64,000 nucleotides of DNA from the NCBI GenBank assembly GCA_963740355.1, contig CAVUDW010000003.1:864001-928000 (forward strand). The letters are read 5' to 3'. Origin of the DNA: an uncultured Gemmatimonadaceae bacterium (GTDB lineage: Bacteria; Gemmatimonadota; Gemmatimonadetes; Gemmatimonadales; Gemmatimonadaceae). Positions within the stretch are counted from its first letter, which is position 1. Each line of letters opens with the position of its first letter. Positions 1 to 64,000 of this stretch are shown here, piece after piece. Position numbers and translations under genes: made by a program. The notes below the pieces were generated by a model that saw only the letters and a program-made list of their open reading frames with translations, ran no database searches and was not told where the DNA came from.

Positions 1-2784
1 GGTCGCCTTGTCACGCACACGCTTGCCGAATGCGTACTGTGCCTGCATGTCGGCGATGGTGACATCCGGGATCCACGGATTCGCCTTCACGACCAGTGGC
101 GTCGAGACGACACGATTGTCGGCCGTCAGCCGCGCCGTGTAGCGACCCGGTGGCACCGCGGGTCCGGCAGTGCCAGCACCCCACAGAATCATACCGGGGA
201 ACGAGGCAATGCCTTGCGTGCGCAAATCCCAGACGAAGGCATTCAGGCCAGCCTTCACCGGAATTGACGCCTCGCCGCCGCGACGACGACCACCGCGCGG
301 TGCGGCACCACCCGCCGTGTCCGGCTCGATCGTACGTACGACCGCGCCAGCCGAGTCGAGGATTTCGAGCGTCGCACGCGACGGGGCGTTCTTCAGGAGG
401 TAGCTGATGTTGATGCCAGCGCCTGAGCGGAAGCCCGGCGGTGGCGTGAACATGTGCGCGTCGGATGCGAGGATCTGCGGTGTGGCCTGGCGCAGCGGCG
501 CCACGTTGTCCAGCACCCAGAACCCGCGGCCGTGTGTGGCGATCACCAGCTCGTTCGCTTCCACGATCAGGTCAGAGACCGGAACGTCTGGCATGTTGAG
601 CGAGAGGTTCGACCACGACGCACCATCGTCGTACGAGATGTAGACGCCGTGCTGCGTGGCCGCGTAGAGGAGGCCCTTGCGGGTCGGATCCTCACGCACC
701 GCGTGCACGTAGGCGTCAGCGCGAATGCCGGTGACGATCTTCGTCCAGGTACGGCCGTAGTCGGTCGTCTTGAAGATGTACGGCGAGAAGTCGTTCAGCA
801 GCGGCTTGCGCACCGAGATGTACGCCGTGCCCGGGTTGAACTTCGACGCGTCGATCTGGCTCACACGTCCGAAGTCCGGCATGTCCTTTGGCGTGACGTT
901 GGTCCAGGTCTTTCCACCGTCGCGCGTGACGTGCACCAGCCCATCATCGGACCCAGTCCAGATGATGTTGATGTCCGTCTTGCCCGGTGCCACGGAGAAG
1001 ATCACACCGTAGACCTCGGGACCATTCATGTCACCGGTGATCGGGCCACCGGACTTCTCCTGCGTGCTCGGATCGTGGCGCGTGAGATCGCCGCTCAGAA
1101 CCGCCCATGTCTTGCCACCGTCCGCCGTCTTCCAGAGGCGCTGCGACGACACGTAGAGAGTGCGCCGGTCGACGGGTGAGAAGATGATCGGGTACGTCCA
1201 CTGCCACCGCTCACGAATCGCCTTCGACGGTTCGCCGGAGTAGAACCACGGGTACGGGTTCACTTCGCGCGCCTGCCCGGTGCGGCGATTGAACTTGTCG
1301 AGATAGGCACCGTTGTTGGTGCCCGAGTAGAACAGGTCGGGATCGCGCGGATCGGGTGCGATGTAGCCGGGCTCACCGCCGCCGGCGACGTAGCTGACGG
1401 CCATGCCTCCCGCAGTGATCTCACGCCACGGGCGCGGCGGGCCGGTATCCGGGCGCGGCGCGTTGGCCGCGTTGAATGCCTGCAGGTTCCAGTTGTACGG
1501 CGTGCAGAGCGTGCTGTTGTCCTGCTGCGATCCGCAGACGTGAAACGGGATGTGCGTGGTCGTGATCGCGTGGTAGAACTGCTCGGTCGGGTAGTCCTCT
1601 TCCGTGTACTTGCCGCCGGTGTTCATCGACACCGCACCACCACCGTCGTTCGCGACCACCAGGTGCGCCGGGTTGTCGGGATCGATCCAGAGATCGTGCC
1701 AGTCACCGTGCGAATTGCCATCGATCGCGGTCAGCGTCTTGCCGGCGTCGGTCGAGCGAAAGATCGACGTGTTCTGCGCATACACGACATCCGCGTTCTT
1801 GTGATCGGCGAAGAGGTGTGTGTAGTAGAACGCACGCTGCCGGATGCTGCGGGCCGCGTTCATCAGCGTCCAGGTGGCGCCCGCGTCATCGCTCTTGAAC
1901 AGGCCACCGCTGTCGTTCTCGACCAGCGCGTAGACGCGATTCGAGTTCGCGGCCGTGGTGGCGACGCCAATCTTGCCGATCAGGCCCTTCGGCATGCCGG
2001 GATTGCGCGTGATCTCGGTCCACGTCTCACCGCCATCGGTGCTCTTGAACAGGCCACTGCCCGGACCGCCGCTCGACATCTGGAATTCGCGACGATACGC
2101 CTGCCAGAGTGATGCGTACATCACGTTCGGATTCGCGCGATCGAACGCGATGTCGATGCCGCCGGTGCTGTCGTCACGGAAGAGCACCTTCTTCCATGTG
2201 TTGCCACCGTCGGTGCTCTTGAAAATGCCGCGCTCCGGACTCGGCACGCTGTACTTGCCGAACGAGGCGACGAAGACGATGTCCGGATTGGTCGGATGGA
2301 TGCGGATCTTCGAGATCGCATGCGACTCGGAGAACCCAACATGCGTCCAGGTCTTGCCCGCGTCCTTGCTGCGGTAGACGCCATCACCGGGCATGATGTT
2401 GCCGCGAATGGCCGACTCACCCATGCCGATGAACACCAGGTCGGGGTTCGTCTCGCTCACCACCACCGCGCCGACCGACGCACTCTTGATCTGGCCGTCG
2501 GTGACGGGCATCCAGGTATCGCCACCGTCGGTCGTCTTCCACAGGCCGCCGCCGACTGCGCCGAAGTACGCCTCATTCGGCCGGCCGCGGACGCCGCTGG
2601 CAGCGATCGATCGGCCGCCGCGATCGGGACCGATGTTCCGCCACTTGTAGCCGGACATCAGGGTCGTGTCGAGCGCGGCCGACGACGTAGTGACAGGGTC
2701 GGGCTGCCAGAGGCTCCGGGTGCCCGCCGAGATGGCGGCGAGAGCAGGAAGCGCGAGAAGGAACAGCGGGCGCGGCGAGAACAT
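1..2784 (-). CDS. Secreted VPS10/sortilin-like BNR (Asp-box) beta-propeller protein, putative glycosyl hydrolase; C-terminus runs off the window
   Basis: Not in the ORF track. Read by eye from ATG 2784: signal peptide MFSPRPLFLLALPALAA, then WRNIGPDRGGRS, GGGLWKTTDGGDTW and repeated S/T-x-D-G-G-x-T-W Asp boxes. Paralog of 6191-9445. Confidence 0.85.
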   Translation of the reverse strand, partial: MFSPRPLFLLALPALAAISAGTRSLWQPDPVTTSSAALDTTLMSGYKWRNIGPDRGGRSIAASGVRGRPNEAYFGAVGGGLWKTTDGGDTWMPVTDGQIKSASVGAVVVSETNPDLVFIGMGESAIRGNIMPGDGVYRSKDAGKTWTHVGFSESHAISKIRIHPTNPDIVFVASFGKYSVPSPERGIFKSTDGGNTWKKVLFRDDSTGGIDIAFDRANPNVMYASLWQAYRREFQMSSGGPGSGLFKSTDGGETWTEITRNPGMPKGLIGKIGVATTAANSNRVYALVENDSGGLFKSDDAGATWTLMNAARSIRQRAFYYTHLFADHKNADVVYAQNTSIFRSTDAGKTLTAIDGNSHGDWHDLWIDPDNPAHLVVANDGGGAVSMNTGGKYTEEDYPTEQFYHAITTTHIPFHVCGSQQDNSTLCTPYNWNLQAFNAANAPRPDTGPPRPWREITAGGMAVSYVAGGGEPGYIAPDPRDPDLFYSGTNNGAYLDKFNRRTGQAREVNPYPWFYSGEPSKAIRERWQWTYPIIFSPVDRRTLYVSSQRLWKTADGGKTWAVLSGDLTRHDPSTQEKSGGPITGDMNGPEVYGVIFSVAPGKTDINIIWTGSDDGLVHVTRDGGKTWTNVTPKDMPDFGRVSQIDASKFNPGTAYISVRKPLLNDFSPYIFKTTDYGRTWTKIVTGIRADAYVHAVREDPTRKGLLYAATQHGVYISYDDGASWSNLSLNMPDVPVSDLIVEANELVIATHGRGFWVLDNVAPLRQATPQILASDAHMFTPPPGFRSGAGINISYLLKNAPSRATLEILDSAGAVVRTIEPDTAGGAAPRGGRRRGGEASIPVKAGLNAFVWDLRTQGIASFPGMILWGAGTAGPAVPPGRYTARLTADNRVVSTPLVVKANPWIPDVTIADMQAQYAFGKRVRDKAT

Positions 2785-2832
2785 ACGCGAGCTCGGTGGA
2801 GGGCGGCCGTGGAAGGGAGCACGGGCAATACG

Positions 2833-2864
2833 AAGGCAACGTTGAACGACAAGGCAACGTTGAA
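2833..2864. repeat. 14-bp direct repeat AAGGCAACGTTGAA x2 (period 18), possible operator
   Basis: Copies at 2833-2846 and 2851-2864, each with the palindrome CAACGTTG, about 50 bp upstream of the 2784 start. Confidence 0.5.
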
Positions 2865-2948
2865 GCGCGTCGCGCCCGACGCAAGGCGTCCGGCCAACCT
2901 GCAGAGAACGCGGCAGCGCGCGGGCAGCAGTGATGCCGCCCGCTGGGT

Positions 2949-5150
2949 TCAGTTCCCGCGCGACACCGCACCGCGCGCCGCATCGAGTGCGAGCGGGTCA
3001 CCGGTGCGCACATCGCGCAGGATCCCACGGACGTTGGTCACCGACGGCACCCCAAGCTCGCGCAGGATGATCGACGCGTGCGAGAGTTCACCGCCCATCT
3101 CCACCACCACGCCGGCCACGCGGCGGAAGAGCAAGGCCCACTCGGCATCGACGGCCGGCGCGACCAGAATCGTTTCGTCGGGCACCCACCCGGCTGGAGG
3201 CGAGGCGGTGGGGCCTTCGGCGCACCACGCGCGTCCACTCACCCGCCCAGGCGCCAACCCGATGCCTTGCCACCCTTCACGCAACGGCGTGGGCGACTTG
3301 CGCGGGTCACGCTTCAGGCGATCGAAGCGCCGGAAGACACCTGGAATGGTCACCGCCGCCTCACCTCGGCGATCATGTTCCCGCTTCTCGAAGAAGGCGG
3401 TGTCGTACATGGCGCCGCCATCGAGCGCGGTGGCCTCGTCGGCTGAGAGCAGCCAGATGTCATCACGCTTGCGCAGGGCGCCGCGCTGCACCGCGGCATC
3501 GGCCGCCTGGTGCATCAACTCGCGAATCATCGCGAACGCAACCATGGCATCATCACGCAGTCCTTCGCGTGCACGCAGTGGTCGCTGTGCCATCCACCAC
3601 AGCGGCAGCGTGACCCACTCGCTCAATGTGCGGAATGGGATGGTGCGCGGTTCGATCGGATAGGCGAGCTCGTGCCGCAGCAGCGCCAGCACGGCCGCTG
3701 GCTGTTCGCGCCAGCGGGCCTGCGCCAGGTCACTCTCGTATGGCCCGCGATGCCCATGCCGCTCGAGCCACTGTTTCCACTCGTATGCACCAGACTCACT
3801 CGCAGGTGGTTCGCCGACGGCGATCCGCGCGATGTCGTCTGGATGATCACGCACGGCGGGCACCACGTCGCGCCGCAGCGCCTCGATCACGTCGCTGCCA
3901 GGGGTACGCTGACGCGCCATGTGGGCCGCGAGAGTTCCGGTGCGACGCAACAGGGCCAGTGGCGTCGCCATCGCGGCCGTCAGTGCGAACATCGATTGCA
4001 CCAGCAGGACGTACCGTCGCTGTGCGGCCTGCACCAACGGCGCGACTTCGCCCTCGGCTTCGAGCAGGTCGCGCGACAGGATCGTCAGGCGCGCGCGACG
4101 TGTGCTGCTGACAGCCGTGAATTGCGCCCACAACATGCGCGCCAGCGCCGGCATGGCGGTCCGTACCCGATTGAAGCGCCAGCCGACTGGTCGCACATCG
4201 CGACCGCCGATGGCATCGGTCACGAAGTGCGTCGGCAATCCCCAGGTGCGAAGCATGTCCGTCAACAACGAGAGGTTGATGACGGGTCGCCCCTCGAACA
4301 CCTCGATGAAGGGGCGGGTCGCCGGCAATGCGGCGTCGGCGCGACGGTACCACGAGAACAGTCCGCCGGCGCACGACGCGATCAGCGTGGCCATGAATCG
4401 GCTCGGCAGCGGCGGCAGGATCTCGCGATGATTCGCCAGCGTGAACCACTCGTTGCGCACCGTCGCACGCGTCACTGGACGCAGCTGCACCACCCAGCAG
4501 ACCGTGCCATCGTCCGCCCATTCCACATCCCAGTCGCCGCTGCCCCAACGGTTCACGTTGGCCAGTTCACGCACCAGCTGCAGCACGCGCTGCAGTCGCT
4601 GCGCCCACGGTGGCAGCAACACGTCACTCGGTTCACCGCGACGGCAGCGCGGGATTTCGAGCGTCTGCCCACTCACCGTCCCAGCGAGCAACTCCTCTGC
4701 GGTCCCTGCCACGACGTTGACGAGATCATCCTCGTGCTCGCGTTCCGTGAATGCGACACCGGCGTTCTTCGCATCGACGAGCTTCATCACGATCAGGTCG
4801 CGGCGCGGCGCGGCTCCCTCCCCCGACGCGCGCACACGCGCCACCGCGGCGGCAATCGCCTCCCGATCGTCGGATGACACGCGCAGCACACTGGTGAAGG
4901 CACCGCTCTGGCTCTCACGCTTGCGGTCTTCGGTCGAGAATGCGGAGCGAATCACCAGCATCGTCGAACGCAGGTCCGGGGGCAGCGGGTAGCCTGCGCT
5001 GCACCATTCCTCGAACGAGGCGTCCGGCACGACGATCCCGGGCGGGATTGCCACACCGGCCAAGGCCGCCCGGTGCAACATGGCCGCTTTCGGCGACGCG
5101 TCAGCGGCCCGGTTGTCGCTCCCGCCCAGCTCGACGAAGTGCCTGCTCAC
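2949..5150 (-). CDS. PEP-utilising/PPDK-like phosphotransferase (ATP-grasp, central domain, C-terminal phospho-His domain; rifamycin phosphotransferase-type architecture)
   Basis: VIRSAFSTED, DVEWADDG..VQLRPVT and C-terminal GGELSHASIILRELGVP motifs. Confidence 0.8.
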   Translation of the reverse strand: MSRHFVELGGSDNRAADASPKAAMLHRAALAGVAIPPGIVVPDASFEEWCSAGYPLPPDLRSTMLVIRSAFSTEDRKRESQSGAFTSVLRVSSDDREAIAAAVARVRASGEGAAPRRDLIVMKLVDAKNAGVAFTEREHEDDLVNVVAGTAEELLAGTVSGQTLEIPRCRRGEPSDVLLPPWAQRLQRVLQLVRELANVNRWGSGDWDVEWADDGTVCWVVQLRPVTRATVRNEWFTLANHREILPPLPSRFMATLIASCAGGLFSWYRRADAALPATRPFIEVFEGRPVINLSLLTDMLRTWGLPTHFVTDAIGGRDVRPVGWRFNRVRTAMPALARMLWAQFTAVSSTRRARLTILSRDLLEAEGEVAPLVQAAQRRYVLLVQSMFALTAAMATPLALLRRTGTLAAHMARQRTPGSDVIEALRRDVVPAVRDHPDDIARIAVGEPPASESGAYEWKQWLERHGHRGPYESDLAQARWREQPAAVLALLRHELAYPIEPRTIPFRTLSEWVTLPLWWMAQRPLRAREGLRDDAMVAFAMIRELMHQAADAAVQRGALRKRDDIWLLSADEATALDGGAMYDTAFFEKREHDRRGEAAVTIPGVFRRFDRLKRDPRKSPTPLREGWQGIGLAPGRVSGRAWCAEGPTASPPAGWVPDETILVAPAVDAEWALLFRRVAGVVVEMGGELSHASIILRELGVPSVTNVRGILRDVRTGDPLALDAARGAVSRGN

Positions 5151-5326
5151 GACCCACGCGCGGGTGCGTCCGTCGCAGGCGGCAGCTGATACATGGGGTT
5201 GGCGGTCTGGGGCATGGGAACGGGAAGCTATTGCGACTGGGGCGTGAGCGGTGTCAGCGGCATCGGCAGGATTCGAACCAGCCTCAGCGCATGGACCGCG
5301 CCACCTTGTCGTAATTGCTGAGATCG

Positions 5327-6085
5327 CTAGACGAACCGGGGCGGCCGCTTCTCCAGAAATGCCATCATCGCTTCCCGGAACTCGGGGCCCCGCAGCTGCG
5401 GCAAGAACGCCGAGGCTTCCTCCTGCATGCGGCTCGCGATCCCCGTTCCCTCACTCTTGATCAACGCCTTGGTCAGCCGGAGCGCCGTCGGTGCCTTGGC
5501 AGCCAGCGTGTTGGCCCAGGCCAGTGCGTCGGTTTCCGCCTCACCCGGCGGGCTGACCTTGTTGATGATGCCGAAACGTTCAGCGGTGGCGGCGTCGAAC
5601 ATCTCGCCAAGCAGCAGCAACTCGCTGGCGCGGACGTGGCCGAGCATCCGCGGCAGGAGCAGGCTCGAGGCGGCCTCCGGCACCAATCCGAGATTGATGA
5701 ATGGCACCGAGAAGCGCGCCGCCGGATCGGCGACCACCAGGTCACAGTGCAGCAGCATCGTGGTGCCGATGCCGACGGCGACACCGGTGACCGCTGCCAC
5801 GACAGGCTTCGGGCAGGTGGAAATTTCGCGGAGGAACTGAAAGACCGGACTCTCGGCGTCAACTGGAGGCGTCGCCGCGAAGTCCTTCAGGTCGTTGCCG
5901 CTGGTGAACGCACCACCAGCGCCGGTGATCAGCACCACCCGCACGCCGTCATCGGCAGTGGCCTCGCGGAGCGCCGCCGTCATGCCGCGGTACATGTCCG
6001 TGGTGAGGGCGTTCTTCTTCTCGGCACGCGCCATGCGGATCGTGAGTACCGCTCCGTTGCGCTCGGTCAGGACGTGATCGCTCAT
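5327..6085 (-). CDS. Enoyl-CoA hydratase/isomerase family protein
   Basis: EKKNAL, FTSGNDL, KPVVAAVTGVAVGIG, LGLVPEAASS crotonase motifs; start taken at MSDHV. Confidence 0.9.
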   Translation of the reverse strand: MSDHVLTERNGAVLTIRMARAEKKNALTTDMYRGMTAALREATADDGVRVVLITGAGGAFTSGNDLKDFAATPPVDAESPVFQFLREISTCPKPVVAAVTGVAVGIGTTMLLHCDLVVADPAARFSVPFINLGLVPEAASSLLLPRMLGHVRASELLLLGEMFDAATAERFGIINKVSPPGEAETDALAWANTLAAKAPTALRLTKALIKSEGTGIASRMQEEASAFLPQLRGPEFREAMMAFLEKRPPRFV

Positions 6086-6190
6086 GGGTGAACGATCACG
6101 CGCGACACAGCCGCTCGCAATGGCCGCCATGTCGCGCGCGCAAACTCGATCTGTACTCTCGTCGCGTGGTGACGACGAGGTGATGCCGGC

Positions 6191-9100
6191 TCAGAAAATG
6201 ATGTTGTTCTGCACGTTCCGATTGCGCAGCATCTGCCGGAACGCGTTCAGCTCATCCTTCATCACCGTATCGTACTGCCCCTTTACCTTCTGCAGCGCAT
6301 CGTGCAACACCGCCTGCACCTGCTTGTGGGCATCGGTTGGCGCGTAATCGGACGATGCGATGCTCCCGCCCAGGTACACCAGCTTCTCGCCGATGCGGAA
6401 TGGCTGGCGCAAGGCGTCCTGACCACGCCCGGTGGTGTGCAGCTGCAGCAGTTGTTCCTCAACGCCGAGCAGTCGCTTCTCCATCGAGTCGGCCTGGCTT
6501 CGCACATCAGCGAGGGCCACTTCAGTGCCAAGCGTCGCGCGCACGGTCGCCAACTGTGCGCGAACCTGTTCGAGGTTGTTCACCATGTCGACCGTGGTGT
6601 TGAGGTCAGCCGCGATGTCCGCCGCCATCGTGGCTTGCGCCACCAGCTCGGCGTCGGCAGCGCCCGACGATGGATCACGCCGGACCACCAGCGGCTGCGA
6701 CTGCTTCTCGTTGCCAACGGTGAGTGTCACGGTGTACGTGCCGGGCACCACCAGCGCGCTGATGCGCCCCAGCCCTGGTGCCGCCTTCCCCTCGGCCGGA
6801 TATCGGACGTCGGGCGAGTACGGATTGACCGTGCGCAGCATCGGTTCGCGCGTCTCGTCGTTCATCAGGTTCCAGTACACCCGATTCATGCCGGCCTTCG
6901 CCGCGGCACGCAGCGTGCGCACCACCTTGCCGGTCGCATCGGCGAAGGTCAGCGTGACACTGTCCTTGGTGTCGGCCTTGAGCCAGAAGTGCAACGAGGC
7001 GCCGTAGGTGGGATTGGTGCCGTTTACCGGATCGTCGAGGTCTGCGAACGGCGCCTCGGCAAACCGGAACCGGTATGCATCACGCGGGGCGAAGAGGTGC
7101 ACCGGCTTGGCCACCACCTCCGGCCCCATCGTGCGCAGTGGGGTGATGTCGTCGAGAATCCAGAAGCCGCGGCCATAGGTCGCGATCACCAGATCGTTGA
7201 AGTGCTCCTGCACCGTGATCCAGTACACCGGCGCATGCGCAAGATTGTTCTGCAGCGGCTGCCAGCGCTCGCCATCGGTGAACGAGACATACACGCCATT
7301 CTCGGTGCCCGCATACAACAGGCCGCGGCGCACTGGGTCCTCGCGCACGACATGGACGTACGACAGCGGCGACCTGGGAATGCCGGTGACCAGCAATCGC
7401 CACGTCTTTCCGAAATCGGTCGTCTTGTAGATGAAGGGATCACGATTGTTCACCTGATGGCCATCGACGGAGATGTAGGCCGTTCCCTCGTCGAAGCGGC
7501 TCGCCTCGATGTTCGAGATCGTGCCCCAGGTCAGCAGGCCCGGCACGTTCGCCGTTACGTCTGACCAGCTGGTACCACCATCGCGCGTGATGTGGACCTT
7601 GCCGTCGTTGGTGCCCGCCCAGATCAGCTTCCCATTCTTCGGCGACTCCGTGATGGCGAACAGTACGCCTGAATACTCGACGCCGATGTTGTCCGGAGTG
7701 AGGCCGCCGGAGCGGACCATGCGCGTACGATCGTTCCGCGTCAGATCGGGCGAGATCACGTTCCAGGTGCGACCACCATTGGTCGTGACGTGCACCACCT
7801 GTGATCCGGTATACACGCGATTGTGGTCGTTCGGCGACAGGTGCACCGGTGCCGTCCAGACGAAGCGGTACTTCACCTCTTCCGCGGAGTGTCCGATGGT
7901 CGCTTCGGGCCAGACCTCGACAGCGGTTGAAAGATTGGTGCGCATGTCGTAGCGCGACATGATGCCACCACCGGCTCCCGAACCGGAGGCGCTCGACCAG
8001 ACGAGGTTCGTGTCGACAAGATCCGGCTGGGCCCAGCCGGATTCACCACCTCCCACTGACGACCACGCACCGCGCGGTATGCCGTAGGCATCGAGCTTGT
8101 TGTTCGACGGCCCCATCGTGGAGGGACCATCCTGGCGATTGCCGTACAACCGATAGGGGATCCGATTGTCGGTGGCGACATGGTACATCTGCGCGATGGG
8201 CAGCTGGATGCGACGCCAGGTCTGTCCGCGATTTTCGGAGATCGAAATGCCGCCATCGTGACTCACGGCCAATCGATTGCCATTGCCCGGATCGATCCAG
8301 ATGTCGTGGTGGTCGCCGCCGGGAACACTCCGATTGGGTGGATCGAGAATGGTGCGCCCGCCATCCAGTGTCTGTGCCCAGCTCGCGGTGAGGAAGTATG
8401 CCTCGTCCGGATTGTCGGGCATCGCGGCCATGCGGTTGTAGTAGTGTGTGCGACCCGCCACCTGCTGGTCGTAACTGACGACCTGCCAGTTGGTGCCGCC
8501 ATCGTCGGAACGCCAGAGTCGGCCGCGGGTCGTCTCCTTGATGTGGAGCGCCGGTACACCGTCGCCAGCCTCGATCAGCGCATAGATGCGATTCGAATTC
8601 GCCTTCGACATCGCGAGACCGATCTTGCCCACTTGTGTCGTTGGCAGCCCGTTGCCGGTCAGGCGCTTCCAGGTCGTGCCACCATCGCGCGACATCCAGA
8701 TGCCGCTGCCCGCGCCACCGGAGACGCGGCCCCAGGTGTTGATCTGTACCTGCCACATGCCCGCGAATAGGATGCGCGGATTGCTCGGATCCATGATCAA
8801 TTCCGACGCACCGGTACTGTCGTTCACGAACAGCACGCGCTCCCAGTTCTTGCCGCCGTCGAGCGATCGGTAAATGCCGCGCTCTTGCTGCGGTCCGTAG
8901 GCGTGTCCCAACGACGCGACGTAGACGATATCCGGATTCGTCGGATGCACCACGATGCGCGCAATGCGCCCGGTGTTGTCGAGTCCCATCTTCGTCCAGT
9001 TCTTGCCCGCATCCGTGGACCGGAAGACGCCCCAGCCAACCGAGATGTTGGATCGGATGAAGGGCTCGCCCGTGCCGGCCCAGACCACGTTCGGATCCGA

Positions 9101-9445
9101 AGGTGCCACGGCCAGCGCACCGATCGACGACACCGGCTGATCCTCGAAGATCGCATTCCACGTGACACCACCATCACTCGTCTTCCACAGGCCACCGGAC
9201 GCGGCACCGGCGTAGTAGGTCGTCCGATCGCCAGCCACACCAGCCACCGAGGTGACCCGATTGCCCTCGGGTCCGACATGGCGCCACTTGAGATTGTTGA
9301 GTGCGGCGGAATCGATCGTTGCTGCCGGTGAACCCGTCGTGCGCGAGGCCTGGGCGGCGGCGAACTGTGGCAGGAGTGGTGCGACCAGCATGCTGAGCAA
9401 CGGCGAGAACAACGACGCCAGGCGTGCGAGGCGACGGGATCGCAT
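6191..9445 (-). CDS. Secreted VPS10/BNR-repeat beta-propeller protein, putative glycosyl hydrolase
   Basis: Signal peptide, WRHVGPEGNRV, many SxDGGxxW Asp boxes, GDHHDIWIDP, helical C-terminus. ORF track extends the start to 9514. Confidence 0.85.
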   Translation of the reverse strand: MRSRRLARLASLFSPLLSMLVAPLLPQFAAAQASRTTGSPAATIDSAALNNLKWRHVGPEGNRVTSVAGVAGDRTTYYAGAASGGLWKTSDGGVTWNAIFEDQPVSSIGALAVAPSDPNVVWAGTGEPFIRSNISVGWGVFRSTDAGKNWTKMGLDNTGRIARIVVHPTNPDIVYVASLGHAYGPQQERGIYRSLDGGKNWERVLFVNDSTGASELIMDPSNPRILFAGMWQVQINTWGRVSGGAGSGIWMSRDGGTTWKRLTGNGLPTTQVGKIGLAMSKANSNRIYALIEAGDGVPALHIKETTRGRLWRSDDGGTNWQVVSYDQQVAGRTHYYNRMAAMPDNPDEAYFLTASWAQTLDGGRTILDPPNRSVPGGDHHDIWIDPGNGNRLAVSHDGGISISENRGQTWRRIQLPIAQMYHVATDNRIPYRLYGNRQDGPSTMGPSNNKLDAYGIPRGAWSSVGGGESGWAQPDLVDTNLVWSSASGSGAGGGIMSRYDMRTNLSTAVEVWPEATIGHSAEEVKYRFVWTAPVHLSPNDHNRVYTGSQVVHVTTNGGRTWNVISPDLTRNDRTRMVRSGGLTPDNIGVEYSGVLFAITESPKNGKLIWAGTNDGKVHITRDGGTSWSDVTANVPGLLTWGTISNIEASRFDEGTAYISVDGHQVNNRDPFIYKTTDFGKTWRLLVTGIPRSPLSYVHVVREDPVRRGLLYAGTENGVYVSFTDGERWQPLQNNLAHAPVYWITVQEHFNDLVIATYGRGFWILDDITPLRTMGPEVVAKPVHLFAPRDAYRFRFAEAPFADLDDPVNGTNPTYGASLHFWLKADTKDSVTLTFADATGKVVRTLRAAAKAGMNRVYWNLMNDETREPMLRTVNPYSPDVRYPAEGKAAPGLGRISALVVPGTYTVTLTVGNEKQSQPLVVRRDPSSGAADAELVAQATMAADIAADLNTTVDMVNNLEQVRAQLATVRATLGTEVALADVRSQADSMEKRLLGVEEQLLQLHTTGRGQDALRQPFRIGEKLVYLGGSIASSDYAPTDAHKQVQAVLHDALQKVKGQYDTVMKDELNAFRQMLRNRNVQNNIIF

Positions 9446-9632
9446 GGGGAGGTCTCCAGGGGTGGGACGCCTGGACCGCAGCAGGGAGACCGCGGGCCAG
9501 ACGGTGGGTGACACAAGGCTCGCGCACTGTGCCTGACAGCGCCAGCGTCAGCAGCCAGCGAGGCTTCGGGAGCGGGTATCCTTCGGTGCCAGCACACACA
9601 CGCCCCGCCAGTCCTGTCCTCCATTGCCCCAC

Positions 9633-10697
9633 ATGCGCGCCCTATCCCTCAGAGCCGGTCCCGACGCACTGCGTCTGTTGCGCGAGCGCGGACTCCGTGC
9701 CGAGGACGTCGACATTCTCCCCGCGGCATCGGGTGGCCCGAAGTGGCTCGCGATTGCGGGCCTCGATCGTTTCCTGTTCGGCTCCTTTCTCGCCGCACCG
9801 CGTACGCGACCGATGTCACTCATCGGGTCGTCGATCGGCAGTTGGCGCATGGCCTGCCTCGCGCAACGCGATCCACTGGCCGCGCTGGCACGTGGGCATC
9901 ACGCCTACATCCACGACCAGCACTACACCGCCAGGCAGTCGACGTCCGAGGTGTCACAGGTGTTGAACGACGTGCTCGACGCCTTGCTGGGATCGAGTGG
10001 TGTCGAGGAAATCCTGGCGCATCCGTGGGCGCGACTGCACATCATCACCTCCCAGGGACGCGGCCTCGCGCGCAGCGGCACGCGGGCGATGATCGGCGCC
10101 GCCCTCGGTACCGCGGCGACCCTCAACCTCGCCAGCCGTCGCACACTCGCACTGCAGTTTCGTCGCGTGATCTTCAGCAATGCCGGCAGCGCGTCGCCGT
10201 TGCTCGCACTCAATGACATTCCCACGTCATTCGTGACGCTCACCGCGGAGAACCTGCGCGATGCCCTGCGCGCGTCCGGCTCGATACCGATGGTGATCGA
10301 CGGTGTGTCCATCCCGAGCGCGCCGGGAGGCAGGCACTGGGACGGCGGCGTGACCGACTACCATCTCGATCTCGACTTCGGTTCCGGCGATGGCCTGGTG
10401 CTCTATCCGCATTTCTACTCGCATGTGGTGCCGGGCTGGTTCGATAAGTCGCTGCCGTGGCGGCGCGCCGACGGCGCGAACTTCCGGCGTGCATTGCTGC
10501 TCAGCCCGAGCGAGGAATTCGTGGCCACGTTGCCCGGCGGTCGGATTCCCGACCGCCGTGACTTCGCCGCCATGTCCGAGTCCGAGCGCATCCGGCGCTG
10601 GGAGCAGGTCAACGCCATGAGCACGGCACTGGGCGATGAACTGGGCGACCTGCTCACCAACGGCAACATTGCCGATCGCGTCGCTCTGTGGACATAG
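9633..10697 (+). CDS. Patatin-like phospholipase
   Basis: AASGGPKW Gly-rich loop, GSSIG nucleophile elbow, DGG motif. Confidence 0.8.
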   Translation: MRALSLRAGPDALRLLRERGLRAEDVDILPAASGGPKWLAIAGLDRFLFGSFLAAPRTRPMSLIGSSIGSWRMACLAQRDPLAALARGHHAYIHDQHYTARQSTSEVSQVLNDVLDALLGSSGVEEILAHPWARLHIITSQGRGLARSGTRAMIGAALGTAATLNLASRRTLALQFRRVIFSNAGSASPLLALNDIPTSFVTLTAENLRDALRASGSIPMVIDGVSIPSAPGGRHWDGGVTDYHLDLDFGSGDGLVLYPHFYSHVVPGWFDKSLPWRRADGANFRRALLLSPSEEFVATLPGGRIPDRRDFAAMSESERIRRWEQVNAMSTALGDELGDLLTNGNIADRVALWT

Positions 10698-10749
10698 CGA
10701 CGCGATCGGCAATGCTGTGAATCACGTGGGCCAACTGCGTTCGAACGAA

Positions 10750-11595
10750 CTACCAGCGCAGGTCGAAGTCATAGCCGTCGACACCGGCGCGTGAGTCATC
10801 GATCTTGATGACGGCCGTCCAGTTGTTCCAGACACGCGGGTACTGCGCGATGTAGATGTTGCCGCGCCCCGCGAAGCGGCGCAGGTCGAGCGGCACGGAT
10901 GCGGTGGGCAGGCTGGCACCGCGCACATCGTAGCGCACATCCGCCAGACGGCGACCGCTGCGTGACACGACGTCCACCCGACGGCCCTGGATCCGGATCT
11001 CCGCCACATCATCAACCAGCGCGCTGAAGTGCAGCGCCCCCGCACCGACGCGACCACCGATGTCATCTCGGCGATCACGGCCATAGTCACCACGATCCCG
11101 GTCGCCGTAACGGCCACCATCCCGATCACGATCGCGGTTCCCATCCCGATCGCGGTCACGATCATCATCGCGGTCGCGGCGGTCGTAGTCGTCGTTCCCG
11201 CGGTTGCCACGCGCCTCCTGCCACGTCACGACGAGGCGATACTGATCGGCGCCCGACTGGCGATCACGCACGCGAACGCGTGCCGTGTAGCCGTTGAATG
11301 CGCTCGGCTGCTCGATCACTTCGACATCGCCGCGGCCGTCGGCACGTGCGATACTCACCAGGCCAGAGGCGCGCGGCAGCGCTTCCTCGACACGGAACCG
11401 TGCGGCACGGAATGACTCGAATCCGTCGCCCTGCGTCTCGAGCATGGCGCCACGCATCACGATCACCGCCTCGCGATCCACCGTGCCGCTCCAGGTGAAC
11501 AACGGTCGACCAGCCGCGTGTGCCGCGGTGGCAGTGGCCGCCAGCAGCGTGCTGCCGGCGATGGTCGCGGATAGCATCGAACGAAGGCTGCGCAT
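10750..11595 (-). CDS. Secreted hypothetical protein with two tandem homologous domains and an Arg/Asp-rich linker
   Basis: Signal peptide ending AAHAA. Both repeats follow the pattern (W/F)S..VD...GRG(D/N)...QP/YP..N(G/N)(Y/W)TA...D...G.D.Y.....W. Confidence 0.75.
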   Translation of the reverse strand: MRSLRSMLSATIAGSTLLAATATAAHAAGRPLFTWSGTVDREAVIVMRGAMLETQGDGFESFRAARFRVEEALPRASGLVSIARADGRGDVEVIEQPSAFNGYTARVRVRDRQSGADQYRLVVTWQEARGNRGNDDYDRRDRDDDRDRDRDGNRDRDRDGGRYGDRDRGDYGRDRRDDIGGRVGAGALHFSALVDDVAEIRIQGRRVDVVSRSGRRLADVRYDVRGASLPTASVPLDLRRFAGRGNIYIAQYPRVWNNWTAVIKIDDSRAGVDGYDFDLRW

Positions 11596-11702
11596 GATCG
11601 GGTCCTCACAACGACGCCTGTGATTTGGAGCGCGACACCGTGGCGTCGACGGTGTCGCAGCGACGCCGCTGAGTGGTGCGATGCGGCGTCGCCCAGTCAG
11701 AG

Positions 11703-11718
11703 TGCATCGGCAATGCCA
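11703..11718 (-). promoter_or_regulatory. Putative sigma-54 promoter TGGCATTGCCGATGCA
   Basis: Exact GG-N10-GC spacing, about 110 bp upstream of ATG 11595. Confidence 0.55.
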
Positions 11719-11996
11719 TCGCACGGGTGCGCCGCGCCAGCAGCCGGTACGCACACTTAAGTTGTTATGTGACATGGCGATACGGCCGGCGAACGCGAGC
11801 CCCGCAACCGCCCGCCGGCGTCGCCATGTCCGCGGAATCGGACACTCGACTGTGCAGCGGCGACGGCACGCACGGCTGGATCGTTTCACTCGCGGATCGA
11901 TTTCACGGTCAATTTCGCGCGCGTTGGTCCCGAAACTTTCACCCAGCGCAGACCGATGTTGTTGCTCGCACCCTGCTTGCTCCCTAGCTTGGCGCT

Positions 11997-14276
11997 GTGA
12001 TGCCTTCCCCGACTACGCCATCAACTGCACGACGTCGGGTCCGCTCACGGCTCCTCATGCCTGCGGTGGTCGTTGCCGCGTGTTTCATCGCGCTGGCCGG
12101 CATCCGCGCCTGGCAACTGCGCGCCGCACAGGCCGAGTTGCAAACCTCCCGCGCATTGCAACTCGCTAATCTGAGTGCGCGAACACTCGACGCGACCATC
12201 GCCGAGACGCACACGCTGCTCGTCAGCCTCGGCGAGCTCCTGGACCCGAAGGCATCGCCAGACAAGAACGACGCCGTGCTGGCCCGCATCTTCCGGGCTG
12301 CCCCGGTGCCCTACTCCAACATGTGGATCGCCGACACCAGCGGACGAGCCCTTGGCGCGGCGCGGATGCCAGCCGGTGGCCGCGCCGCATTTGCGATCGG
12401 TGACCGGCACTACTTCCGGAGCGCAGTGGCTCGTCGGCGCTTCACCGTCGGCGAGGTCGTGACATCACGTGTCCTGCCCGGCGGGCAGCGCGTGCTGACC
12501 TTCGCCATGCCGGTGATCGACAGTGTCTCGGGTCGCATCGTCTCGGTGGTGGGCGCCTCGATCGAGGCCGACTCGCTCGAGGCCGTGCGCACCGCGCGTT
12601 CGCTGCCCGAGGGATCGGTGTTCACGATCATCGACAGCAGCGGCAACATCGTCTACCGCACCCTCGACGCCGACCGCTGGATCGGGCGGCACTTCTCGAT
12701 CGACTCGGGCACGGTCAACGACTTCGTCGTGGGCGAGGGCGTCGGAGCCGGACGCTCCGCCGATGGCACCGATCGCCTCACTGGATTCCGTCGCACGAAG
12801 CTGGCGCCGTGGGTCGTCTACGTCGGCATTCCTTCGCGCTACACACTGGATGTGGTACGGAACCAGTTCATCCGCGATGTCGCGATCGGATCGTTCATCA
12901 CGTTGATCATCCTGATCTTCGGCTATCGGTCCACGATTCGCGTCGTCACGCCGATCGAGTCCCTGACGGACGACGCCCTGGCCATCGCGAATGGCGACAT
13001 GGCACGCCGCTCGACAGTCAACTCGAACGACGAAATCGGCGACCTCGCTCGCGCGTTCAACCAGATGGCCGACACGGCCGTCGAACGGAATGCCGCGCTG
13101 CGTGCCTCGCAGGAGCAGCTGCTCCACGTCCAGAAGATGGACGCGCTCGGATCCTTCGCTGGTGGGATCGCGCACGACTTCAACAACTACCTCGCGTCGA
13201 TCGTGGCGCACGCCGAGTTGGCCGATCTCTCGCTGCCCGATGACGAGCCGGCGCGCGACGACATTCGCGAGGTTTTGGCATCCGCCGCACGCGCTGCCGA
13301 TCTCACGCGTCAGATCCTCGTCTTCAGCCGGAAGCAGGTCGTTGAGCCGCACCTGCTCGACCTCAACGGTGTCGTGCGCGGCATCGAACGAATGCTCGTG
13401 CGCCTGGCCGGTGAAAATCGCGTTCTCGCCATCAGCTATCACGACGAACCGGTGCTGGTGCATGCCGACCACGGGCAGCTCGAACAGGTCGTCGTCAACC
13501 TGGTGGCCAACGCGCGTGATGCGATGCCGGACGGAGGCACGATCTCGCTGCGCATCAAGACCGCTGTGGTCACGAGCCCGGATACGCGTCGCCCGGGCGG
13601 GAAGGCCGGCAACTTCGCCGAGTTGACCGTGGGTGACGAAGGCACGGGAATCAGCGGGGAAGTCCTCGATCGGATCTTCGATCCCTTCTTCAGTACCAAG
13701 GAGCGCGGCCGCGGTACCGGGATGGGTCTCGCCATTGCCTACAGCATCATTCAGCAGAGCGGCGGCACCCTCTCGGTCGAGAGCACGATAGGCATCGGTA
13801 CGGCCTTCACGGTCTTGCTGCCGCTGCGGGCGGGCGACCTGGGGGATGTCACGGACGAGAATGAGCGTCCGCGCACGTCGCGGCTTGGGGCTGGCCGCAT
13901 CCTGCTCGCGGAAGACAACGCGTCGGTGCGCGCGAGCTGTGAGCGCATGCTCAAGCAGGCCGGCTACCATGTTGTGGCTGCGGCTGATGGCCCCTCGGCG
14001 CTGCATCAACTGCGCGCCAGCGGCGAACCCTTCGACCTGCTGCTTTCTGACGTGGTCATGCCCGGCATGTCCGGCTCCGAACTCGCCCGCAAGGTGAAGG
14101 AGTTGCAGCCGGATATCGCGGTGCTTTACATGAGCGGCTACGCCGATGATGAACTGGTGCACGATAGCGTGGCTCGCAGCGGTGCCGCCTGCATCGCGAA
14201 GCCGTTCACGATGCAGACGCTGCTCGATGCCACCCGCGGCGCCATTGCCCACCGGACAACCACGCTCAACGCCTGA
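11997..14276 (+). CDS. Hybrid sensor histidine kinase (TM-Cache-TM-HAMP-HisKA-HATPase-REC)
   Basis: GIAHDFNN H-box, NLVANARDAM, FDPFFSTK, GTGMGL, receiver DLLLSDVVMPG. Confidence 0.92.
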   Translation: MMPSPTTPSTARRRVRSRLLMPAVVVAACFIALAGIRAWQLRAAQAELQTSRALQLANLSARTLDATIAETHTLLVSLGELLDPKASPDKNDAVLARIFRAAPVPYSNMWIADTSGRALGAARMPAGGRAAFAIGDRHYFRSAVARRRFTVGEVVTSRVLPGGQRVLTFAMPVIDSVSGRIVSVVGASIEADSLEAVRTARSLPEGSVFTIIDSSGNIVYRTLDADRWIGRHFSIDSGTVNDFVVGEGVGAGRSADGTDRLTGFRRTKLAPWVVYVGIPSRYTLDVVRNQFIRDVAIGSFITLIILIFGYRSTIRVVTPIESLTDDALAIANGDMARRSTVNSNDEIGDLARAFNQMADTAVERNAALRASQEQLLHVQKMDALGSFAGGIAHDFNNYLASIVAHAELADLSLPDDEPARDDIREVLASAARAADLTRQILVFSRKQVVEPHLLDLNGVVRGIERMLVRLAGENRVLAISYHDEPVLVHADHGQLEQVVVNLVANARDAMPDGGTISLRIKTAVVTSPDTRRPGGKAGNFAELTVGDEGTGISGEVLDRIFDPFFSTKERGRGTGMGLAIAYSIIQQSGGTLSVESTIGIGTAFTVLLPLRAGDLGDVTDENERPRTSRLGAGRILLAEDNASVRASCERMLKQAGYHVVAAADGPSALHQLRASGEPFDLLLSDVVMPGMSGSELARKVKELQPDIAVLYMSGYADDELVHDSVARSGAACIAKPFTMQTLLDATRGAIAHRTTTLNA

Positions 14277-14307
14277 AACCGCGTCGCGCGACCGCCGCGA
14301 CCATGGT

Positions 14308-14976
14308 TCACGCAGGTCGCGGGTACGCTGCCTCGAGCGGCGAAAAGTGGCGCACCAACATGTCCACCAACGCCGAGCGAATCGCTGATCGCAACGGCTC
14401 CTGCACCGACATCGCGTGATCGAGCACGGCGTGCACGACCACGACGCTGAGCGCAGCGTGTCGCGCCGCCTCGTCTTCCGGGATGCCAGGCATACGCGCC
14501 ACCAGCAACGTGCGCACCAGTGCCTGCATGTGCTCCTCCGTCTGCAGCGACACCGGACTCTTGCCCCCGCTCGCTGAATCCGTCGCGCGACACACCGCGA
14601 GGTAGCCCGGGTGCGCCTCGTCCATCGCAGCGAATGAGACGATCAACTGCGTGAAGAGCTCCGGCAGCGGCACCCACGGCTCGTCGATGCGCAGCTCCCG
14701 CTGCAGCAGGCTGGTCATCGACTGGGCGTAGCGCTCCGCCAGCGCCTCGAGAATCGCGTCCTTGTTCGGGAAGAAGTGATACAGCGATCCGACGCTCGCC
14801 CCCGCTCGCTCGGCGATGGCATTGGTACTCGCCGCATCAACGCCCATCTCGCTGAACACGGCTTCCGCCGCATCGAGAATCGCCTCGACTCGCTGCTGAC
14901 CCCGCTTCTGCACGGGGGCGCGCGGCGTCCGCGACTCCACGGGCTTAAGTCCTTCCTCTGTAATGACTTCGGCCAT
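14308..14976 (-). CDS. TetR/AcrR family transcriptional regulator
   Basis: ILDAAEAVFSEMG...STNAIAERAGASVGSLYHFFPNK HTH; divergent from the efflux operon. Confidence 0.92.
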   Translation of the reverse strand: MAEVITEEGLKPVESRTPRAPVQKRGQQRVEAILDAAEAVFSEMGVDAASTNAIAERAGASVGSLYHFFPNKDAILEALAERYAQSMTSLLQRELRIDEPWVPLPELFTQLIVSFAAMDEAHPGYLAVCRATDSASGGKSPVSLQTEEHMQALVRTLLVARMPGIPEDEAARHAALSVVVVHAVLDHAMSVQEPLRSAIRSALVDMLVRHFSPLEAAYPRPA

Positions 14977-15037
14977 CCAATCCTCCTCCGGTCCTGCAAG
15001 TTAACGCTCAGCCACAAGCGTTACACTTCAAGAATAA

Positions 15038-15112
15038 TAGAGCATTTGCTCGGGTATTGACAAGTAGAGCGACTCCTCTAGTTTCGGTCGAGGAACTAGA
15101 GAGAAAGCTCGG
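15038..15112 (+). promoter_or_regulatory. Sigma-70 promoter (TTGACA 15057-15062, TAGTTT 15079-15084) with three candidate TetR operators
   Basis: TAGAGCATTTGCTCGG (15038-15053), TAGAGCGACTCCTCTA (15065-15080) and TAGAGAGAAAGCTCGG (15097-15112) in an AT-rich intergenic region. Confidence 0.7.
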
Positions 15113-15139
15113 CTTTGCCAACCCGTCGCACCCCTGCTC

Positions 15140-16510
15140 ATGCGATACCCCATTGCCGCACTGGTACTGCTGGTCGCCGCCCGACCAGCGCTGGCGCAGT
15201 CAGAAGCACGTCCAGGCGCGCCGTCACCGCTGCAGGCCCTTGTCGCGGAGGGCCTTGCCACCAACCCGGCCCTCCGTGCTCGCAGCATCGGCGTCACACG
15301 CGAGGACGCCGCGATCGCCGAATCACGCGGTCGGTTCCTCCCATCGCTCACCGCAAACGCCCGCGCATCATCGCTCTACGGCGCCACGCCGAACCTCGGC
15401 GCCTTGATCAACCCGGCCTATGCGGCGCTCAACCAGCTGCTGGGTCAGCAGGCCTTTCCGACGAACATCAACCTCACGCTGCCGCAGAAGCAGGAGGCGA
15501 CGCTGCGGCTGGCACAGCCGCTATTCGAGCCACGCGTCATCGAGGGGTATCGCATCGCGCGATCACTGCGCGATGCCAGCGCGGCGGAACGTGATGCACA
15601 ACGCCGCCAGCTCGCCGCCGACATCCAGACGACGTATCTCCAGTACGCGCGCGCCAGTCGTGCCGCCGACCTCTTCGACCGCACCGTGCCACTGCTCGAC
15701 GAGGCGCTGCGTGTGAGCGAGCGGTTGTTGTCCGCCGGCAAGGTCACCCCCGACAACGTGCTGCGGGCACGCGCCGAGCAGAGCGCCGTCGTGCAGCAAC
15801 GCGACGCAGCCCATCAACTGACGGACGCCGCCCGACAGCAGTTGAACTACCTCACCGGTCGCCCGCTGGATGCGCCGCTGGCCCTGTTCGCCGATTCCAC
15901 TCTTGGCCTCGATGCGCGATTCACCGCGGGTGCGAACCTCGATGCCGCGCAGCAGCGGGCACAGGATCGACGCGAGGAACTGGCGCAGCTCGATCGCTCG
16001 TATGACGCGGTGCAAGGGCAGCGGCGCATCGCGCGGGCGGGATTTCTCCCAAGCGTGAACCTCGCCGTCGACTACGGCTTTCAAGGGAACACGATTCGTA
16101 TTGGTCGCAACACCGACTATGCCGTCGCCAGCCTCGTCATGAGCTGGAACCTGTTCAATGGCGGCCAGGACAAGGCGCGACTGCAGCAGGCCACACTCGA
16201 TGGTGCGCAGCTCAAGGCCCGCCGCGAGGATGCATCGCGCAGCATCGCCCTGCAGGTGCGTGTGGCGCATGACGCGGCACTGGTGGCTCAACGCGCCATC
16301 GTGACGGCCAGCGATCGGCTCGGCGCCGCCTCTCGCTCCTTCGAGCTGGTGCAGCGCCGATTCAGCGAAGGCCTGGCGTCGCAGCTCGAGCTCCTCGACG
16401 CCCGCACGGCGCTGACCACGGCGGAGCTGAACCGGTTGATCACGACCTACGACTTCTATCAGCGCGTGATCGACTTCGAACGCGCCGCCGCACTCTCACC
16501 CCTGGACTAG
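15140..16510 (+). CDS. TolC-family outer membrane efflux protein
   Basis: Signal peptide, two OEP-like helical repeats (FLPSL..., WNLFNGG, RFSEGLASQLELLDAR); first gene of an RND operon. Confidence 0.88.
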   Translation: MRYPIAALVLLVAARPALAQSEARPGAPSPLQALVAEGLATNPALRARSIGVTREDAAIAESRGRFLPSLTANARASSLYGATPNLGALINPAYAALNQLLGQQAFPTNINLTLPQKQEATLRLAQPLFEPRVIEGYRIARSLRDASAAERDAQRRQLAADIQTTYLQYARASRAADLFDRTVPLLDEALRVSERLLSAGKVTPDNVLRARAEQSAVVQQRDAAHQLTDAARQQLNYLTGRPLDAPLALFADSTLGLDARFTAGANLDAAQQRAQDRREELAQLDRSYDAVQGQRRIARAGFLPSVNLAVDYGFQGNTIRIGRNTDYAVASLVMSWNLFNGGQDKARLQQATLDGAQLKARREDASRSIALQVRVAHDAALVAQRAIVTASDRLGAASRSFELVQRRFSEGLASQLELLDARTALTTAELNRLITTYDFYQRVIDFERAAALSPLD

Positions 16511-16514
16511 AGCC

Positions 16515-17702
16515 ATGCCACGATCACGCTCCCTGCCGCTGCCAGCCGCACGCCAGCTCGCGCAATTCCTGCCGTTCAGCCTCACGATCCTGACACTCGG
16601 CGCGACGATGCTGCTGGCCAGCTGCGGCACCGACGCCGGCGCCAGCAATGCACCGGTCGCCGACACGACCGTGCCGGTGCGCGTCGTCGCCCTCACGAAC
16701 GATGCGGTGCCTCGGGCGTCGAGCATCAGCGTCACCGGCACACTCGCCGGCAAGGAAGAGGTCGCGCTGGCATTCAAGATCGGCGGTGTGGTCGCGAAGA
16801 TCGCGGTCGATCCTGGGCAGGCTGTCCGAGCCGGGCAGGTTCTCGCTGAGCTGCGGCCAACCGAGATCGCCGCGCAAGTGGCAACCGCACTGGAAGCGCG
16901 GAAGAAGGCGGAACGCGACCTGCTTCGCGTGACGCGACTGTACGCAGACAGCGTCGCCACGCTCGAACAGCTGCAGGATGCGCGCACCGCACTGCAGGTC
17001 GCGACCAACAGCACGCAGATCGCGCAATTCAATGCCGACTATGCCGTGATTCGCGCGCCGGGCGACGGGGTCGTACTCTCGCGCCAGGTTGAACCCGGGC
17101 AGGTGGTCGAACCGGGGCGCCAGGTGCTGGTGGTGCGTCGCAACGGCCGCGGCATGGTGGTGCGGGTTGGTCTTCCCGATCGCGATGCGGTTCGTGTGCG
17201 CATCGGCGACACCGCCACCGTGACATTCGATGCCATGCCGGACCGGTCCTTCATGGCGCGGGTGACACAGCGCGCCGCCGCCGCGACTGCCGGTAGCGGC
17301 GACTATGCGATCGAATTCACACTCGCCGAATCCGCCAGCACCCTGCCGAGCGGGCTGGTGGCACATGTGACGATCCATCCGCACGCTGAAACCGCACCGT
17401 CACGAACTGCGCGAGTGATGGTGCCGCTGGATGCGCTGGTGGACGCTGACGCTGATTCGGCGGCCGTCTTCGTGCTCCGGGACAACGGCTCGTCCGTCTC
17501 GCGGCGCACCGTGAAGCTTGCCGATGTCGCCGAAGCGCTGCGCACGGCACAGGTGCAGGTGCTGACAGGGCTCGACGGCAGCGAACAGGTCGTGATCGCC
17601 GGGATGACTCGACTCGTCGATGGCAGTGCGGTGCGCGTCATCACCACACCCGCAGCGCGACTGGCCGCCGACGCCGCACCACAGTGGAGGGTCGGCCAGT
17701 GA
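16515..17702 (+). CDS. RND efflux periplasmic adaptor (membrane fusion protein)
   Basis: Lipobox LASC, lipoyl halves GGVVAKIAVDPGQAV and IRAPGDGVV, C-terminal GLDGSEQVV. Confidence 0.9.
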   Translation: MPRSRSLPLPAARQLAQFLPFSLTILTLGATMLLASCGTDAGASNAPVADTTVPVRVVALTNDAVPRASSISVTGTLAGKEEVALAFKIGGVVAKIAVDPGQAVRAGQVLAELRPTEIAAQVATALEARKKAERDLLRVTRLYADSVATLEQLQDARTALQVATNSTQIAQFNADYAVIRAPGDGVVLSRQVEPGQVVEPGRQVLVVRRNGRGMVVRVGLPDRDAVRVRIGDTATVTFDAMPDRSFMARVTQRAAAATAGSGDYAIEFTLAESASTLPSGLVAHVTIHPHAETAPSRTARVMVPLDALVDADADSAAVFVLRDNGSSVSRRTVKLADVAEALRTAQVQVLTGLDGSEQVVIAGMTRLVDGSAVRVITTPAARLAADAAPQWRVGQ

Positions 17703-20700
17703 AGCTCATCGACTACTTCGTTCGCAACGCACAACTCACCATCGTGCTTCTGATCGCGTTGCTGGCCGCCGGCGTCCAGGCGTTCATCACGATCCCACGC
17801 GCTGAAGATCCACTGATCGACTTCCCCGGCTTTACCGTGGTGGCGGTCTATCCCGGTGCCGCGCCTGGCGATGTCGAACAGCTGGTGATCAACCCGATCG
17901 AGAAGCGACTGAAGGAGCTGTCCGACATCAAGAAGATCGCGACCCAGATCACCGATGGCCTCGGCGTCGTGTTCATCGAGTTCAACACCGGTTCCGTACC
18001 GAGCCGGAAGAAGGACGATGTCCTGCGAGAAGTGAACCAGTTGCGCGCCACGCTGCCGCCGGAGCTGGCGTTGCTCGACGTGATCAGCAACAACACCGGC
18101 GATGTGAACATCCTGCAGTATGCGCTCGTCTCGCCGACGGCACCCTACGCCGCGCTCGATGCACGCAGCCGGGCGCTCAAGGATCGCCTCGCTGCCGTGC
18201 CCGGCATCCGGAAGGTGACGCGGGTCGGCGCACCAGTACGCGAAGTGCAGGTGTCACTCGACCTCGGCCGCCTGAGCGCGCTGCACCTGCCATTGAACGC
18301 CGTCCTCGGCGCGCTGGGCAGCGAGAGCGCGAACGTCCCTGGTGGCACGGTGAACGTCAGCCGAAAGCAGTTCGTCGTGAACACGAGTGGCTCGTTCACG
18401 TCGCTCGACCAGGTGCGGAACACGGTGGTCGGCGCATCGGGCAGCGCGGTCGTGCGCCTGCGTGATGTCGCCACCGTGCAGTGGGGCTACGCCGATGCGA
18501 CACACATCACACGACACGATGGGCAGCGCGCCGTCTTCATCGCCGCCAGCATGCGCGATGGCGCCAACATCACCGATGTGCAGCCGAAGGTCGCGGAGGC
18601 GGTACGGCAGTTCGAGTCGGAATTGCCTGCCGGCATCACACTCGAAACCGCGTTCGACCAGAGCCAGAATGTGAAGAGTCGCTTGGGTCGGCTGGTGGAA
18701 GACTTCGGGATCGCAATTTCGCTGGTGCTGATCACCCTGCTGCCGCTCGGCCTCCGTGCCGCCGGCGTCGTGATGGTGTCGATACCGCTCTCCCTGGCCG
18801 TCGGTACTGTGTTGCTGCAAAACTTCGGCTTCACGCTCAACCAGCTCACCATCGTCGGTTTCGTGATCGCGCTCGGGCTCCTCGTGGACGACTCGATCGT
18901 GGTGGTGGAGAACATCTCACGGTTCCTGCGCGGTGGCATGTCGCGACAGGACGCTGCAATCGCCGGCACACGCCAGATCACGCCGGCGATTCTCGGTGCC
19001 ACCGGCACGCTGATCTTCGCCTTCGTGCCGCTGATGCTGCTCCCCGGCGGTCCGGGCGATTACATCCGGTCGCTGCCTGCGGCGGTGATTGCAACGATCC
19101 TGGCCTCACTGGTCGTCTCGCTGGCGATCATTCCCTTCCTCGCCAGCGCAGTGATGCCACGCACCAGCGACGAGCATGGGAACCGGGTGTTGCAGTGGCT
19201 CCAGCGGGTGATCGAGAAGAGCTATACGCCGCTCCTCCACCGTGCACTGCTGCATCCCCGCCGCACCCTGGCGCTGGCGGCGGCATTGTTCGTCGGTGCC
19301 ATCGGCCTCGTGCCCTTGATCGGCTTCTCGCTCTTCCCCAAGGCCGGTATCCCGCAGTTCCGAATCACCGTGCAGATGCCTGACGACGCCACGCTCGCGC
19401 AGACCGACAGTGCCGTACGCTTCGTCGAGCGCACGCTGATGGCGCGGCCCGCCGTGGAGCATGTCCTGAGCAACGTGGGCCATGGCAATCCGTTCGTCTA
19501 CTACAACGTGCAGCCGGCCAACGACCAGACGAACTTCGCCGAGATCGTGGCGCGAGTGAAGGCGTTCGATCCCAAGCACACGCCGCAGCTGCTCGATACG
19601 CTGCGCACGATCTTCGATGCCTATCCCGATGGTCGGATTGCAGTGCGTGAGTATGAAAACGGACCGCCGCTCGAGGCCCCGATTGCGATTCGCTTCATCG
19701 GGCCGAATCTCGATTCGCTCCGCAGCCTGGCCGGCCGATTCGAGCGCGTGCTGGCCTCGATTCCAGGCACGCGCGATGTCGACAACCCGCTGGGCACGCG
19801 CCGCACCAACGTCCGCGTCGGCATCGATCGTGCGCGCGCGGGCCTGCTCGGCGTTCAGGTGGTGGATATCGATCGCGTCGTCCGCCTTGGCTTGGCAGGT
19901 GTGCCGGCAGGCCGCATCCAGGATGTCGACGGCGAGGCATACGACGTCACCGCACGACTGGCGCGCAGCGGACGTGCGACGCCGGCGGCGCTGAGCCAGC
20001 TCTATGTCCCGTCGCAGAACGGCGCACAGGTGCCGCTTGGCCAGGTGTCCACGCTGACGCTCGAGAGTGCGCTGCCGCGCATCCAGCACTTCGACACCGA
20101 GCGCAGTGTGACGGTGACGGGCCAGGTGCGCACCGGCTTCAATACCGATCGACTGACCACGACGGCGATGGACTCGCTGAAGTCGTGGCAGTTGCCCGAC
20201 GGCTACCGCTGGGCCGCCGCGGGCGAGATCGAAAGTCGCCAGGAGAGCTTCGGCGGATTCGGCGGGGCGATCCTGCTCGCCACGTTCGGCATCCTGATGG
20301 TGCTGATCCTCGAGTTCAAGACCTTCAAGAGCATGCTGATCGTCGCCTCGGTGATTCCGCTCGGCGTCATCGGCGGCATGGTCGGGCTGTTCATCAGCGG
20401 CTACACGCTCAGCTTCACGGCAATGATCGGCTTCGTGGCGCTGATCGGCATCGAGATCAAGAATTCGTTGCTGCTGGTGGACTACACCAACCAGCTTCGA
20501 GAGGGCGGCGCCGATCTCGATCACGCCATCGAGGAAGCCGGTCGCGTGCGCTTCCTGCCGATCGTGCTCACCACAGCGACGGCTATCGGCGGCTTGCTGC
20601 CGTTGGCGTTGCAGGGGTCGAGTCTCTATTCACCGCTCGCGATCGTGATCATCGGCGGGCTCATCTCGTCACTGCTGCTGAGCCGACTCGTCACCCCCGT

Positions 20701-20803
20701 GCTCTACAAACTCGTGCCGCCTGGCATCCGACGCGATGCGCCTGCCGAATCCGGTGTGGCGCATCCCGTCTCCTTCGTGCCCACTCAACCAGCGCCGGTG
20801 TAG
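17699..20803 (+). CDS. AcrB/AcrD/AcrF family RND permease
   Basis: About 1035 aa; GLLVDDSIVVVENI, KNSLLLVD, RFLPIVLTT; GTG overlaps the adaptor stop codon. Confidence 0.93.
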   Translation: MKLIDYFVRNAQLTIVLLIALLAAGVQAFITIPRAEDPLIDFPGFTVVAVYPGAAPGDVEQLVINPIEKRLKELSDIKKIATQITDGLGVVFIEFNTGSVPSRKKDDVLREVNQLRATLPPELALLDVISNNTGDVNILQYALVSPTAPYAALDARSRALKDRLAAVPGIRKVTRVGAPVREVQVSLDLGRLSALHLPLNAVLGALGSESANVPGGTVNVSRKQFVVNTSGSFTSLDQVRNTVVGASGSAVVRLRDVATVQWGYADATHITRHDGQRAVFIAASMRDGANITDVQPKVAEAVRQFESELPAGITLETAFDQSQNVKSRLGRLVEDFGIAISLVLITLLPLGLRAAGVVMVSIPLSLAVGTVLLQNFGFTLNQLTIVGFVIALGLLVDDSIVVVENISRFLRGGMSRQDAAIAGTRQITPAILGATGTLIFAFVPLMLLPGGPGDYIRSLPAAVIATILASLVVSLAIIPFLASAVMPRTSDEHGNRVLQWLQRVIEKSYTPLLHRALLHPRRTLALAAALFVGAIGLVPLIGFSLFPKAGIPQFRITVQMPDDATLAQTDSAVRFVERTLMARPAVEHVLSNVGHGNPFVYYNVQPANDQTNFAEIVARVKAFDPKHTPQLLDTLRTIFDAYPDGRIAVREYENGPPLEAPIAIRFIGPNLDSLRSLAGRFERVLASIPGTRDVDNPLGTRRTNVRVGIDRARAGLLGVQVVDIDRVVRLGLAGVPAGRIQDVDGEAYDVTARLARSGRATPAALSQLYVPSQNGAQVPLGQVSTLTLESALPRIQHFDTERSVTVTGQVRTGFNTDRLTTTAMDSLKSWQLPDGYRWAAAGEIESRQESFGGFGGAILLATFGILMVLILEFKTFKSMLIVASVIPLGVIGGMVGLFISGYTLSFTAMIGFVALIGIEIKNSLLLVDYTNQLREGGADLDHAIEEAGRVRFLPIVLTTATAIGGLLPLALQGSSLYSPLAIVIIGGLISSLLLSRLVTPVLYKLVPPGIRRDAPAESGVAHPVSFVPTQPAPV

Positions 20804-21060
20804 CCCTCGGCCTTCAACGATGCCACGATCCTGGCGCGCAATGCGTGGGCTTCGCCGGACAGCGGCAACGCCGCCGGGATCTGCTCGAGGACTCGCCGGG
20901 CGAACGTGAAATGGGACGCGCAGTTCCGGCAGGTGTCGACATGATGCTGCACCGCCTCCATGGTCTCCTCCGGCAGGCGACCATCAAGGAAGTCATAAAG
21001 CGCACGCGCAGCGGTCTCGCATTCGATCAGTGCGGGCCCCTCGCGCTCACTGTTTTGCAT
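20785..21060 (-). CDS. Soluble zinc-binding anti-sigma factor (zf-HC2, RsrA/RshA-like)
   Basis: CETAARALYDFLDG...HVDTCRNC (HxxxCxxC); TGATG coupling to the sigma gene. Confidence 0.85.
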   Translation of the reverse strand: MQNSEREGPALIECETAARALYDFLDGRLPEETMEAVQHHVDTCRNCASHFTFARRVLEQIPAALPLSGEAHALRARIVASLKAEGYTGAG

Positions 21061-21650
21061 CACTCGACTCCCAGGACTGGTGGCGCGGTGTCGCGGACGA
21101 TGCCCGCGTCGACGGCGTACGTGTACAACGACTTCTGCAGCAGACGACGCGCGCGAAAGAGCCGCGAACGCACCGTCCCTACGGGCACACCCAGCACCTC
21201 GGCGGCCGTCTCGTACGACTCGCCTTCCACGTCGACGAGAATGACGGCCGTACGATAGACCTCTGGCACGGCATCGAGCGCCTTGCGAATGGCGGGCCCC
21301 ACCTCGATGCGGTCGACGATTTCCGCCAATCCGCTCCGATCCGCCTCGCCATGCTCCATGCTCGCGGCCAACGACTCGAGGTCGGCATCCTCTCCCGAGG
21401 TATCGACGACCCGTGCTTCGCGTTCCCGCTGCCGCAGGAACACGTTGCGACAGATCGTGAACAGCCAGCGACGCGCATCGTGCCCGACCTTGAACGTGTC
21501 CCACGCACGGTACGCGCGGAGGTACGTCTCCTGCACCAGGTCGTCGGCCAGTGCCTCGTCATGCGCCAGCGATCGCGCGAACCGCACCACGTGTGGCAGC
21601 GCGGCGAGGACCATCGCATCAAATTCCGAGTCGCGCGGTGAGTCGTTCAT
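21060..21650 (-). CDS. ECF RNA polymerase sigma factor
   Basis: Region 2 ADDLVQETYLRAY...WLFTICRN; region 4 YETAAEVLGVPVGTVRSRLFRAR. Confidence 0.92.
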   Translation of the reverse strand: MNDSPRDSEFDAMVLAALPHVVRFARSLAHDEALADDLVQETYLRAYRAWDTFKVGHDARRWLFTICRNVFLRQREREARVVDTSGEDADLESLAASMEHGEADRSGLAEIVDRIEVGPAIRKALDAVPEVYRTAVILVDVEGESYETAAEVLGVPVGTVRSRLFRARRLLQKSLYTYAVDAGIVRDTAPPVLGVE

Positions 21651-21858
21651 CTGGCCTGAAAATGCGGGAGAATCCGAACGTCAGAATCTACGGTCGGCAC
21701 GGGTGCCGGAGGGAACGACGCCACGCCGGTCCCGTCACCCACGCTCGAGAAACGTCCGCCGCGAGCGATTGGATCTCCGAGTGAGTGGCTCCGCCCCGGC
21801 GCATACCGTCGCTCAGACGGCCAGTGGGAGAAGCCGTTTAGAGCCGTCAAAAATCCCT

Positions 21859-22878
21859 CTAGAATCCCACGCCGCTGCCTGGCTTCTCGCGTCGGTAGGC
21901 GCGCAGGTCGTGCCACCACTGCACGCAGGCCGCTTCGATGGCGGCTGTGGCATTGGCGAGGCGCGCCGGCCCTGCCCCGCTGATACGGACCCACGGCTTG
22001 CCCAGGCGCTCGAGGTGGAACATGAGGCGAGCGTGGAACCAGTCACGATCGCTGGACATCACCCGCACGCCGTCGGCGACCCACGCAATATCGGGATCGC
22101 ACAGCAGGTAGAGATCGATCGGCTGCCGCGCCGCGACTTCCCACACATGCGCGGGCACCGGCTGTCGAAGCCATTCGGTCCAGATCGCGGTCACGATCGC
22201 TTCGGTGTCCGTGACACAGAGGCCGCGCGCGCGGCGCTGGGCGTCACGGATCAGCACCTGTTGGCCATCGGTCACCAGCACCGCATCTAGCTCGGTCCAA
22301 TGATGATGCGGGACGCCGGTCGTGTACGTGCGACCGTATTCGTCGACCCAGGCGGTGTCGTAGGCGTGCGCGATCTGCTCCGAGAGCGTGGACTTGCCGA
22401 CGCTTTCGCCACCCACCAGCGCCACCGTGCGCACGAACCACGGTCGCGCAGCCGGTGCCAGCAAATCCCAATGCTGCCACGGATTCTCGCGAATCTTGCT
22501 GCCGTGGACATCGTCGTGGTTGCGATCGACGTGCACGAACTCCGCCCCCAGGCCAGCCGCGATCCCGTACTGATCCGGATCGCCTGCGAAGACATGTGTC
22601 ACCTCCGGCGCGAGCGTATCGAGCGCCGCGATCCACTCCGCCGCTGAGCCCTGATCCTCGCCTGGCCGCGGCGGCATCGCCGCTTCCGGCACCACCACCC
22701 GCGCCCACGGGCAGCTCTCCACCAGCCAGCGCCAGCGGACATCCCAGGGAATCGGGTCGTCCCAGCGTCGCTCCAGCACGATGGTGGTGCGGGTGCAACG
22801 CGCACGGGCGGCGTCGAACAGCGCCAGGTGACCGCGGTGCACCGGCAGGAACCGGCCGACCAGCAGGGCGTGAGACAT
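21859..22878 (-). CDS. NadR-type NMN adenylyltransferase / ribosylnicotinamide kinase without an HTH domain
   Basis: GRFLPVHRGH (HxGH), Walker A GGESVGKST, EYGR, DTEAIVT, WVADGVR. Real start MSHALL; the upstream extension of the track ORF is antisense to the next gene. Confidence 0.8.
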   Translation of the reverse strand: MSHALLVGRFLPVHRGHLALFDAARARCTRTTIVLERRWDDPIPWDVRWRWLVESCPWARVVVPEAAMPPRPGEDQGSAAEWIAALDTLAPEVTHVFAGDPDQYGIAAGLGAEFVHVDRNHDDVHGSKIRENPWQHWDLLAPAARPWFVRTVALVGGESVGKSTLSEQIAHAYDTAWVDEYGRTYTTGVPHHHWTELDAVLVTDGQQVLIRDAQRRARGLCVTDTEAIVTAIWTEWLRQPVPAHVWEVAARQPIDLYLLCDPDIAWVADGVRVMSSDRDWFHARLMFHLERLGKPWVRISGAGPARLANATAAIEAACVQWWHDLRAYRREKPGSGVGF

Positions 22879-23079
22879 CAGGACGGGGCGAGAGTCGCGT
22901 GCCCGCCGACGGCGTGCCGGGGAGCGGAGGCGACCGTGGGAGCAGGCGCCGGGGGAAGAATGCACCCCGGAAGAGGTGTGCGGAATCGCAGGGCTCGGTC
23001 GTCCTTGGCTTAGCCGCAAACGCGCCGACACTCGAAGCCGAGGGCCGCCGCGCCCATGCGACCACCAGACGTCCACCAG

Positions 23080-24498
23080 ATGACCATCCAAGTCCGGACA
23101 ACAGCTCCAACCGCACGCCCCACCACGCCGGTTTTTCAGCCCATTCAACAGGCTGACGCGTCGGCGATTCCGATTGCCGAGTTGCTGGCCGCGCTCTCGC
23201 ACGCGCTCGACCTCACCGAAGGTGCTCCTGCCGGTCATACGTTGCGCAGTTGCATGATCGCCATGCGCATCGCCGACAGCATCGGGCTGGGCGCCGCAGA
23301 TCGCACGGCGCTCTACTACGCGATGCTGCTGAAGGACGCCGGGTGTTCCAGCAACGCGGCACGTATCACCGCCCTCTTCGGATCTGATGACCACGCGGTG
23401 AAGCCGCGGATGAAGATCATCGATGCCAACAAGCGCATCCGGCTCGCCATCGAGACGTTTCGCAACGCGGGTGGTGGCAATGGTCTGCGGAGCCGCATCT
23501 CGCACTTCATGGGTATCGCGCGCGGCGGTGGCGTCACTCGCGAGTTGATCGCCATTCGCTGTGAACGCGGCGCGAACATCGCACGGCAGATGGGCTTCCC
23601 GGAAGCGACCTGTGACGCGATTCGTTCGCTGGACGAACACTGGAATGGCCTCGGTCACCCGCAAGGCCTGCGCGAGAAGGCCATTCCCCTGCTGTCGCGC
23701 ATCGCAAACCTCGCGCAGACGATGGACATTTTCGTTGGTGCGCAAGGCATTCAGGGCACCATGCGAATGGTCAAGGATCGCCGCAAGACCTGGTTCGATC
23801 CCCAACTCGCCGATCTCGTCCTCAAGTGGCAGAAGGACAAGGACTGGTGGGACTGGCTTCGTGAGTCGGCGCCGGAAATCGAGGTCACGGCGCTTGAACC
23901 CGCCGACCCGCAGCGGGTCGTGAACAACAGTGGCCTCGATCTCGTGGCGCAGTCATTCGCGGACATCGTCGACGCCAAGTCACCCTTCACCTATCGCCAC
24001 AGCACCAACGTGTCGCGGTGGGCACGCGCCGTGGGTTCGAAGTTCTACACCGATGAAAAGGACCTCACGCGACTCTCGCGCGCCGGACTGCTGCACGACG
24101 TCGGCAAGCTCGGTGTGTCGAACACCATTCTCGACAAGAACGGACCACTCTTCGACGAAGAACGGACGCTGATGCAGGCGCACCCGATCCACACGTGGGA
24201 GATTCTGCGACGAGTCCGTGTCTTCTCGGACTTTGCGAAGATGGCGTCACTGCATCACGAAAAGCTCGATGGCTCAGGGTATCCCTGGAAGGTGCCGGCC
24301 GAGGGGCTCGACCTCCAGGCACGCATCCTCGTGGTGGCCGACATCTTCGAGGCGCTGACCGCCGATCGCCCTTATCGCGCGGGCATGCCGATCGAGGCGG
24401 CACTCGCGATCCTCGAGCGGGATCGCGACCACAAGCTCGATGGTCGTGTGCTCGACGCCCTCGAACAGGCAACGAAGGAAATCCCGCTGCAGGAGTGA
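23080..24498 (+). CDS. Tandem HD / HD-GYP phosphohydrolase, putative cyclic-dinucleotide phosphodiesterase
   Basis: First domain degenerate (LLKDAG); second has LHDVGK, HHEKLDGSGYP, DIFEALTADRPYR. Confidence 0.85.
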   Translation: MTIQVRTTAPTARPTTPVFQPIQQADASAIPIAELLAALSHALDLTEGAPAGHTLRSCMIAMRIADSIGLGAADRTALYYAMLLKDAGCSSNAARITALFGSDDHAVKPRMKIIDANKRIRLAIETFRNAGGGNGLRSRISHFMGIARGGGVTRELIAIRCERGANIARQMGFPEATCDAIRSLDEHWNGLGHPQGLREKAIPLLSRIANLAQTMDIFVGAQGIQGTMRMVKDRRKTWFDPQLADLVLKWQKDKDWWDWLRESAPEIEVTALEPADPQRVVNNSGLDLVAQSFADIVDAKSPFTYRHSTNVSRWARAVGSKFYTDEKDLTRLSRAGLLHDVGKLGVSNTILDKNGPLFDEERTLMQAHPIHTWEILRRVRVFSDFAKMASLHHEKLDGSGYPWKVPAEGLDLQARILVVADIFEALTADRPYRAGMPIEAALAILERDRDHKLDGRVLDALEQATKEIPLQE

Positions 24499-24615
24499 CG
24501 ATCCCGCTATGACAGGTCGGTGCGGGATGCCAAGCTGACATGTCATGGGTCGATCTTCGGGTCCGGATCAGTCATCTTGCGGGAGCCCTGCCCCGTCTCC
24601 TGACCTGTTTGCCAC

Positions 24616-27147
24616 ATGCCGCAACCCACGATCACCGTCCACAAGTTCGGCGGTGCTGCTCTTGCTGACCTCGCCGCCTTCCGACACGCGGCTGAAATCG
24701 TCGCGTCGCACGGCGGCGATCGCCCAGTCATCGTCGTCTCCGCCATGCGCGGTGTCACGGATGCGCTCGGTGTAGCCGCGACGGCAGCGGCTCCGAAGGC
24801 ACGCGCCACCCTGGCCACCCTCGAAAGTCGGCATCGCGCCGTCGCCAACGGGCTCACCAGCGATCCGGTGGCCCGCGCCACCCTCTCGGCGTCGATCGCC
24901 ACGGTGTTCGCGGAATTGACCAAGGTCTGCACCCGCCGGCGAAGCGGCTCGCTCGACGCGGTGCAGCTCGACTTCGTGATGTCGCGCGGCGAGGTGCTGG
25001 CGGCCACCCTTTTCGTCTCGGCCCTCGAACAGCAGCACCTGCACGCCACCAGCATCGACGCCGCCAAGCTGGTCTTCACCGACGGCATCGCCGGCAGCGC
25101 CGCACCTGACATCGCGAAGACGACGGCGGCCGCCGCCAAGTTGATCGTGCCCCGGCTCAGGAAGGGCATCATTCCCGTCATCCCTGGCTTCTACGGTCGC
25201 GGGAAGAAGGGGGCGGTCGTCACGCTTGGCCGCGGCGGCACGGACGTCACCGCCACGCTGATGGCGCGCGTGCTGCACGCCAGCACCGTGATGCTCTGGA
25301 AGGACGTCCCCGGCCTGTTGACGGCCGATCCACGCGTCGTGCCCGACGCACGACTGATTCCATCGCTGCATGTGCGCGAAGCGTCGGAGCTGGCGTATCA
25401 CGGCGCAAAGATCCTCCATCCTCGGGCGCTGATCGGTCTCCCCGTTTCCACGCGGCTCTATTTGCGGCCCTTGGCAGACCCCAAGGCGATGGGCACGGAG
25501 ATCTCATCATTCGTCACCGCCGGGGTGAAGAAGCGAGGGATGCCGGCACTGCCTGTGAAGGCGCTGGCCGTGATCTCGGATCAGGCACTGGTCACGATCG
25601 TCGGCAACGGGATGGCCGGACTCCCGGGCGTCGCGGCGCGCGCACTGGGAGCACTCGAGCAGATGAGCATCTCGGTGTCGCTGATCTCGATGGCCTCGTC
25701 CGAACACTCCTTGTGCATCGCAGTGCCTGGCCCGCTCGCCACGGCGGTGATGGCGCGCTGGAAGGAGGTCTTCGCAGCCGAGATCGCACGACGCGACATC
25801 GATGGTATCGATGTGAGACGAAAAGTCGCGACACTGGCAATCGTCGGCCTCGGCATGGCCGGCACCCCCGGCGTCTCAGCGCGCCTCTTCGATGCCCTCG
25901 CCCAGAGCCGCATCAACGTGGTGGCGATTGCGCAGGGTGCATCCGAGATGAACATTTCGGTCGTGATCGACGAGAGTGCCGCGGCCGTCGCACAGCGCGC
26001 CGTGCATGCGGCCTTCCGGCTCGACAAGATCGGCGGCGGTGACGCCGGTGCGCGCCAGCATGCCGACGTGATCGTGCTCGGCTTCGGCCTCATCGGTCGT
26101 GAACTGGCGCTGCAACTGGCACAACGGCGCACGCCAGAGGGAGGACGCCTCACGGCTCCGGTGCGGGTGGTCGCCGTGATCGATCGCAGCGGGTACGTCT
26201 TCGATCCTCGCGGCCTGACACCGAAGAAGCTCACCGCACTGGCCGAGGCGAAGGCGGCAGGCAAGACGCTGGCTGGGCAGGCCGAGGGAATCCGCGCCAG
26301 TGACGAAGCCGCACTGCGTGCCATTGCGACGCACGCACTCGAGCGACCGATCCTCGTCGACGTCACCGCATCCGAGACATCACCGACGCTCGAAGTCGCG
26401 ATCAACGCCGGCATGGACCTGGTACTCGCCAACAAGCGCCCGCTCGTCACCAGTGGCCGCAACGGCAAGGGATTGGCGAAGCTGGCGGCGTCGCGCGGCC
26501 GGAAGATGCTGCACGAGGCCACCGTCGGCGCCGGTCTCCCGGTGATCGACACCATCAACAAGCTGGCGGCATCGGGCGACAAGATCCTGCAGATCGAGGG
26601 CTGCCCATCCGGCACATTGGGCTTCCTCTTCAGCGAGATGTCACGCGGCACCAGGTTCTCCGTCGCGCTGCAATCGGCGATGGCGAAGGGCTACACCGAA
26701 CCTGATCCGCGCGACGACTTGTCGGGCATGGACGTGGCTCGCAAGGCGCTCATCCTCGGTCGGCTGCTGGGCTACACCAGCGAGCTTCAGGACATCAAGG
26801 TCGAATCGCTGGTGCCGGTGCCGCTGCGCAAGCTGCCGCTGGCGGAGTTCCTCGCTCGCGCCAGTGAAGTGGATGCCGACTGGGCCCGACGCGTGGGTGA
26901 TGCACAGGCGCGTGGTGAAGTCCTGCGCTATCGCATCATCGTCACCAGCAAGATGGTGCGCGTGGGTGTGGTGGCCGTCGACGCCAGCAGCCCGCTTGGC
27001 GCCCTCGGTGGCACCGACAATCTCTTTGCATTCACGACCACCCGGTACAAGACGAATCCACTTGTCATCACCGGACCAGGTGCTGGGGCTGGCGTCACCG
27101 CCGCCGGTGTCTTCACCGATGTGCTGACGCTCGCTGAACAGCGATGA
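24616..27147 (+). CDS. thrA: Bifunctional aspartokinase/homoserine dehydrogenase
   Basis: KFGG, TLGRGGTD, DVPGLLTADPR, two ACT domains, EATVGAGLPVI, GYTEPDPRDDLSG. Confidence 0.93.
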   Translation: MPQPTITVHKFGGAALADLAAFRHAAEIVASHGGDRPVIVVSAMRGVTDALGVAATAAAPKARATLATLESRHRAVANGLTSDPVARATLSASIATVFAELTKVCTRRRSGSLDAVQLDFVMSRGEVLAATLFVSALEQQHLHATSIDAAKLVFTDGIAGSAAPDIAKTTAAAAKLIVPRLRKGIIPVIPGFYGRGKKGAVVTLGRGGTDVTATLMARVLHASTVMLWKDVPGLLTADPRVVPDARLIPSLHVREASELAYHGAKILHPRALIGLPVSTRLYLRPLADPKAMGTEISSFVTAGVKKRGMPALPVKALAVISDQALVTIVGNGMAGLPGVAARALGALEQMSISVSLISMASSEHSLCIAVPGPLATAVMARWKEVFAAEIARRDIDGIDVRRKVATLAIVGLGMAGTPGVSARLFDALAQSRINVVAIAQGASEMNISVVIDESAAAVAQRAVHAAFRLDKIGGGDAGARQHADVIVLGFGLIGRELALQLAQRRTPEGGRLTAPVRVVAVIDRSGYVFDPRGLTPKKLTALAEAKAAGKTLAGQAEGIRASDEAALRAIATHALERPILVDVTASETSPTLEVAINAGMDLVLANKRPLVTSGRNGKGLAKLAASRGRKMLHEATVGAGLPVIDTINKLAASGDKILQIEGCPSGTLGFLFSEMSRGTRFSVALQSAMAKGYTEPDPRDDLSGMDVARKALILGRLLGYTSELQDIKVESLVPVPLRKLPLAEFLARASEVDADWARRVGDAQARGEVLRYRIIVTSKMVRVGVVAVDASSPLGALGGTDNLFAFTTTRYKTNPLVITGPGAGAGVTAAGVFTDVLTLAEQR

Positions 27148-28451
27148 GTGCCAGCGAACAGGTTTGTGATGGCTGCGGCACGCGGTACACCGCGCGAGAT
27201 GCTCGCGTGGAATGCGCTGCGTGTTGTGGGCTGCTGCACCTCGAGCATCCGCAGCCGCCCACCTGCGCCAGCGCGCTGCGAGAATTTTTCGACGCACGAC
27301 TGACGCCGGCGCGCTCACCGCAGGGCACTGGGCCGGGCAACTCCGGTGTCTGGCGCTTTCGAGAGTTGATCATGCCCGGCGTCACCGATGCCGAACTGGT
27401 GACACAGGGTGAAGGCAACACGCCCCTGTTCGCGCGTCCGCGTGTTGCCGCCTGGGCTGGGGTGGACGACCTGCTGTTGAAGCACGAAGGCCACAACCCG
27501 ACCGGTTCGTTCAAGGATCGTGGCATGACGGTCGCAATCACGCAGGCCAAGCGCATCAGCGCCTCCGCCGTGGCGTGCGCATCCACCGGCAATACCTCCT
27601 CCGCCCTGGCGTCGTATGCCGCACTGGCCGGCTTGCGCGGACTCGTGCTGGTGCCGCAGGGCAAGGTCGCACTGGGCAAGTTGTCACAGACGATCGCGTA
27701 TGGTGCCCAGACACTGCTGGTGCGCGGTGACTTCGATGACTGCCTGCGCCTGGCGCGCGAATCGTCCGAGCAGCTGGGGGTCTATCTCGCGAACTCGATC
27801 AACCCGTGGCGGCTGGAAGGGCAGAAGACCATCATCTACGACCTGCTGCAGCAGTTGCAGTGGCACTCACCCGACTGGCTGGTGTTACCGGCGGGGAATC
27901 TCGGCAATACCTCGGCATTCGGCGCCGCATTGCGTGATGCCATGCGACTCGGGCTGATCACTCGCGTTCCGCGTCTCGCCTGTGTCCAGGCTGCGGGCAG
28001 CGCACCGTTCGCCGCCAGCTTTCGGGAAGGCTTCGCCACGCGTCACGTCGTGCGCGCGGAAACCATCGCGACCGCAATTCGCATCGGTGATCCCGCCAGT
28101 TATGATCGCGCGGTGCGGGCCATCCAGGAGACGGACGGCGTCGTGTTGTCAGTGTCGGATGCCGAAATTCTCGAGGCGAAGGCGATCGTCGACGCCAGCG
28201 GTGTGGGCTGCGAACCTGCCAGCGCCGCCTCGGTGGCGGGCACACGCGCTCTCGTGCGCGATGGCATCATCAAGCCAAGTGATCGCGTGGTGGCGCTGCT
28301 CACCGGTCACATGCTCAAGGATCCCGAAGTGATGCTCGCCTATCATCGTGAAATGGAACCGCCACCACCGTTCGCCAACCGCAGCATCGAGATCGAGGCG
28401 ACGCTCGCCGACATGGAGCGGGTGCTGCGCGGCACACCGGAGTCGATGTGA
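27144..28451 (+). CDS. thrC: Threonine synthase
   Basis: NPTGSFKDRG PLP lysine, CASTGNTS, PAGNLGN, CEPASA; ATGA overlap with thrA. Confidence 0.93.
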   Translation: MSASEQVCDGCGTRYTARDARVECAACCGLLHLEHPQPPTCASALREFFDARLTPARSPQGTGPGNSGVWRFRELIMPGVTDAELVTQGEGNTPLFARPRVAAWAGVDDLLLKHEGHNPTGSFKDRGMTVAITQAKRISASAVACASTGNTSSALASYAALAGLRGLVLVPQGKVALGKLSQTIAYGAQTLLVRGDFDDCLRLARESSEQLGVYLANSINPWRLEGQKTIIYDLLQQLQWHSPDWLVLPAGNLGNTSAFGAALRDAMRLGLITRVPRLACVQAAGSAPFAASFREGFATRHVVRAETIATAIRIGDPASYDRAVRAIQETDGVVLSVSDAEILEAKAIVDASGVGCEPASAASVAGTRALVRDGIIKPSDRVVALLTGHMLKDPEVMLAYHREMEPPPPFANRSIEIEATLADMERVLRGTPESM

Positions 28452-29389
28452 TCGTTCGTCGTGCGTCGGTGCGCGTTCCGGCCAGCACATCGAATCTCGG
28501 TGGTGGATTCGACTGCGTTGGCATGGCGGTCGATCGCTGGTTGCAGGCGACTGTCGTGCTCGACCCTTCGCGGCCGGGGGTCACCATGGCGCGCGGCGGC
28601 TTGCTCGCATCGCTCCAGTGCGATCCGCTGCAGGACCTGGTGTACGAAGGTTTCGTGGCCGCCTGTGAACGTGCCGGCATCGCCATCCCGCCGGGCGTGG
28701 CCTTCGATGTCACCAGTACGATCCCGGTGGCACGTGGGCTCGGCTCATCCGCCGCAGCGCTGGTGGCTGGCGCCGCGCTGGCGGATGCAGCGCTGCAGTT
28801 GGCACTCGGCCGTGACGGCGTCGCGACGCTGGTGTCACAGATCGAGGGGCATCCGGACAACGCCGCACCAGCTGCCTTTGGCGGCGCGATGCTGGGGGTC
28901 GCACGTGACGACGCGACCCCGACTTCGCCCGCGACCTACGCATTCTCGTCGCTGACGGTGCACGAGTCGCTGGCGTTCGTTTTCGCGGTGCCACCATTCG
29001 AGGTGACGACGGCCGCCGCGCGTGCCGTCCTGCCGTCACATGTGTCATTCGGCGACGCCGTCAGCGCCGTGCAGCGTAGTGCGGCCCTGGTACATGGCCT
29101 GGCCACGGGCGACGCAGACTTGCTGGCGCGCGCACTGGATGACGTCCTGCACGTGCCCTACAGACGACACCTGATTCCGGGCTACGACGAAGTCGTGAGC
29201 GCGGCCCGTGCCGCTGGGGCATTCGGCGCCACGCTCAGCGGAAGCGGATCGGCCATGGTAGCCATCGGCCGACCGATGGAAGCGAACAGAATCGCAGTTG
29301 GCATGTCCGACGCGTTCGCCACGCTGGGCCACACCGTGGACACCCTCGTCACGGCGGGCGTGGTGCCTGGGCTGCAGACGGCCGGATAG
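28448..29389 (+). CDS. thrB: Homoserine kinase
   Basis: VPASTSNLGGGFD, IPVARGLGSSAAA, EGHPDN, LSGSG GHMP motifs. Confidence 0.92.
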   Translation: MIVRRASVRVPASTSNLGGGFDCVGMAVDRWLQATVVLDPSRPGVTMARGGLLASLQCDPLQDLVYEGFVAACERAGIAIPPGVAFDVTSTIPVARGLGSSAAALVAGAALADAALQLALGRDGVATLVSQIEGHPDNAAPAAFGGAMLGVARDDATPTSPATYAFSSLTVHESLAFVFAVPPFEVTTAAARAVLPSHVSFGDAVSAVQRSAALVHGLATGDADLLARALDDVLHVPYRRHLIPGYDEVVSAARAAGAFGATLSGSGSAMVAIGRPMEANRIAVGMSDAFATLGHTVDTLVTAGVVPGLQTAG

Positions 29390-29482
29390 CCGCGACGGGG
29401 CGCTGGCCAAAAGGCGGATGGTGGCAGAAACTCCTGCAGCCGACATTCCGTAGAGCGATCAACCCCTCACATCGGTGTCGTC

Positions 29483-29704
29483 ATGCTGACTGCCCTGCTC
29501 CGCCTCTTCGCACTCCGCCCGATCCTTGCCGGCTCGCTGCTTGGCATCCCGATCCTGACGTTGATTCTGCTCGGTCTGGCCGTGTCACTGCTGCTCAAGG
29601 TGGTGCTTTTCATCGTGTTGCCGATCACGCTGGGCTACCTGCTGTTGCGTGCCCTTCGCGGCGTGCGCTCGGTTCGCGCTGACGACGCACCGCAGACGTT
29701 GTAG
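29483..29704 (+). CDS. Small hydrophobic membrane protein
   Basis: 73 aa with two long hydrophobic segments, followed by a terminator. Confidence 0.6.
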   Translation: MLTALLRLFALRPILAGSLLGIPILTLILLGLAVSLLLKVVLFIVLPITLGYLLLRALRGVRSVRADDAPQTL

Positions 29705-29795
29705 AGGCGCAGAGGTCGCTGCGGTCGTGCGCGTCCCACTGACGCGCGCGGCCACGAACCATACGCACGACCCAAACGCACGGACGCACGAACAC

Positions 29796-29835
29796 CGCCC
29801 GCACTCCGATCACGTCGGAGCGCGGGCGTTTTGTT
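29796..29835 (+). terminator. Intrinsic terminator between convergent small genes
   Basis: CGCCCGCACTCCGA-TCACG-TCGGAGCGCGGGCG followed by TTTTGTT. Confidence 0.65.
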
Positions 29836-29963
29836 CACTGGAAGATGTGGAAGTGGCCGAGCACCCACCACAGCACGAGGAAAATGAGCACCGTGCTGAA
29901 ACAGCCGCCGCCCAACTTCTTCGCGCCATATCCGGCCGCGACTCCACGCAACAGCTTGCTCAT
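29835..29963 (-). CDS. 42-aa membrane peptide MSKLLRGVAAGYGAKKLGGGCFSTVLIFLVLWWVLGHFHIFQ
   Basis: GGAG RBS upstream of the ATG; single C-terminal TM helix. Confidence 0.6.
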   Translation of the reverse strand: MSKLLRGVAAGYGAKKLGGGCFSTVLIFLVLWWVLGHFHIFQ

Positions 29964-30093
29964 CGTCTGACTCCACTCGAGAAGAAAGGCCCCGCTGGCG
30001 TATACGCACCGTTGCCGGCATCGGCACGGTCCGCACGTTGCATACGTTGTTCGTTGATCCAGCAAGAACACGCGTCCAGCAGGGAGTTGCATC

Positions 30094-30888
30094 ATGCACT
30101 ACGTCCGTCACCAACAGCGGGATTCGATTCCGCTTGCCGCACCACTCCTGCTCGCCCTCGGATCGCTTGGGTTGTTCGCGATCGTCTGGCGTCGTACTAC
30201 TGCACCTCGCCTTGCGCAGCCGCGCGCCCGGCGCGTTCCGGCGGCGTCACCGTCCGCACCTGGCAGGCCGCAGTTCGTACCACGCGCACCCGCATCGCCC
30301 GAGGCGGTCGCCGCCGGTTCGCACCAGACCGCAGAGAGCGGCACGGGAGCGCTGGTGCATCGGCAATACGAGATCACACTCGAACTCCATCAGCTACTCC
30401 CGGCCGACATGCTGCGCCTGATGCAGCGACACATCACCGAGCTCGCGCCATCGGCGCTCGCGAACTTCGAGAAGACCGCCGGCTCCGAGACCATCTTTCG
30501 CGTCGGCGATGAATACGACATCACGATGCTGGGCCCGTGGAACGGCCGGGTTCGCGTCGCCGAACTGACACCGGACTCATTCACCCTCGTCACACTCGAC
30601 GGGCATCCTGAATCTGGGCACATCACCTTCAGCAGCAGGCACTCCGACGCACTCGACGGTTCCGTCACGGTGATGATCGAATCGTGGGCGCGTTCGCGGG
30701 ATGCTGTCGTGCACGCCGCGTACTCCACGCTCCGGATCGGCAAGCAGGTGCAGGCTGAAGTCTGGATCACCTTCCTCCAGCGCCTCAGCGCACTGGCCGG
30801 CGCGACCGAGACACCGCAGGTTCGCATCACGACCGAGGAGATTCCATCCGCAGCGCCAACCACCGAGCCCGCCGCACGTGACGCCTGA
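30094..30888 (+). CDS. Hypothetical protein, DUF1990-like
   Basis: FTLVTLDGHPESGHITF and IESWARS resemble DUF1990 (TL.GH.E.G...F). Confidence 0.6.
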   Translation: MHYVRHQQRDSIPLAAPLLLALGSLGLFAIVWRRTTAPRLAQPRARRVPAASPSAPGRPQFVPRAPASPEAVAAGSHQTAESGTGALVHRQYEITLELHQLLPADMLRLMQRHITELAPSALANFEKTAGSETIFRVGDEYDITMLGPWNGRVRVAELTPDSFTLVTLDGHPESGHITFSSRHSDALDGSVTVMIESWARSRDAVVHAAYSTLRIGKQVQAEVWITFLQRLSALAGATETPQVRITTEEIPSAAPTTEPAARDA

Positions 30889-31540
30889 GCGTGTGACTCT
30901 CAATGACAAGGTGACGCTCGACGATCGTGTGCTGGCGAGGCTGGTGGCGATCGCTGCGATGGAGCCGACCGTCGACCTGGCGAAGCGGGACAGCTACGTC
31001 GCAGCGGCGGGTTGGAACGTCGACTCACGCGAAGCCGCGTTGCTCTCCGAACTGCCTGGACCACCAGCGGCGGCAGGGCCATTCGTTGCCGCGCGCAGCA
31101 TCCTCGAACGATACGCCTTCCCGCCACGACGCCTGATTCGTGGCACATTCGATCCGGACGCACCACTGGACGGTCGCGCGATGCTGCTGACGGCGACCTT
31201 CCTCTGGATGACGTTCGAATTGCCCGTGAGGGTCAGTCGCGTGATCGACATGGTGCGCGATGGTGCTGCCGGTCCCGAGCAGGTGTGGGGCTACAGCTAC
31301 CAGACGCTCGCCGGTCATATCGAGCGAGGAGAAATCACGTTCGAAATCGTCAAACAGCTCGCAACGGGTGCGATCGCCTTTCGCATTCACTCGTTCTCGC
31401 AGACCGGCCACATCGCCAATCCGATTCATCGTATCGGCTTCCGTCTCGTCGGTCGGCGGCTGCAGCGCCGGTTCGCCGAAGAGTCATTGCACAACATGCA
31501 GTTGATGGTCGCAAGCAGCGTCGCTGACGCCTCGACGTAA
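30878..31540 (+). CDS. DUF1990 family protein
   Basis: WGYSYQTLAGHIERGEITF, FRIHSFS, LQRRF; GTG overlaps the previous gene. Confidence 0.7.
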   Translation: MTPERVTLNDKVTLDDRVLARLVAIAAMEPTVDLAKRDSYVAAAGWNVDSREAALLSELPGPPAAAGPFVAARSILERYAFPPRRLIRGTFDPDAPLDGRAMLLTATFLWMTFELPVRVSRVIDMVRDGAAGPEQVWGYSYQTLAGHIERGEITFEIVKQLATGAIAFRIHSFSQTGHIANPIHRIGFRLVGRRLQRRFAEESLHNMQLMVASSVADAST

Positions 31541-31788
31541 CACAGCGACACCACCGTGGAAGCTGCACGATCCATCCACGTCGAGCCACGAACACGTCGA
31601 GCAACGCGCAGACAACTCCGCGGGCCCCAGACGCCACAGAGCACACACCGCACGCGATCTCGGTAATCGCGACGGTGTGTGACTCGGTGTTTCACCAACG
31701 GTTCTGGGCCGACGGTTTTCTCGAGCGGTGTTCACCAGCAGGTGCAACCGTGGCGCACGACAATCCAGTCCACGCGCCGCCGGACGAT

Positions 31789-31965
31789 CTATGTGGAAAT
31801 CTTGCGCCCGGTCACCAGCCCGACCAGCAGCGCGATGACGGCAAAGACGACGAAGACCATGAACAGCGTCTTCGCAATGCCTGCCGAGGCAGACGCGATA
31901 CCGCCAAAGCCGAAAACGCCGGCGATGAGGGCCAGTACCAGGAATGAAAAAGCCCAGCGAAGCAT
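31789..31965 (-). CDS. DUF1328 (UPF0391/YtjA) small membrane protein, 58 aa
   Basis: Not in the ORF track. [35 protein letters not shown]... is the family signature; GGAG RBS. Confidence 0.9.
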
Positions 31966-31979
31966 TTGTGTCTCTCCGT

Positions 31980-32216
31980 TCAGTGTTGATGCGTGTCGTT
32001 CTGGTACTTATCGAGATCGGCCTGGCGTGACTCGTACTCGGTCAATTCCTGCTCGACCTCATCCTTTGCCTTGCCATACCGCTTCTGGATCGCACCGATG
32101 AGCTGGTCACGCTTGCCCGCGATGACATCCATGTCGTCGTCGGTCAGCTTGCCCCACTGCTCGCGCAGCTTGCCCTTGGCGTCCTTCCAATTCCCTTCGA
32201 TGGTATCCCAGTTCAA
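31980..32216 (-). CDS. CsbD/YjbJ family stress protein
   Basis: TTG start after [33 protein letters not shown]...[15 protein letters not shown]. Confidence 0.92.
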
Positions 32217-32243
32217 GGAGACTCCTTGCAAGGGGTAAAAATC

Positions 32244-32358
32244 AAAAAAGCGCGACAGAGCACCCCAGCACGGGGACTCGATCACGCCTTCGACTGACTG
32301 GGCCTCAGCCCGATCCGTCAAGGATCCCTGAACGATCTCAGGGTATGTCGTGCAACAG
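32244..32358 (-). ncRNA. Putative structured ncRNA or leader, copy A
   Basis: Hairpin CCCTGA/TCAGGG, CCTTGACGGA, hairpin GGGC/GCCC, GTCAGTCGAAGGC, terminator plus T6. Ends are inferred. Confidence 0.6.
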
Positions 32359-32368
32359 CTTCTATACG

Positions 32369-32384
32369 TGCAAGATGCGTGCTC
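32369..32384 (-). promoter_or_regulatory. Sigma-54-like promoter GAGCACGCATCTTGCA
   Basis: GCAC-N5-TTGCA with correct spacing, but AG replaces GG in the -24 element. Confidence 0.45.
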
Positions 32385-32420
32385 GCGCCTCGCGTAGGAG
32401 TCGCGCGCAAAGAACCGAAC

Positions 32421-33140
32421 TCAGTTGTATTGCAACAGCAACTCCAGACGCTGACGCAGCTCCGCCAGTTGCTTCGACTTGAAGGCGTGCTTCGTCTCCT
32501 CGAGCACCTCGACCGTGTGCTGAATCGCGGCAGTCAGCTGCGAACCACGCGGGCAGTTCATGATCTGGCAGGCGTGCGCATCCACTGGTGTACCAGCCAG
32601 CGCACGTCCCAACTGCTCGAGATCAGTAAGCGATCCCATCACATTGCGGAGCGCGAGCGACAGGAAGGTGTCAGCACTTGGTGCACCGGGGCCACGCTGT
32701 GTGGCAAGCTGGTCGTACCGCTGCCGCATGTCGTTCAGCCGCAACTCCGCATCCTGCATCGAACGGAACGACCGGAAGCGCGTGACGGCTGCGTTGACAC
32801 GCTCCGCCAGCTCGGAGTACTGCACCGGCTTGGTCAGGTACGCCGCCACCGGCAGCTCGATGCTCGCCACCGCCGACCGAACACTGGGGAAACCGGTGAG
32901 GATGATTACCGGCAAGCCGCCACGCACCTGGGCCACCCGTCGCACCAGCGCGAGGTCGCTGTTTCCCGGCATCTCGAGATCGGTGATCAACAGGTCGAAC
33001 TGTTCATCCACGATCAACTCGAGTGCGCGAGAACCGTCGAGCGCCGTCTCGCACTCGTACCCATCGCGACGCAACAGGTCAGCGGTGGATTCGAGGAACG
33101 TCGGCTCGTCATCGGCAATCAGGATCCGGCCCCGCGTCAT
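32421..33140 (-). CDS. Response regulator (REC plus unrecognised helical C-terminus)
   Basis: ILIADDEP, DLLITDLEMPG, ILTG, YLTKP; ATGA overlap with the kinase. Confidence 0.88.
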   Translation of the reverse strand: MTRGRILIADDEPTFLESTADLLRRDGYECETALDGSRALELIVDEQFDLLITDLEMPGNSDLALVRRVAQVRGGLPVIILTGFPSVRSAVASIELPVAAYLTKPVQYSELAERVNAAVTRFRSFRSMQDAELRLNDMRQRYDQLATQRGPGAPSADTFLSLALRNVMGSLTDLEQLGRALAGTPVDAHACQIMNCPRGSQLTAAIQHTVEVLEETKHAFKSKQLAELRQRLELLLQYN

Positions 33141-35713
33141 GCTGTCACTCCAGGAACTGATGTCTCTGCAAGGGGAATCCTTGCGATGAACTCCGCGCCA
33201 CCACCGGCGGCATCGGCCACGTTAATGCTTCCACCGGCTGCATCAAGTGCGCGGCGGACCAGCGACAGCCCCAATCCCATGCCGCCGGTCGAGAGTTGCG
33301 ACGGCTTGGTGGAGACGAATGGGTCGAAAATTTCCTCGCGCAACTCACTTGGCACGCCCGGACCCATGTCGCTCACGCGAAGCACGAAGTCGGGACCGTC
33401 GATCCAGCCCTGCACCGACACCGTCGACCCGCGCGGCGACGCCTCGATGGCGTTCTGCACCAGGTTGTACACACATTGCCGAAGAATCGTGTTCGGCAGG
33501 CGCACGACCGCAGCGATGCCACCCATCTCCACCTCAATGCTAACACCGGTGTTGCGATTCACCTGCTCCAGGAAGGCAACCGCATCGCCCACCACCGTCT
33601 GCACCGGCGCGTTGGAGCTCGACTCGGTCTCCGGACGGTAGGTCTCATACAGCTGGCGCGTGACCTGGCTGATCCGCTCCACCTCACGCTCGATCGCTCC
33701 CACATACTTCACGTGCGGGTGGGTCGCCGGAATCGCATCCTTGATCAACAGGAATGCGCTCTGGATGCCGGCCAGCGGATTGTTGATTTCGTGTGCGATC
33801 CGCGCGGCCAACCGCCCCATGGTGCTCATGGTCTCCGCTTGCCGGAGGGATTCCTCGGCGTGGCGACGATCGGTCACGTCAGCGAACATGCCAAGCAGGC
33901 GCATCGGCGTGCCCTCCGGCGAATAGAGCACCACCCGTCCGCGATCGAGGAAATCGTGCCATCGGCCCGCTGCGCTTTTCACGCGGTACTGCGCGTCGAA
34001 GGCATCCACGCGTCCAGCCAGATGATCCGCGATGCGTGCCTCGACCCCCGGTCGATCCTGCGGATGAATCAGTGCCAGCCAGTCGGACATCCGCCGCAAG
34101 GCGGCACCACTGCCATACCCCAATCGCACCCAGAGCTGCGGTGATCGCGTCACGACACCACTCAACAGGTCCCACTCCCACAATCCGTCCGTCGTCGACT
34201 GCAGCGCGCGATCGAGTGCCGCGCGCTCCTCGCGACGTGCCGTTTCCGACACTGATTGCGCCAGCCGCAGTGCGATCGCCAGCAGCACCGACACCGCGAT
34301 CCCAAGCAGGAGCACGAAATCACTCAAGCTGGAGGGCGTCACGGCTGCGGTGCGCGCCGACGGCCACACGCCGAGTTCCCATTCCGGCCCGCCGCGGATG
34401 ACCGCCTCGCGCACCAGGTGATGCAGACCACCGGCTGCTGCTGCCGGCGCCGACGCGCGAAACCACGCGCCCTGCTTTCCGATCGCCATCTCGAAGCCGA
34501 GCACTGTGTCGGCCAGCACGGTGCCGAGCAGCGTCCTCGAATCGACGAGGGCCACGAATATAGCGCTGCAGTCGGTGGCAACGCATCGCGGAATCACCAT
34601 CAGCGCACGGGAAGGATCACCGTGCAATGGGATGAATCGTGCCTTGCCCGTGATGTCCGCCCGAATCTGCGGCGCGAGCGGTCGGACAGTGACGTCGATC
34701 GTGTCGAGCATTCCTCCGCGCGCGCCGTTGTTGGCCGCCAACCGCTGGCCTTCACGATCCGTCCACACCATCGCCTCGAGCCCGCCGATGTCATCCACGA
34801 TCTGCGCCGACACAGCGCTCCATCGCGCGTCGGGCGCCTGGCTGTAGCGCGCCTGTCGTTGCAGGCTACGCTGCGCGACCATCAGCTGGCGGATCACCGC
34901 CGAGCGTGTGGCTCGTGCGGCGACTCGCGTCTGCTGGCTGAGGAGTCGGTCCTCGCTCAGCAAAAGGGCGCGCCAAAGCAGGAGGACTGTGACGAGTGAC
35001 CCCGCCCCAACCGAGAGTGGAAGCCATGCAGGCGGCGGCGAGAAGCCCGCTTCCTTGGTCCAGACGAGCGCATTGAAATGTGTCGCGAAGACGATCGCGC
35101 AGACCGTCGACTGCAGCGACGACCCAAGCAACGGCCCGTACTCCAAGCCATCCAGGAAACCCATCAGCTGACCGACGATCACTGTCGTGGCGAGGAGCAT
35201 GACGATCCCCCCAGAGGCCGACAGAATGATCGACGACCAGAGTCCCCGGCGACGCGACACGATCGCGAGCAGACCAACACCCCCAAGGGTCACGAAGACC
35301 GCGCTCGATAACGCTACCTGCCCAGGCATTTCGCCGTGCCAGTTCGCGTGCGCGGGCGACGGAATCTGCGCCAGGGCCGTCCACAACCAGTCGATCCCCT
35401 GCGCGTGCTGGAGGGCAATCGTCCCCAGCACGATCGCGATCACTCCGCAGACCTGTGCGATCCGCTGCCGCGAAGGGAACGGTGACGCATACAGGCCGGC
35501 TCCAACGAACAGCAGCCCGAGTGCCGGCATCACGCGCAACGGCGGGAAGGCGTCGAAGGGCTGCATCAACCACGCGACGTCCAGCACCCAGCCAAGCAGC
35601 GCCACGGCGGCCGTCGCGATCAGTAGCAACGCCACCGACCGCGACGCACTCGCCGTCACGAAGGCTCGCATCACTACGAGCACCTTCGGACGATACGAGG
35701 TGGCGCGTGCCAC
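33137..35713 (-). CDS. Multi-TM PAS sensor histidine kinase
   Basis: Multiple N-terminal TMs, extracytoplasmic segment, PAS (DGLWEWD...IHPQDR), IAHEINNPL, NLVQNA, DMGPG, GMGLGL. Start may be ATG 35671. Confidence 0.9.
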   Translation of the reverse strand: MARATSYRPKVLVVMRAFVTASASRSVALLLIATAAVALLGWVLDVAWLMQPFDAFPPLRVMPALGLLFVGAGLYASPFPSRQRIAQVCGVIAIVLGTIALQHAQGIDWLWTALAQIPSPAHANWHGEMPGQVALSSAVFVTLGGVGLLAIVSRRRGLWSSIILSASGGIVMLLATTVIVGQLMGFLDGLEYGPLLGSSLQSTVCAIVFATHFNALVWTKEAGFSPPPAWLPLSVGAGSLVTVLLLWRALLLSEDRLLSQQTRVAARATRSAVIRQLMVAQRSLQRQARYSQAPDARWSAVSAQIVDDIGGLEAMVWTDREGQRLAANNGARGGMLDTIDVTVRPLAPQIRADITGKARFIPLHGDPSRALMVIPRCVATDCSAIFVALVDSRTLLGTVLADTVLGFEMAIGKQGAWFRASAPAAAAGGLHHLVREAVIRGGPEWELGVWPSARTAAVTPSSLSDFVLLLGIAVSVLLAIALRLAQSVSETARREERAALDRALQSTTDGLWEWDLLSGVVTRSPQLWVRLGYGSGAALRRMSDWLALIHPQDRPGVEARIADHLAGRVDAFDAQYRVKSAAGRWHDFLDRGRVVLYSPEGTPMRLLGMFADVTDRRHAEESLRQAETMSTMGRLAARIAHEINNPLAGIQSAFLLIKDAIPATHPHVKYVGAIEREVERISQVTRQLYETYRPETESSSNAPVQTVVGDAVAFLEQVNRNTGVSIEVEMGGIAAVVRLPNTILRQCVYNLVQNAIEASPRGSTVSVQGWIDGPDFVLRVSDMGPGVPSELREEIFDPFVSTKPSQLSTGGMGLGLSLVRRALDAAGGSINVADAAGGGAEFIARIPLAETSVPGVTA

Positions 35714-35787
35714 GATCTCCCGGACGGTTGGACGGTTCAGCGATGCTCCCGGTATCTACGACAAGGACAGCGCGCGGGCCCTGCGGG

Positions 35788-36282
35788 CTACGCCACTGCA
35801 TCAGACCACTCGGCAAGAGGAGCGGACGACACTGCGCCGAACTGCAATGCCCGTGACCCGATCCGCGCCAGCGACTCCTCCAGCACATGCACCGATCGCT
35901 CGACATGTGCCTGACGTGCGAAGCGGAGCGCAAAGCTGCACGATCCCATCAGGAACACCTGCGCCTGCTGCAGCACGCGGATGATCTCCTGATCACGCGC
36001 CACCGACGCGGCACGGTCGCGCAAGGCCGTCAGGGACCGGAACAGCGTGCGAGTGAGATCGCCATCGGTCCGATCACGCCGAACGAGCACGTCACCAAGA
36101 ATACCATCCAGGTGCGCCAGATGTTCGGCGATTGCGGCCTCGAACCCAGCCACGATCTCAGCGCGCTGCTTGGACACCAGCAAACTCCGGAACACCGGCA
36201 GCGTCACGAACAGCGAAATGCTGCCATCATGCAGCTCCGCGAGCTCCTCGGCGAACTGCCCATTTACTGTTGCATCAGCCAT
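35788..36282 (-). CDS. Degenerate ferritin-like (DUF892/YciF-like) protein lacking metal ligands
   Basis: GGAG RBS; near-gapless by-eye alignment to the YciF at 39138 (see findings). Confidence 0.65.
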   Translation of the reverse strand: MADATVNGQFAEELAELHDGSISLFVTLPVFRSLLVSKQRAEIVAGFEAAIAEHLAHLDGILGDVLVRRDRTDGDLTRTLFRSLTALRDRAASVARDQEIIRVLQQAQVFLMGSCSFALRFARQAHVERSVHVLEESLARIGSRALQFGAVSSAPLAEWSDAVA

Positions 36283-36683
36283 GGCTGCTCCACGTCGGCC
36301 CAGGCACGCAGAACGCCCTTGGCCGTGAAAATGAAAAGCGCGCGCGACTCCATTGCGATGGAATCGCCCGCGCCTTCAACTGACGAGCCCAAGTCTCGTC
36401 CGCCAAGTGTACCCGCTCAGAATTCTTCCGGCAGGTCAGAAAACAAGTAATAGGGCGCGATTCCGCGGCGCAAGCAGCCAAGTCCTTCCGGACTCGCCTC
36501 TCGCGCCCTGCGCAACAATCCCGGCGAAATATCAGGTCACCGCGTCACCGGCGTCGCCGTCCGCGACTCGGCATCGCGACCGCGGTTCGAGCATGCGTAT
36601 GCCAGCATCGCGACCAGGACCAGGCCAGCCGCAGGGAGCATCATGCGTGTCTTCATGGGAAATCAGCCTCCAGATTCGCGCAC

Positions 36684-36789
36684 AAAAAAGGCGACGACTG
36701 ACCTGACGGTCAGGAATCGCCTCCAACTCGCGGATCGCCTTCTCCGCGCGAAAAGGTCATGCCAACGCCCGCGTGCACCACGCAGACAC
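36684..36789 (-). ncRNA. Putative structured ncRNA, copy B
   Basis: 5' hairpin GTCTGCGTG/CACGCGGGC, CCTTTTCG, hairpin CGCGGA/TCCGCG, AGTTGGAGGC, terminator AGGCGA..CTGACC/GGTCAG..TCGCCT plus T-run. Confidence 0.6.
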
Positions 36790-36799
36790 ATCAGGATTT

Positions 36800-36815
36800 T
36801 GCATCAACCATGCCA
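36800..36815 (-). promoter_or_regulatory. Putative sigma-54 promoter TGGCATGGTTGATGCA
   Basis: Exact GG-N10-GC; the predicted +1 (~36789) coincides with the start of the 5' hairpin of copy B. Confidence 0.65.
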
Positions 36816-36831
36816 ACGGTCACCACCTGTC

Positions 36832-36847
36832 CGGCGCGCTTCGTGCA
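36832..36847 (+). promoter_or_regulatory. Putative sigma-54 promoter CGGCGCGCTTCGTGCA
   Basis: GG-N10-GC, back-to-back with 36800-36815, about 90 bp upstream of ATG 36939. Confidence 0.4.
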
Positions 36848-36938
36848 CCGGCATCATACGTCGCGCGATGTGTCACGACGCGCGCATATCGTCGCAGTGT
36901 CGAAGTCAGCGCAGAAGAATCTTTCGAGTGAGGTAGAT

Positions 36939-37487
36939 ATGTCAGACAACAACGCCACCGCCGTTAACGCACAGCATGATCCGCAGGATGATGCACAGCT
37001 TCGCCTGCGCGAACTGATCAGCGGAATGCGAATCGCGATGGCAACCACCATTGCCGCCGACGGCGAGTTGCACAGCCGACCGATGTATGCGCAGGACGCC
37101 ACCGCCGATGGCGACCTCTGGTTCGCCACATCGCGCTCGTCCTCGATGGTGAAGGAGTTGCGCAACCGCTCGACGATCCATGTCACCTTTTCCGACACCG
37201 ACAAGCAGCGATACGTCGTGCTTCGCGGCGAGGGATTCGTCCGTCACGATGCAGCCAAGATCGAGGAGCTGTGGAATCCGGCCATGAAGGCGTGGTTCCC
37301 CGGCGGCCCATCGGACCCGGACCTCACCCTTGTGCGTGTCGAGGCGATGAGTGCCGAGTACTGGGATTCACCCAGCGCGCCGGTACGCTGGCTTCAGTTC
37401 GTGAAGGCCCTGGCGACCGGTAGCCGGCCACAAGGTGGCGGCCATGTCACGCTCGACACGATCGACTCTGGGCTCGCCGGCAAGTGA
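36939..37487 (+). CDS. General stress protein 26-like / pyridoxamine 5'-phosphate oxidase family FMN-binding protein
   Basis: GAGG RBS; LHSRPM, GDLWFAT, LWNPAMKAWFPGGPSDPDL, AEYWDS. Confidence 0.88.
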   Translation: MSDNNATAVNAQHDPQDDAQLRLRELISGMRIAMATTIAADGELHSRPMYAQDATADGDLWFATSRSSSMVKELRNRSTIHVTFSDTDKQRYVVLRGEGFVRHDAAKIEELWNPAMKAWFPGGPSDPDLTLVRVEAMSAEYWDSPSAPVRWLQFVKALATGSRPQGGGHVTLDTIDSGLAGK

Positions 37488-37569
37488 TCGAGCATTCCGA
37501 CGTCCGCGTCGCAATCGAGCGCGCGGCCGCGCACCAATTCCAGCAAGGCACAACATCGTGAAAGCTCCA

Positions 37570-38769
37570 ATGAACCTGCATTCGGGAACGCCGTTCTGGC
37601 TGGTCAAGAATGGCGTGTGCCCAAGCCGCACCGCGCTCAACGCGTCCGAGACATGCGATGTGGCGATCATCGGTGCCGGTATCACCGGAGCGCTCCTCGC
37701 CGACTCGCTGACGCGGGCGGGCCTCGACGTCGTCGTGCTCGACCGACGTGAATCGGGGGGCGGCAGCACCAGTGCCAGCACCGCACTGCTGCAGTATGAA
37801 ATCGACATCGAGTTGCTGGCCCTCGGTGAGCACATCGGCAAGGATCAGGCATCGCGCGCCTATGTCGCGTCCGCCAAGGCGGTCGAGACCCTCGGCACGC
37901 TGGCCATCGAGCTTGGAGGATGTGACTTCCAGGCGCGATCGAGCCTCTACCTCGCCTCGACGCGAAAGGATGCCGACCGGCTGGAGCAGGAAGCGGTGGC
38001 CCGTGCCGCCATCGGAATTCCAGTGCAGTGGTGGTCGAAGAAGGAGGTGAAGTCGCGCTACGGTTTCGCATCCTTCGGAGCCATCCGCAGCGCACAGGCT
38101 GCCGAGATCGATGCCCTGCAAATGTGCCGGGCGCTGCTGGAGCGCGCCCAGGGACGCGGCGCGCGGTGGTACGAGCAAACCGGTGTGACGGCGTATGAGG
38201 AACGGGGTGCCGGTGTACGCCTGTTCACCGCCAACGGTGAAACGATCAACGCCAAGCTCATCGTCTGCGCCACTGGATACGATGTGCCAGCGTTCCTCAA
38301 GCAGGATCGCTGCACACTCCACAGCACCTACGCCCTGGCGACGCATCGCCTGCCGAGCTTCGGACCGTGGGACGATCGCTGTCTGGTGTGGGAGTCCGCG
38401 CGGCCTTACTGCTACCTCCGCACGACCAGTGACCGCCGCATCATCATCGGCGGCGAGGATGTGCCATTCCGCGACGCCGCATGGCGTGATCGCCTGCTAC
38501 CGGGCAAGACGCAGAAGCTGGAGCAACGGCTGCAGCGCCTGCTCCCCGACCTCGAGACCGAGACGGCATTCGAATGGGCAGGCACCTTTGCGGAGACGAA
38601 AGATGGCCTGCCGTACATCGGTCGCGATGAACGGTACCCCGGCGTGCTCTTCGCACTCGGCTACGGCGGCAATGGAATCACGTTCAGTGCGATCGCGGCC
38701 GACCTGCTCACCGCAGAATGTCGCGGTGAGACATCAGCAGACGCCGATCTCTACAGAATGACACGCTAG
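37570..38769 (+). CDS. FAD-dependent oxidoreductase (DAO/glycine oxidase-like)
   Basis: IIGAGITG, GSTSASTALLQYEID, WAGTFAETKDGLPYIG, GYGGNGITFS. Confidence 0.88.
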   Translation: MNLHSGTPFWLVKNGVCPSRTALNASETCDVAIIGAGITGALLADSLTRAGLDVVVLDRRESGGGSTSASTALLQYEIDIELLALGEHIGKDQASRAYVASAKAVETLGTLAIELGGCDFQARSSLYLASTRKDADRLEQEAVARAAIGIPVQWWSKKEVKSRYGFASFGAIRSAQAAEIDALQMCRALLERAQGRGARWYEQTGVTAYEERGAGVRLFTANGETINAKLIVCATGYDVPAFLKQDRCTLHSTYALATHRLPSFGPWDDRCLVWESARPYCYLRTTSDRRIIIGGEDVPFRDAAWRDRLLPGKTQKLEQRLQRLLPDLETETAFEWAGTFAETKDGLPYIGRDERYPGVLFALGYGGNGITFSAIAADLLTAECRGETSADADLYRMTR

Positions 38770-38783
38770 ATCGCGCAAACGTC

Positions 38784-38799
38784 TGGCGCAGTATTTGCA
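38784..38799 (+). promoter_or_regulatory. Putative sigma-54 promoter TGGCGCAGTATTTGCA
   Basis: Near-consensus TGGCAC-N5-TTGCA with exact spacing. Confidence 0.7.
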
Positions 38800-38809
38800 C
38801 TCTCCTCGA

Positions 38810-38995
38810 TACCAACAGTGACAGACACGACGCCGACCTGATATACCGCGCGTCGTTGAAACACGAGACCGAAGCAGGTCTCACCATTGACGACAGATCC
38901 GGTTCCGCCGCGTCTGTTTCCTTGTCGCTCGAGTCGAAGGCTCGAGAGATGAAGGCGCGAACGGTGCCCCGGTGCCGACTCGCGCCTTCTTGTTT
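38810..38995 (+). ncRNA. Putative structured ncRNA or leader, copy C
   Basis: Several 5' hairpins, CCTTGTCG (38920-38927), hairpin CTCGAG/CTCGAG, AGATGAAGGC, terminator GAAGGCGCGA/TCGCGCCTTC plus TTGTTT. Confidence 0.55.
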
Positions 38996-39137
38996 CCGGG
39001 CATCGAGCCCGGCAATTCGGACGCGGATGCACATGGTATCCCGTCCGTACACCACGCACCTCGTCGGTACCTCGGTACGCGACGCGATGCGCAGAGTCTG
39101 CGCCTGCGAAGGCGGCGCAGCATGGAGGATCGACACG

Positions 39138-39710
39138 ATGGCGCTCGCAACGATGCACGACCTGATGATTGCTGAATTGAAGGATCTCTACAGCGCCGAA
39201 ACGCAGTTGGTGAAGGCGCTGCCGAAGATGGCCAAGGGCGCCAACACGCCCAGCCTCCGCAAGGCCTTCGAGGATCATCTCGAGCAAACGCAGCAGCACG
39301 TGGCACGACTCGACGAAATCTTCGGCATTCTCGGCTCCAGCCCGCGTGGAACCAAGTGCAAGGGCATGGAGGGGTTGCTCGAGGAAGGCAGCGAGATGCT
39401 CGAGGAAGAGGGCGACGACACGGTGCGTGATGCCGGGATCATCGCAGCCGCACAACGCGTCGAGCACTACGAGATCGCGGCCTACGGGAGCACCCTCGCC
39501 TTCGCGACTCTGATGGGCCATTCCGAAATCGCCGAACTGCTCGAGCAGACGCTCGAGGAGGAGAAGGCGGCCGATGTACTCCTCAGCTCGATCGCCGAGG
39601 AGGAGGTGAACATCGCCGCACCTGGCATGGAGGCCGTCGATGATGACGCCGACGTTGACGAGTCTGACGTGAAGACGAAGGCTCGCGCGACGACGCGCAA
39701 GACGCGCTGA
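39138..39710 (+). CDS. yciF: Ferritin-like DUF892 stress protein
   Basis: GGAGG RBS; ELKDLYSAETQLVKALPKM, HLEQT, AAQRVEHYEIAAYG, TLEEEK. Confidence 0.9.
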   Translation: MALATMHDLMIAELKDLYSAETQLVKALPKMAKGANTPSLRKAFEDHLEQTQQHVARLDEIFGILGSSPRGTKCKGMEGLLEEGSEMLEEEGDDTVRDAGIIAAAQRVEHYEIAAYGSTLAFATLMGHSEIAELLEQTLEEEKAADVLLSSIAEEEVNIAAPGMEAVDDDADVDESDVKTKARATTRKTR

Positions 39711-39730
39711 TCACACTGCCCTCCAACCAC

Positions 39731-39764
39731 GCGTGGCGCCGGCTCAGATTGGCCGGCGCCACGC
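39731..39764 (+). terminator. Hairpin after yciF
   Basis: 13-bp perfect stem GCGTGGCGCCGGC/GCCGGCGCCACGC; no T-run. Confidence 0.5.
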
Positions 39765-40029
39765 GATGCGCCCGCGCGCCGTCGCGACACTCACATCGCA
39801 GCTGACAGGTTGCCGCTGACGTCGATTCCGCAATCGCTGAGGCGGAAACGCTACGTGGGGCAGTACCGGGTAATCCCGATGCTGCCCCACCATTGCGTGT
39901 CCGCGCAAGGATATATGAACATCAGCTTTCACGAGGAACTCGTTCGCTCCCCGGAGCGCGCCGGCGCTGCCACCTCGACATCACGTGCTACGACATTTCG
40001 TCAGGGCTCGGATTTCCGGACCCAAAACG

Positions 40030-40130
40030 AAAAAAGACATGAACCGTGGCCAGGAGCCGTGGTTCATGCCTTCGACTGACGAGGTCTGATCCTCGTCCGA
40101 CAAGGCGCCTCATACAGCGAGGCACATGTC
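40030..40130 (-). ncRNA. Putative structured ncRNA, copy D
   Basis: Hairpin GCCTC/GAGGC, CCTTGTCGGA, hairpin CGAGG/CCTCG, GTCAGTCGAAGGC, terminator GGCATGAACC/GGTTCATGTC plus T6CGT4. Confidence 0.6.
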
Positions 40131-40193
40131 CGTGCGGGACTGCAACTTCAGGTGCTTGTCGTCGTCCCGCGCTCTCGGTGAACGCCTGACGAC

Positions 40194-41036
40194 CTACAAC
40201 CCCTTCGCAAACCCCTCACGAAAAGAAGCATAGCGGGGGGACCAGCCTGACGCCAGTAGAGCTCGGTTAGAAACCCGCTGGTTGTTCCGGCTTCGCTGCT
40301 GGTCATTGGCAAAAACCAGCTGGTCCGGATTCCCACCAGCGGATGCCACCAACCAGCGTGACACGTCCGCGGCGAGCGCAGGGGAACCATCACTCACATT
40401 CAGCACCCGTGGCACGCCATCGGCCTTCAGCATATGCAACAGCGATGCCACGATGTCGGCCTGATGGGCGAGGTTGGTCCAATACTGACCGCGCTCAGGG
40501 AGCGTGGCGGCATCGCGCATGCGCCCGCGAGGATCACGCCCAGGGCCATAGATCCCTGCCACGCGCAGCACGGTCACCCCGCTCTGCCCTGACGAGAGGA
40601 GGATGTCTTCCGCAGCGATCAATGCCGCGTTGCCGCTCCCCTCACCGAGGCGCGGGCTCTCCTCAGTCACCCACGCACCGTCGCGCCCGCCGTATACTCC
40701 CGTACTCGACGTATAGAGGAGCGACTGCGCGCCAGTCGCTCGCGCCAATGCCAGCGCTCCCATCGCGGCCGGCGGGTACACATCGTCGTATGCGTCCGCA
40801 CCGCGTGATGGCGCCACCGTGAGCACCACCGCGTCCAGCGTCGACGGCAGGCCATCGACCTGCCCCGCCGCGATATCCCCGCGCAACCAGGTCACACCGC
40901 CAGTGTCCGTCGTTACGCCACTGCGGCGCACGGCCCAGACGGCGTGGCCGACGTCACGCGCAGCCGTGGCGAAGGCACGGCCCACATAGCCGGCGCCAAG
41001 CACCGCGATTCGAAGTTGCTGCACAGGTTCAGTCAT
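40194..41036 (-). CDS. NAD-dependent epimerase/dehydratase (YeeZ-like atypical SDR)
   Basis: VLGAGYVG, YTSSTGVYG, LRVAGIYGPGR. Confidence 0.85.
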   Translation of the reverse strand: MTEPVQQLRIAVLGAGYVGRAFATAARDVGHAVWAVRRSGVTTDTGGVTWLRGDIAAGQVDGLPSTLDAVVLTVAPSRGADAYDDVYPPAAMGALALARATGAQSLLYTSSTGVYGGRDGAWVTEESPRLGEGSGNAALIAAEDILLSSGQSGVTVLRVAGIYGPGRDPRGRMRDAATLPERGQYWTNLAHQADIVASLLHMLKADGVPRVLNVSDGSPALAADVSRWLVASAGGNPDQLVFANDQQRSRNNQRVSNRALLASGWSPRYASFREGFAKGL

Positions 41037-41070
41037 GGCACAAGGATACGCCGATTTACCTTCCTCGTGC

Positions 41071-43008
41071 ATGCTCACCCAACCGCCCTCGGGCCACCAA
41101 CGTGATCACGGAACGCGAGACGCATCCACCGAGCGGGATGTTCCGCGAGCGCGTGCACTGGCATTGAAGTACGGCTGGAATGCGATGGCGTATCAGGTCG
41201 TGAACGACGGCATGCAACACTGGTTTGCAGCCGACGGCGACGCGGTCATCGGCTACGTGCGCACACACGGCGTCTGCCTCGTGGCCGGCGCACCGATCTG
41301 CGATGCTGAGCGCCTGGCCGATGTTCTGGATGAATGGGAGCGATTTCTTTCCAGCATCGGCTGCAAGGCCTGCTACTTCGGCGCGGCGGGCCGCGTCTTC
41401 GATGCCCTGCACGATCGCGAGGGTTACTCGACCGTCGTGCTTGGCGCGCAGCCGGTCTGGCACCCCGCACGGTGGCCGCAGATTCTCGAGCGCAGCGCGT
41501 CCCTGCGCGGCCAGACACACCGTGCGCGCAACAAGGGAGTGACGGTCAGCGAATGGACACCCGAGCGTGCCTCGGCCGACGACCGCCTGCGTCTCTGCCT
41601 CGACCAGTGGCTCAGATCCCGCGGACTGCCCACACTCCATTTCCTCGTCGAACCGCACACGCTGCACGATCTCACCGGGCGACGGATCTTCGTCGCCGAG
41701 CGTGGGCGCGACGTCGTTGGATTCATCAACGCGTCACCCGTGCCCGCACGGCGTGGCTGGCTCGTGGAACAGTTCGTCCGCAGTGCGCGTGCACCCAACG
41801 GCACCATCGAGGCGCTGCTGGACACCATGATGCGCGCGGTGGCGGCTGATGGCGCCGAGTATGTGACGATGGGGCTCGTGCCGCTCCGGGAAGGCGGTGC
41901 CACGCCAATCAATGTGAATCCCGCCTGGCTGGTCGCGGTGCTCAAGCTCGTTCGCGTCCATGGACGCCGCTTCTACAACTTCGGAGGCCTTGAACGATTC
42001 AAGACAAAATTCCAGCCGGATGCATGGGAACCGATCTACGCCATCAGCGCTGAACCGGCATTTTCGATCCGGACGCTGTACGCGATAGCCGCCGCGTTCA
42101 CCGTGCAATCGCCACTGCTCGCAGCGGGTGGTGGCCTCGTTCGCGCCGTCGCCGTCGAGCTCGACCGACTACAACGCTCTCTCGGTCTCAAGCGCCGCAG
42201 AGCCTGCAGCGACGCGCCCATCGCGGCGTGGTCGTGTCCGGCCGATCAGCAGTTCCGTCAGCAATGCATCGACATCCAGCTGCGTGGGGATGTGGTGGGT
42301 TGCGGCAGATTCCTTCCATCGACCGACGCGCACACCAAGGCTGGCGCTGCCGTCGAGTACTCGAAACGCCGCTTCATCCGTGAGCTCGTCGCCGACGAAG
42401 AGCGCCCCGGGCAACTGGTGCTGCTCGATCAGGTGCTTGAGCGCATCACCTTTGTCAGGCGCACCCGATGGAATCAGGTTCACGAGCCCGATGCCTTGTA
42501 CCAGCGTCACCTTGTGTGGCAGCGTGGGCGCCAGCACTTCCATCGCAGCAATGGCCACGCCGGGGTCGGGAGCGTGCCAGTAGTGCACCGACACCGACTG
42601 CACCTTGTTCTCGATTTCGACACCATCGAGGCCGGCGACGACTTCCGTCAGGCGCGGCATCCAAGCCGCCACTTCACGCGCGGCACGCTTGGCGAATGGC
42701 GAAGGCTCGGCGCCGTGGTTGCCGATGACGGCCAGCAGGGGAATGCCCTCGAGCCGCGGCGAGACATCGTGCACCGAGCGACCGGTGATCACCGCCACCG
42801 GCGCCGCGTGCGCAAGGCTCCGCAAGAGCTCTGCGGTTTCGACGCGCATCCGGGTCGCCGCCGGATCGGTTCCCATCGGCGCCAGGGTGCCGTCGAAATC
42901 GAACCCCAGCAATGCACCGCTGGCGCCGAGGGCGCGAAGTCGTTCGATGTTGCGAGCAGCGAGAATGTTTCGGCTTGGCACTCAGGAGTGATTGCAGGAT
43001 TGATCTGA
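41071..43008 (+). CDS. DUF2156 / MprF-type aminoacyl-phosphatidylglycerol synthase domain protein; the ORF continues antisense through otsB
   Basis: VAGAPIC, RARNKGV, APNGTIE, TMGLVPL, FYNFGGLERFKTKFQPDAWEPIY. The domain ends around 42180. Confidence 0.75.
   Translation: MLTQPPSGHQRDHGTRDASTERDVPRARALALKYGWNAMAYQVVNDGMQHWFAADGDAVIGYVRTHGVCLVAGAPICDAERLADVLDEWERFLSSIGCKACYFGAAGRVFDALHDREGYSTVVLGAQPVWHPARWPQILERSASLRGQTHRARNKGVTVSEWTPERASADDRLRLCLDQWLRSRGLPTLHFLVEPHTLHDLTGRRIFVAERGRDVVGFINASPVPARRGWLVEQFVRSARAPNGTIEALLDTMMRAVAADGAEYVTMGLVPLREGGATPINVNPAWLVAVLKLVRVHGRRFYNFGGLERFKTKFQPDAWEPIYAISAEPAFSIRTLYAIAAAFTVQSPLLAAGGGLVRAVAVELDRLQRSLGLKRRRACSDAPIAAWSCPADQQFRQQCIDIQLRGDVVGCGRFLPSTDAHTKAGAAVEYSKRRFIRELVADEERPGQLVLLDQVLERITFVRRTRWNQVHEPDALYQRHLVWQRGRQHFHRSNGHAGVGSVPVVHRHRLHLVLDFDTIEAGDDFRQARHPSRHFTRGTLGEWRRLGAVVADDGQQGNALEPRRDIVHRATGDHRHRRRVRKAPQELCGFDAHPGRRRIGSHRRQGAVEIEPQQCTAGAEGAKSFDVASSENVSAWHSGVIAGLI
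42169..42981 (-). CDS. otsB: Trehalose-6-phosphate phosphatase
   Basis: HAD motifs FDFDGTLAP, ITGRS, GNHGAE, DKG, FVGDELTDE. Confidence 0.9.
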   Translation of the reverse strand: MPSRNILAARNIERLRALGASGALLGFDFDGTLAPMGTDPAATRMRVETAELLRSLAHAAPVAVITGRSVHDVSPRLEGIPLLAVIGNHGAEPSPFAKRAAREVAAWMPRLTEVVAGLDGVEIENKVQSVSVHYWHAPDPGVAIAAMEVLAPTLPHKVTLVQGIGLVNLIPSGAPDKGDALKHLIEQHQLPGALFVGDELTDEAAFRVLDGSASLGVRVGRWKESAATHHIPTQLDVDALLTELLIGRTRPRRDGRVAAGSAALETERAL

Positions 43009-43009
43009 C

Positions 43010-45298
43010 TCAGGCGCCAGTACTGACCGGCAGCGCAAGTCCGGAAAGATTCAGCGTTCGACGAGCGCGAACCCGCAACTGTGCAGCATCGAGCAACATG
43101 CGCCCCGCCCATCGGTACACGTTGTGCTCGGCCACCACCGCCCGCATCGCCCGCATGCGTTCCGCCTGCTCCGCCGGCGGCATCAGTGCAGCGCGTTCCA
43201 TCGCGCAGCTCGCCTCTTCTACATCGTACGGATTCACGATCAGGGCATCCGCCAACTCGTTCGCGGCGCCGGCAAACTTGCTCAGGACCAATACCCCGCG
43301 TTCGTCGTCACGGGCCGCCACGAATTCCTTTGCCACCAGGTTCATGCCATCGTGCAGGCTACTGACATAACACATATCGGCAGCACGGTAGAATCGGAAG
43401 ACGCGCTCCGGCTCGTGATGGGCTCGCAGGAAGACCACCGGCTTGTACGTCGCCGTCCCGAAGCGGGCATTGATTCGTTCCACGCTCGATTCCACCGCGA
43501 AGCGCAGCTGCTGGTACTGCGGAATCTCCGAACGGCTCGGCGCGGCCAACTGCGCGAACACGAATCGCCCCACCAGCGATGGGCGACGTTCCAGCAGGCG
43601 CTCCACCGCGTCGATCCGCTCCTCGATGCCCTTGGTGTAGTCGAGCCGATCGACACCGACCGCCAGTACGGTGTCCTCAGGCAGCCCAAGCTCCTCGAAC
43701 ACCAAACGGCGGCACTCGACCGCATCGGGAATCGATTCCGTCCAGCGCACCGGCCACTCCACGGAGATGGGATATGGGCGCACCAGTGTGCGAGCGCCCT
43801 GTCGAATGACGGCATTGTCGGCACGATCGATCCGCGCCTCGAGCGAGGTGTCGACCGTCTCGAGGAAATGGTTGCAGTGCGATTGGGTGTGAAAGCCCAC
43901 GATGCTCGACCCTAGCAGCCCGTCAACCAGCTCTTCCCGCCAGGGACAGATGCTGAATCGCTCCGCGTTGGGCCACGGGATGTGCCAGAAGGTGATGATC
44001 GTGGCGCGCGGCAGTCGCTCACGAATCATCCGTGGCGCGAGGGCGAAGTGATAGTCCTGCACCAGCACGATCGGATCGTCTTCGGTCGTCTCCTGAACGA
44101 CGGCATCCGCAAACCGTGAGTTGATGGTCTTGTAGTGCTCCCAGTCGCCGCTGCGGAAGATGGGACGCGCATACGTCTGGTGACAGACCGGCCAGAGCCC
44201 TTCGTTGGCGAAGCCGTAGTAGTAGCCCTGTTCTTCCTGCTCCGACATCCAGACGCGGCGCAGGCGGTACGACTCTTCACCAGGCGGCACCATCAAGCGC
44301 CCCTTCGCGTCCGCAGAGGCGCGGTCGGCCGATCCGCTGCCGTGCGCGATCCAGACACCCGAACAGGCACGCATCACCGGCTCCAGCGCGGTTACCAGAC
44401 CGGACGCGGGGTGCCGAACGACCACACCATCCGGTGTGCTGTCGTGAATGTAGGGTTCGCGATTGGCGACGATCACGAGGCTTTCCTCACGCACGTGCTC
44501 CTGCAACACCTTGCGCAACCGCGCCCGCGTCCAGCGACCGTCGCGGTCTTCCTCGACGGCGGCAGCGGCACGCCGCTGCGCCATCGCGCGGATATCGTCC
44601 AGCACCGGCGATTCACCGTCTCGCCACCACTGCCCCTCGCCCCGCAATGCACCCGTCAGGCGTCGCATCAGGCCGCCCCGAGTGAGGCGCGATGAGAGCA
44701 AGGTCAGGAGTGACGACGCGACCGCCAGCATGCCAAAGACCAGCATCGCCCAGCGCTGTACCAGCGTCTCGCGCGCCAGCGCCGGCTCCAGCGTCTGCAA
44801 CAGGACCAGGCGCACCGGGAGCGTCAGGCCCGAGGCGAACGTCGTGATGCTCACGTGCGACGGTGCCGCCTCGGCCGCAGACTTCACGACACCGCTCAGC
44901 GTCCCGGTCTTCTCGCCGCGCCACTTCACCACCTGCACACGTGCGCGATCACACCACTCACCATCGACGGGAAAGGTCGGCGTGCGGGTGATGATCACGC
45001 CATCGGTTCGGCAGAGCGCCGCCGACATCACCTCATCGTTATGGACGATGTCACCGAGCAGCATCGTCAGCCGGCGCTCATCGCCAGCCGCGTAGGCGGA
45101 GAGCACACCTTGCCGCACACTACTCGCGGCCAGTACCGCACGAGAGTGCAGTTCAGATTCGAACCAGGCACGCGTGGTGCGTGTCGTGACCACGCCCACC
45201 GCAACGACCACCAACGCGATCGCCGCCAGCAACGGCAACAACAGTCGCAATGACTCGCGAAATGGGCCGTGCGTCGTTCGTCGATCAGGAACTGGCAT
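43010..45298 (-). CDS. otsA: Trehalose-6-phosphate synthase (GT20) with an N-terminal TM-extracytoplasmic-TM extension
   Basis: VANREP, SGLVTAL, YYYGFANEGLWP, QDYH, FWHIPWP, GVDRLDYTKGI, DGMNLVAKEF. Confidence 0.9.
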   Translation of the reverse strand: MPVPDRRTTHGPFRESLRLLLPLLAAIALVVVAVGVVTTRTTRAWFESELHSRAVLAASSVRQGVLSAYAAGDERRLTMLLGDIVHNDEVMSAALCRTDGVIITRTPTFPVDGEWCDRARVQVVKWRGEKTGTLSGVVKSAAEAAPSHVSITTFASGLTLPVRLVLLQTLEPALARETLVQRWAMLVFGMLAVASSLLTLLSSRLTRGGLMRRLTGALRGEGQWWRDGESPVLDDIRAMAQRRAAAAVEEDRDGRWTRARLRKVLQEHVREESLVIVANREPYIHDSTPDGVVVRHPASGLVTALEPVMRACSGVWIAHGSGSADRASADAKGRLMVPPGEESYRLRRVWMSEQEEQGYYYGFANEGLWPVCHQTYARPIFRSGDWEHYKTINSRFADAVVQETTEDDPIVLVQDYHFALAPRMIRERLPRATIITFWHIPWPNAERFSICPWREELVDGLLGSSIVGFHTQSHCNHFLETVDTSLEARIDRADNAVIRQGARTLVRPYPISVEWPVRWTESIPDAVECRRLVFEELGLPEDTVLAVGVDRLDYTKGIEERIDAVERLLERRPSLVGRFVFAQLAAPSRSEIPQYQQLRFAVESSVERINARFGTATYKPVVFLRAHHEPERVFRFYRAADMCYVSSLHDGMNLVAKEFVAARDDERGVLVLSKFAGAANELADALIVNPYDVEEASCAMERAALMPPAEQAERMRAMRAVVAEHNVYRWAGRMLLDAAQLRVRARRTLNLSGLALPVSTGA

Positions 45299-45416
45299 TC
45301 GGGCTTCTCCGGTACGAGCGAAGTGCTGCTGCGTCTCGCGGCTCGGCGTCGTGACATGTCAGGTCGACAGGAACATGACCTCGCAACACGTGGCGCAGCT
45401 CGTCGTTGAGCACGCA

Positions 45417-45432
45417 AGCAACCCCAACGCCA
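45417..45432 (-). promoter_or_regulatory. Putative sigma-54 promoter TGGCGTTGGGGTTGCT
   Basis: Exact GG-N10-GC with TTGCT, about 120 bp upstream of otsA. Confidence 0.6.
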
Positions 45433-45580
45433 TCCCTCATGGGTCCGTACGGACCCTGCCATCATGGCCGCTGATCAGCCGATCAGTCAGGCAACATCTC
45501 ACGCCGCTGATGTGTTAGCATCCGGGCAGCGATTCACGGCCCGACATCACTCTTTCAGGCGCGACATCAGAGCACTCGAC

Positions 45581-46528
45581 ATGGAACTTCTCGGCATTCA
45601 TCACCTCACCGCGGTGTCGTCGCAGATCCGCGAGAATCACCTGTTCTACACCAGGACACTTGGCATGCGCCTTGTGAAACGCTCGGTGAACCAGGATGAT
45701 GTGAGCGCCTACCACTTGTTCTATGCCGATGCCAAGGGCTCACCCGGCAGCGACATCACCTTCTTCGACTGGAGTGTGCCGCGGGAGCGGCGCGGTACTC
45801 GTTCCATCACACGCACTGCCCTCCGCGTCGCCGGTGCCAGCACGCTCGAGTGGTGGTCGACGTATTTCGCCGAACAGGGTGTGAAAGCGGCCCCGATCGT
45901 GGAACGCGACGGTCGCCTGCTGCTCGATTTCGAGGATCCTGAAGGCCAGCGATTGACCTTGATCGACGATGGTGGCGTCGGTCCGGCATTCCCGTGGGAC
46001 CGAAGCACAGTGCCCGCTGCACAGCAGGTGCGAGGCCTTGGGCCCATCACCATCAGCGTCCCAGTACTCGGCCCCACCGATGCGCTCTTGCAGCGCGCGT
46101 TGCTGATGCGCCAGGTGCGCGAATACCCGCACCCTGACAACGAACGCCACACCGTGCATGTGTACGCCATGGGCGACGGCGGTCCATCGGCCGAACTGCA
46201 CGTCGCGGTGCAACCCGACATCGCCCCCGCTGCACCAGGTGCCGGCGGCGTGCATCACGTCGCCTTCCGCATCGCCGATGACAGCTACGAATCCTGGTCC
46301 GAGCGGCTCAACACGATCGGCATCCCGAACAGTGGCCAGGTTGATCGCTACTGGTTCAAGTCGCTCTACCTGCGCGAACCCAACGGCGTGCTCTTCGAGC
46401 TCGCCACCGACGGCCCCGGCTTCGGCGTCGACGAAGACGAGGCCACACTCGGCGAAAAAGTCGTCCTCGCCCCCTTCCTCGAACCACGCCGCGCCTCGAT
46501 CCTCGCCAACCTCAAACCCATCGACTGA
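45581..46528 (+). CDS. VOC/glyoxalase family ring-cleaving dioxygenase (MhqA/MhqO-like)
   Basis: GIHHLTA, VKRSVNQDD..AYHLFY, GGVHHVAFR, DRYWFKSLYLREPNGVLFELATDGPGF. Confidence 0.9.
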   Translation: MELLGIHHLTAVSSQIRENHLFYTRTLGMRLVKRSVNQDDVSAYHLFYADAKGSPGSDITFFDWSVPRERRGTRSITRTALRVAGASTLEWWSTYFAEQGVKAAPIVERDGRLLLDFEDPEGQRLTLIDDGGVGPAFPWDRSTVPAAQQVRGLGPITISVPVLGPTDALLQRALLMRQVREYPHPDNERHTVHVYAMGDGGPSAELHVAVQPDIAPAAPGAGGVHHVAFRIADDSYESWSERLNTIGIPNSGQVDRYWFKSLYLREPNGVLFELATDGPGFGVDEDEATLGEKVVLAPFLEPRRASILANLKPID

Positions 46529-46706
46529 AATCCGGTGACAGTGCACTCATTCCCTGAAATCCGGTGACAGTGCACTGATTCCGCGATTCCCGGGCTATCT
46601 CCGGTGACAGTGCACTGTTTGCTGGGAGCCGGAAATCCGGTGACAGTGCACTGATTGGAAATCCGGTGACAGTGCACGGATTGCAGGAATCCGATGACAC
46701 TGCACT
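46527..46706 (+). repeat. Array of six ~21-bp direct repeats GAAATCCGGTGACAGTGCACT
   Basis: Copies start at 46527, 46556, 46596, 46632, 46658 and 46686; gaps are 8, 19, 15, 5 and 7 bp. Confidence 0.95.
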
Positions 46707-46743
46707 GATCGGTCGCCTCGATCCCCTTCTCGTCAGTGCGCCG

Positions 46744-47670
46744 CTACCGCGACGTTGCACTCACATCCGCACTCGACTGCCACGCACTCCACCACAGGTC
46801 GCGCAGCATCGTGGCGCCGGCCGCCAGTCGTGCCACTGCGAACTCCTTGTTCGCCGGCGTACTGTTCGACGCATCGAATGGGGCGGCCTTGTCGAGCTGG
46901 TACATGCGTTCGACCTGCGCGTGCGTCTGCAGGAAGTATTCGACGATCGCCGGTCGCAATGACGAGAAGAACTGCGGCTCCGCCGTGATGCGCACTGAGA
47001 TGTCGGAGAGCTTCACGTTCGCCTGGACGAAAGCCGACTCGAAGCGTCCATGAAAGCGATTGTCGCTCGCATAGCCATTCGGATTGGCGCCCGCCCAGCC
47101 GTTGAAGTGAATCGAGGTATGCGCCGGATTCGAACCGTCGGCGACGTAGTGTCCGAGGATCCCGGCGTCATTGATGATGCGCGACTCGATCCAGCCACGG
47201 ACCTGCGCATTCGGCGCCGCACGCCATTGGCGGAAATCGATGCGCAGCCGCTGCGTCAGCTCGAGGATGCGAAACGGCAAGGCACCTGCGCTTGACGGAT
47301 CGACGTTGTGTGCGCGGAGTGTATCGGCGAACGCAAAACGATCCCTCGCCGCCATGGCGCCCGCTCGGCTCGTGACCGGGATGCGCTCATAGTTGAGATA
47401 GTGGTCAGGCGCCGTCGCACCGTCGAGCGCACTGTCGAGCGCACGCTCGGCGCCCGTACGCCAGCGATCAGGCTCGGGATTGAGATACGCGAGCTGCGGT
47501 GCCGCATCGCGAAAAAACTGCGGCATCTCGAGCGGGAGGGCGGCGGCGGCAGCCTGTGCGGTGAGGCGATGCCCTGCCTCTCCCCACATGCGTCCATCAT
47601 GCCGAAAATACGAGCCGCTCGCAGCGATCGCGATCACGGCCACCAGGGAAGTCTGTCGATCGAAGTTCAT
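46744..47670 (-). CDS. S1/P1 nuclease / phospholipase C-like zinc hydrolase, probably secreted
   Basis: WGEAGH, PDRWR, DHY, GHYVADGSNPAH, FHGRFE zinc-ligand pattern. Confidence 0.8.
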   Translation of the reverse strand: MNFDRQTSLVAVIAIAASGSYFRHDGRMWGEAGHRLTAQAAAAALPLEMPQFFRDAAPQLAYLNPEPDRWRTGAERALDSALDGATAPDHYLNYERIPVTSRAGAMAARDRFAFADTLRAHNVDPSSAGALPFRILELTQRLRIDFRQWRAAPNAQVRGWIESRIINDAGILGHYVADGSNPAHTSIHFNGWAGANPNGYASDNRFHGRFESAFVQANVKLSDISVRITAEPQFFSSLRPAIVEYFLQTHAQVERMYQLDKAAPFDASNSTPANKEFAVARLAAGATMLRDLWWSAWQSSADVSATSR

Positions 47671-47802
47671 GATCCGGCGAATCGCAGGTCGCGTCGTGCG
47701 CGGTATCTGCAGAAATTGGTAGCATTGGGATATATCTGTCGAGGCCCACTACCCCGAATGCTACGGATCAATACCGCCGAGCGCGTCCGTAGAAATTCGT
47801 AA

Positions 47803-49902
47803 TCAGTTCGCCCACCCCAGCGAGATCCGTAACTGCCGCGGCTCGACCGGGTGGAAATGCACATCACCAGCGCCACTGCCGGGCTCGCCTTGCAGCCGCG
47901 ACTGGTAGAAGTACTGGATATCCGACGCCCGCGAGTTGAGCACGTTGAGCAGCGTGGCCTGCAGGCGAATCCCTCGAGTCAGCCGCAGGCCGGCATCCGC
48001 ATTCAGCAGCGTGGTGGCCGCCGCACGCGCTGAGTTGTCCTCGATCAATGAGTAAGCGCCGAAGTGCCGCAGGCGCAGGGCGCCAAAGAATCCGCCGCGT
48101 GGCGGGCTCCATGTCACCCCGCCTGCAATGACACTCTCCAGCGCACCGGGAATCCGCGATTCGGCAGTGGGCACACCCGCCAGACGTGCCTTGGCGACCG
48201 ACACATCAGCGTCGATCGAGAGTGACGAGGTGGGACGGTAGAAGTTCGCGAGCGTGACGCCCGTTCGCCGACTCTCGTTGGTTGGCTCGGTTGCCCCTGC
48301 GTCACCCACAAAGAGCAATTCGCTGTCGAGCGTCAGAGTCCATGCTGAGAACGTGCTTCGCAATCCAGTCACCGGCGCCACACGCAGCCCGATTTCGGCA
48401 CCACGCGATCGCACCAGCGGATCAACCCGCGACGCCGCATCGCCCGACGCCGGATCGACCGTGATCGTGGTCCCGCGCGCATCGTTGCTGTGGAAGCCGA
48501 ATCCTCCGCTCAGATAGAACTCGGCACTCGTGCTGGGAGTGAAGATGAACGATGCTTTCGGGCTCACGATCGCTGCCGTCCTCCGACCTGCGTTCACAGC
48601 GCGATCACCATCGACGTCAAACAGGTAGCCATCCGCACGCGCCCCGAGCACACTCCGAAACCACGGCTGCCACTTCGACGCGCTCTCGATGAACAGGCCC
48701 GTGCCGATTTCCCGGACATCGTCCACCCGCACCGTCGCAAAACGCGCCTGCCGCTCCGTCCGATGCAGGCCCACGTCCACGAAATCCGCGCGTGTCTGCA
48801 CTCCCGCCTTTACCAGGTGCGACACGCCGCGAACCACGAACTCCTGCAGGTGTGTCGCCGAGCCGCCTAACACCGTGCGACGGTCCACCTGCTCGAACTG
48901 ATCGCCGCGCTGCGGATCGTCGAGGAAATAGGTGAAGTTGGAGAAGAGATCGAGCGTCGATCGGATGCCGAACGCCTGATACTCCTGCACCGAACGGCTT
49001 CCCACACGCCGGTAGGTCGCGGAGAGGCTGTACCGCTCCGTGTTACCGCCAAGGGTGCTGTCCACCTGTCCGAGACGGCTGATCGCACCATCACTGACAG
49101 CGCGCAACGGAATCTGGTCGCTCGAGTTCCATCGATTGTTGTAGCCAAGTGCGAGGATCGAGAGTTGCGATGCGCCCCGATCCACCGTGTATCGCGCCAT
49201 GCCGCTGAACTTCCGGAGCGCTTCTGGGCGAAGCCACGGGCCGTCGTACGCTTTCGCTTCGCCACCGAACAGCAGGTCGCCAGTGCCAACTTTGGTGGAG
49301 GCACCGAGCACCGCTCGACCGAGGCCATTCGCACCGAATTCGGTGGACGCAATCGGCTGGTCGAACCGTTTCGCAAGAAAGAACTCCGCGCCGCCAGCGC
49401 TGCCGAAGTCGCCCAGTTCGGCGTGCGACACGCCCAGCTTGTAGTCGAGCGCGCGCACGAACTCCGGAATGAGGAAATTCAGGTCGGTGTAGCCCTGGCC
49501 ATGCGCGTGTGTGGGCTGGTTGACCGGCATGCCGTCAACCTTGGTCTGGAAGTCCGTGCCGTGATCGAGGTTGAAACCGCGCACGAAATACTGGTTCGCC
49601 TTGCCTTCACCGGAATGCTGCGTGACGATCACGCCCGGCACCGTCTCCAGCAGCTCACCTTCGCGGGAGAGGGGTCGCGCCTTCAGCTCGATCGAACCGA
49701 CATGTCCTTCGGAGGCGCTGCGAGCCGTGCCGATCAGGTTCGCGATCCGGCCGGAGACGCGCACCGTGTCGAGCCGCGAGCCCCCGCTGTCGGGTTGCGT
49801 GCGCCGGGCTGGCGTCTGCGCCAGCAGGAACGGTGGGAGCAACGCCAGTGCCGCAAGCGCGGAGAGCGCTGGGAATCGGGCGGAATGGAGAGCGTTCGAC
49901 AT
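47803..49902 (-). CDS. TonB-dependent outer membrane receptor
   Basis: Signal peptide, LDTVRVSG TonB box, plug QHSGEGKANQYFVRGFNLDHGTDF, LLNVLN...EPRQLRISLGW. Confidence 0.9.
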   Translation of the reverse strand: MSNALHSARFPALSALAALALLPPFLLAQTPARRTQPDSGGSRLDTVRVSGRIANLIGTARSASEGHVGSIELKARPLSREGELLETVPGVIVTQHSGEGKANQYFVRGFNLDHGTDFQTKVDGMPVNQPTHAHGQGYTDLNFLIPEFVRALDYKLGVSHAELGDFGSAGGAEFFLAKRFDQPIASTEFGANGLGRAVLGASTKVGTGDLLFGGEAKAYDGPWLRPEALRKFSGMARYTVDRGASQLSILALGYNNRWNSSDQIPLRAVSDGAISRLGQVDSTLGGNTERYSLSATYRRVGSRSVQEYQAFGIRSTLDLFSNFTYFLDDPQRGDQFEQVDRRTVLGGSATHLQEFVVRGVSHLVKAGVQTRADFVDVGLHRTERQARFATVRVDDVREIGTGLFIESASKWQPWFRSVLGARADGYLFDVDGDRAVNAGRRTAAIVSPKASFIFTPSTSAEFYLSGGFGFHSNDARGTTITVDPASGDAASRVDPLVRSRGAEIGLRVAPVTGLRSTFSAWTLTLDSELLFVGDAGATEPTNESRRTGVTLANFYRPTSSLSIDADVSVAKARLAGVPTAESRIPGALESVIAGGVTWSPPRGGFFGALRLRHFGAYSLIEDNSARAAATTLLNADAGLRLTRGIRLQATLLNVLNSRASDIQYFYQSRLQGEPGSGAGDVHFHPVEPRQLRISLGWAN

Positions 49903-50062
49903 GCAACGGCACCGGCGCAGGGAGGCAGTAGCGGACCGCCAGCTACGCTCGTGGGGTGCCAAATGGATTGATAACCGCGACTTTTCACCGGCAGGCGGAA
50001 CGGTTTCCGGCCTATCTGGCTAACTGTCCCGCCACGCCCCGATTTCCTCCCTGCGCCGCGCC

Positions 50063-52342
50063 ATGCTCGTCGTCCGCACGAATTCCGTATCTCAACTCCG
50101 AATCCGCCTCCGTCGTTTCGTCGGGTTTGCCAGCGCGATGTGTCTCGGGCTCGCGGGCCGTGCAGCGATGGCCGACGCGCAGCAGCCACCGCGGGACCTG
50201 AGTCCGCACAGCGACGCGATCCTGGTGTCAGACGTCGCGTCGGTGCAGCCTGGTGCGAAGGTCAGCATCGCGGTGCGATTGACGCTCGATCCAGGGTGGC
50301 ATACCTACTGGATCAACCCGGGCGACGCCGGCCTGCCGTTGAAGGTGAAGTGGACGCTACCCGCCGGCGTCACCGCGGGGCCACTCGAGTTTCCGACGCC
50401 GCGTCTGACGCCACAGGCGCCGCTGATGAGTTACGGCTACGAAAATGAAGTGTTCGTGCTCACCGAGTTGCAGGTGCCTGCATCTGCGGCCATCGGCAGC
50501 ACGCTGACGATCAGCGGCAAGGGCGACTGGCTTGCCTGCGCCGATATCTGCCTTCCGGCCACGGGCACCTTCACGCTCGACGTTCCGATCGCAGCGGCCG
50601 CTGGACCTGCGACCAAGTGGACCGACGCGATCGCCACCACGCGCCGTTCCATTCCTGCCGTTGCCAGCAACTGGCAGGCAAAGAGCTGGACGACACCGAC
50701 CGGCTACGTCCTTGCCGTCATCGGCAACGCGGACCTGCCGTCAATCGTCGAGCCCTACTTCTTCGTCGACTCAGCCAACGTCATCGAGCACGCCAACGCA
50801 CAAACCTTTGCGCGTGCCGGCGATACGCTCGTCTTCGGCCTCCCGCGTGGCGCGCAGTCGGTTGGCTCGGCAGCGTGGCTACGCGGCATCGTGACGGGTG
50901 ATGTGCAGGCGAGGACAACACGTGGTTGGGTGATTTCGGCACCGGTAAGCACTGACGTACCGAAGGCGTTGCGCACACGTGCCATGGCGCTTCTGGCCGA
51001 TACATCCGCGCGACAGGTTGGCGGCGTCACGAGTTCGCCTGCCATCACGGACGCATCAGCGATTCCCGACCCCAGCGCCGACATGACCTTCGTCGCCGCC
51101 ATCGCGTTCGCGTTCATCGGTGGCTTGCTGCTCAACCTCATGCCCTGCGTCTTCCCTGTCTTGTCGGTGAAGGTGCTGGCGTTGCTCGAACATGGAGGAA
51201 CCCGCGACGCCGCCCGCGGCCGCAAGCATGGTCTTGCGTTCGGCGCTGGTGTGCTGCTCTCGTTCTGGCTGCTCGCCGGTCTGCTGATGGCATTGCGCGC
51301 CGGCGGCGAAAGTCTCGGCTGGGGGTTTCAGTTGCAGTCACCACCGGTTGTGGCCACCCTCGCTCTCCTGATGTTCGCCCTTGGCCTGAATCTCAGCGGC
51401 GTGTTCGAGATTGGACTCACGCTGACACGACTGGGCGGTGCCGGCGCCGGTGGTGGCTATAGCGACTCGCTGCTGACCGGTGTGCTCGCTGTGCTCGTGG
51501 CCGCCCCCTGCACCGCGCCGTTCATGGGCGCAGCCCTCGGCTTTGCACTGGTGCAGCCTGCCGTGGTCGGCCTCCTGGTCTTCACGGCGCTCGGACTCGG
51601 CCTCGCCCTGCCATTCGTCGTGCTCGCGTCAATGCCGCAGCTGCTGCGCTTTCTCCCACGCCCCGGCCCGTGGCTCGAGACGCTGAAACAGTTCTTCGCC
51701 TTCCCGCTATACGCGACGGTCGTCTGGTTGCTCTGGGTCTTTGGGCAGCAGACCGGTATTGATGCGCTCGCGATCGTCCTGCTGGCGATGATACTGCTGG
51801 CGCTCGGCGCCTGGCTCTGGGGTCGCGGTGTGCGATCGGATCGGCGCGGCACACGCGTCGTCGCAGCGGCTGTGATGCTCGGCGCTGTTGCGATCAGCAT
51901 CGTCAGCAGCAGTCGGGCAGAAGCAGTGAGCAGTGACGCATCCACACGGACGATTGCGGCTGGCGTTGGCGGATGGGAACCCTATTCGCCACAGCGTGTC
52001 AGCGAACTTCGCGCGGAAGGGCGACCGATCTTCGTTGATTTCACAGCGGCGTGGTGTCTCTCGTGCCAGGTGAATGAACGCGTCGCGCTCCGCACCGACG
52101 CCGTCGGCGATGCGTTCACCCGCGCCAACGTGGCACTGCTGCGCGCCGACTGGACCTCGCGCGATTCCGTGATCACCAACGTACTGGCCAGCTTCGGCCG
52201 CAGTGGCGTCCCGCTCTATGTGCTCTATCCCGCTGGCACAGGCGGAAAGGCGACGATCCTGCCCGCCGTGCTGACACCGGGCATGGTCGTGGACGCCGTG
52301 CGAAAGGCGGCGCCCACGACCGTCGTTTCAGGCGTCCGCTGA
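50063..52342 (+). CDS. dsbD: Thiol:disulfide interchange protein, DsbD/ScsB-like
   Basis: WHTYWINPGDAG, CADIC, MPCVFPVLS, APCTAPFMG, thioredoxin FTAAWCLSC. Start uncertain. Confidence 0.88.
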   Translation: MLVVRTNSVSQLRIRLRRFVGFASAMCLGLAGRAAMADAQQPPRDLSPHSDAILVSDVASVQPGAKVSIAVRLTLDPGWHTYWINPGDAGLPLKVKWTLPAGVTAGPLEFPTPRLTPQAPLMSYGYENEVFVLTELQVPASAAIGSTLTISGKGDWLACADICLPATGTFTLDVPIAAAAGPATKWTDAIATTRRSIPAVASNWQAKSWTTPTGYVLAVIGNADLPSIVEPYFFVDSANVIEHANAQTFARAGDTLVFGLPRGAQSVGSAAWLRGIVTGDVQARTTRGWVISAPVSTDVPKALRTRAMALLADTSARQVGGVTSSPAITDASAIPDPSADMTFVAAIAFAFIGGLLLNLMPCVFPVLSVKVLALLEHGGTRDAARGRKHGLAFGAGVLLSFWLLAGLLMALRAGGESLGWGFQLQSPPVVATLALLMFALGLNLSGVFEIGLTLTRLGGAGAGGGYSDSLLTGVLAVLVAAPCTAPFMGAALGFALVQPAVVGLLVFTALGLGLALPFVVLASMPQLLRFLPRPGPWLETLKQFFAFPLYATVVWLLWVFGQQTGIDALAIVLLAMILLALGAWLWGRGVRSDRRGTRVVAAAVMLGAVAISIVSSSRAEAVSSDASTRTIAAGVGGWEPYSPQRVSELRAEGRPIFVDFTAAWCLSCQVNERVALRTDAVGDAFTRANVALLRADWTSRDSVITNVLASFGRSGVPLYVLYPAGTGGKATILPAVLTPGMVVDAVRKAAPTTVVSGVR

Positions 52343-52849
52343 GGGGCCGTAGGAACCAGGCAACTTGATCTCCAACAGGCGCAGGTACACGCCCAACTGC
52401 GCGCGATGATGCACGAGATGGTTGATCGCCATCTTGCGAAGCAGGACACGTCGCAAGCCGGAGAGCGCCACCTGGCCACCCATCGTCATCTGCCAGGTGG
52501 CATTGAGCTTGTCCCAGTCGAGCGTGTCGAGTGCGGCGTGCAGCTTGGCGCACTCACCGTCGAACAGCGCGAGCACTGCGTCGGTGTCTACCAGTCGCTG
52601 CGGCACCCACGCGGCCCGGTCGAACTCGAGCGAATCGACACTGATGATTACGGTGCCCAGCGCCGGGAGTCCCGCGATGTGCGACGTCAACGTGCCTAGT
52701 GTCATCGACTTCGGATGCGGCGCCCAGTCGAACTGGTCGCCGGGCGCCAGCGAGAGGAGCGCGCGAGTAATCGCCAGTTCGTCCGCCAGCTCCGGAAACA
52801 GCAACGCGACGGGACTTTCGCTGGCGACGGCATCAACGGACATCAGCAT
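52328..52849 (-). CDS. DinB family protein
   Basis: WAPHPKSMTLGTLTSHIA, NHLVHHRAQLGVYLRLL...PGSYGPSAD; GGAG RBS. Confidence 0.88.
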   Translation of the reverse strand: MLMSVDAVASESPVALLFPELADELAITRALLSLAPGDQFDWAPHPKSMTLGTLTSHIAGLPALGTVIISVDSLEFDRAAWVPQRLVDTDAVLALFDGECAKLHAALDTLDWDKLNATWQMTMGGQVALSGLRRVLLRKMAINHLVHHRAQLGVYLRLLEIKLPGSYGPSADA

Positions 52850-52938
52850 CTCCTGATTGCAGCGCGGGGTGGGGTGGTCTGTGATGCGGCAAACGTGGCC
52901 GCTGATCATCGCCCCCGCAAGCACGGCGCGCCGTTGTA

Positions 52939-53727
52939 TCAGCGATGTGTCCAGACGTGCAGCGTGGAGTTGTGCAGGTCGTCCACCGTGATCGTCTGTC
53001 CGGGCGGTTCTGCCTTCACCGCGAAGGTGTTGCTGATGAAGACCGTGCCCGGTCGCATCTCGCGCTGGACCTTCTCCCAGAGCGCCGCCATCGGCACCGG
53101 TGAGAGGTAGGCGAACACCACGTCGTACGACGCGAGGTCGCAGTTCCAGAGACTGCCGAAGTGCGCGTGACAATTCCGATGTCCCCCGAGCGTCACCCGC
53201 ACCCAGCTCACCAGCCACGGGAAGGGCGCGGACTCGATGCCGTGGTATTGCCCCTCGGGCCGCGCGGCCGCGAGGTCGAGCAGCACGCCGCCCACGCCGG
53301 ACCCGACGTCCATGAACGTGAACTGCCCAGTCGGAAGGAGCGGTACCAGCGCCGCGCGGACTCTTCGGCTCGACAGGTAGAGCGGGACCTGCGTTCGGAA
53401 GGTTGACCAGTAGACCGCCACCAACAACAGGAAGAGGCCAAACCAGACCCATGAGGGGAGCTGGGCCGACGCCGCGAAGACCACTGCGGGCGTGAAAAGC
53501 AGCTGCATGACCTGCCACCACGACTCGAGGCCGGCCAATCGGCTCAGGCCGGCGGCGAACAGCCCGGTCACGAGGGCGGCCACCATCGGCTTGAGCACGA
53601 GGCCGCTCGGTGCCAGCACGTAGGCCGTGCCCACAGCGAGTGCCGCTCCGGCCGTCTGCAGGACGAGCGCGATGGCTATCGGGGGCCACCGGCGTTGGCG
53701 AGCGGGAGCGAGCAGGGGGTCTGGCAT
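52939..53727 (-). CDS. Class I SAM-dependent methyltransferase with N-terminal membrane segments
   Basis: About four TMs, then VPLYLSS, MDVGSGVGG, YDVVFAYLSP, FISNTF. Confidence 0.8.
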   Translation of the reverse strand: MPDPLLAPARQRRWPPIAIALVLQTAGAALAVGTAYVLAPSGLVLKPMVAALVTGLFAAGLSRLAGLESWWQVMQLLFTPAVVFAASAQLPSWVWFGLFLLLVAVYWSTFRTQVPLYLSSRRVRAALVPLLPTGQFTFMDVGSGVGGVLLDLAAARPEGQYHGIESAPFPWLVSWVRVTLGGHRNCHAHFGSLWNCDLASYDVVFAYLSPVPMAALWEKVQREMRPGTVFISNTFAVKAEPPGQTITVDDLHNSTLHVWTHR

Positions 53728-53890
53728 GGGGCAAATCAGACCTGCTCAGCCTCGAACCGCCAGCGCCGACACTTCTGCAGGTTCCGCGGACGCTTTTGCT
53801 CCCGTCCCCTATCGATCGCCTGCAACGTGGGCCCGCCCCGCCGCGTAGGAGCTGAATCGTCGATGCACGCTCCCCTCGTGTCCCAGTCCT

Positions 53891-56392
53891 GTGTCGCTGT
53901 TTCGCACCTGCCTGACCCTCGCCGCCTTCGCGCTGCCTGTGGCCGCGCGCGCCTCCGACCCGCGCGACGCCGTCAGCACCGCGCAAGCCGTGCGTATCGA
54001 ACGTGCTCCCGTGCTCGACGGTCGTGATGACGAGCCGGTCTGGCAGACCGCGCCACTGATCGAGGGATTCCGGCAGTTCGCGCCGGCGGAGGACGCACCA
54101 ACCGCGTTCAGGACGACGACACGTGTGGTCTACGACGAAAAGAACATCTACGTCTTCGTCCGGGCCTACGATCCCCATCCCGACTCGATCGTGAGCCTGT
54201 TGTCACGACGCGATGTGCGAACGAATTCCGACCAGATCAAGATCCTCTTCGACAGCTATCACGATCGCCGCACCGGCATCGAGCTGATGATCAATCCGGC
54301 CGGCGTGCAGCGCGACGCGATGATCCACTCGGACGTCGTCGAGGACATGTCGTGGGATGGTATCTGGGCCGTCGAGACGCGCATCGATTCGCTCGGCTGG
54401 ACGGCGGAGTTCCGCGTGCCATTCAGCCAGCTGCGCTTCAACAAGGCGGACGAGCACACCTTCGGGTTCGGCGTCTGGCGCGACATCGCGCGACGGAGTC
54501 AGCGTGACTCGTGGCCCGTGTATCGCGGTTCGCGGCCAACGCTGGTTTCGCAACTCGGTTCCTTGTCAGGGTTCCGGGGGATCGGCGGTGGCGCCCGCAT
54601 GGAGCTGCTGCCGTACACCGTTACCAAGAACGTCACGCGACAGACGGCCAGCGGATGGAATCATCCACAACAGATCACGGCCGGCGCGGACCTGAAAGTC
54701 GGACTGGGGTCCGCCCTCACGGTGAGTGCGACCGTGAATCCCGATTTCGGCCAGGTCGAGGCGGATCCGGCGCTGCTCAACCTCAGTGCGTTTGAAGTCC
54801 GCTTCGAGGAACGTCGTCCCTTCTTCCTCGAGGGCAACAATCTCTTTCGCTGCAGCGGGCCCTGCGAAGGGCTGTTCTACACGCGCCGGATTGGGCGCAG
54901 CCCTCAGTTGCGGAGTTCGGCCGCTGATCCGGCATTCACCACCATCCTCGGGGCGGCCAAGGTCACCGGCCGGATCGGGCGCGGTGTCTCACTCGGCATC
55001 TCCGAGGCACTCACCCGCCGCGAGGTCGGCGTGAGTGGCAACACCATCGAGCCGCAGACGAACTACCTCGTGGTGCGGCTGGTGAAGGAGATGCGCGAGG
55101 GGCGATCGCAGTTCGGCATCATGCTCACTGACATGCGCCGCAACCTCGACTCCGTCACCACGCCGCTGCTCCGCCGCGATGCGTCGGTGTTCCTCGCGCA
55201 GGGGTTCCATCGTTTCAATCGCGATCGATACGAGATCTCCGGCTACACCGGTCGCATCGGCGTCAACGGCAGCGCGCAGGCGATCGCGCTCACACAGCGC
55301 AGCAGCGTGCATCTCTGGCAACGCCCGGGCGGCGAACGCACCTACGACTCGACGCGCACCTCCATGGATGGCGGGGTCGTCGCATTCGGCATGCAGAAGA
55401 TGGCCGGTCGCGTGCGCTGGTCGAGCAACTGGCGCTACGCCGGCACCGGCATGGAAGCGAACGACCTCGGATTCGTGATCTCGATCAACGACATGAGCAT
55501 CCGGAACCAGGTGTCGCTGCAGTCGCTGCGTCCGTCGCGCTACTACCGCCGCTTCTTCGGCTATGTCTCCGACGAGACGCACTGGACCACCGGCGGCACC
55601 CAGAACGGTGCCAGCGCCACGCTCCATGCCAGCGGCGAGCTGCGCAACTTCTGGAGCACGGCGCTCACGCTGACCACGTATGACCTGGGTGGTGCGCGGT
55701 GCATCGCCTGCGCTCGCGGCGGCCCCGCGCTCCGGCAGTCAGCCGAGCGTCTGGCCTCGATCTACCTCGGCGGCGATGCCCGCAAGATCATCGTTCCCAA
55801 CATCACGCTGAGCGGCGGCAAGGGCGACGCTGGCAACTCGAGTAGTCGTGCTATTTCGATCGGCAGCGACCTGCGACTCGCCAGTCGCTACTCGATGTCG
55901 ATCGCGACTTCCTTCGAGGATCGCACCGACGACCAGCAGTGGATCGGCAACTACGGCGCGTTCCGCAGCGACACGACGCACTACACCTTCGCGCGCCTCA
56001 ACCAGAGCACGATCGCCGTGACGGCCCGCGCCAACTGGACGGCCACGCCCCATCTCTCGCTGCAGCTGTACGCGCAGCCGTTCGTGACCAGCGGCGACTT
56101 CGCGAACTGGCGCCAGCTGACGGCACCGTCGGCGAAGGAGTACGGCGCGCGGTATTCGGCCTACGGCGACGGCACGAACCCCACCGGCTTCAACTTCCGC
56201 CAGTTCAACTCGAACGCCGTCCTGCGCTGGGAATACCGCCCCGGCAGCACGCTCTTCTTCGTCTGGCAGCAGGGTCGCTCGAGCAACGACACCAACGGTG
56301 AGTTTCGCGTTGCGCGCGACTACCGCGATCTCTTCCGCGCCCATCCCGACAACACGCTGCTGATCAAGGCATCCTACTGGTTCAACCTCTAA
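53891..56392 (+). CDS. CBM9-like plus DUF5916 outer-membrane protein
   Basis: Signal peptide, PVLDGRDDEPVW, GWTAEFRVPFSQLRF, TVNPDFGQVEAD, FEERRPFFLEG, FYTRRIGR, C-terminal KASYWFNL. Confidence 0.82.
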   Translation: MSLFRTCLTLAAFALPVAARASDPRDAVSTAQAVRIERAPVLDGRDDEPVWQTAPLIEGFRQFAPAEDAPTAFRTTTRVVYDEKNIYVFVRAYDPHPDSIVSLLSRRDVRTNSDQIKILFDSYHDRRTGIELMINPAGVQRDAMIHSDVVEDMSWDGIWAVETRIDSLGWTAEFRVPFSQLRFNKADEHTFGFGVWRDIARRSQRDSWPVYRGSRPTLVSQLGSLSGFRGIGGGARMELLPYTVTKNVTRQTASGWNHPQQITAGADLKVGLGSALTVSATVNPDFGQVEADPALLNLSAFEVRFEERRPFFLEGNNLFRCSGPCEGLFYTRRIGRSPQLRSSAADPAFTTILGAAKVTGRIGRGVSLGISEALTRREVGVSGNTIEPQTNYLVVRLVKEMREGRSQFGIMLTDMRRNLDSVTTPLLRRDASVFLAQGFHRFNRDRYEISGYTGRIGVNGSAQAIALTQRSSVHLWQRPGGERTYDSTRTSMDGGVVAFGMQKMAGRVRWSSNWRYAGTGMEANDLGFVISINDMSIRNQVSLQSLRPSRYYRRFFGYVSDETHWTTGGTQNGASATLHASGELRNFWSTALTLTTYDLGGARCIACARGGPALRQSAERLASIYLGGDARKIIVPNITLSGGKGDAGNSSSRAISIGSDLRLASRYSMSIATSFEDRTDDQQWIGNYGAFRSDTTHYTFARLNQSTIAVTARANWTATPHLSLQLYAQPFVTSGDFANWRQLTAPSAKEYGARYSAYGDGTNPTGFNFRQFNSNAVLRWEYRPGSTLFFVWQQGRSSNDTNGEFRVARDYRDLFRAHPDNTLLIKASYWFNL

Positions 56393-56394
56393 GC

Positions 56395-56438
56395 ACAGCG
56401 AAACGCAGAGCCGCAGGGACACCTCTGCGATTCGCTGT
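56395..56438. terminator. Hairpin between convergent genes
   Basis: ACAGCGAA-A-CGCAGAG ... CTCTGCG-A-TTCGCTGT. Confidence 0.5.
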
Positions 56439-56452
56439 TCGCGATGCTGGAC

Positions 56453-57538
<1,086 letters not shown>

Positions 57539-57679
57539 GGTCGGTTCGGATGAGGGCGGAGTCCGGTCGCGGTCAGGCCTTTCGGGTCGCGCACCGGTAT
57601 CGCTGTCCCCAAGCTGCCCTCCCCCTCGACCTCCCGCCATCGACGGTGGTTGACCTGACGACCCTCCCTGGCTATCTAT

Positions 57680-57699
57680 CTATCCGGATAACCGGATAT
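57680..57699. promoter_or_regulatory. Palindromic operator TATCCGG-ATAA-CCGGATA, candidate SahR site
   Basis: 7-4-7 inverted repeat overlapping ATG 57698; TTGACC -35-like element at 57650-57655. Confidence 0.7.
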
Positions 57700-58633
57700 G
57701 ACTGCACCAAAGCTCTCCATTCACGGTCGACTGACCGAGCTCGCCGACGCCACGCGCTGTCGGCTGCTGCTGGCATTGGAGGCCCACGAGTTGACGGTGG
57801 GCGAGCTCTGCACCGCCCTCGCGCTGCCACAAAGCACCGTCAGCCGGCACCTGCGTATCCTGTCGGACGAAGCCTGGGTTGAGTCGCGCGCTGAAGGGTC
57901 GACGCGGTGGTATCGCATGGCGCCGTCGCTCGATCACGAGGCGCGAGCACTCTGGTCGCTGGTGCGCGAACCGGTGCAGACCACGCTCGCCGCGCAGCAG
58001 GACCTGGCGCGCGTCGAATCGGTGCTCACCGCCCGGCGCTCTCGCAGCGAGGCCTTCATCACCTCGGCCGCCGCTGAATGGGACGCACGTGTCGCCAGCA
58101 TGTTTGGGGCACGCGCCGACCTCGGCGCCGCGCTTGCGCTGCTCGATCCGACGGTGGTCGCCGGTGATCTCGGCTGTGGCACGGGCTCGCTGTCACTCTC
58201 GTTGTCGCGACACGTCGCGCACGTCCATGCCATCGACGGCTCACCCGCGATGCTCGACGCGGCGCGTCAGCGGTTGCAGGGACAGGACAACGTCAGCATC
58301 TCGGAAGGTTCGCTGGAAGCGCTACCACTCGACGATGCCTCACTCGATGTCGCGGTCCTGATGTTGGTGCTGCACCACGTGGCGGAACCGTCACGAGTGC
58401 TGAAGGAAGCGCGGCGCGTGCTGCGTGCTGGTGGTCGATTGTTGATCGCGGACATGTGTGCCCATGAGCGCGAGGAGTATCGCGCGCAGATGGGGCATGT
58501 CTGGCTGGGCTTCGATGAACGCTCGCTTCGCGGGTGGCTGTCGAAGGCGGGGTTCCACACGATGCGCTACGTCGCGCTGCCGGTTGATCCGGCCGCCGTC
58601 GGTCCAGCGCTCTTCACGCTTGTTGCGTCCTGA
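57698..58633 (+). CDS. sahR: ArsR-HTH plus methyltransferase-domain regulator (SahR-type)
   Basis: [10 protein letters not shown]...ELTVGEL...[27 protein letters not shown]; directly upstream of ahcY. Confidence 0.82.
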
Positions 58634-58655
58634 TTCCACTCTGAGGATTTCCACG

Positions 58656-60140
<1,485 letters not shown>

Positions 60141-60160
60141 CCGTCGCTGTTCATCTGACC

Positions 60161-60200
60161 ACATCGGGCCGGGCTCTCACACGAGAGTCCGGCCCGATGT
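60161..60200 (+). terminator. Long hairpin after ahcY
   Basis: ACATCGGGCCGGGCTCTC-ACAC-GAGAGTCCGGCCCGATGT. Confidence 0.65.
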
Positions 60201-60307
60201 GCAATAGTCCGCGCCAATTCCAATCGCCGCGACGTGGCAGCAACGCATGGCTGTCCTCACGCCGACGCTCGCGGCGACGCTACGCTTACGCCTGTCTGTC
60301 CACACTT

Positions 60308-60489
60308 CCTCACGCGGAGCCGCGGGGGACGCGGAGCCGCGGGGAACAGCACCGGACGCCAGAGGCGGCGGAGGGGTCGACGCCGGGTGAAAAGCAAAAA
60401 CTCTTTTGGTGTGCGCTAGACCGCGCTCTACACACCCCCAAAAAGCAGTTCTCCGCGTTCCTCCGCGGCTCACCGCGCTCTCCGCGAGG
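60308..60489. repeat. Imperfect inverted pair of CGCGGAG-rich arms (REP/MITE-like)
   Basis: Left arm has ACGCGGAGCCGCGGGG twice, then AACAGC; right arm reads GCAGTTCTCCGCGTTCCTCCGCGGCTC...CTCCGCG. Confidence 0.55.
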
Positions 60490-60494
60490 CGCGC

Positions 60495-60596
60495 GCAGCG
60501 CGCCTTCGGTGTTTAGTCCGCATGACACCGACGCCGGAGCAGCGCGCCTTCGGCGATTAGTCTGCATGACACCGACGCCAGAGCAGCCGCCGTCGG
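60495..60596 (+). repeat. 44-bp tandem repeat, about 2.3 copies
   Basis: GCAGCGCGCCTTCGGYGWTTAGTCYGCATGACACCGACGCCRGA at 60495 and 60539, partial at 60583. Confidence 0.85.
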
Positions 60597-60619
60597 TTTT
60601 TCCTCCGAATGAACCGAGA

Positions 60620-61967
60620 CTATCGCTTCGCCGGGGCCGAAGGCGTCGCAGCAACAGCGGCCGGTGCAGCCGCAGCTGCTGCGCGGGCCTGGCGCTTCAG
60701 GATCACGTGACTCAGCAGGCCGTTGGTTGGCGTCCATGTCGGCGCGACCCAGCCGTTCTGTTCGATCGGCGACTTGCCGCCGGAGGCTGGACGCAACGCG
60801 CCTTCGAATTCCGCATACCGCGAACCCGGATTCCAGAGCGCCCAGCTCTTCAGCCCTGCATCGTAGGTCGCCTGGATCTGCTGGCGCACTTCGCGCGAGC
60901 CGTATGACAGGCCGCGAATGCTCATCGCCTCGAGCCACGGACGAACTTCAGCGACCGGCTTCTTCGTCGAGTCAGCCGTGAACTTCGTGCGCAGCACCGC
61001 ATCGGTCAGCGCGACACGAATCAGGTTGTACGGCACCAGACCCGGCTTCGCAAAGCCATAGTGGCCAGCCGAGTAATGCGAAGGATAGACCATCGGCAGG
61101 ATGGCGTCGGCCGTGGTGATCACCGTCTCCCAGTGCTGGCCGATCTGGACGTCGCCTTCGTCATGCGTCACCAGGCCGAACACATCGGCCGTGATCGGCA
61201 CACCGTACGACGCCAGCTGCGCCTTCGAGTACGTCAGGAACTCGCCGATGTTGTCGCCGCGCGTCTTGCCGTTCGCACCGGGGTAGCGTCATCGTCGCGC
61301 GCATCGCGTCGGTCACGTCCGGGAAGCGCACGTAGTCCCACTGCACCTCCGAGAAGCCCTTGTCGAGCGCTTCCTTGGCGATCGCGATGTTGTAGTCCCA
61401 GACGCGATGGTCGTACGGATTCACCCATGCGCCGCCCTTCTTGTCGCGCCACAGACCACCGTTCACGTGGCGGATCGCCATGTCCGGCTTCTTCTCGGCC
61501 AGCATCCGGTCCTTGAACACCACGATGCGCGCCACGCTGTAGATGCCGTGTGCGTTCAGCGTATCGATCAGCGTCTTCAGCCACTTCGTCGCCGGACGCT
61601 GGTCGGCGCCGATCTCCTTCGCCATCGCGATCGCGGTCGAGTCGTACGACAGGAAGGTGTCGGATTCCTTCACGTCGATGATGAACGCATTGATCTCGGT
61701 CGCGTCGGCCACGCGGATCAACTCCGCCATGCGCGAATGCGAACCGGAGGCCCAGGCATTCACGTACAGGGCACGCATCGAGTCGGGTCGCGCCACCCGC
61801 TTCACGACCGCCGCCACAGGCTTGGCGCTGTCGGTGCTGGCAGTGCCCGGCGTGGCGCCGGCAGCTGGCTTGCCGTCGTCCTTGCCGCAGGCGGAGAGCA
61901 GCAACGCCGAAGCGCAGAGCGCGCGCAGCAACGGGATTCGGCTCGGGATGGACTTGGCTCGCAACAC
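60620..61967 (-). pseudogene. Putative glycoside hydrolase (DUF4015-like) lipoprotein split by a frameshift near 61286
   Basis: Lipobox LSAC, INAFIIDVK, ARIVVFKD, GFSEVQWDYVRFPD; continues in another frame with TADVFG, IGQHWE, PMVYPSHY, RPWLE. Confidence 0.75.
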
Positions 61968-62136
61968 GGATGGCTCCTGCAGGACGATGGCGTCCGGGCG
62001 ACCACGATGCGCCCGGTAACTGGTTGAGACGCGCAAGATAGCTGATCTTCTGCCCGCACTGTCTGGACGGCCCCGCCGTGCGGCGTGCACATTGACGAAG
62101 CTGTCACTCAGTCACCGAACGCTTCCGGAGCCGCAC

Positions 62137-63384
62137 ATGTCGTCAGTGACCACCCGCGCGCTGGCCATCGCGCTGCTTGCCGCCACCCCGCTGCTGGCCC
62201 AGGCGCCGCCGAAAACAACGCAGGTGATCCGGACCAGCCGCATCCTCGATGGCACCGGTCGAACGCTGACCAACATGGACATCGTCGTGGTCAACGGCAG
62301 CATCTCCGCCATCCGTCCGGCCAGCGGGCCACTGCCACCCAACGGCGTCGACCTCCGCCAGCGCACCGTCCTCCCTGGCCTGATCGACACGCACGTGCAC
62401 ATGGGCTGGTATGTGAACGACGAGAATCGGTTGCACACCGACAGCGACGGCGACACGCAGGGCGAACAGGCGTTGCACCAGGCGGGCAATGCCTGGGCGA
62501 CGCTGCGGGCCGGCTTCACCACCGTGCAGAGCATCGGCGAAGCGGATAACGATGTGCTTCGCAACGCGATCGCCTTGGGGCTGATCCCGGGTCCGCGGCT
62601 GCTCACATCACTCGGGTCGCTCAACGAACGCACCGGTGGCGGCAGCCCCGATTCTCTCCGCGCTGCCGTCCGTCGCTTCAAGGCAGCCGGCGCCGATGTG
62701 ATCAAGATCTTTGCCTCGAAGTCCATCCGCGATGGCGGCGAGGCGACGATGACTGACGAACAGCTGACCGCCGCCTGCGGCGAATCCACAACGCTTGGTC
62801 TTCGCTCTGTCGTGCACGCGCATTCCGCTGAAGCCGTGCAGCGCGCCGCACGCAACGGCTGCACCCAGGTCGAGCATGGTGTGTTCGCCGACGATGCCAC
62901 ACGGACACTGATGGTCAAGAACGGCACGTTCTTCGATCCACAGTGCGGGCTGGTCTTCCACAACTATCTCGACAACAAGGTGCGCTTCGAGGGCATCGGC
63001 AACTACAACGCGGTCGGCTTCGCGTCGATGGAGAAGGCGCTGCCGCTGGCCGAAGCCGGCATTGGGGCCGCCAGCCGTACCGCCGGGCTGAAACTCGTGT
63101 TCGGCACCGACGCGGTGGCCGGTGCGCATGGTCGCAATGCCGAGGAACTCGTATGTCGAGTGCGCCGCGGTGGGCAGCCCGCGATGGACGCGATCGTATC
63201 GGCGACGTCGCGCGCGGCCGAATCGCTTCGACTCGAGAAGCAGATCGGTCGCATCGCCGTGGGCTTCAACGCGGACATCATCGCCACTGATGGCAACCCG
63301 CTCACTGAAATCGAGGCCACGCAGCGCGTCGTCTTCGTGATGCGGAACGGCACGATTTACCGCAACGACGCCGCACCGCGCTGA
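62137..63384 (+). CDS. Secreted amidohydrolase family protein (Xaa-Pro dipeptidase-like)
   Basis: Signal peptide, PGLIDTHVH, GADVIKIFAS, HAH, VEHG, FGTDA, GRIAVGFNADII. Confidence 0.88.
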   Translation: MSSVTTRALAIALLAATPLLAQAPPKTTQVIRTSRILDGTGRTLTNMDIVVVNGSISAIRPASGPLPPNGVDLRQRTVLPGLIDTHVHMGWYVNDENRLHTDSDGDTQGEQALHQAGNAWATLRAGFTTVQSIGEADNDVLRNAIALGLIPGPRLLTSLGSLNERTGGGSPDSLRAAVRRFKAAGADVIKIFASKSIRDGGEATMTDEQLTAACGESTTLGLRSVVHAHSAEAVQRAARNGCTQVEHGVFADDATRTLMVKNGTFFDPQCGLVFHNYLDNKVRFEGIGNYNAVGFASMEKALPLAEAGIGAASRTAGLKLVFGTDAVAGAHGRNAEELVCRVRRGGQPAMDAIVSATSRAAESLRLEKQIGRIAVGFNADIIATDGNPLTEIEATQRVVFVMRNGTIYRNDAAPR

Positions 63385-63398
63385 CTGAACGCCGGACG

Positions 63399-63442
63399 AA
63401 CGAACGCGGCCGCCGAGATACTCTCGGCGGCCGCGTTCGTTT
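63399..63442. terminator. Likely bidirectional terminator
   Basis: 20-bp perfect stem AACGAACGCGGCCGCCGAGA/TCTCGGCGGCCGCGTTCGTT between convergent genes. Confidence 0.75.
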
Positions 63443-63462
63443 ACCAGCACTGATATTTCACA

Positions 63463-63633
63463 TCACGGCGAATCTTTCTGCCGGGTCTTGGCGACACCGC
63501 TGAGGATGCCAATGCCGAGCATGATCACACAGGCGATGATGATGTAGAGCGATGGCACACCAGCCACCGAGAGGCCCCATGCCACGCCGCCGATCACCAG
63601 CGCGAAGCCAAAGAGATATATCCCGAACGACAT
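63463..63633 (-). CDS. 56-aa two-TM membrane protein
   Basis: Not in the ORF track: MSFGIYLFGFALVIGGVAWGLSVAGVPSLYIIIACVIMLGIGILSGVAKTRQKDSP. Confidence 0.7.
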   Translation of the reverse strand: MSFGIYLFGFALVIGGVAWGLSVAGVPSLYIIIACVIMLGIGILSGVAKTRQKDSP

Positions 63634-63852
63634 TGTGAGTATTCCGAGTCAGGGGGGAGCGGTACGACACGCCGGTAAGGAGGTGCGTCAAGGCGCCAGC
63701 GATCGTGCACGTGGCGTCAGCTCGTGCACGCCACTCCAGCCTCGAACCTGCAAGGTACGTGCGCGCCGCTTGTGCAGATGCGACTCCCGTATCACAATGC
63801 CCAGTGACGCGGACTCATCCGATCCGCAGGTCGTCACTTCCGGGAGGCGCTC

Positions 63853-64000
63853 GTGTCGCTCCGCTCCATCGCTCTTGCCACTCTGGCGCTCTCCACTGCG
63901 CTTGGCGCGCAACAACCAGCCACTGCACGCGGCGGTCGTCCGGCCGAGCGGCCACTGCCGCTCGACGCGGCACGCAGCTTCACGCTCGACACGCGTGAAG
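63853..64000 (+). CDS. N-terminus of a secreted protein, truncated by the window edge
   Basis: GGAGG RBS, GTG start, signal peptide MSLRSIALATLALSTALGA-QQ...PLPLDAARSFTLDTRE. Confidence 0.6.
   Translation, partial: MSLRSIALATLALSTALGAQQPATARGGRPAERPLPLDAARSFTLDTRE

Follow-up and report, generated by a model that had tools for sequence, protein, structure and literature searches.

What do the intergenic elements repeated within a general-stress gene cluster of this uncultured Gemmatimonadaceae bacterium encode? In the window (i.e., the whole 64,000-nucleotide stretch of DNA that was analyzed), the first-pass annotation had placed four such elements, A (32358-32244, minus strand), B (36789-36684, minus strand), C (38810-38995, plus strand), and D (40130-40030, minus strand), and all four were present at these positions. 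The layout proposed for them, consisting of CCUUGNCG (box 1), a variable hairpin, AGNNGAAGGC (box 2), and an intrinsic terminator, was also borne out. As read directly from the sequence, CCTTGWCGGA is followed in A and D, after exactly 15 nt, by the 13-mer GTCAGTCGAAGGC, and the two 15-nt spacers form different hairpins (GGGC/GCCC versus CGAGG/CCTCG). The exact 13-mer occurs at 32286-32298 (minus strand; copy A) and 40068-40080 (minus strand; copy D). With one mismatch it also occurs at 36372-36384 (minus strand), which revealed a fifth copy, E, that had been overlooked. Box 2 of C had been misplaced: the AGTCGAAGGC assigned to it at 38932-38941 is in the loop of the intervening hairpin, and the true box 2 is AGATGAAGGC at 38947-38956, adjoining the terminator.

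The extents of the five copies were taken from a covariance model. Copy A (32244-32330, minus strand; 69.6 bits) is separated by 27 nt from a downstream csbD-like gene (31980-32216, minus strand; Pfam CsbD, 7.5e-21), after which comes a DUF1328 gene (31789-31965, minus strand; Pfam DUF1328, 2.9e-14). Its box 1, CCTTGACG, begins at 32323 and is followed by the P2 hairpin, box 2 (AGTCGAAGGC, 32295-32286), and a T-run ending at 32244, all on the minus strand; the upstream part (32333-32383, minus strand) holds the P1 hairpin (CCCTGA..TCAGGG, 32343-32326) and a sigma-54-like element. Copy B (36683-36763, minus strand; 70.0 bits) is 26 nt upstream of an ORF for a 39-amino-acid (aa) lipoprotein-like product (36537-36656). 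Copy C (38913-38993, plus strand; 71.8 bits), in which box 1 begins at 38920 and P2 (CTCGAG..CTCGAG), box 2, and the terminator follow in this order, precedes a DUF892 gene (39138-39710; Pfam DUF892, 1e-57) by 144 nt. Copy E (36334-36415, minus strand; 67.3 bits) is located 51 nt upstream of an operon encoding a 164-aa protein, a histidine kinase, and a response regulator. Downstream of copy D (40029-40112, minus strand; 75.8 bits), the alignment showed a conserved noncoding region; no convincing ORF was found behind this copy, and the D-type copies had no clear ORF in 6 of 6 cases.

The 13-mer alone was weak evidence of a family (seven matches at up to two mismatches versus 2.99 expected; seven were reached in 2 of 100 shuffles). 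The covariance model detected nine copies in the 5.4-Mb genome, namely, A to E in the cluster and four elsewhere, of which A to F scored 67 to 76 bits (E values of 1e-17 to 3e-20) and the further copies 45.8, 33.6, and 27.7 bits. The scope of the covariance-model search was this phylum, supplemented by a narrow exact pattern run over genome contigs; within it, 1 to 15 copies per genome were found in two families of one Gemmatimonadota order. The motif was present in 26 of 101 relatives, including all 19 other sampled species of the same genus. A sample of the phylum gave 15 positive genomes out of 151, each of them within the two families. For the second family the count was 18 of 151 genomes, and for ten other families it was 0 of 48. 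Across 20 species of the genus, orthologous copies were kept before orthologous genes. A scan of the whole window against Rfam 15 (4,227 models) at gathering thresholds gave no matches, and at E values up to 10 the region 31500-41000 gave two chance-level matches (sR30 and Cis2_sRNA), neither on the elements, in agreement with the earlier impression that no known family was recognizable. Nothing relevant on RNA motifs, riboswitches, or small RNAs (sRNAs) in Gemmatimonadota turned up in the portions of the literature available to us. These results identify the elements as members of a hitherto undescribed family of structured RNAs with a built-in terminator, and the proposal of a real, conserved, multicopy family tied to general-stress genes is supported.

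Four parts make up each leader: a variable P1 hairpin, a conserved imperfect P2 hairpin, a GC-rich terminator hairpin, and a U-tract. P2 takes the form 5'-CCUU-GNC-G, a stem-loop of 6 to 7 bp, and A-GNY-G-AAGG-3'. Its unpaired G, A, and bulged G are nearly or fully invariant (G16, G67, and G70 in 83 of 83 sequences; A63 in 81 of 83), and the P1 and P2 loops vary across copies in both length (4 to 9 nt) and sequence. Over the 83 sequences, 91.7% of cells were paired versus 77.3% in shuffled data, and the observed values were reached in none of 500 shuffles; the percentage paired is inflated because the alignments were fitted to the model. Double changes were seen at 16 of 20 pairs. G-U pairs were frequent (23 of 83 at pair 12-69) and thus fitted an RNA transcribed from this strand. 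In the genus alignment, P1 of the csbD-type (A) orthologues also showed compensatory changes. The structure of the family is well supported.

The AAGG of box 2 has two possible partners, namely, the CCUU in box 1 and the CCUU at the beginning of the U-tract (i.e., the 3' arm of the terminator). The latter pairing was likewise conserved (90.6% paired versus 76.2% shuffled). All three segments were CCUU/AAGG/CCUU in 50 of 83 sequences and covaried to CCUC/GAGG/CCUC twice and to CCCU/AGGG/CCCU twice; this three-way covariation comprises four sequences from two genera and perhaps only two to four events. In minimum-free-energy (MFE) folds of all nine copies of this genome, the terminator was extended and box 1 was free, and the P2-closed form was never the MFE structure. 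Forcing P2 closed cost 0.9 to 8.5 kcal/mol in these copies and shortened the terminator. P2 and the terminator share only 4 to 5 nt, and in the A- and E-type copies P2 closure removes essentially one G-C pair plus A-U/G-U pairs, so that the effect on termination could be small. A role of box 2 as the Shine-Dalgarno sequence of a leader peptide was considered and rejected, with most copies having no start codon at a usable distance.

The position of the copies relative to genes bears on whether they act in cis. For 69 of the 100 usable copies, a co-oriented ORF that encoded 50 aa or more and had a Shine-Dalgarno sequence started within 150 nt (median distance, 44 nt), compared with 15 of 100 in the divergent control orientation; 31 copies had no such ORF. 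The shortest gaps were 17 to 30 nt. For the csbD-type copies, the T-run is separated from the start codon by 21 to 28 nt, which is too short for a separate promoter. Among the downstream genes were those for CsbD, DUF892, DUF1328, Ku, and DUF4397 proteins, PAS and HAMP kinases, GerE regulators, and a sigma-54 activator. Tandem pairs were also found (11 among 178 matches, with gaps of 40 to 116 nt), four of which had gaps of 54 nt or less, leaving little room for a promoter. Because of the ORF proximity, the tandem pairs, and the two alternative partners of the box 2 AAGG, cis-acting attenuator leaders are favored over free sRNAs. The first-pass annotation had offered both, as paralogous sRNAs or repeated cis-regulatory leaders; the leader option gained from the same three observations, and the sRNA option is disfavored, with no Hfq detected. 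A search for sequencing runs that contain the region 31700-40300 listed three DNA or unspecified runs, each with part of the region, and no RNA run.

Whether these leaders form a new cis-acting 5' family that uses a conditional intrinsic terminator to control whether transcription enters general-stress genes is, in our judgment, roughly an even call. We infer conditional termination, a direction of switching, and an effector as follows. Free RNA would prefer the full terminator, and the default state would therefore be "off." A trans-acting factor recognizing the conserved P2 internal loop would keep AAGG in P2, by which the terminator would be shortened and pushed away from the U-tract. RNA polymerase would then read into csbD, DUF892, DUF1328, ku/ligD, and lipoprotein genes and into the kinase-regulator operon itself. 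The first candidate for the factor would be the adjoining response regulator, composed of REC and a helical domain of no known family, with the PAS histidine kinase presumably acting on it; alternatively, a small ligand would take this role.

The regulator gene (32421-33140, minus strand) encodes REC and a 120-aa C-terminal domain, of which Pfam finds REC only. In the same operon are the PAS histidine kinase gene (33137-35713, minus strand; Pfam PAS_3, HisKA, and HATPase_c) and, as the first gene behind copy E, the gene for the 164-aa protein (35788-36282, minus strand), for which no Pfam or NCBIfam match and only a chance-level PDB match (E value of 0.5) were obtained. In all 11 genus members, the copy E orthologue precedes this same ORF and, with it, the operon of the regulator itself. 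The C-terminal domain of the regulator had no PDB match (phmmer, 0), NCBIfam matched the REC part only, and the ESM Atlas gave no usable match for the regulator. An AlphaFold2 model based on 33 sequences was confident for REC and poor for residues ~130 to 239 (pLDDT of 40 to 64), where no recognizable RNA-binding fold was seen. The domain is helical and Cys containing, with invariant C-x4-C and FKSK motifs.

This domain co-occurs with the leader. It was found in 23 of 101 relatives, all of them motif positive, so that 23 of the 26 genomes with the motif have it. Of the 151 genomes in the phylum sample, 18 encoded it, among them 14 of the 15 with the motif, and in genus g65 the same three of four genomes carried both. 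Genomes G005, G015, G023, and G194 had the motif with no regulator match by this query, and G198 and G217 had the regulator with only weak motif matches. Of the 70 regulator loci on metagenome contigs that were followed by 350 nt or more of sequence, 51 had a co-oriented motif copy starting 66 to 263 nt after the gene, 19 had no adjacent copy, and the gene following the regulator and motif varied between loci. The ANTAR domain, used as a control, was present in 44 of 101 relatives without tracking the motif, and it was absent from all five genomes outside the genus that carry both regulator and motif (G045, G059, G079, G085, and G099). The co-occurrence may only reflect the inheritance of one gene island. 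On the basis of co-occurrence and adjacency, we regard the response regulator as a candidate effector of the leader family.

Two known types of antitermination resemble this arrangement. RAT leaders, lying upstream of the regulated gene, contain an imperfect hairpin with conserved internal-loop or bulge nucleotides, the 3' side of which overlaps the 5' arm of a terminator. The present family resembles these RAT/terminator leaders (BglG/SacY/LicT type) in such a hairpin-terminator overlap, with the box 2 AAGG belonging both to the conserved hairpin and to the 5' arm of the terminator, and in the occurrence of several copies per genome, which in RAT systems are served by one factor. It differs in that the overlap is shorter (4 to 5 nt), stress genes rather than sugar utilization genes are involved, and there is no sequence or Rfam similarity; CAT_RBD (PF03123) had no matches in this genome, and the control was positive in 4 of 14 reference genomes. 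The ANTAR regulators (AmiR, NasR/NasT, and EutV) offer the likeness of a two-component, REC-containing regulator with no DNA-binding domain, acting on leaders with two hairpins before a terminator, the second of which competes with the terminator; the same logic is proposed here. ANTAR RNA targets have conserved hexaloops, whereas the hairpin loops of the present family are variable and its conserved part is the internal loop. No ANTAR match was found in the regulator (32421-33140; Pfam, E values up to 0.01), and the single ANTAR protein of this genome is encoded at another locus.

The leaders could alternatively be an orphan riboswitch with the same architecture and cis action, in which a small molecule or ion bound in the P2 internal loop (e.g., an alarmone, a second messenger, or an ion associated with osmotic stress or desiccation) would shift the balance between P2 and the terminator; we consider this unlikely. 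Much of the structural evidence would suit it: a conserved structured element lies in cis upstream of an expression platform, with invariant unpaired nucleotides inside a covarying helix and with P2 overlapping the terminator. Many copies per genome precede functionally related genes, tandem copies also occur in some riboswitches, and G005, G015, and G194 carry the motif with no regulator found by the query used. However, the conserved core is very small (~45 nt with a 4-by-5-nt internal loop), a sensor of a universal metabolite would not usually be restricted to two families within a single order, and the tight linkage to one regulator gene is unexpected for a ligand sensor. Every copy also uses a terminator and no other expression platform, a uniformity to be read with the inclusion of the terminator in the search model itself. 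When a relaxed pattern was used to look for a terminator-less P2 in this genome, 906 matches were obtained, 35 with stems of 5 bp or more, and none was such a copy; the motif-like matches were the known copies B, C, D, E, and G only. Among orphan candidates, the published sections available to us describe a YjbJ motif upstream of a CsbD-like gene as a weak riboswitch candidate, reported only in Streptococcus, with two hairpins located ~30 nt before the start codon (Narunsky et al. 2024, PMC11109978). As far as those sections go, candidates of this type share with the present family short hairpin motifs and a terminator upstream of a stress-related gene and have no known ligand, but the present family has no sequence relation to the YjbJ motif and no Rfam match, is multicopy, and serves a whole set of stress genes.

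A family of trans-acting sRNAs of ~110 to 190 nt ending at the terminator is also improbable. In such a family, box 1 CCUUG, for example, would pair with purine-rich ribosome-binding sites, and the downstream genes would be mere neighbors or be read by leaky termination. Multicopy sigma-54-dependent sRNAs exist, as in Vibrio (Qrr) and the myxobacteria (Pxr). The elements resemble Qrr and the Pxr of Myxococcus in being multicopy, ~100-nt RNAs that end in terminators, some of them with sigma-54-type promoters. The copies are clustered, have strong terminators and promoters of their own directly upstream, and leave box 1 unpaired and seed-like between two hairpins in the MFE fold, and the D-type copies have no ORF behind them, as expected for a stand-alone RNA. 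Against this, 69 of 100 copies are closely followed by a co-oriented ORF, some after as little as 17 to 30 nt, and these genes therefore need read-through; some tandem copies are just 40 to 54 nt apart; and box 1 covaries with box 2, which is unexpected for seed pairing with outside targets. Hfq (PF17209) was not found in this 94.5%-complete genome, and the Rfam 15 scans, on the assumption that Qrr and Pxr are among the models, placed neither of these nor any other known sRNA family on the elements. Position and tandem arrangement point to cis action, unlike in Qrr and Pxr, and sigma-54 sites occur in some orthologue classes only.

The putative promoters of the copies are of more than one type. 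The -24/-12 elements reported upstream of A, B, C, and D are all present. Canonical sites occur at B (TGGCATGGTTGATGCA, 36800-36815, minus strand; TGGCAY-N5-RTGC in 5 of 5 B-type orthologues) and C (TGGCGCAGTATTTGCA, 38784-38799, plus strand; TGGCNN-N5-TTGC in 11 of 11 C-type orthologues). AGCAC variants occur at A (AGCACGCATCTTGC, 32370-32383, minus strand; AGCAC-N5-TTGC in 8 of 8 csbD-type orthologues) and D (AGCAC-N6-TTGCA, 40141-40156, minus strand), where the element was AGCAC-like in 6 of 6 D-type copies, the five other orthologues having AGCAC/AGTAC/AGCAT-N5-DTGC. Copy E has none; its promoter-like element (36444-36474, minus strand), with CTTGCG (36474-36469) and TTACTTG (36450-36444), is not sigma-54-like and was conserved across 11 of 11 E-type upstream regions. 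Over the 100 usable copies, the strict sigma-54 motif was found at 12 and the variant at 11, and most copies of the second family had no sigma-54-type site. The promoter type thus varies among copies, and the leader is constant. The genome encodes rpoN; a search for an orthologue of the g65 sigma-54 activator gave only generic matches (39 to 46%) among ten activators, none adjoining a motif copy. As judged from site conservation, the association with sigma-54-type sites is real, although only some orthologue classes of this genus show it, and the earlier label of "sigma-54-linked" holds in part, for the A to D classes and not for the E-type copies or most copies of the second family.

It is highly improbable that the elements are not regulatory RNA at all but a family of ordinary terminators or REP-like repeats that arose by duplication, or a DNA operator for a transcription factor: box 1 and the complement of box 2 do form an imperfect inverted repeat in DNA, and co-oriented upstream genes are possibly terminated by A (after the regulator), E (after the lipoprotein ORF), and D (after an epimerase-like gene), but copy B is in a divergent intergenic region, box spacing varies, the intervening stem has compensatory and strand-specific G-U substitutions, only nine copies exist in 5.4 Mb, mostly 5' of genes and in sense orientation, which is not a high-copy REP pattern, and orthologous copies precede orthologous genes throughout the 20 species of the genus.

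If the attenuator-leader reading were extended to its fullest form, it would be an RNA leader, and not a dedicated sigma factor, that defines the general-stress regulon of these Gemmatimonadales, and an unrecognized two-component antitermination system would run it. The kinase would phosphorylate the regulator, the C-terminal 120 aa of which would be a new RNA-binding antiterminator that clamps the P2 internal loop of the 1 to 15 leaders per genome, including that of its own operon, so that polymerase would pass the terminators whichever promoter (sigma-54 type or housekeeping type) it started from. We put this forward as speculative, with the chances against it.

To our knowledge, almost nothing is known of gene regulation in Gemmatimonadota. 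With the leader family there is a concrete, testable way to approach how CsbD, DUF892, DUF1328, Ku/LigD, and other stress or desiccation genes are turned on in these bacteria, which are abundant in soil and sediment. As a well-supported orphan leader of simple architecture, it is suited to a hunt for a ligand or protein, and because the leader is linked to the regulator, the functions of both the leader and the regulator's output domain could be assigned by one experiment.

The layout described by the first-pass annotation for four intergenic elements of the stress cluster (P1 hairpin, box 1, P2 hairpin, box 2, and an intrinsic terminator with a T-run) was borne out when positions 31800-40600 were read and each element was extracted in its own orientation: A (32244-32330, minus strand), B (36683-36763, minus), C (38913-38993, plus), and D (40029-40112, minus). 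A fifth copy in the same cluster, E (36334-36415, minus), had been overlooked. It is marked by a one-mismatch version (36372-36384, minus) of the 13-mer GTCAGTCGAAGGC, which is exact at 32286-32298 (minus) in A and at 40068-40080 (minus) in D. The extracted sequences of A and D both contain CCTTGWCGGA, 15 nt, and the 13-mer, and their 15-nt hairpins differ. The segment of C previously taken as box 2, AGTCGAAGGC, is loop sequence of the intervening hairpin; the true counterpart is AGATGAAGGC (38947-38956), abutting the terminator. Between B and C (36939-38769, plus), a Pyrid_ox_like gene ("general stress protein 26" type) and a DAO-family FAD oxidoreductase gene run divergently from B, neither with its own motif copy.

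A covariance model built from six own-genome copies recovered nine copies in the 5.45-Mb genome, and the motif is therefore not a high-copy REP-type repeat. Copies A to F scored 67 to 76 bits, and G, H, and I, like F located outside the cluster, scored 45.8, 33.6, and 27.7 bits. Copy F lies 330 kb away between ku and ligD, with ligD downstream. Copies H (G000:C3:1220528-1220606, plus; locus L080) and I (G000:C3:363186-363268, plus; L081) form a sub-variant with box 1 CCUGAUCG and box 2 AGAUGAUGG, in which a G-G mismatch replaces the bulged G. Their P1 context is identical, an exact TGGTAC-N5-TTGC site lies upstream of I, and comparable variants are present in G005, G079, and G198.

The consensus comprises the P1 hairpin, 5'-CCUU-GNC-G, a 6- to 7-bp stem with a 4- to 9-nt loop, A-GNY-G-AAGG-C, a GC-rich terminator hairpin, and a U-tract. 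In an 83-sequence alignment, which was fitted to the model and includes relatives that are not independent, 91.7% of cells were paired under the nested model (77.3% in shuffles) and 16 of 20 pairs showed changes on both sides, values reached by none of 500 shuffles. Sliding the 3' partners by 1 to 3 columns reduced pairing to 34 to 54%. G-U pairs were frequent, which fits an RNA on this strand. Several nucleotides left unpaired by the model are invariant (the G after GNC, G67, and bulged G70 in 83/83; A63 in 81/83), as expected of a recognition site and not of a generic hairpin.

All 22 loci from an exact-pattern scan came from contigs titled Gemmatimonadaceae, Gemmatimonadales, Gemmatimonadota, or Gemmatimonas MAGs. 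With the covariance model, the motif was found in 26 of 101 relatives, namely, all 19 other sampled species of the same genus and single genomes of six other genera; the 101 include one unpublished genome (G051), on which no claim rests alone. An even sample of the phylum gave 15 motif-positive genomes out of 151, confined to two families of a single order (3/31 and 11/71), and none of the 48 genomes from ten other families had a match. These tallies refer to genome samples, in which a motif that is not found is not necessarily absent. Within the second family, 18 of 151 genomes, representing 9 of 78 genera, carried the motif, and copy numbers reached 15 per genome. The first-pass annotation did not recognize the elements as a known family; a scan of Rfam 15 gave no match resembling them, and identity with Qrr or Pxr was rejected. 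No description of the motif was found in the full-text literature on RNA motifs, riboswitches, and sRNAs in Gemmatimonadota, as far as titles and the opening lines of abstracts identify the relevant papers. The sole csbD-linked motif found there in print, the Streptococcus "YjbJ" candidate (PMC11109978), is unrelated, judging from part of that paper. The motif is a real, conserved, and previously undescribed structured RNA family.

The first-pass observation of sigma-54-like elements is correct for this cluster and holds across the genus, yet the family as a whole does not share it. When upstream regions were aligned by orthologue class, each class kept its own element: TGGCNN-N5-TTGC in class C (11/11 orthologues; DUF892 downstream), TGGCAY-N5-RTGC in class B (5/5; lipoprotein), AGCAC-N5-TTGC in class A (8/8; csbD), AGCAC/AGTAC/AGCAT-N5-DTGC in class D (6/6; no downstream gene; N6 in the own copy), and CTTGCG-N~19-TTAYTTG in class E (11/11; kinase operon). 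The last element (36444-36474, minus), common to copies preceding the kinase operon, is not sigma-54-like. It is similar to the Bacteroidota -33/-7 promoter type and may be the form that housekeeping promoters take in Gemmatimonadota. The own genome encodes rpoN and about ten activators. Among 100 usable copies, a strict sigma-54 motif lay upstream of 12 (3 on the opposite strand, 1 in a distant window) and an AGCAC-type variant upstream of 11 (7 and 0, respectively); most copies in the second family have neither. Across these promoter types, the leader is, on sequence comparison, the common denominator. In genus g65, three TGTGCAC repeats (L061:1690-1740, minus) separate the stop codon of the regulator gene from the only motif copy, behind which lies a REC-AAA+ sigma-54 activator gene; the repeats may make up a promoter variant of the form TGCAC-N5-GTGC or a site bound by an activator.

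The first-pass annotation left a choice between an sRNA family and a cis-regulatory leader. Flanking DNA was sufficient for 100 copies; in 69 of them, an ORF of 50 aa or more, in the same orientation and with a Shine-Dalgarno sequence, started no more than 150 nt downstream (median, 44 nt), compared with 15 of 100 in the control orientation. These genes form a coherent stress set, including CsbD, DUF892, DUF1328, Ku, DUF4397 and other lipoproteins, PAS and HAMP kinases, GerE regulators, and, in g65, the REC-AAA+ activator. In csbD-type copies, the start codon lies 21 to 28 nt from the T-run, so that csbD can be transcribed only through the terminator. Tandem pairs numbered 11 among 178 motif hits, and in four of them the gap, P1 included, is 40 to 54 nt, which makes the second copy dependent on read-through of the first. 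A search of the own genome for Hfq gave no match. These observations favor a leader over a free sRNA; the D-type copies, without a downstream ORF in 6/6 cases in the genus, count against it. Terminated leaders may also act in trans, giving the element a dual role.

Behind D-type copies lies instead a conserved, structured stretch of about 250 nt (39740-40028, minus, in the window), with a mean identity of 71% among six of six genus orthologues (others at L006, L007, L011, L029, and L030). It contains a long hairpin (about 39848-39898 in the own genome) and compensatory changes at 15 of 78 predicted pairs, and it had no match in Rfam. The own reading frame stops after 23 codons, and some orthologues have a frame of 55 to 75 aa. 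The stretch appears to be non-coding and may be a second structured RNA under the control of leader D.

How the leader might operate is suggested by an alternative pairing. RNAalifold, applied to six own copies, paired GAAGGC with GCCUUU at the start of the U-tract; pairing of box 2 with the terminator 3' arm reached 90.6% (76.2% in shuffles), support equal to that for P2 closure. Four sequences change box 1, box 2, and the 3' arm in concert: two from genus g52 read CCUC/GAGG/CCUC and two from g53 read CCCU/AGGG/CCCU, against CCUU/AAGG/CCUU in the majority (50/83). These three-way changes are few in number, yet they fit what selection on both conformations would give. In all nine own copies, the minimum free energy fold extended the terminator and left box 1 unpaired. 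Forcing P2 closed cost 0.9 to 8.5 kcal/mol, removed basal terminator pairs, and left one to two C residues between stem and U-tract. From these folds we infer that termination would be the default state and that a factor holding P2 closed would weaken the terminator; the P2/terminator overlap is short, and the terminators of A- and E-type copies lose little.

In architecture, the leader works like RAT/terminator leaders and ANTAR targets. It belongs to neither group: the own genome has no CAT_RBD domain, the linked regulator has no ANTAR domain, and the conserved hexaloops of ANTAR targets are missing. A hairpin merged with the terminator is also seen in small orphan riboswitch candidates, and a ligand as effector is a live alternative to a protein.

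The protein candidate, a 239-aa response regulator (32421-33140, minus), is encoded in the cluster, behind copy E, together with a PAS histidine kinase (33137-35713, minus). The first gene of this operon, kept in front of the kinase within the genus, encodes a 164-aa protein (35788-36282, minus) with no match in Pfam, NCBIfam, or PDB. The regulator's 120 C-terminal residues (32424-32783, minus) likewise had no match in these databases, and their AlphaFold model was too poor to interpret. The domain is highly conserved, with an invariant C-x4-C (CQxMNCPRG) and FKSK in 33/33 aligned sequences, and 420 homologues of about 240 aa have REC as their only annotated domain. With this domain as the query, the regulator was detected in 23 of 101 relatives, all 23 with the motif; motif-positive relatives without a match were G005, G015, and, with one weak motif match only, G023. 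The phylum sample gave 18 of 151 genomes, including 14 of the 15 motif-positive ones, and in g65 both occurred in the same 3 of 4 genomes. Exceptions were G194 (motif without regulator match), G198 and G217 (regulator with a weak, divergent motif match about 2 kb away), and G153 and G102 (distant regulator matches). As a method control, ANTAR proteins occurred in 44 of 101 relatives, and their distribution did not track the motif. Metagenomes yielded 80 loci encoding regulator relatives, of which 70 extended 350 nt or more beyond the gene; in 51 of these 70, a co-oriented copy started 66 to 263 nt after the regulator gene, and the gene behind it varied by locus (CsbD, a porin-like protein, DUF1328, and others). 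Co-occurrence and adjacency fit a regulator-leader module but would equally result from a co-inherited gene island. That the regulator is the effector of the leaders is a tentative proposal, which we consider rather unlikely.

A leader with a competing hairpin and terminator is a kind already known; what is new here is the family. From its sequence and genomic context, the motif most likely acts in cis, as an attenuator leader for a set of general-stress genes in Gemmatimonadales.

Follow-up and report, generated by a model that had tools for sequence, protein, structure and literature searches.

An RNA element with two mutually exclusive helices, before stress genes and beside a two-component system in Gemmatimonadales, as a candidate factor-dependent attenuator

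The window analysed here, a stretch of 64,000 nt from the genome of an uncultured soil and sediment bacterium of the Gemmatimonadaceae, carries five copies of a short structured RNA element within 7.9 kb, and by our covariance model R1 the 5.45-Mb genome as a whole carries nine. A sensor kinase and a response regulator are encoded between copies B and A, and several of the copies stand before small genes on the same strand. The features of the locus, with the boxes and strands of each copy, are as follows.

31980..32216, minus strand: csbD, with a TTG start at 32216 (PF05532, E 7.5e-21)
32237..32333, minus strand: copy A (R1 70.3 bits), with CCTTGAC at 32323-32317, GTCGAAGG at 32294-32287 and a T-run at 32249-32244
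32369..32384, minus strand: sigma-54-type motif GAGCACGCATCTTGCA of copy A, 35 nt after the response-regulator stop codon
32421..33140, minus strand: response regulator of 239 aa, a receiver followed by a C-terminal domain of about 120 aa
33137..35713, minus strand: sensor histidine kinase with PAS, HisKA and HATPase domains
35788..36282, minus strand: 164-aa ORF, called a pseudo-ferritin in the preliminary description, heading the kinase/regulator operon
36325..36418, minus strand: fifth copy, B-type (R1 55.9 bits), with ACTTGGC at 36408-36402 and GTTGAAGG at 36380-36373
36447..36474, minus strand: sigma-70-like promoter CTTGCG-N16-TATTAC of the fifth copy, assigned by eye without statistics
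36537..36656, minus strand: 39-codon ORF with a signal-peptide-like start, 21 nt after copy B
36678..36766, minus strand: copy B, the weakest copy (R1 30.4 bits), with CCTTTTC at 36756-36750, GTTGGAGG at 36727-36720 and GCCTTTTTTG at 36692-36683
36800..36815, minus strand: sigma-54-type motif TGGCATGGTTGATGCA of copy B (motif match)
38784..38799, plus strand: sigma-54-type motif TGGCGCAGTATTTGCA of copy C (motif match)
38910..38998, plus strand: copy C (R1 64.2 bits)
38920-38926, plus strand: 5' box CCTTGTC of copy C, followed by G 38927
38928-38946, plus strand: hairpin P1 of copy C, 6 bp, followed by A 38947
38948-38955, plus strand: 3' box GATGAAGG of copy C, with the bulged G at 38951
38951-38960, plus strand: 5' strand GAAGGCGCGA of the G+C-rich terminator hairpin of copy C
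38980-38989, plus strand: 3' strand TCGCGCCTTC of the same terminator, with a T-rich tail to 38995
39138..39710, plus strand: DUF892 (YciF/YciE family) gene (PF05974, E 1.1e-57)
40023..40115, minus strand: copy D (R1 66.8 bits), with CCTTGTC at 40105-40099, GTCGAAGG at 40076-40069 and a T-run at 40035-40030
40157-40141, minus strand: motif AAGCAC-N6-TTGCA upstream of copy D, an imperfect sigma-54 match

A preliminary description, made from the letters of the window, had listed copies A to D, read their boxes and bulges, and placed them relative to csbD, yciF and the 164-aa ORF. On re-reading of the letters and coordinates all of these statements stand, and what it lacked is the fifth copy at 36325-36418, together with the promoters and the linked response regulator. 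The terminator base of copy C (GAAGGCGCGA/TCGCGCCTTC) reuses the AAGG of the 3' box. The middle pair of the box helix is A-U in copy A and U-A in copy C, one bulged G being needed in both; the boxes of copy D pair with one U/U mismatch, and those of copy B (CCTTTTC and GTTGGAGG) pair only partly. A search for AGTCGAAGGC with up to one mismatch gave 17 matches compared with 4.9 expected, and a terminator scan flags copies A and C. About 10 nt separate the T-run of copy A from the Shine-Dalgarno sequence of csbD (AAGGAG, 32227-32222), copy C ends 139 nt before the ATG of DUF892/yciF at 39138, the fifth copy lies 42 nt before the 164-aa ORF and copy B ends 396 nt before it, while copy D is convergent to yciF and is without a credible downstream gene. 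As a separate observation on the surroundings, otsB-like and otsA-like genes, read from their translations, flank the island at 42169-45298 on the minus strand, which fits an osmotic or desiccation theme.

The family was delimited with R1, which was built from 33 copies and whose E-values are rough, and with two alignments, A4 with 75 distinct copies and A7 with 90 distinct copies among 93 matches in the collected loci. These 90 copies belong to two families of the Gemmatimonadales. By the covariance model the RNA occurs in 12 of 151 genomes and 8 of 77 genera of a family sample, and in 18 of 151 genomes of an order sample, namely the source genome with 7 of 62 further genomes of family f1, 10 of 61 of f2 and none of 27 of f3. 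A simple pattern matched all 19 sampled genomes of the source genus, some of the listed matches being due to chance; the first simple pattern was too narrow for the sister family, where the covariance model recovered copies. Copy number reaches 11-12 per genome, and in one genome (G075) 7 of 11 copies lie inside 13.3 kb. Relatives of the neighbouring DUF892 protein carry the name of Gemmatimonadaceae MAGs. Rfam gave no match in the whole window at the gathering score and only chance-level matches around copy C at E up to 10, and our literature searches found no regulatory RNA or small RNA of Gemmatimonadota. The RNA motif and the regulator domain described below are new, well-delimited families, even if the idea of a switch should fail. 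There is also a divergent subfamily with AUGG for AAGG (G000:C3:1220524-1220611, C3:363182-363274, loci L130 and L139), which precedes different genes, coding for proteins of 112-119 aa without a family, and which is also found in genome G005, where the regulator C-terminal domain is not.

RNAalifold folds the aligned copies into one long hairpin consisting of CCUUGNC, a G, the variable hairpin P1, an A, GNC, a bulged G and AAGG. The two boxes do pair, as had been proposed from the window: the helix they form (CCUUGNC with GNC-G-AAGG, here P0) extends P1 and is 94.7% paired over the 90 distinct copies, a count that, like the one for the terminator below, comes from alignments fitted to the P0/P1 structure of the model and from genomes that are related and not independent. 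Slid controls are at most 57% paired, and the covariation score of P0 is 0.214 compared with 0.108 in shuffles, a value reached by none of 500 shuffles. Its inner pairs vary on both sides (pair 19-49 is GU in 43 copies, UA in 19, AU in 6, CG in 4, GC in 2 and other in 16). The outer pairs CCUU/AAGG hardly vary; A4 has three cells there in which both sides differ, and compensation is seen as CCUC/GAGG in locus L137 and at the A-U of CCAG/AUGG in L139. P1 covaries freely (pair 25-41 is CG in 20 and UA in 9, another pair AU in 14 and GC in 11), and its loops vary from 3 to 9 nt.

The second helix is the base of a G+C-rich stem-loop followed by UUUU, as in an intrinsic terminator, with U-tracts that are short and often interrupted. 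This base (AAGGCGYG with CRCGCCUU) is 96.1% paired over the 90 copies, with 18 cells changed on both sides and compensation as AUGG/CCAU in L130 and L122 and as CAGG/CCUG in L171. The preliminary description also had the 3' box shared with the terminator, and this holds across the family: the same AAGG serves either CCUU/AAGG in P0 or AAGG/CCUU in the terminator, all four pairs being possible with either CCUU partner in 73 of the 90 copies. None of the AUGG copies (four in A7, five in A4) is compensated in both helices. With two helices competing for common nucleotides, and a terminator as one of the two, the element has the arrangement of an attenuator. That the boxes barely vary while P1 covaries freely would be explained by the pairing of AAGG with two partners. 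In one subgroup (loci L026, L033, L034 and L036) the hairpin 5' of the element itself reads GCCUUC...GAAGGC, giving three GCCUU-like and two GAAGGC boxes in one RNA, a sign, perhaps, that the hairpin was duplicated or that still other pairings are possible.

Outside the helices a G.A mismatch and the bulged G are nearly invariant (G21 in 90 of 90 copies, A47 in 88 and G51 in 89). These nucleotides bear on the suggestion that the element is riboswitch-like, or more generally a direct physical sensor, with a small molecule, an ion, ionic strength or temperature stabilising P0 and no protein involved. The layout would suit an ON-switch, the 3' strand of the conserved stem being common to the terminator and the whole standing before functionally related genes which suggest osmotic or desiccation stress; the sections of a report that describe the YjbJ motif likewise place a motif with a terminator before CsbD-family genes in Streptococcus (PMC11109978). 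Yet very few nucleotides are conserved outside the helices, the stem and loop of P1 vary freely, and the search of Rfam showed no described class, so that a metabolite-binding form of the suggestion finds only the one mismatch and the one bulge where a ligand pocket would be expected. A self-sufficient sensor also needs no near-perfect co-occurrence with one family of regulators, which is documented below, and we consider such a sensor quite improbable.

The balance between the two helices was estimated with ViennaRNA in 74 copies, a further one being omitted because of a gap; in each, the four outer pairs of P0 and the pairs of the terminator base were imposed in turn. In 68 of the 74 the terminator form comes out ahead, by a median of 4.0 kcal/mol if the U-tract is left out and 6.5 kcal/mol if it is included. 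The six exceptions, which are rows with the terminator 3' strand shifted in the alignment and have an unconstrained minimum far below both forced states, are due to column-based constraints. Minimum-energy folds of four window copies contain the full terminator in all cases, and only four nucleotides are common to P0 and the terminator. The competition between antiterminator and terminator that had been proposed for copies A and C is thus borne out as far as the conservation of both helices goes; left unaided, the terminator form would win by these energies, and antitermination would therefore need a stabilising factor. In these models P0 alone would not block termination, and it could do so if some factor added a few kcal/mol. 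CsrA was considered as such a factor; it is present in the genome, but the boxes are without the GGA that forms its recognition core.

Upstream of the element the promoters are of more than one type; all promoter calls are motif matches. Of 75 copies, 26 have a sigma-54 -24/-12 motif (TGGCAC-N5-TTGC) that scores at least 12 of 14 and stands 40-70 nt ahead of the 5' box; that score is reached on the opposite strand in 1 of 75 copies and at random places in 24 of 1500, so that part of the family carries the promoter expected of a sigma-54-dependent small RNA. The motif of copy C (TGGCGCAGTATTTGCA) is 120 nt before its 5' box, compared with 43-68 nt in most relatives. The sigma-70-like pattern of the fifth copy recurs, as CTTGCG(C)-N16-17-TAnnnT and again by eye without statistics, before B-type copies and before copies in other genera. 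rpoN is present in the genome together with ten strong sigma-54 activator genes, none of which is inside the window, and an upstream activator site for sigma-54 could not be resolved since the upstream DNA is coding. The interval from promoter to 5' box is taken up by a short stretch with ACAU and by a variable hairpin. That one and the same RNA follows promoters of different types points to control at the RNA level. We also note a motif, (A)CGACAU(A), 2-4 nt before the 5' hairpin in most copies (for example window 32340-32335, L164 and L162), which is kept in both families, whether the promoter is of the sigma-54 or the sigma-70-like type.

In A4, at least 34 of the 75 distinct copies have a recognisable small stress gene downstream in the same orientation, at a distance of 13-140 nt. 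The genes that recur downstream, with their distances from the copy, are these.

CsbD: 8 copies, seven at 13-27 nt and one at 84 nt
DUF892/YciF: 8 copies, 100-140 nt
protein of 164-169 aa without a family: 7 copies, about 42 nt (one at 89 nt)
DUF1328: 3 copies, 44-116 nt
lipoprotein-like protein of 161-163 aa: 3 copies, 17-25 nt
basic protein of 49 aa: 2 copies, 22-24 nt
protein of 63 aa: 2 copies, 24 nt
AHSA1: 1 copy, 26 nt

The same set recurs in the sister family. With CsbD, YciF/DUF892 and DUF1328, and with trehalose genes nearby, the gene theme of the RNA family is clear, and the set suggests osmotic or desiccation stress. The 164-aa ORF of the window has no family in Pfam or NCBIfam; among the 75 distinct copies, 7 are B-type copies with this ORF behind them, and within the genus it always stands between a B-type copy and the kinase. 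One relative has a 256-aa DUF4397 protein after a copy related to B. That stress genes follow on the sense strand had been noted for the window, and judged from geometry many are so near that their expression would be by read-through, the seven CsbD genes at 13-27 nt apparently leaving no room for another promoter and the 164-aa ORF, at about 42 nt, pointing the same way by its position. Before yciF no conserved promoter was seen in the spacer of 100-140 nt, which is unconserved except for a hairpin just before the Shine-Dalgarno sequence. This hairpin, GCGYUCC...GGAACGC directly before the yciF Shine-Dalgarno sequence (ACCAUGGAGG), is found at 39085-39137 on the plus strand of the window and in L026, L033, L034 and L035. 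Sequestration of the Shine-Dalgarno sequence by the 5' box was considered and set aside, since by eye CCUU is not complementary to the GGAG of the downstream genes.

About 12 of the 75 copies have no downstream ORF by simple criteria, three of these loci being cut short. The preliminary description had itself cautioned that copy D has no clear downstream gene, and the caution holds: D-type copies occupy a fixed position convergent to yciF across the genus, with canonical boxes and with sigma-54 motifs of their own. Gene-less copies that keep canonical boxes, several with strong sigma-54 motifs, fit a released RNA with a function of its own and speak against an attenuator, as does the fact that sigma-54 promoters already give tight transcriptional control. 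On such an account the element would be a small-RNA gene, or the source of a leader-derived small RNA, with a leaky terminator; the short RNA would act in trans or bind a protein, the downstream genes would receive constitutive read-through, the 5' CCUU would be a conserved seed or contact whose overlap with the terminator is incidental, and the regulator would control promoters or be itself a target. This agrees with the energies and the full terminators reported above, with a 5' CCUU that is unpaired in the favoured fold, with boxes whose conservation is the same whether or not a gene follows the copy, with U-tracts whose shortness and interruptions would make terminators leaky, and with the existence of multi-copy sigma-54-dependent small RNAs such as Qrr. 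It agrees less well with the fusion of most copies to a gene start and the recurring set of stress genes. P0 is paired and changes on both sides, which is needless for a free seed; the free CCUU is very short as a seed and the hairpin loop is not conserved, and the genome, at 94.5% completeness, yielded no Hfq (PF17209). On balance a trans-acting or protein-binding RNA strikes us as rather unlikely, though it is a serious competitor of the attenuator.

The attenuator calls for a factor, and the two-component system of the locus offers a candidate. The C-terminal domain of the 239-aa regulator has no family in Pfam or NCBIfam, its profile gives only chance matches to PDB sequences (E at least 0.4), domain and profile searches detected no known DNA-binding domain in the regulator, and a search of a protein atlas gave no usable match. 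It has 420 homologues in a large protein collection, and among the 120 listed there is receiver annotation at most, so we regard it as a well-delimited new domain family of Gemmatimonadota. Its invariant motifs are H-x-C-Q-x2-N-C-P-R-G and F-K-S-K (C-x4-C, Arg, Lys). An AlphaFold2 model from 50 sequences is good for the receiver and gives a helical C-terminal domain at pLDDT 40-69; with this low-confidence C-terminal model, Foldseek against the PDB returns mostly receiver domains, EutV appearing at rank 24 only via the receiver and the long helix.

The RNA and this domain co-occur almost perfectly. When the genome samples screened with the RNA model were also screened with the domain profile (A6), the domain was found in 10 of the 151 genomes of the family sample, all 10 of them among the 12 RNA-positive ones. 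The two others are G005 and G093. In the loci of G005 four copies were seen, and AUGG replaces AAGG in three of them; G093 has a completeness of 87% and a single weak match, at a contig end. In the order sample both were found in 17 of 151 genomes, the RNA alone in one (G270), the regulator alone in one (G236, with a weak and partial match) and neither in 132; such counts overstate independence owing to shared ancestry, but they span two families as well as presence and absence within one genus (g60), where 7 of 12 genomes have both and 5 neither. In 10 of 10 genomes the regulator gene is followed on its own strand by a copy, 85-281 nt beyond its 3' end, and tblastn finds the regulator just upstream of a copy in the source genus and six other genera. 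Among 16 further loci from a phylum-wide sample, mostly from the family outside the training set of the model, a strong copy follows right after the regulator in 13 (E 2.2e-12 or better), and one of the remaining three carries a divergent look-alike copy. The regulator's own operon is headed by a copy in the source genus, and in G075 and G134 a copy lies about 300 nt before a kinase homologue. Regulator-positive genomes also have dispersed copies, 4 of 9 in the source genome and 10-12 on several contigs in G204, G249 and G258. Against the regulator as the factor, co-occurrence and adjacency would also be expected from promoter control or from an island inherited as a block, and G005 and G270 have copies with no regulator match.

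The adjacency could in principle be explained at the level of DNA as well, if the imperfect inverted repeat CCTTGNC...GNCGAAGG past the transcription start were an operator bound by a dimer of the regulator. The boxes do form an inverted repeat in the DNA, the regulator is adjacent and co-occurring, and its homologues are named OmpR-family DNA-binding regulators by JGI, although these names are automatic. But the repeat pairs only with a bulge, the spacing of the boxes varies with the length of P1, the pairing of P1 is kept by two-sided changes (as at pair 25-41) that an operator does not need, and, as stated, the regulator has no recognisable DNA-binding domain. We hold such an operator to be very improbable.

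Our preferred reading, which we hold tentatively and with slightly less than even confidence, is that the element is a factor-dependent attenuator and that the 239-aa response regulator is the leading candidate for the factor. Each element would be the leader of a transcription unit, with its own promoter, a short 5' hairpin, the P0 and P1 hairpin, the terminator and usually a small stress gene. AAGG would pair either with the 5' CCUU, closing the bottom of P0, or with the 3' CCUU by the U-tract, adding the last four pairs to the terminator. Unaided, the terminator would form and a short RNA of roughly 120-190 nt would be released. If termination is regulated, as we infer, P0 would be the part that is stabilised: with a factor holding it closed, the terminator would lose the two G-C pairs that adjoin the U-tract, and polymerase would then read into csbD, yciF and other genes. 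G-C pairs in that position are held to be critical for intrinsic termination. The most likely factor would be the phosphorylated form of the regulator encoded beside the RNA, which would then have to bind RNA; that it binds P0 itself we think doubtful. A bolder and equally doubtful version would make the C-terminal domain a new RNA-binding antiterminator output unrelated to ANTAR, which on phosphorylation clamps P0 at its CCUU/AAGG end throughout a dispersed stress regulon, in each leader and in that of its own operon as well, the gene-less copies serving as decoys that buffer the response. A single co-inherited unit of two-component system and RNA offers a route to how a general stress or desiccation regulon is wired in Gemmatimonadota.

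Several known systems invite comparison. Qrr1-5 and GlmY/GlmZ are sigma-54-dependent multi-copy small RNAs, and like them the present element consists of paralogous short RNAs with -24/-12 promoters, conserved blocks and intrinsic terminators. Unlike them, most copies here are fused to a downstream gene, about a third have a sigma-54 motif, no sigma-54 activator gene is nearby, and the search for Hfq in the 94.5% complete genome argues against an Hfq-dependent small RNA. The YjbJ motif, described by the Breaker laboratory in 2024 as a structured RNA with a terminator hairpin before a CsbD-family gene and as a weak riboswitch candidate, is set apart by its description, which in the relevant sections of the report places it only in Streptococcus (PMC11109978).

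The closest likeness is to protein-driven antitermination. In the BglG/SacY systems, according to the part of the source that treats them, the RAT is an imperfect hairpin just 5' of an intrinsic terminator with which it has few nucleotides in common, and it is held closed by the protein (PMC3369931). The present element resembles it as an imperfect hairpin with a conserved stem and bulges that shares nucleotides with the 5' strand of the terminator; it differs in that the candidate factor is a response regulator and not a PTS-controlled protein, the motif is unrelated, and CAT_RBD (PF03123) was not found in the genome, at 94.5% completeness. With the ANTAR regulators EutV, AmiR and NasR, as the same part of that source presents them, it shares a two-component system in the same locus as several leader motifs overlapping terminators (PMC3369931). 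The order of parts in the regulator, a receiver, then a long helix and a helical output, would also be alike if the low-confidence model is right, although the output domains are unrelated. ANTAR targets are dual hairpins with hexaloops having A at position 1 and G at position 4, whereas only 12 of the 90 P1 loops here are hexaloops, and none has both A1 and G4. The linked regulator has no match to the ANTAR domain (PF03861) at E up to 10, and the one ANTAR protein of the genome lies on another contig (G000:C2:409414). With no CAT_RBD, no ANTAR domain in the regulator and no dual A1/G4 hexaloops, the element is a member of neither class, while by analogy it would work like the RAT/BglG or ANTAR systems. 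If this is true, it may represent a third kind of antitermination driven by a response regulator or other protein, beside ANTAR and BglG.
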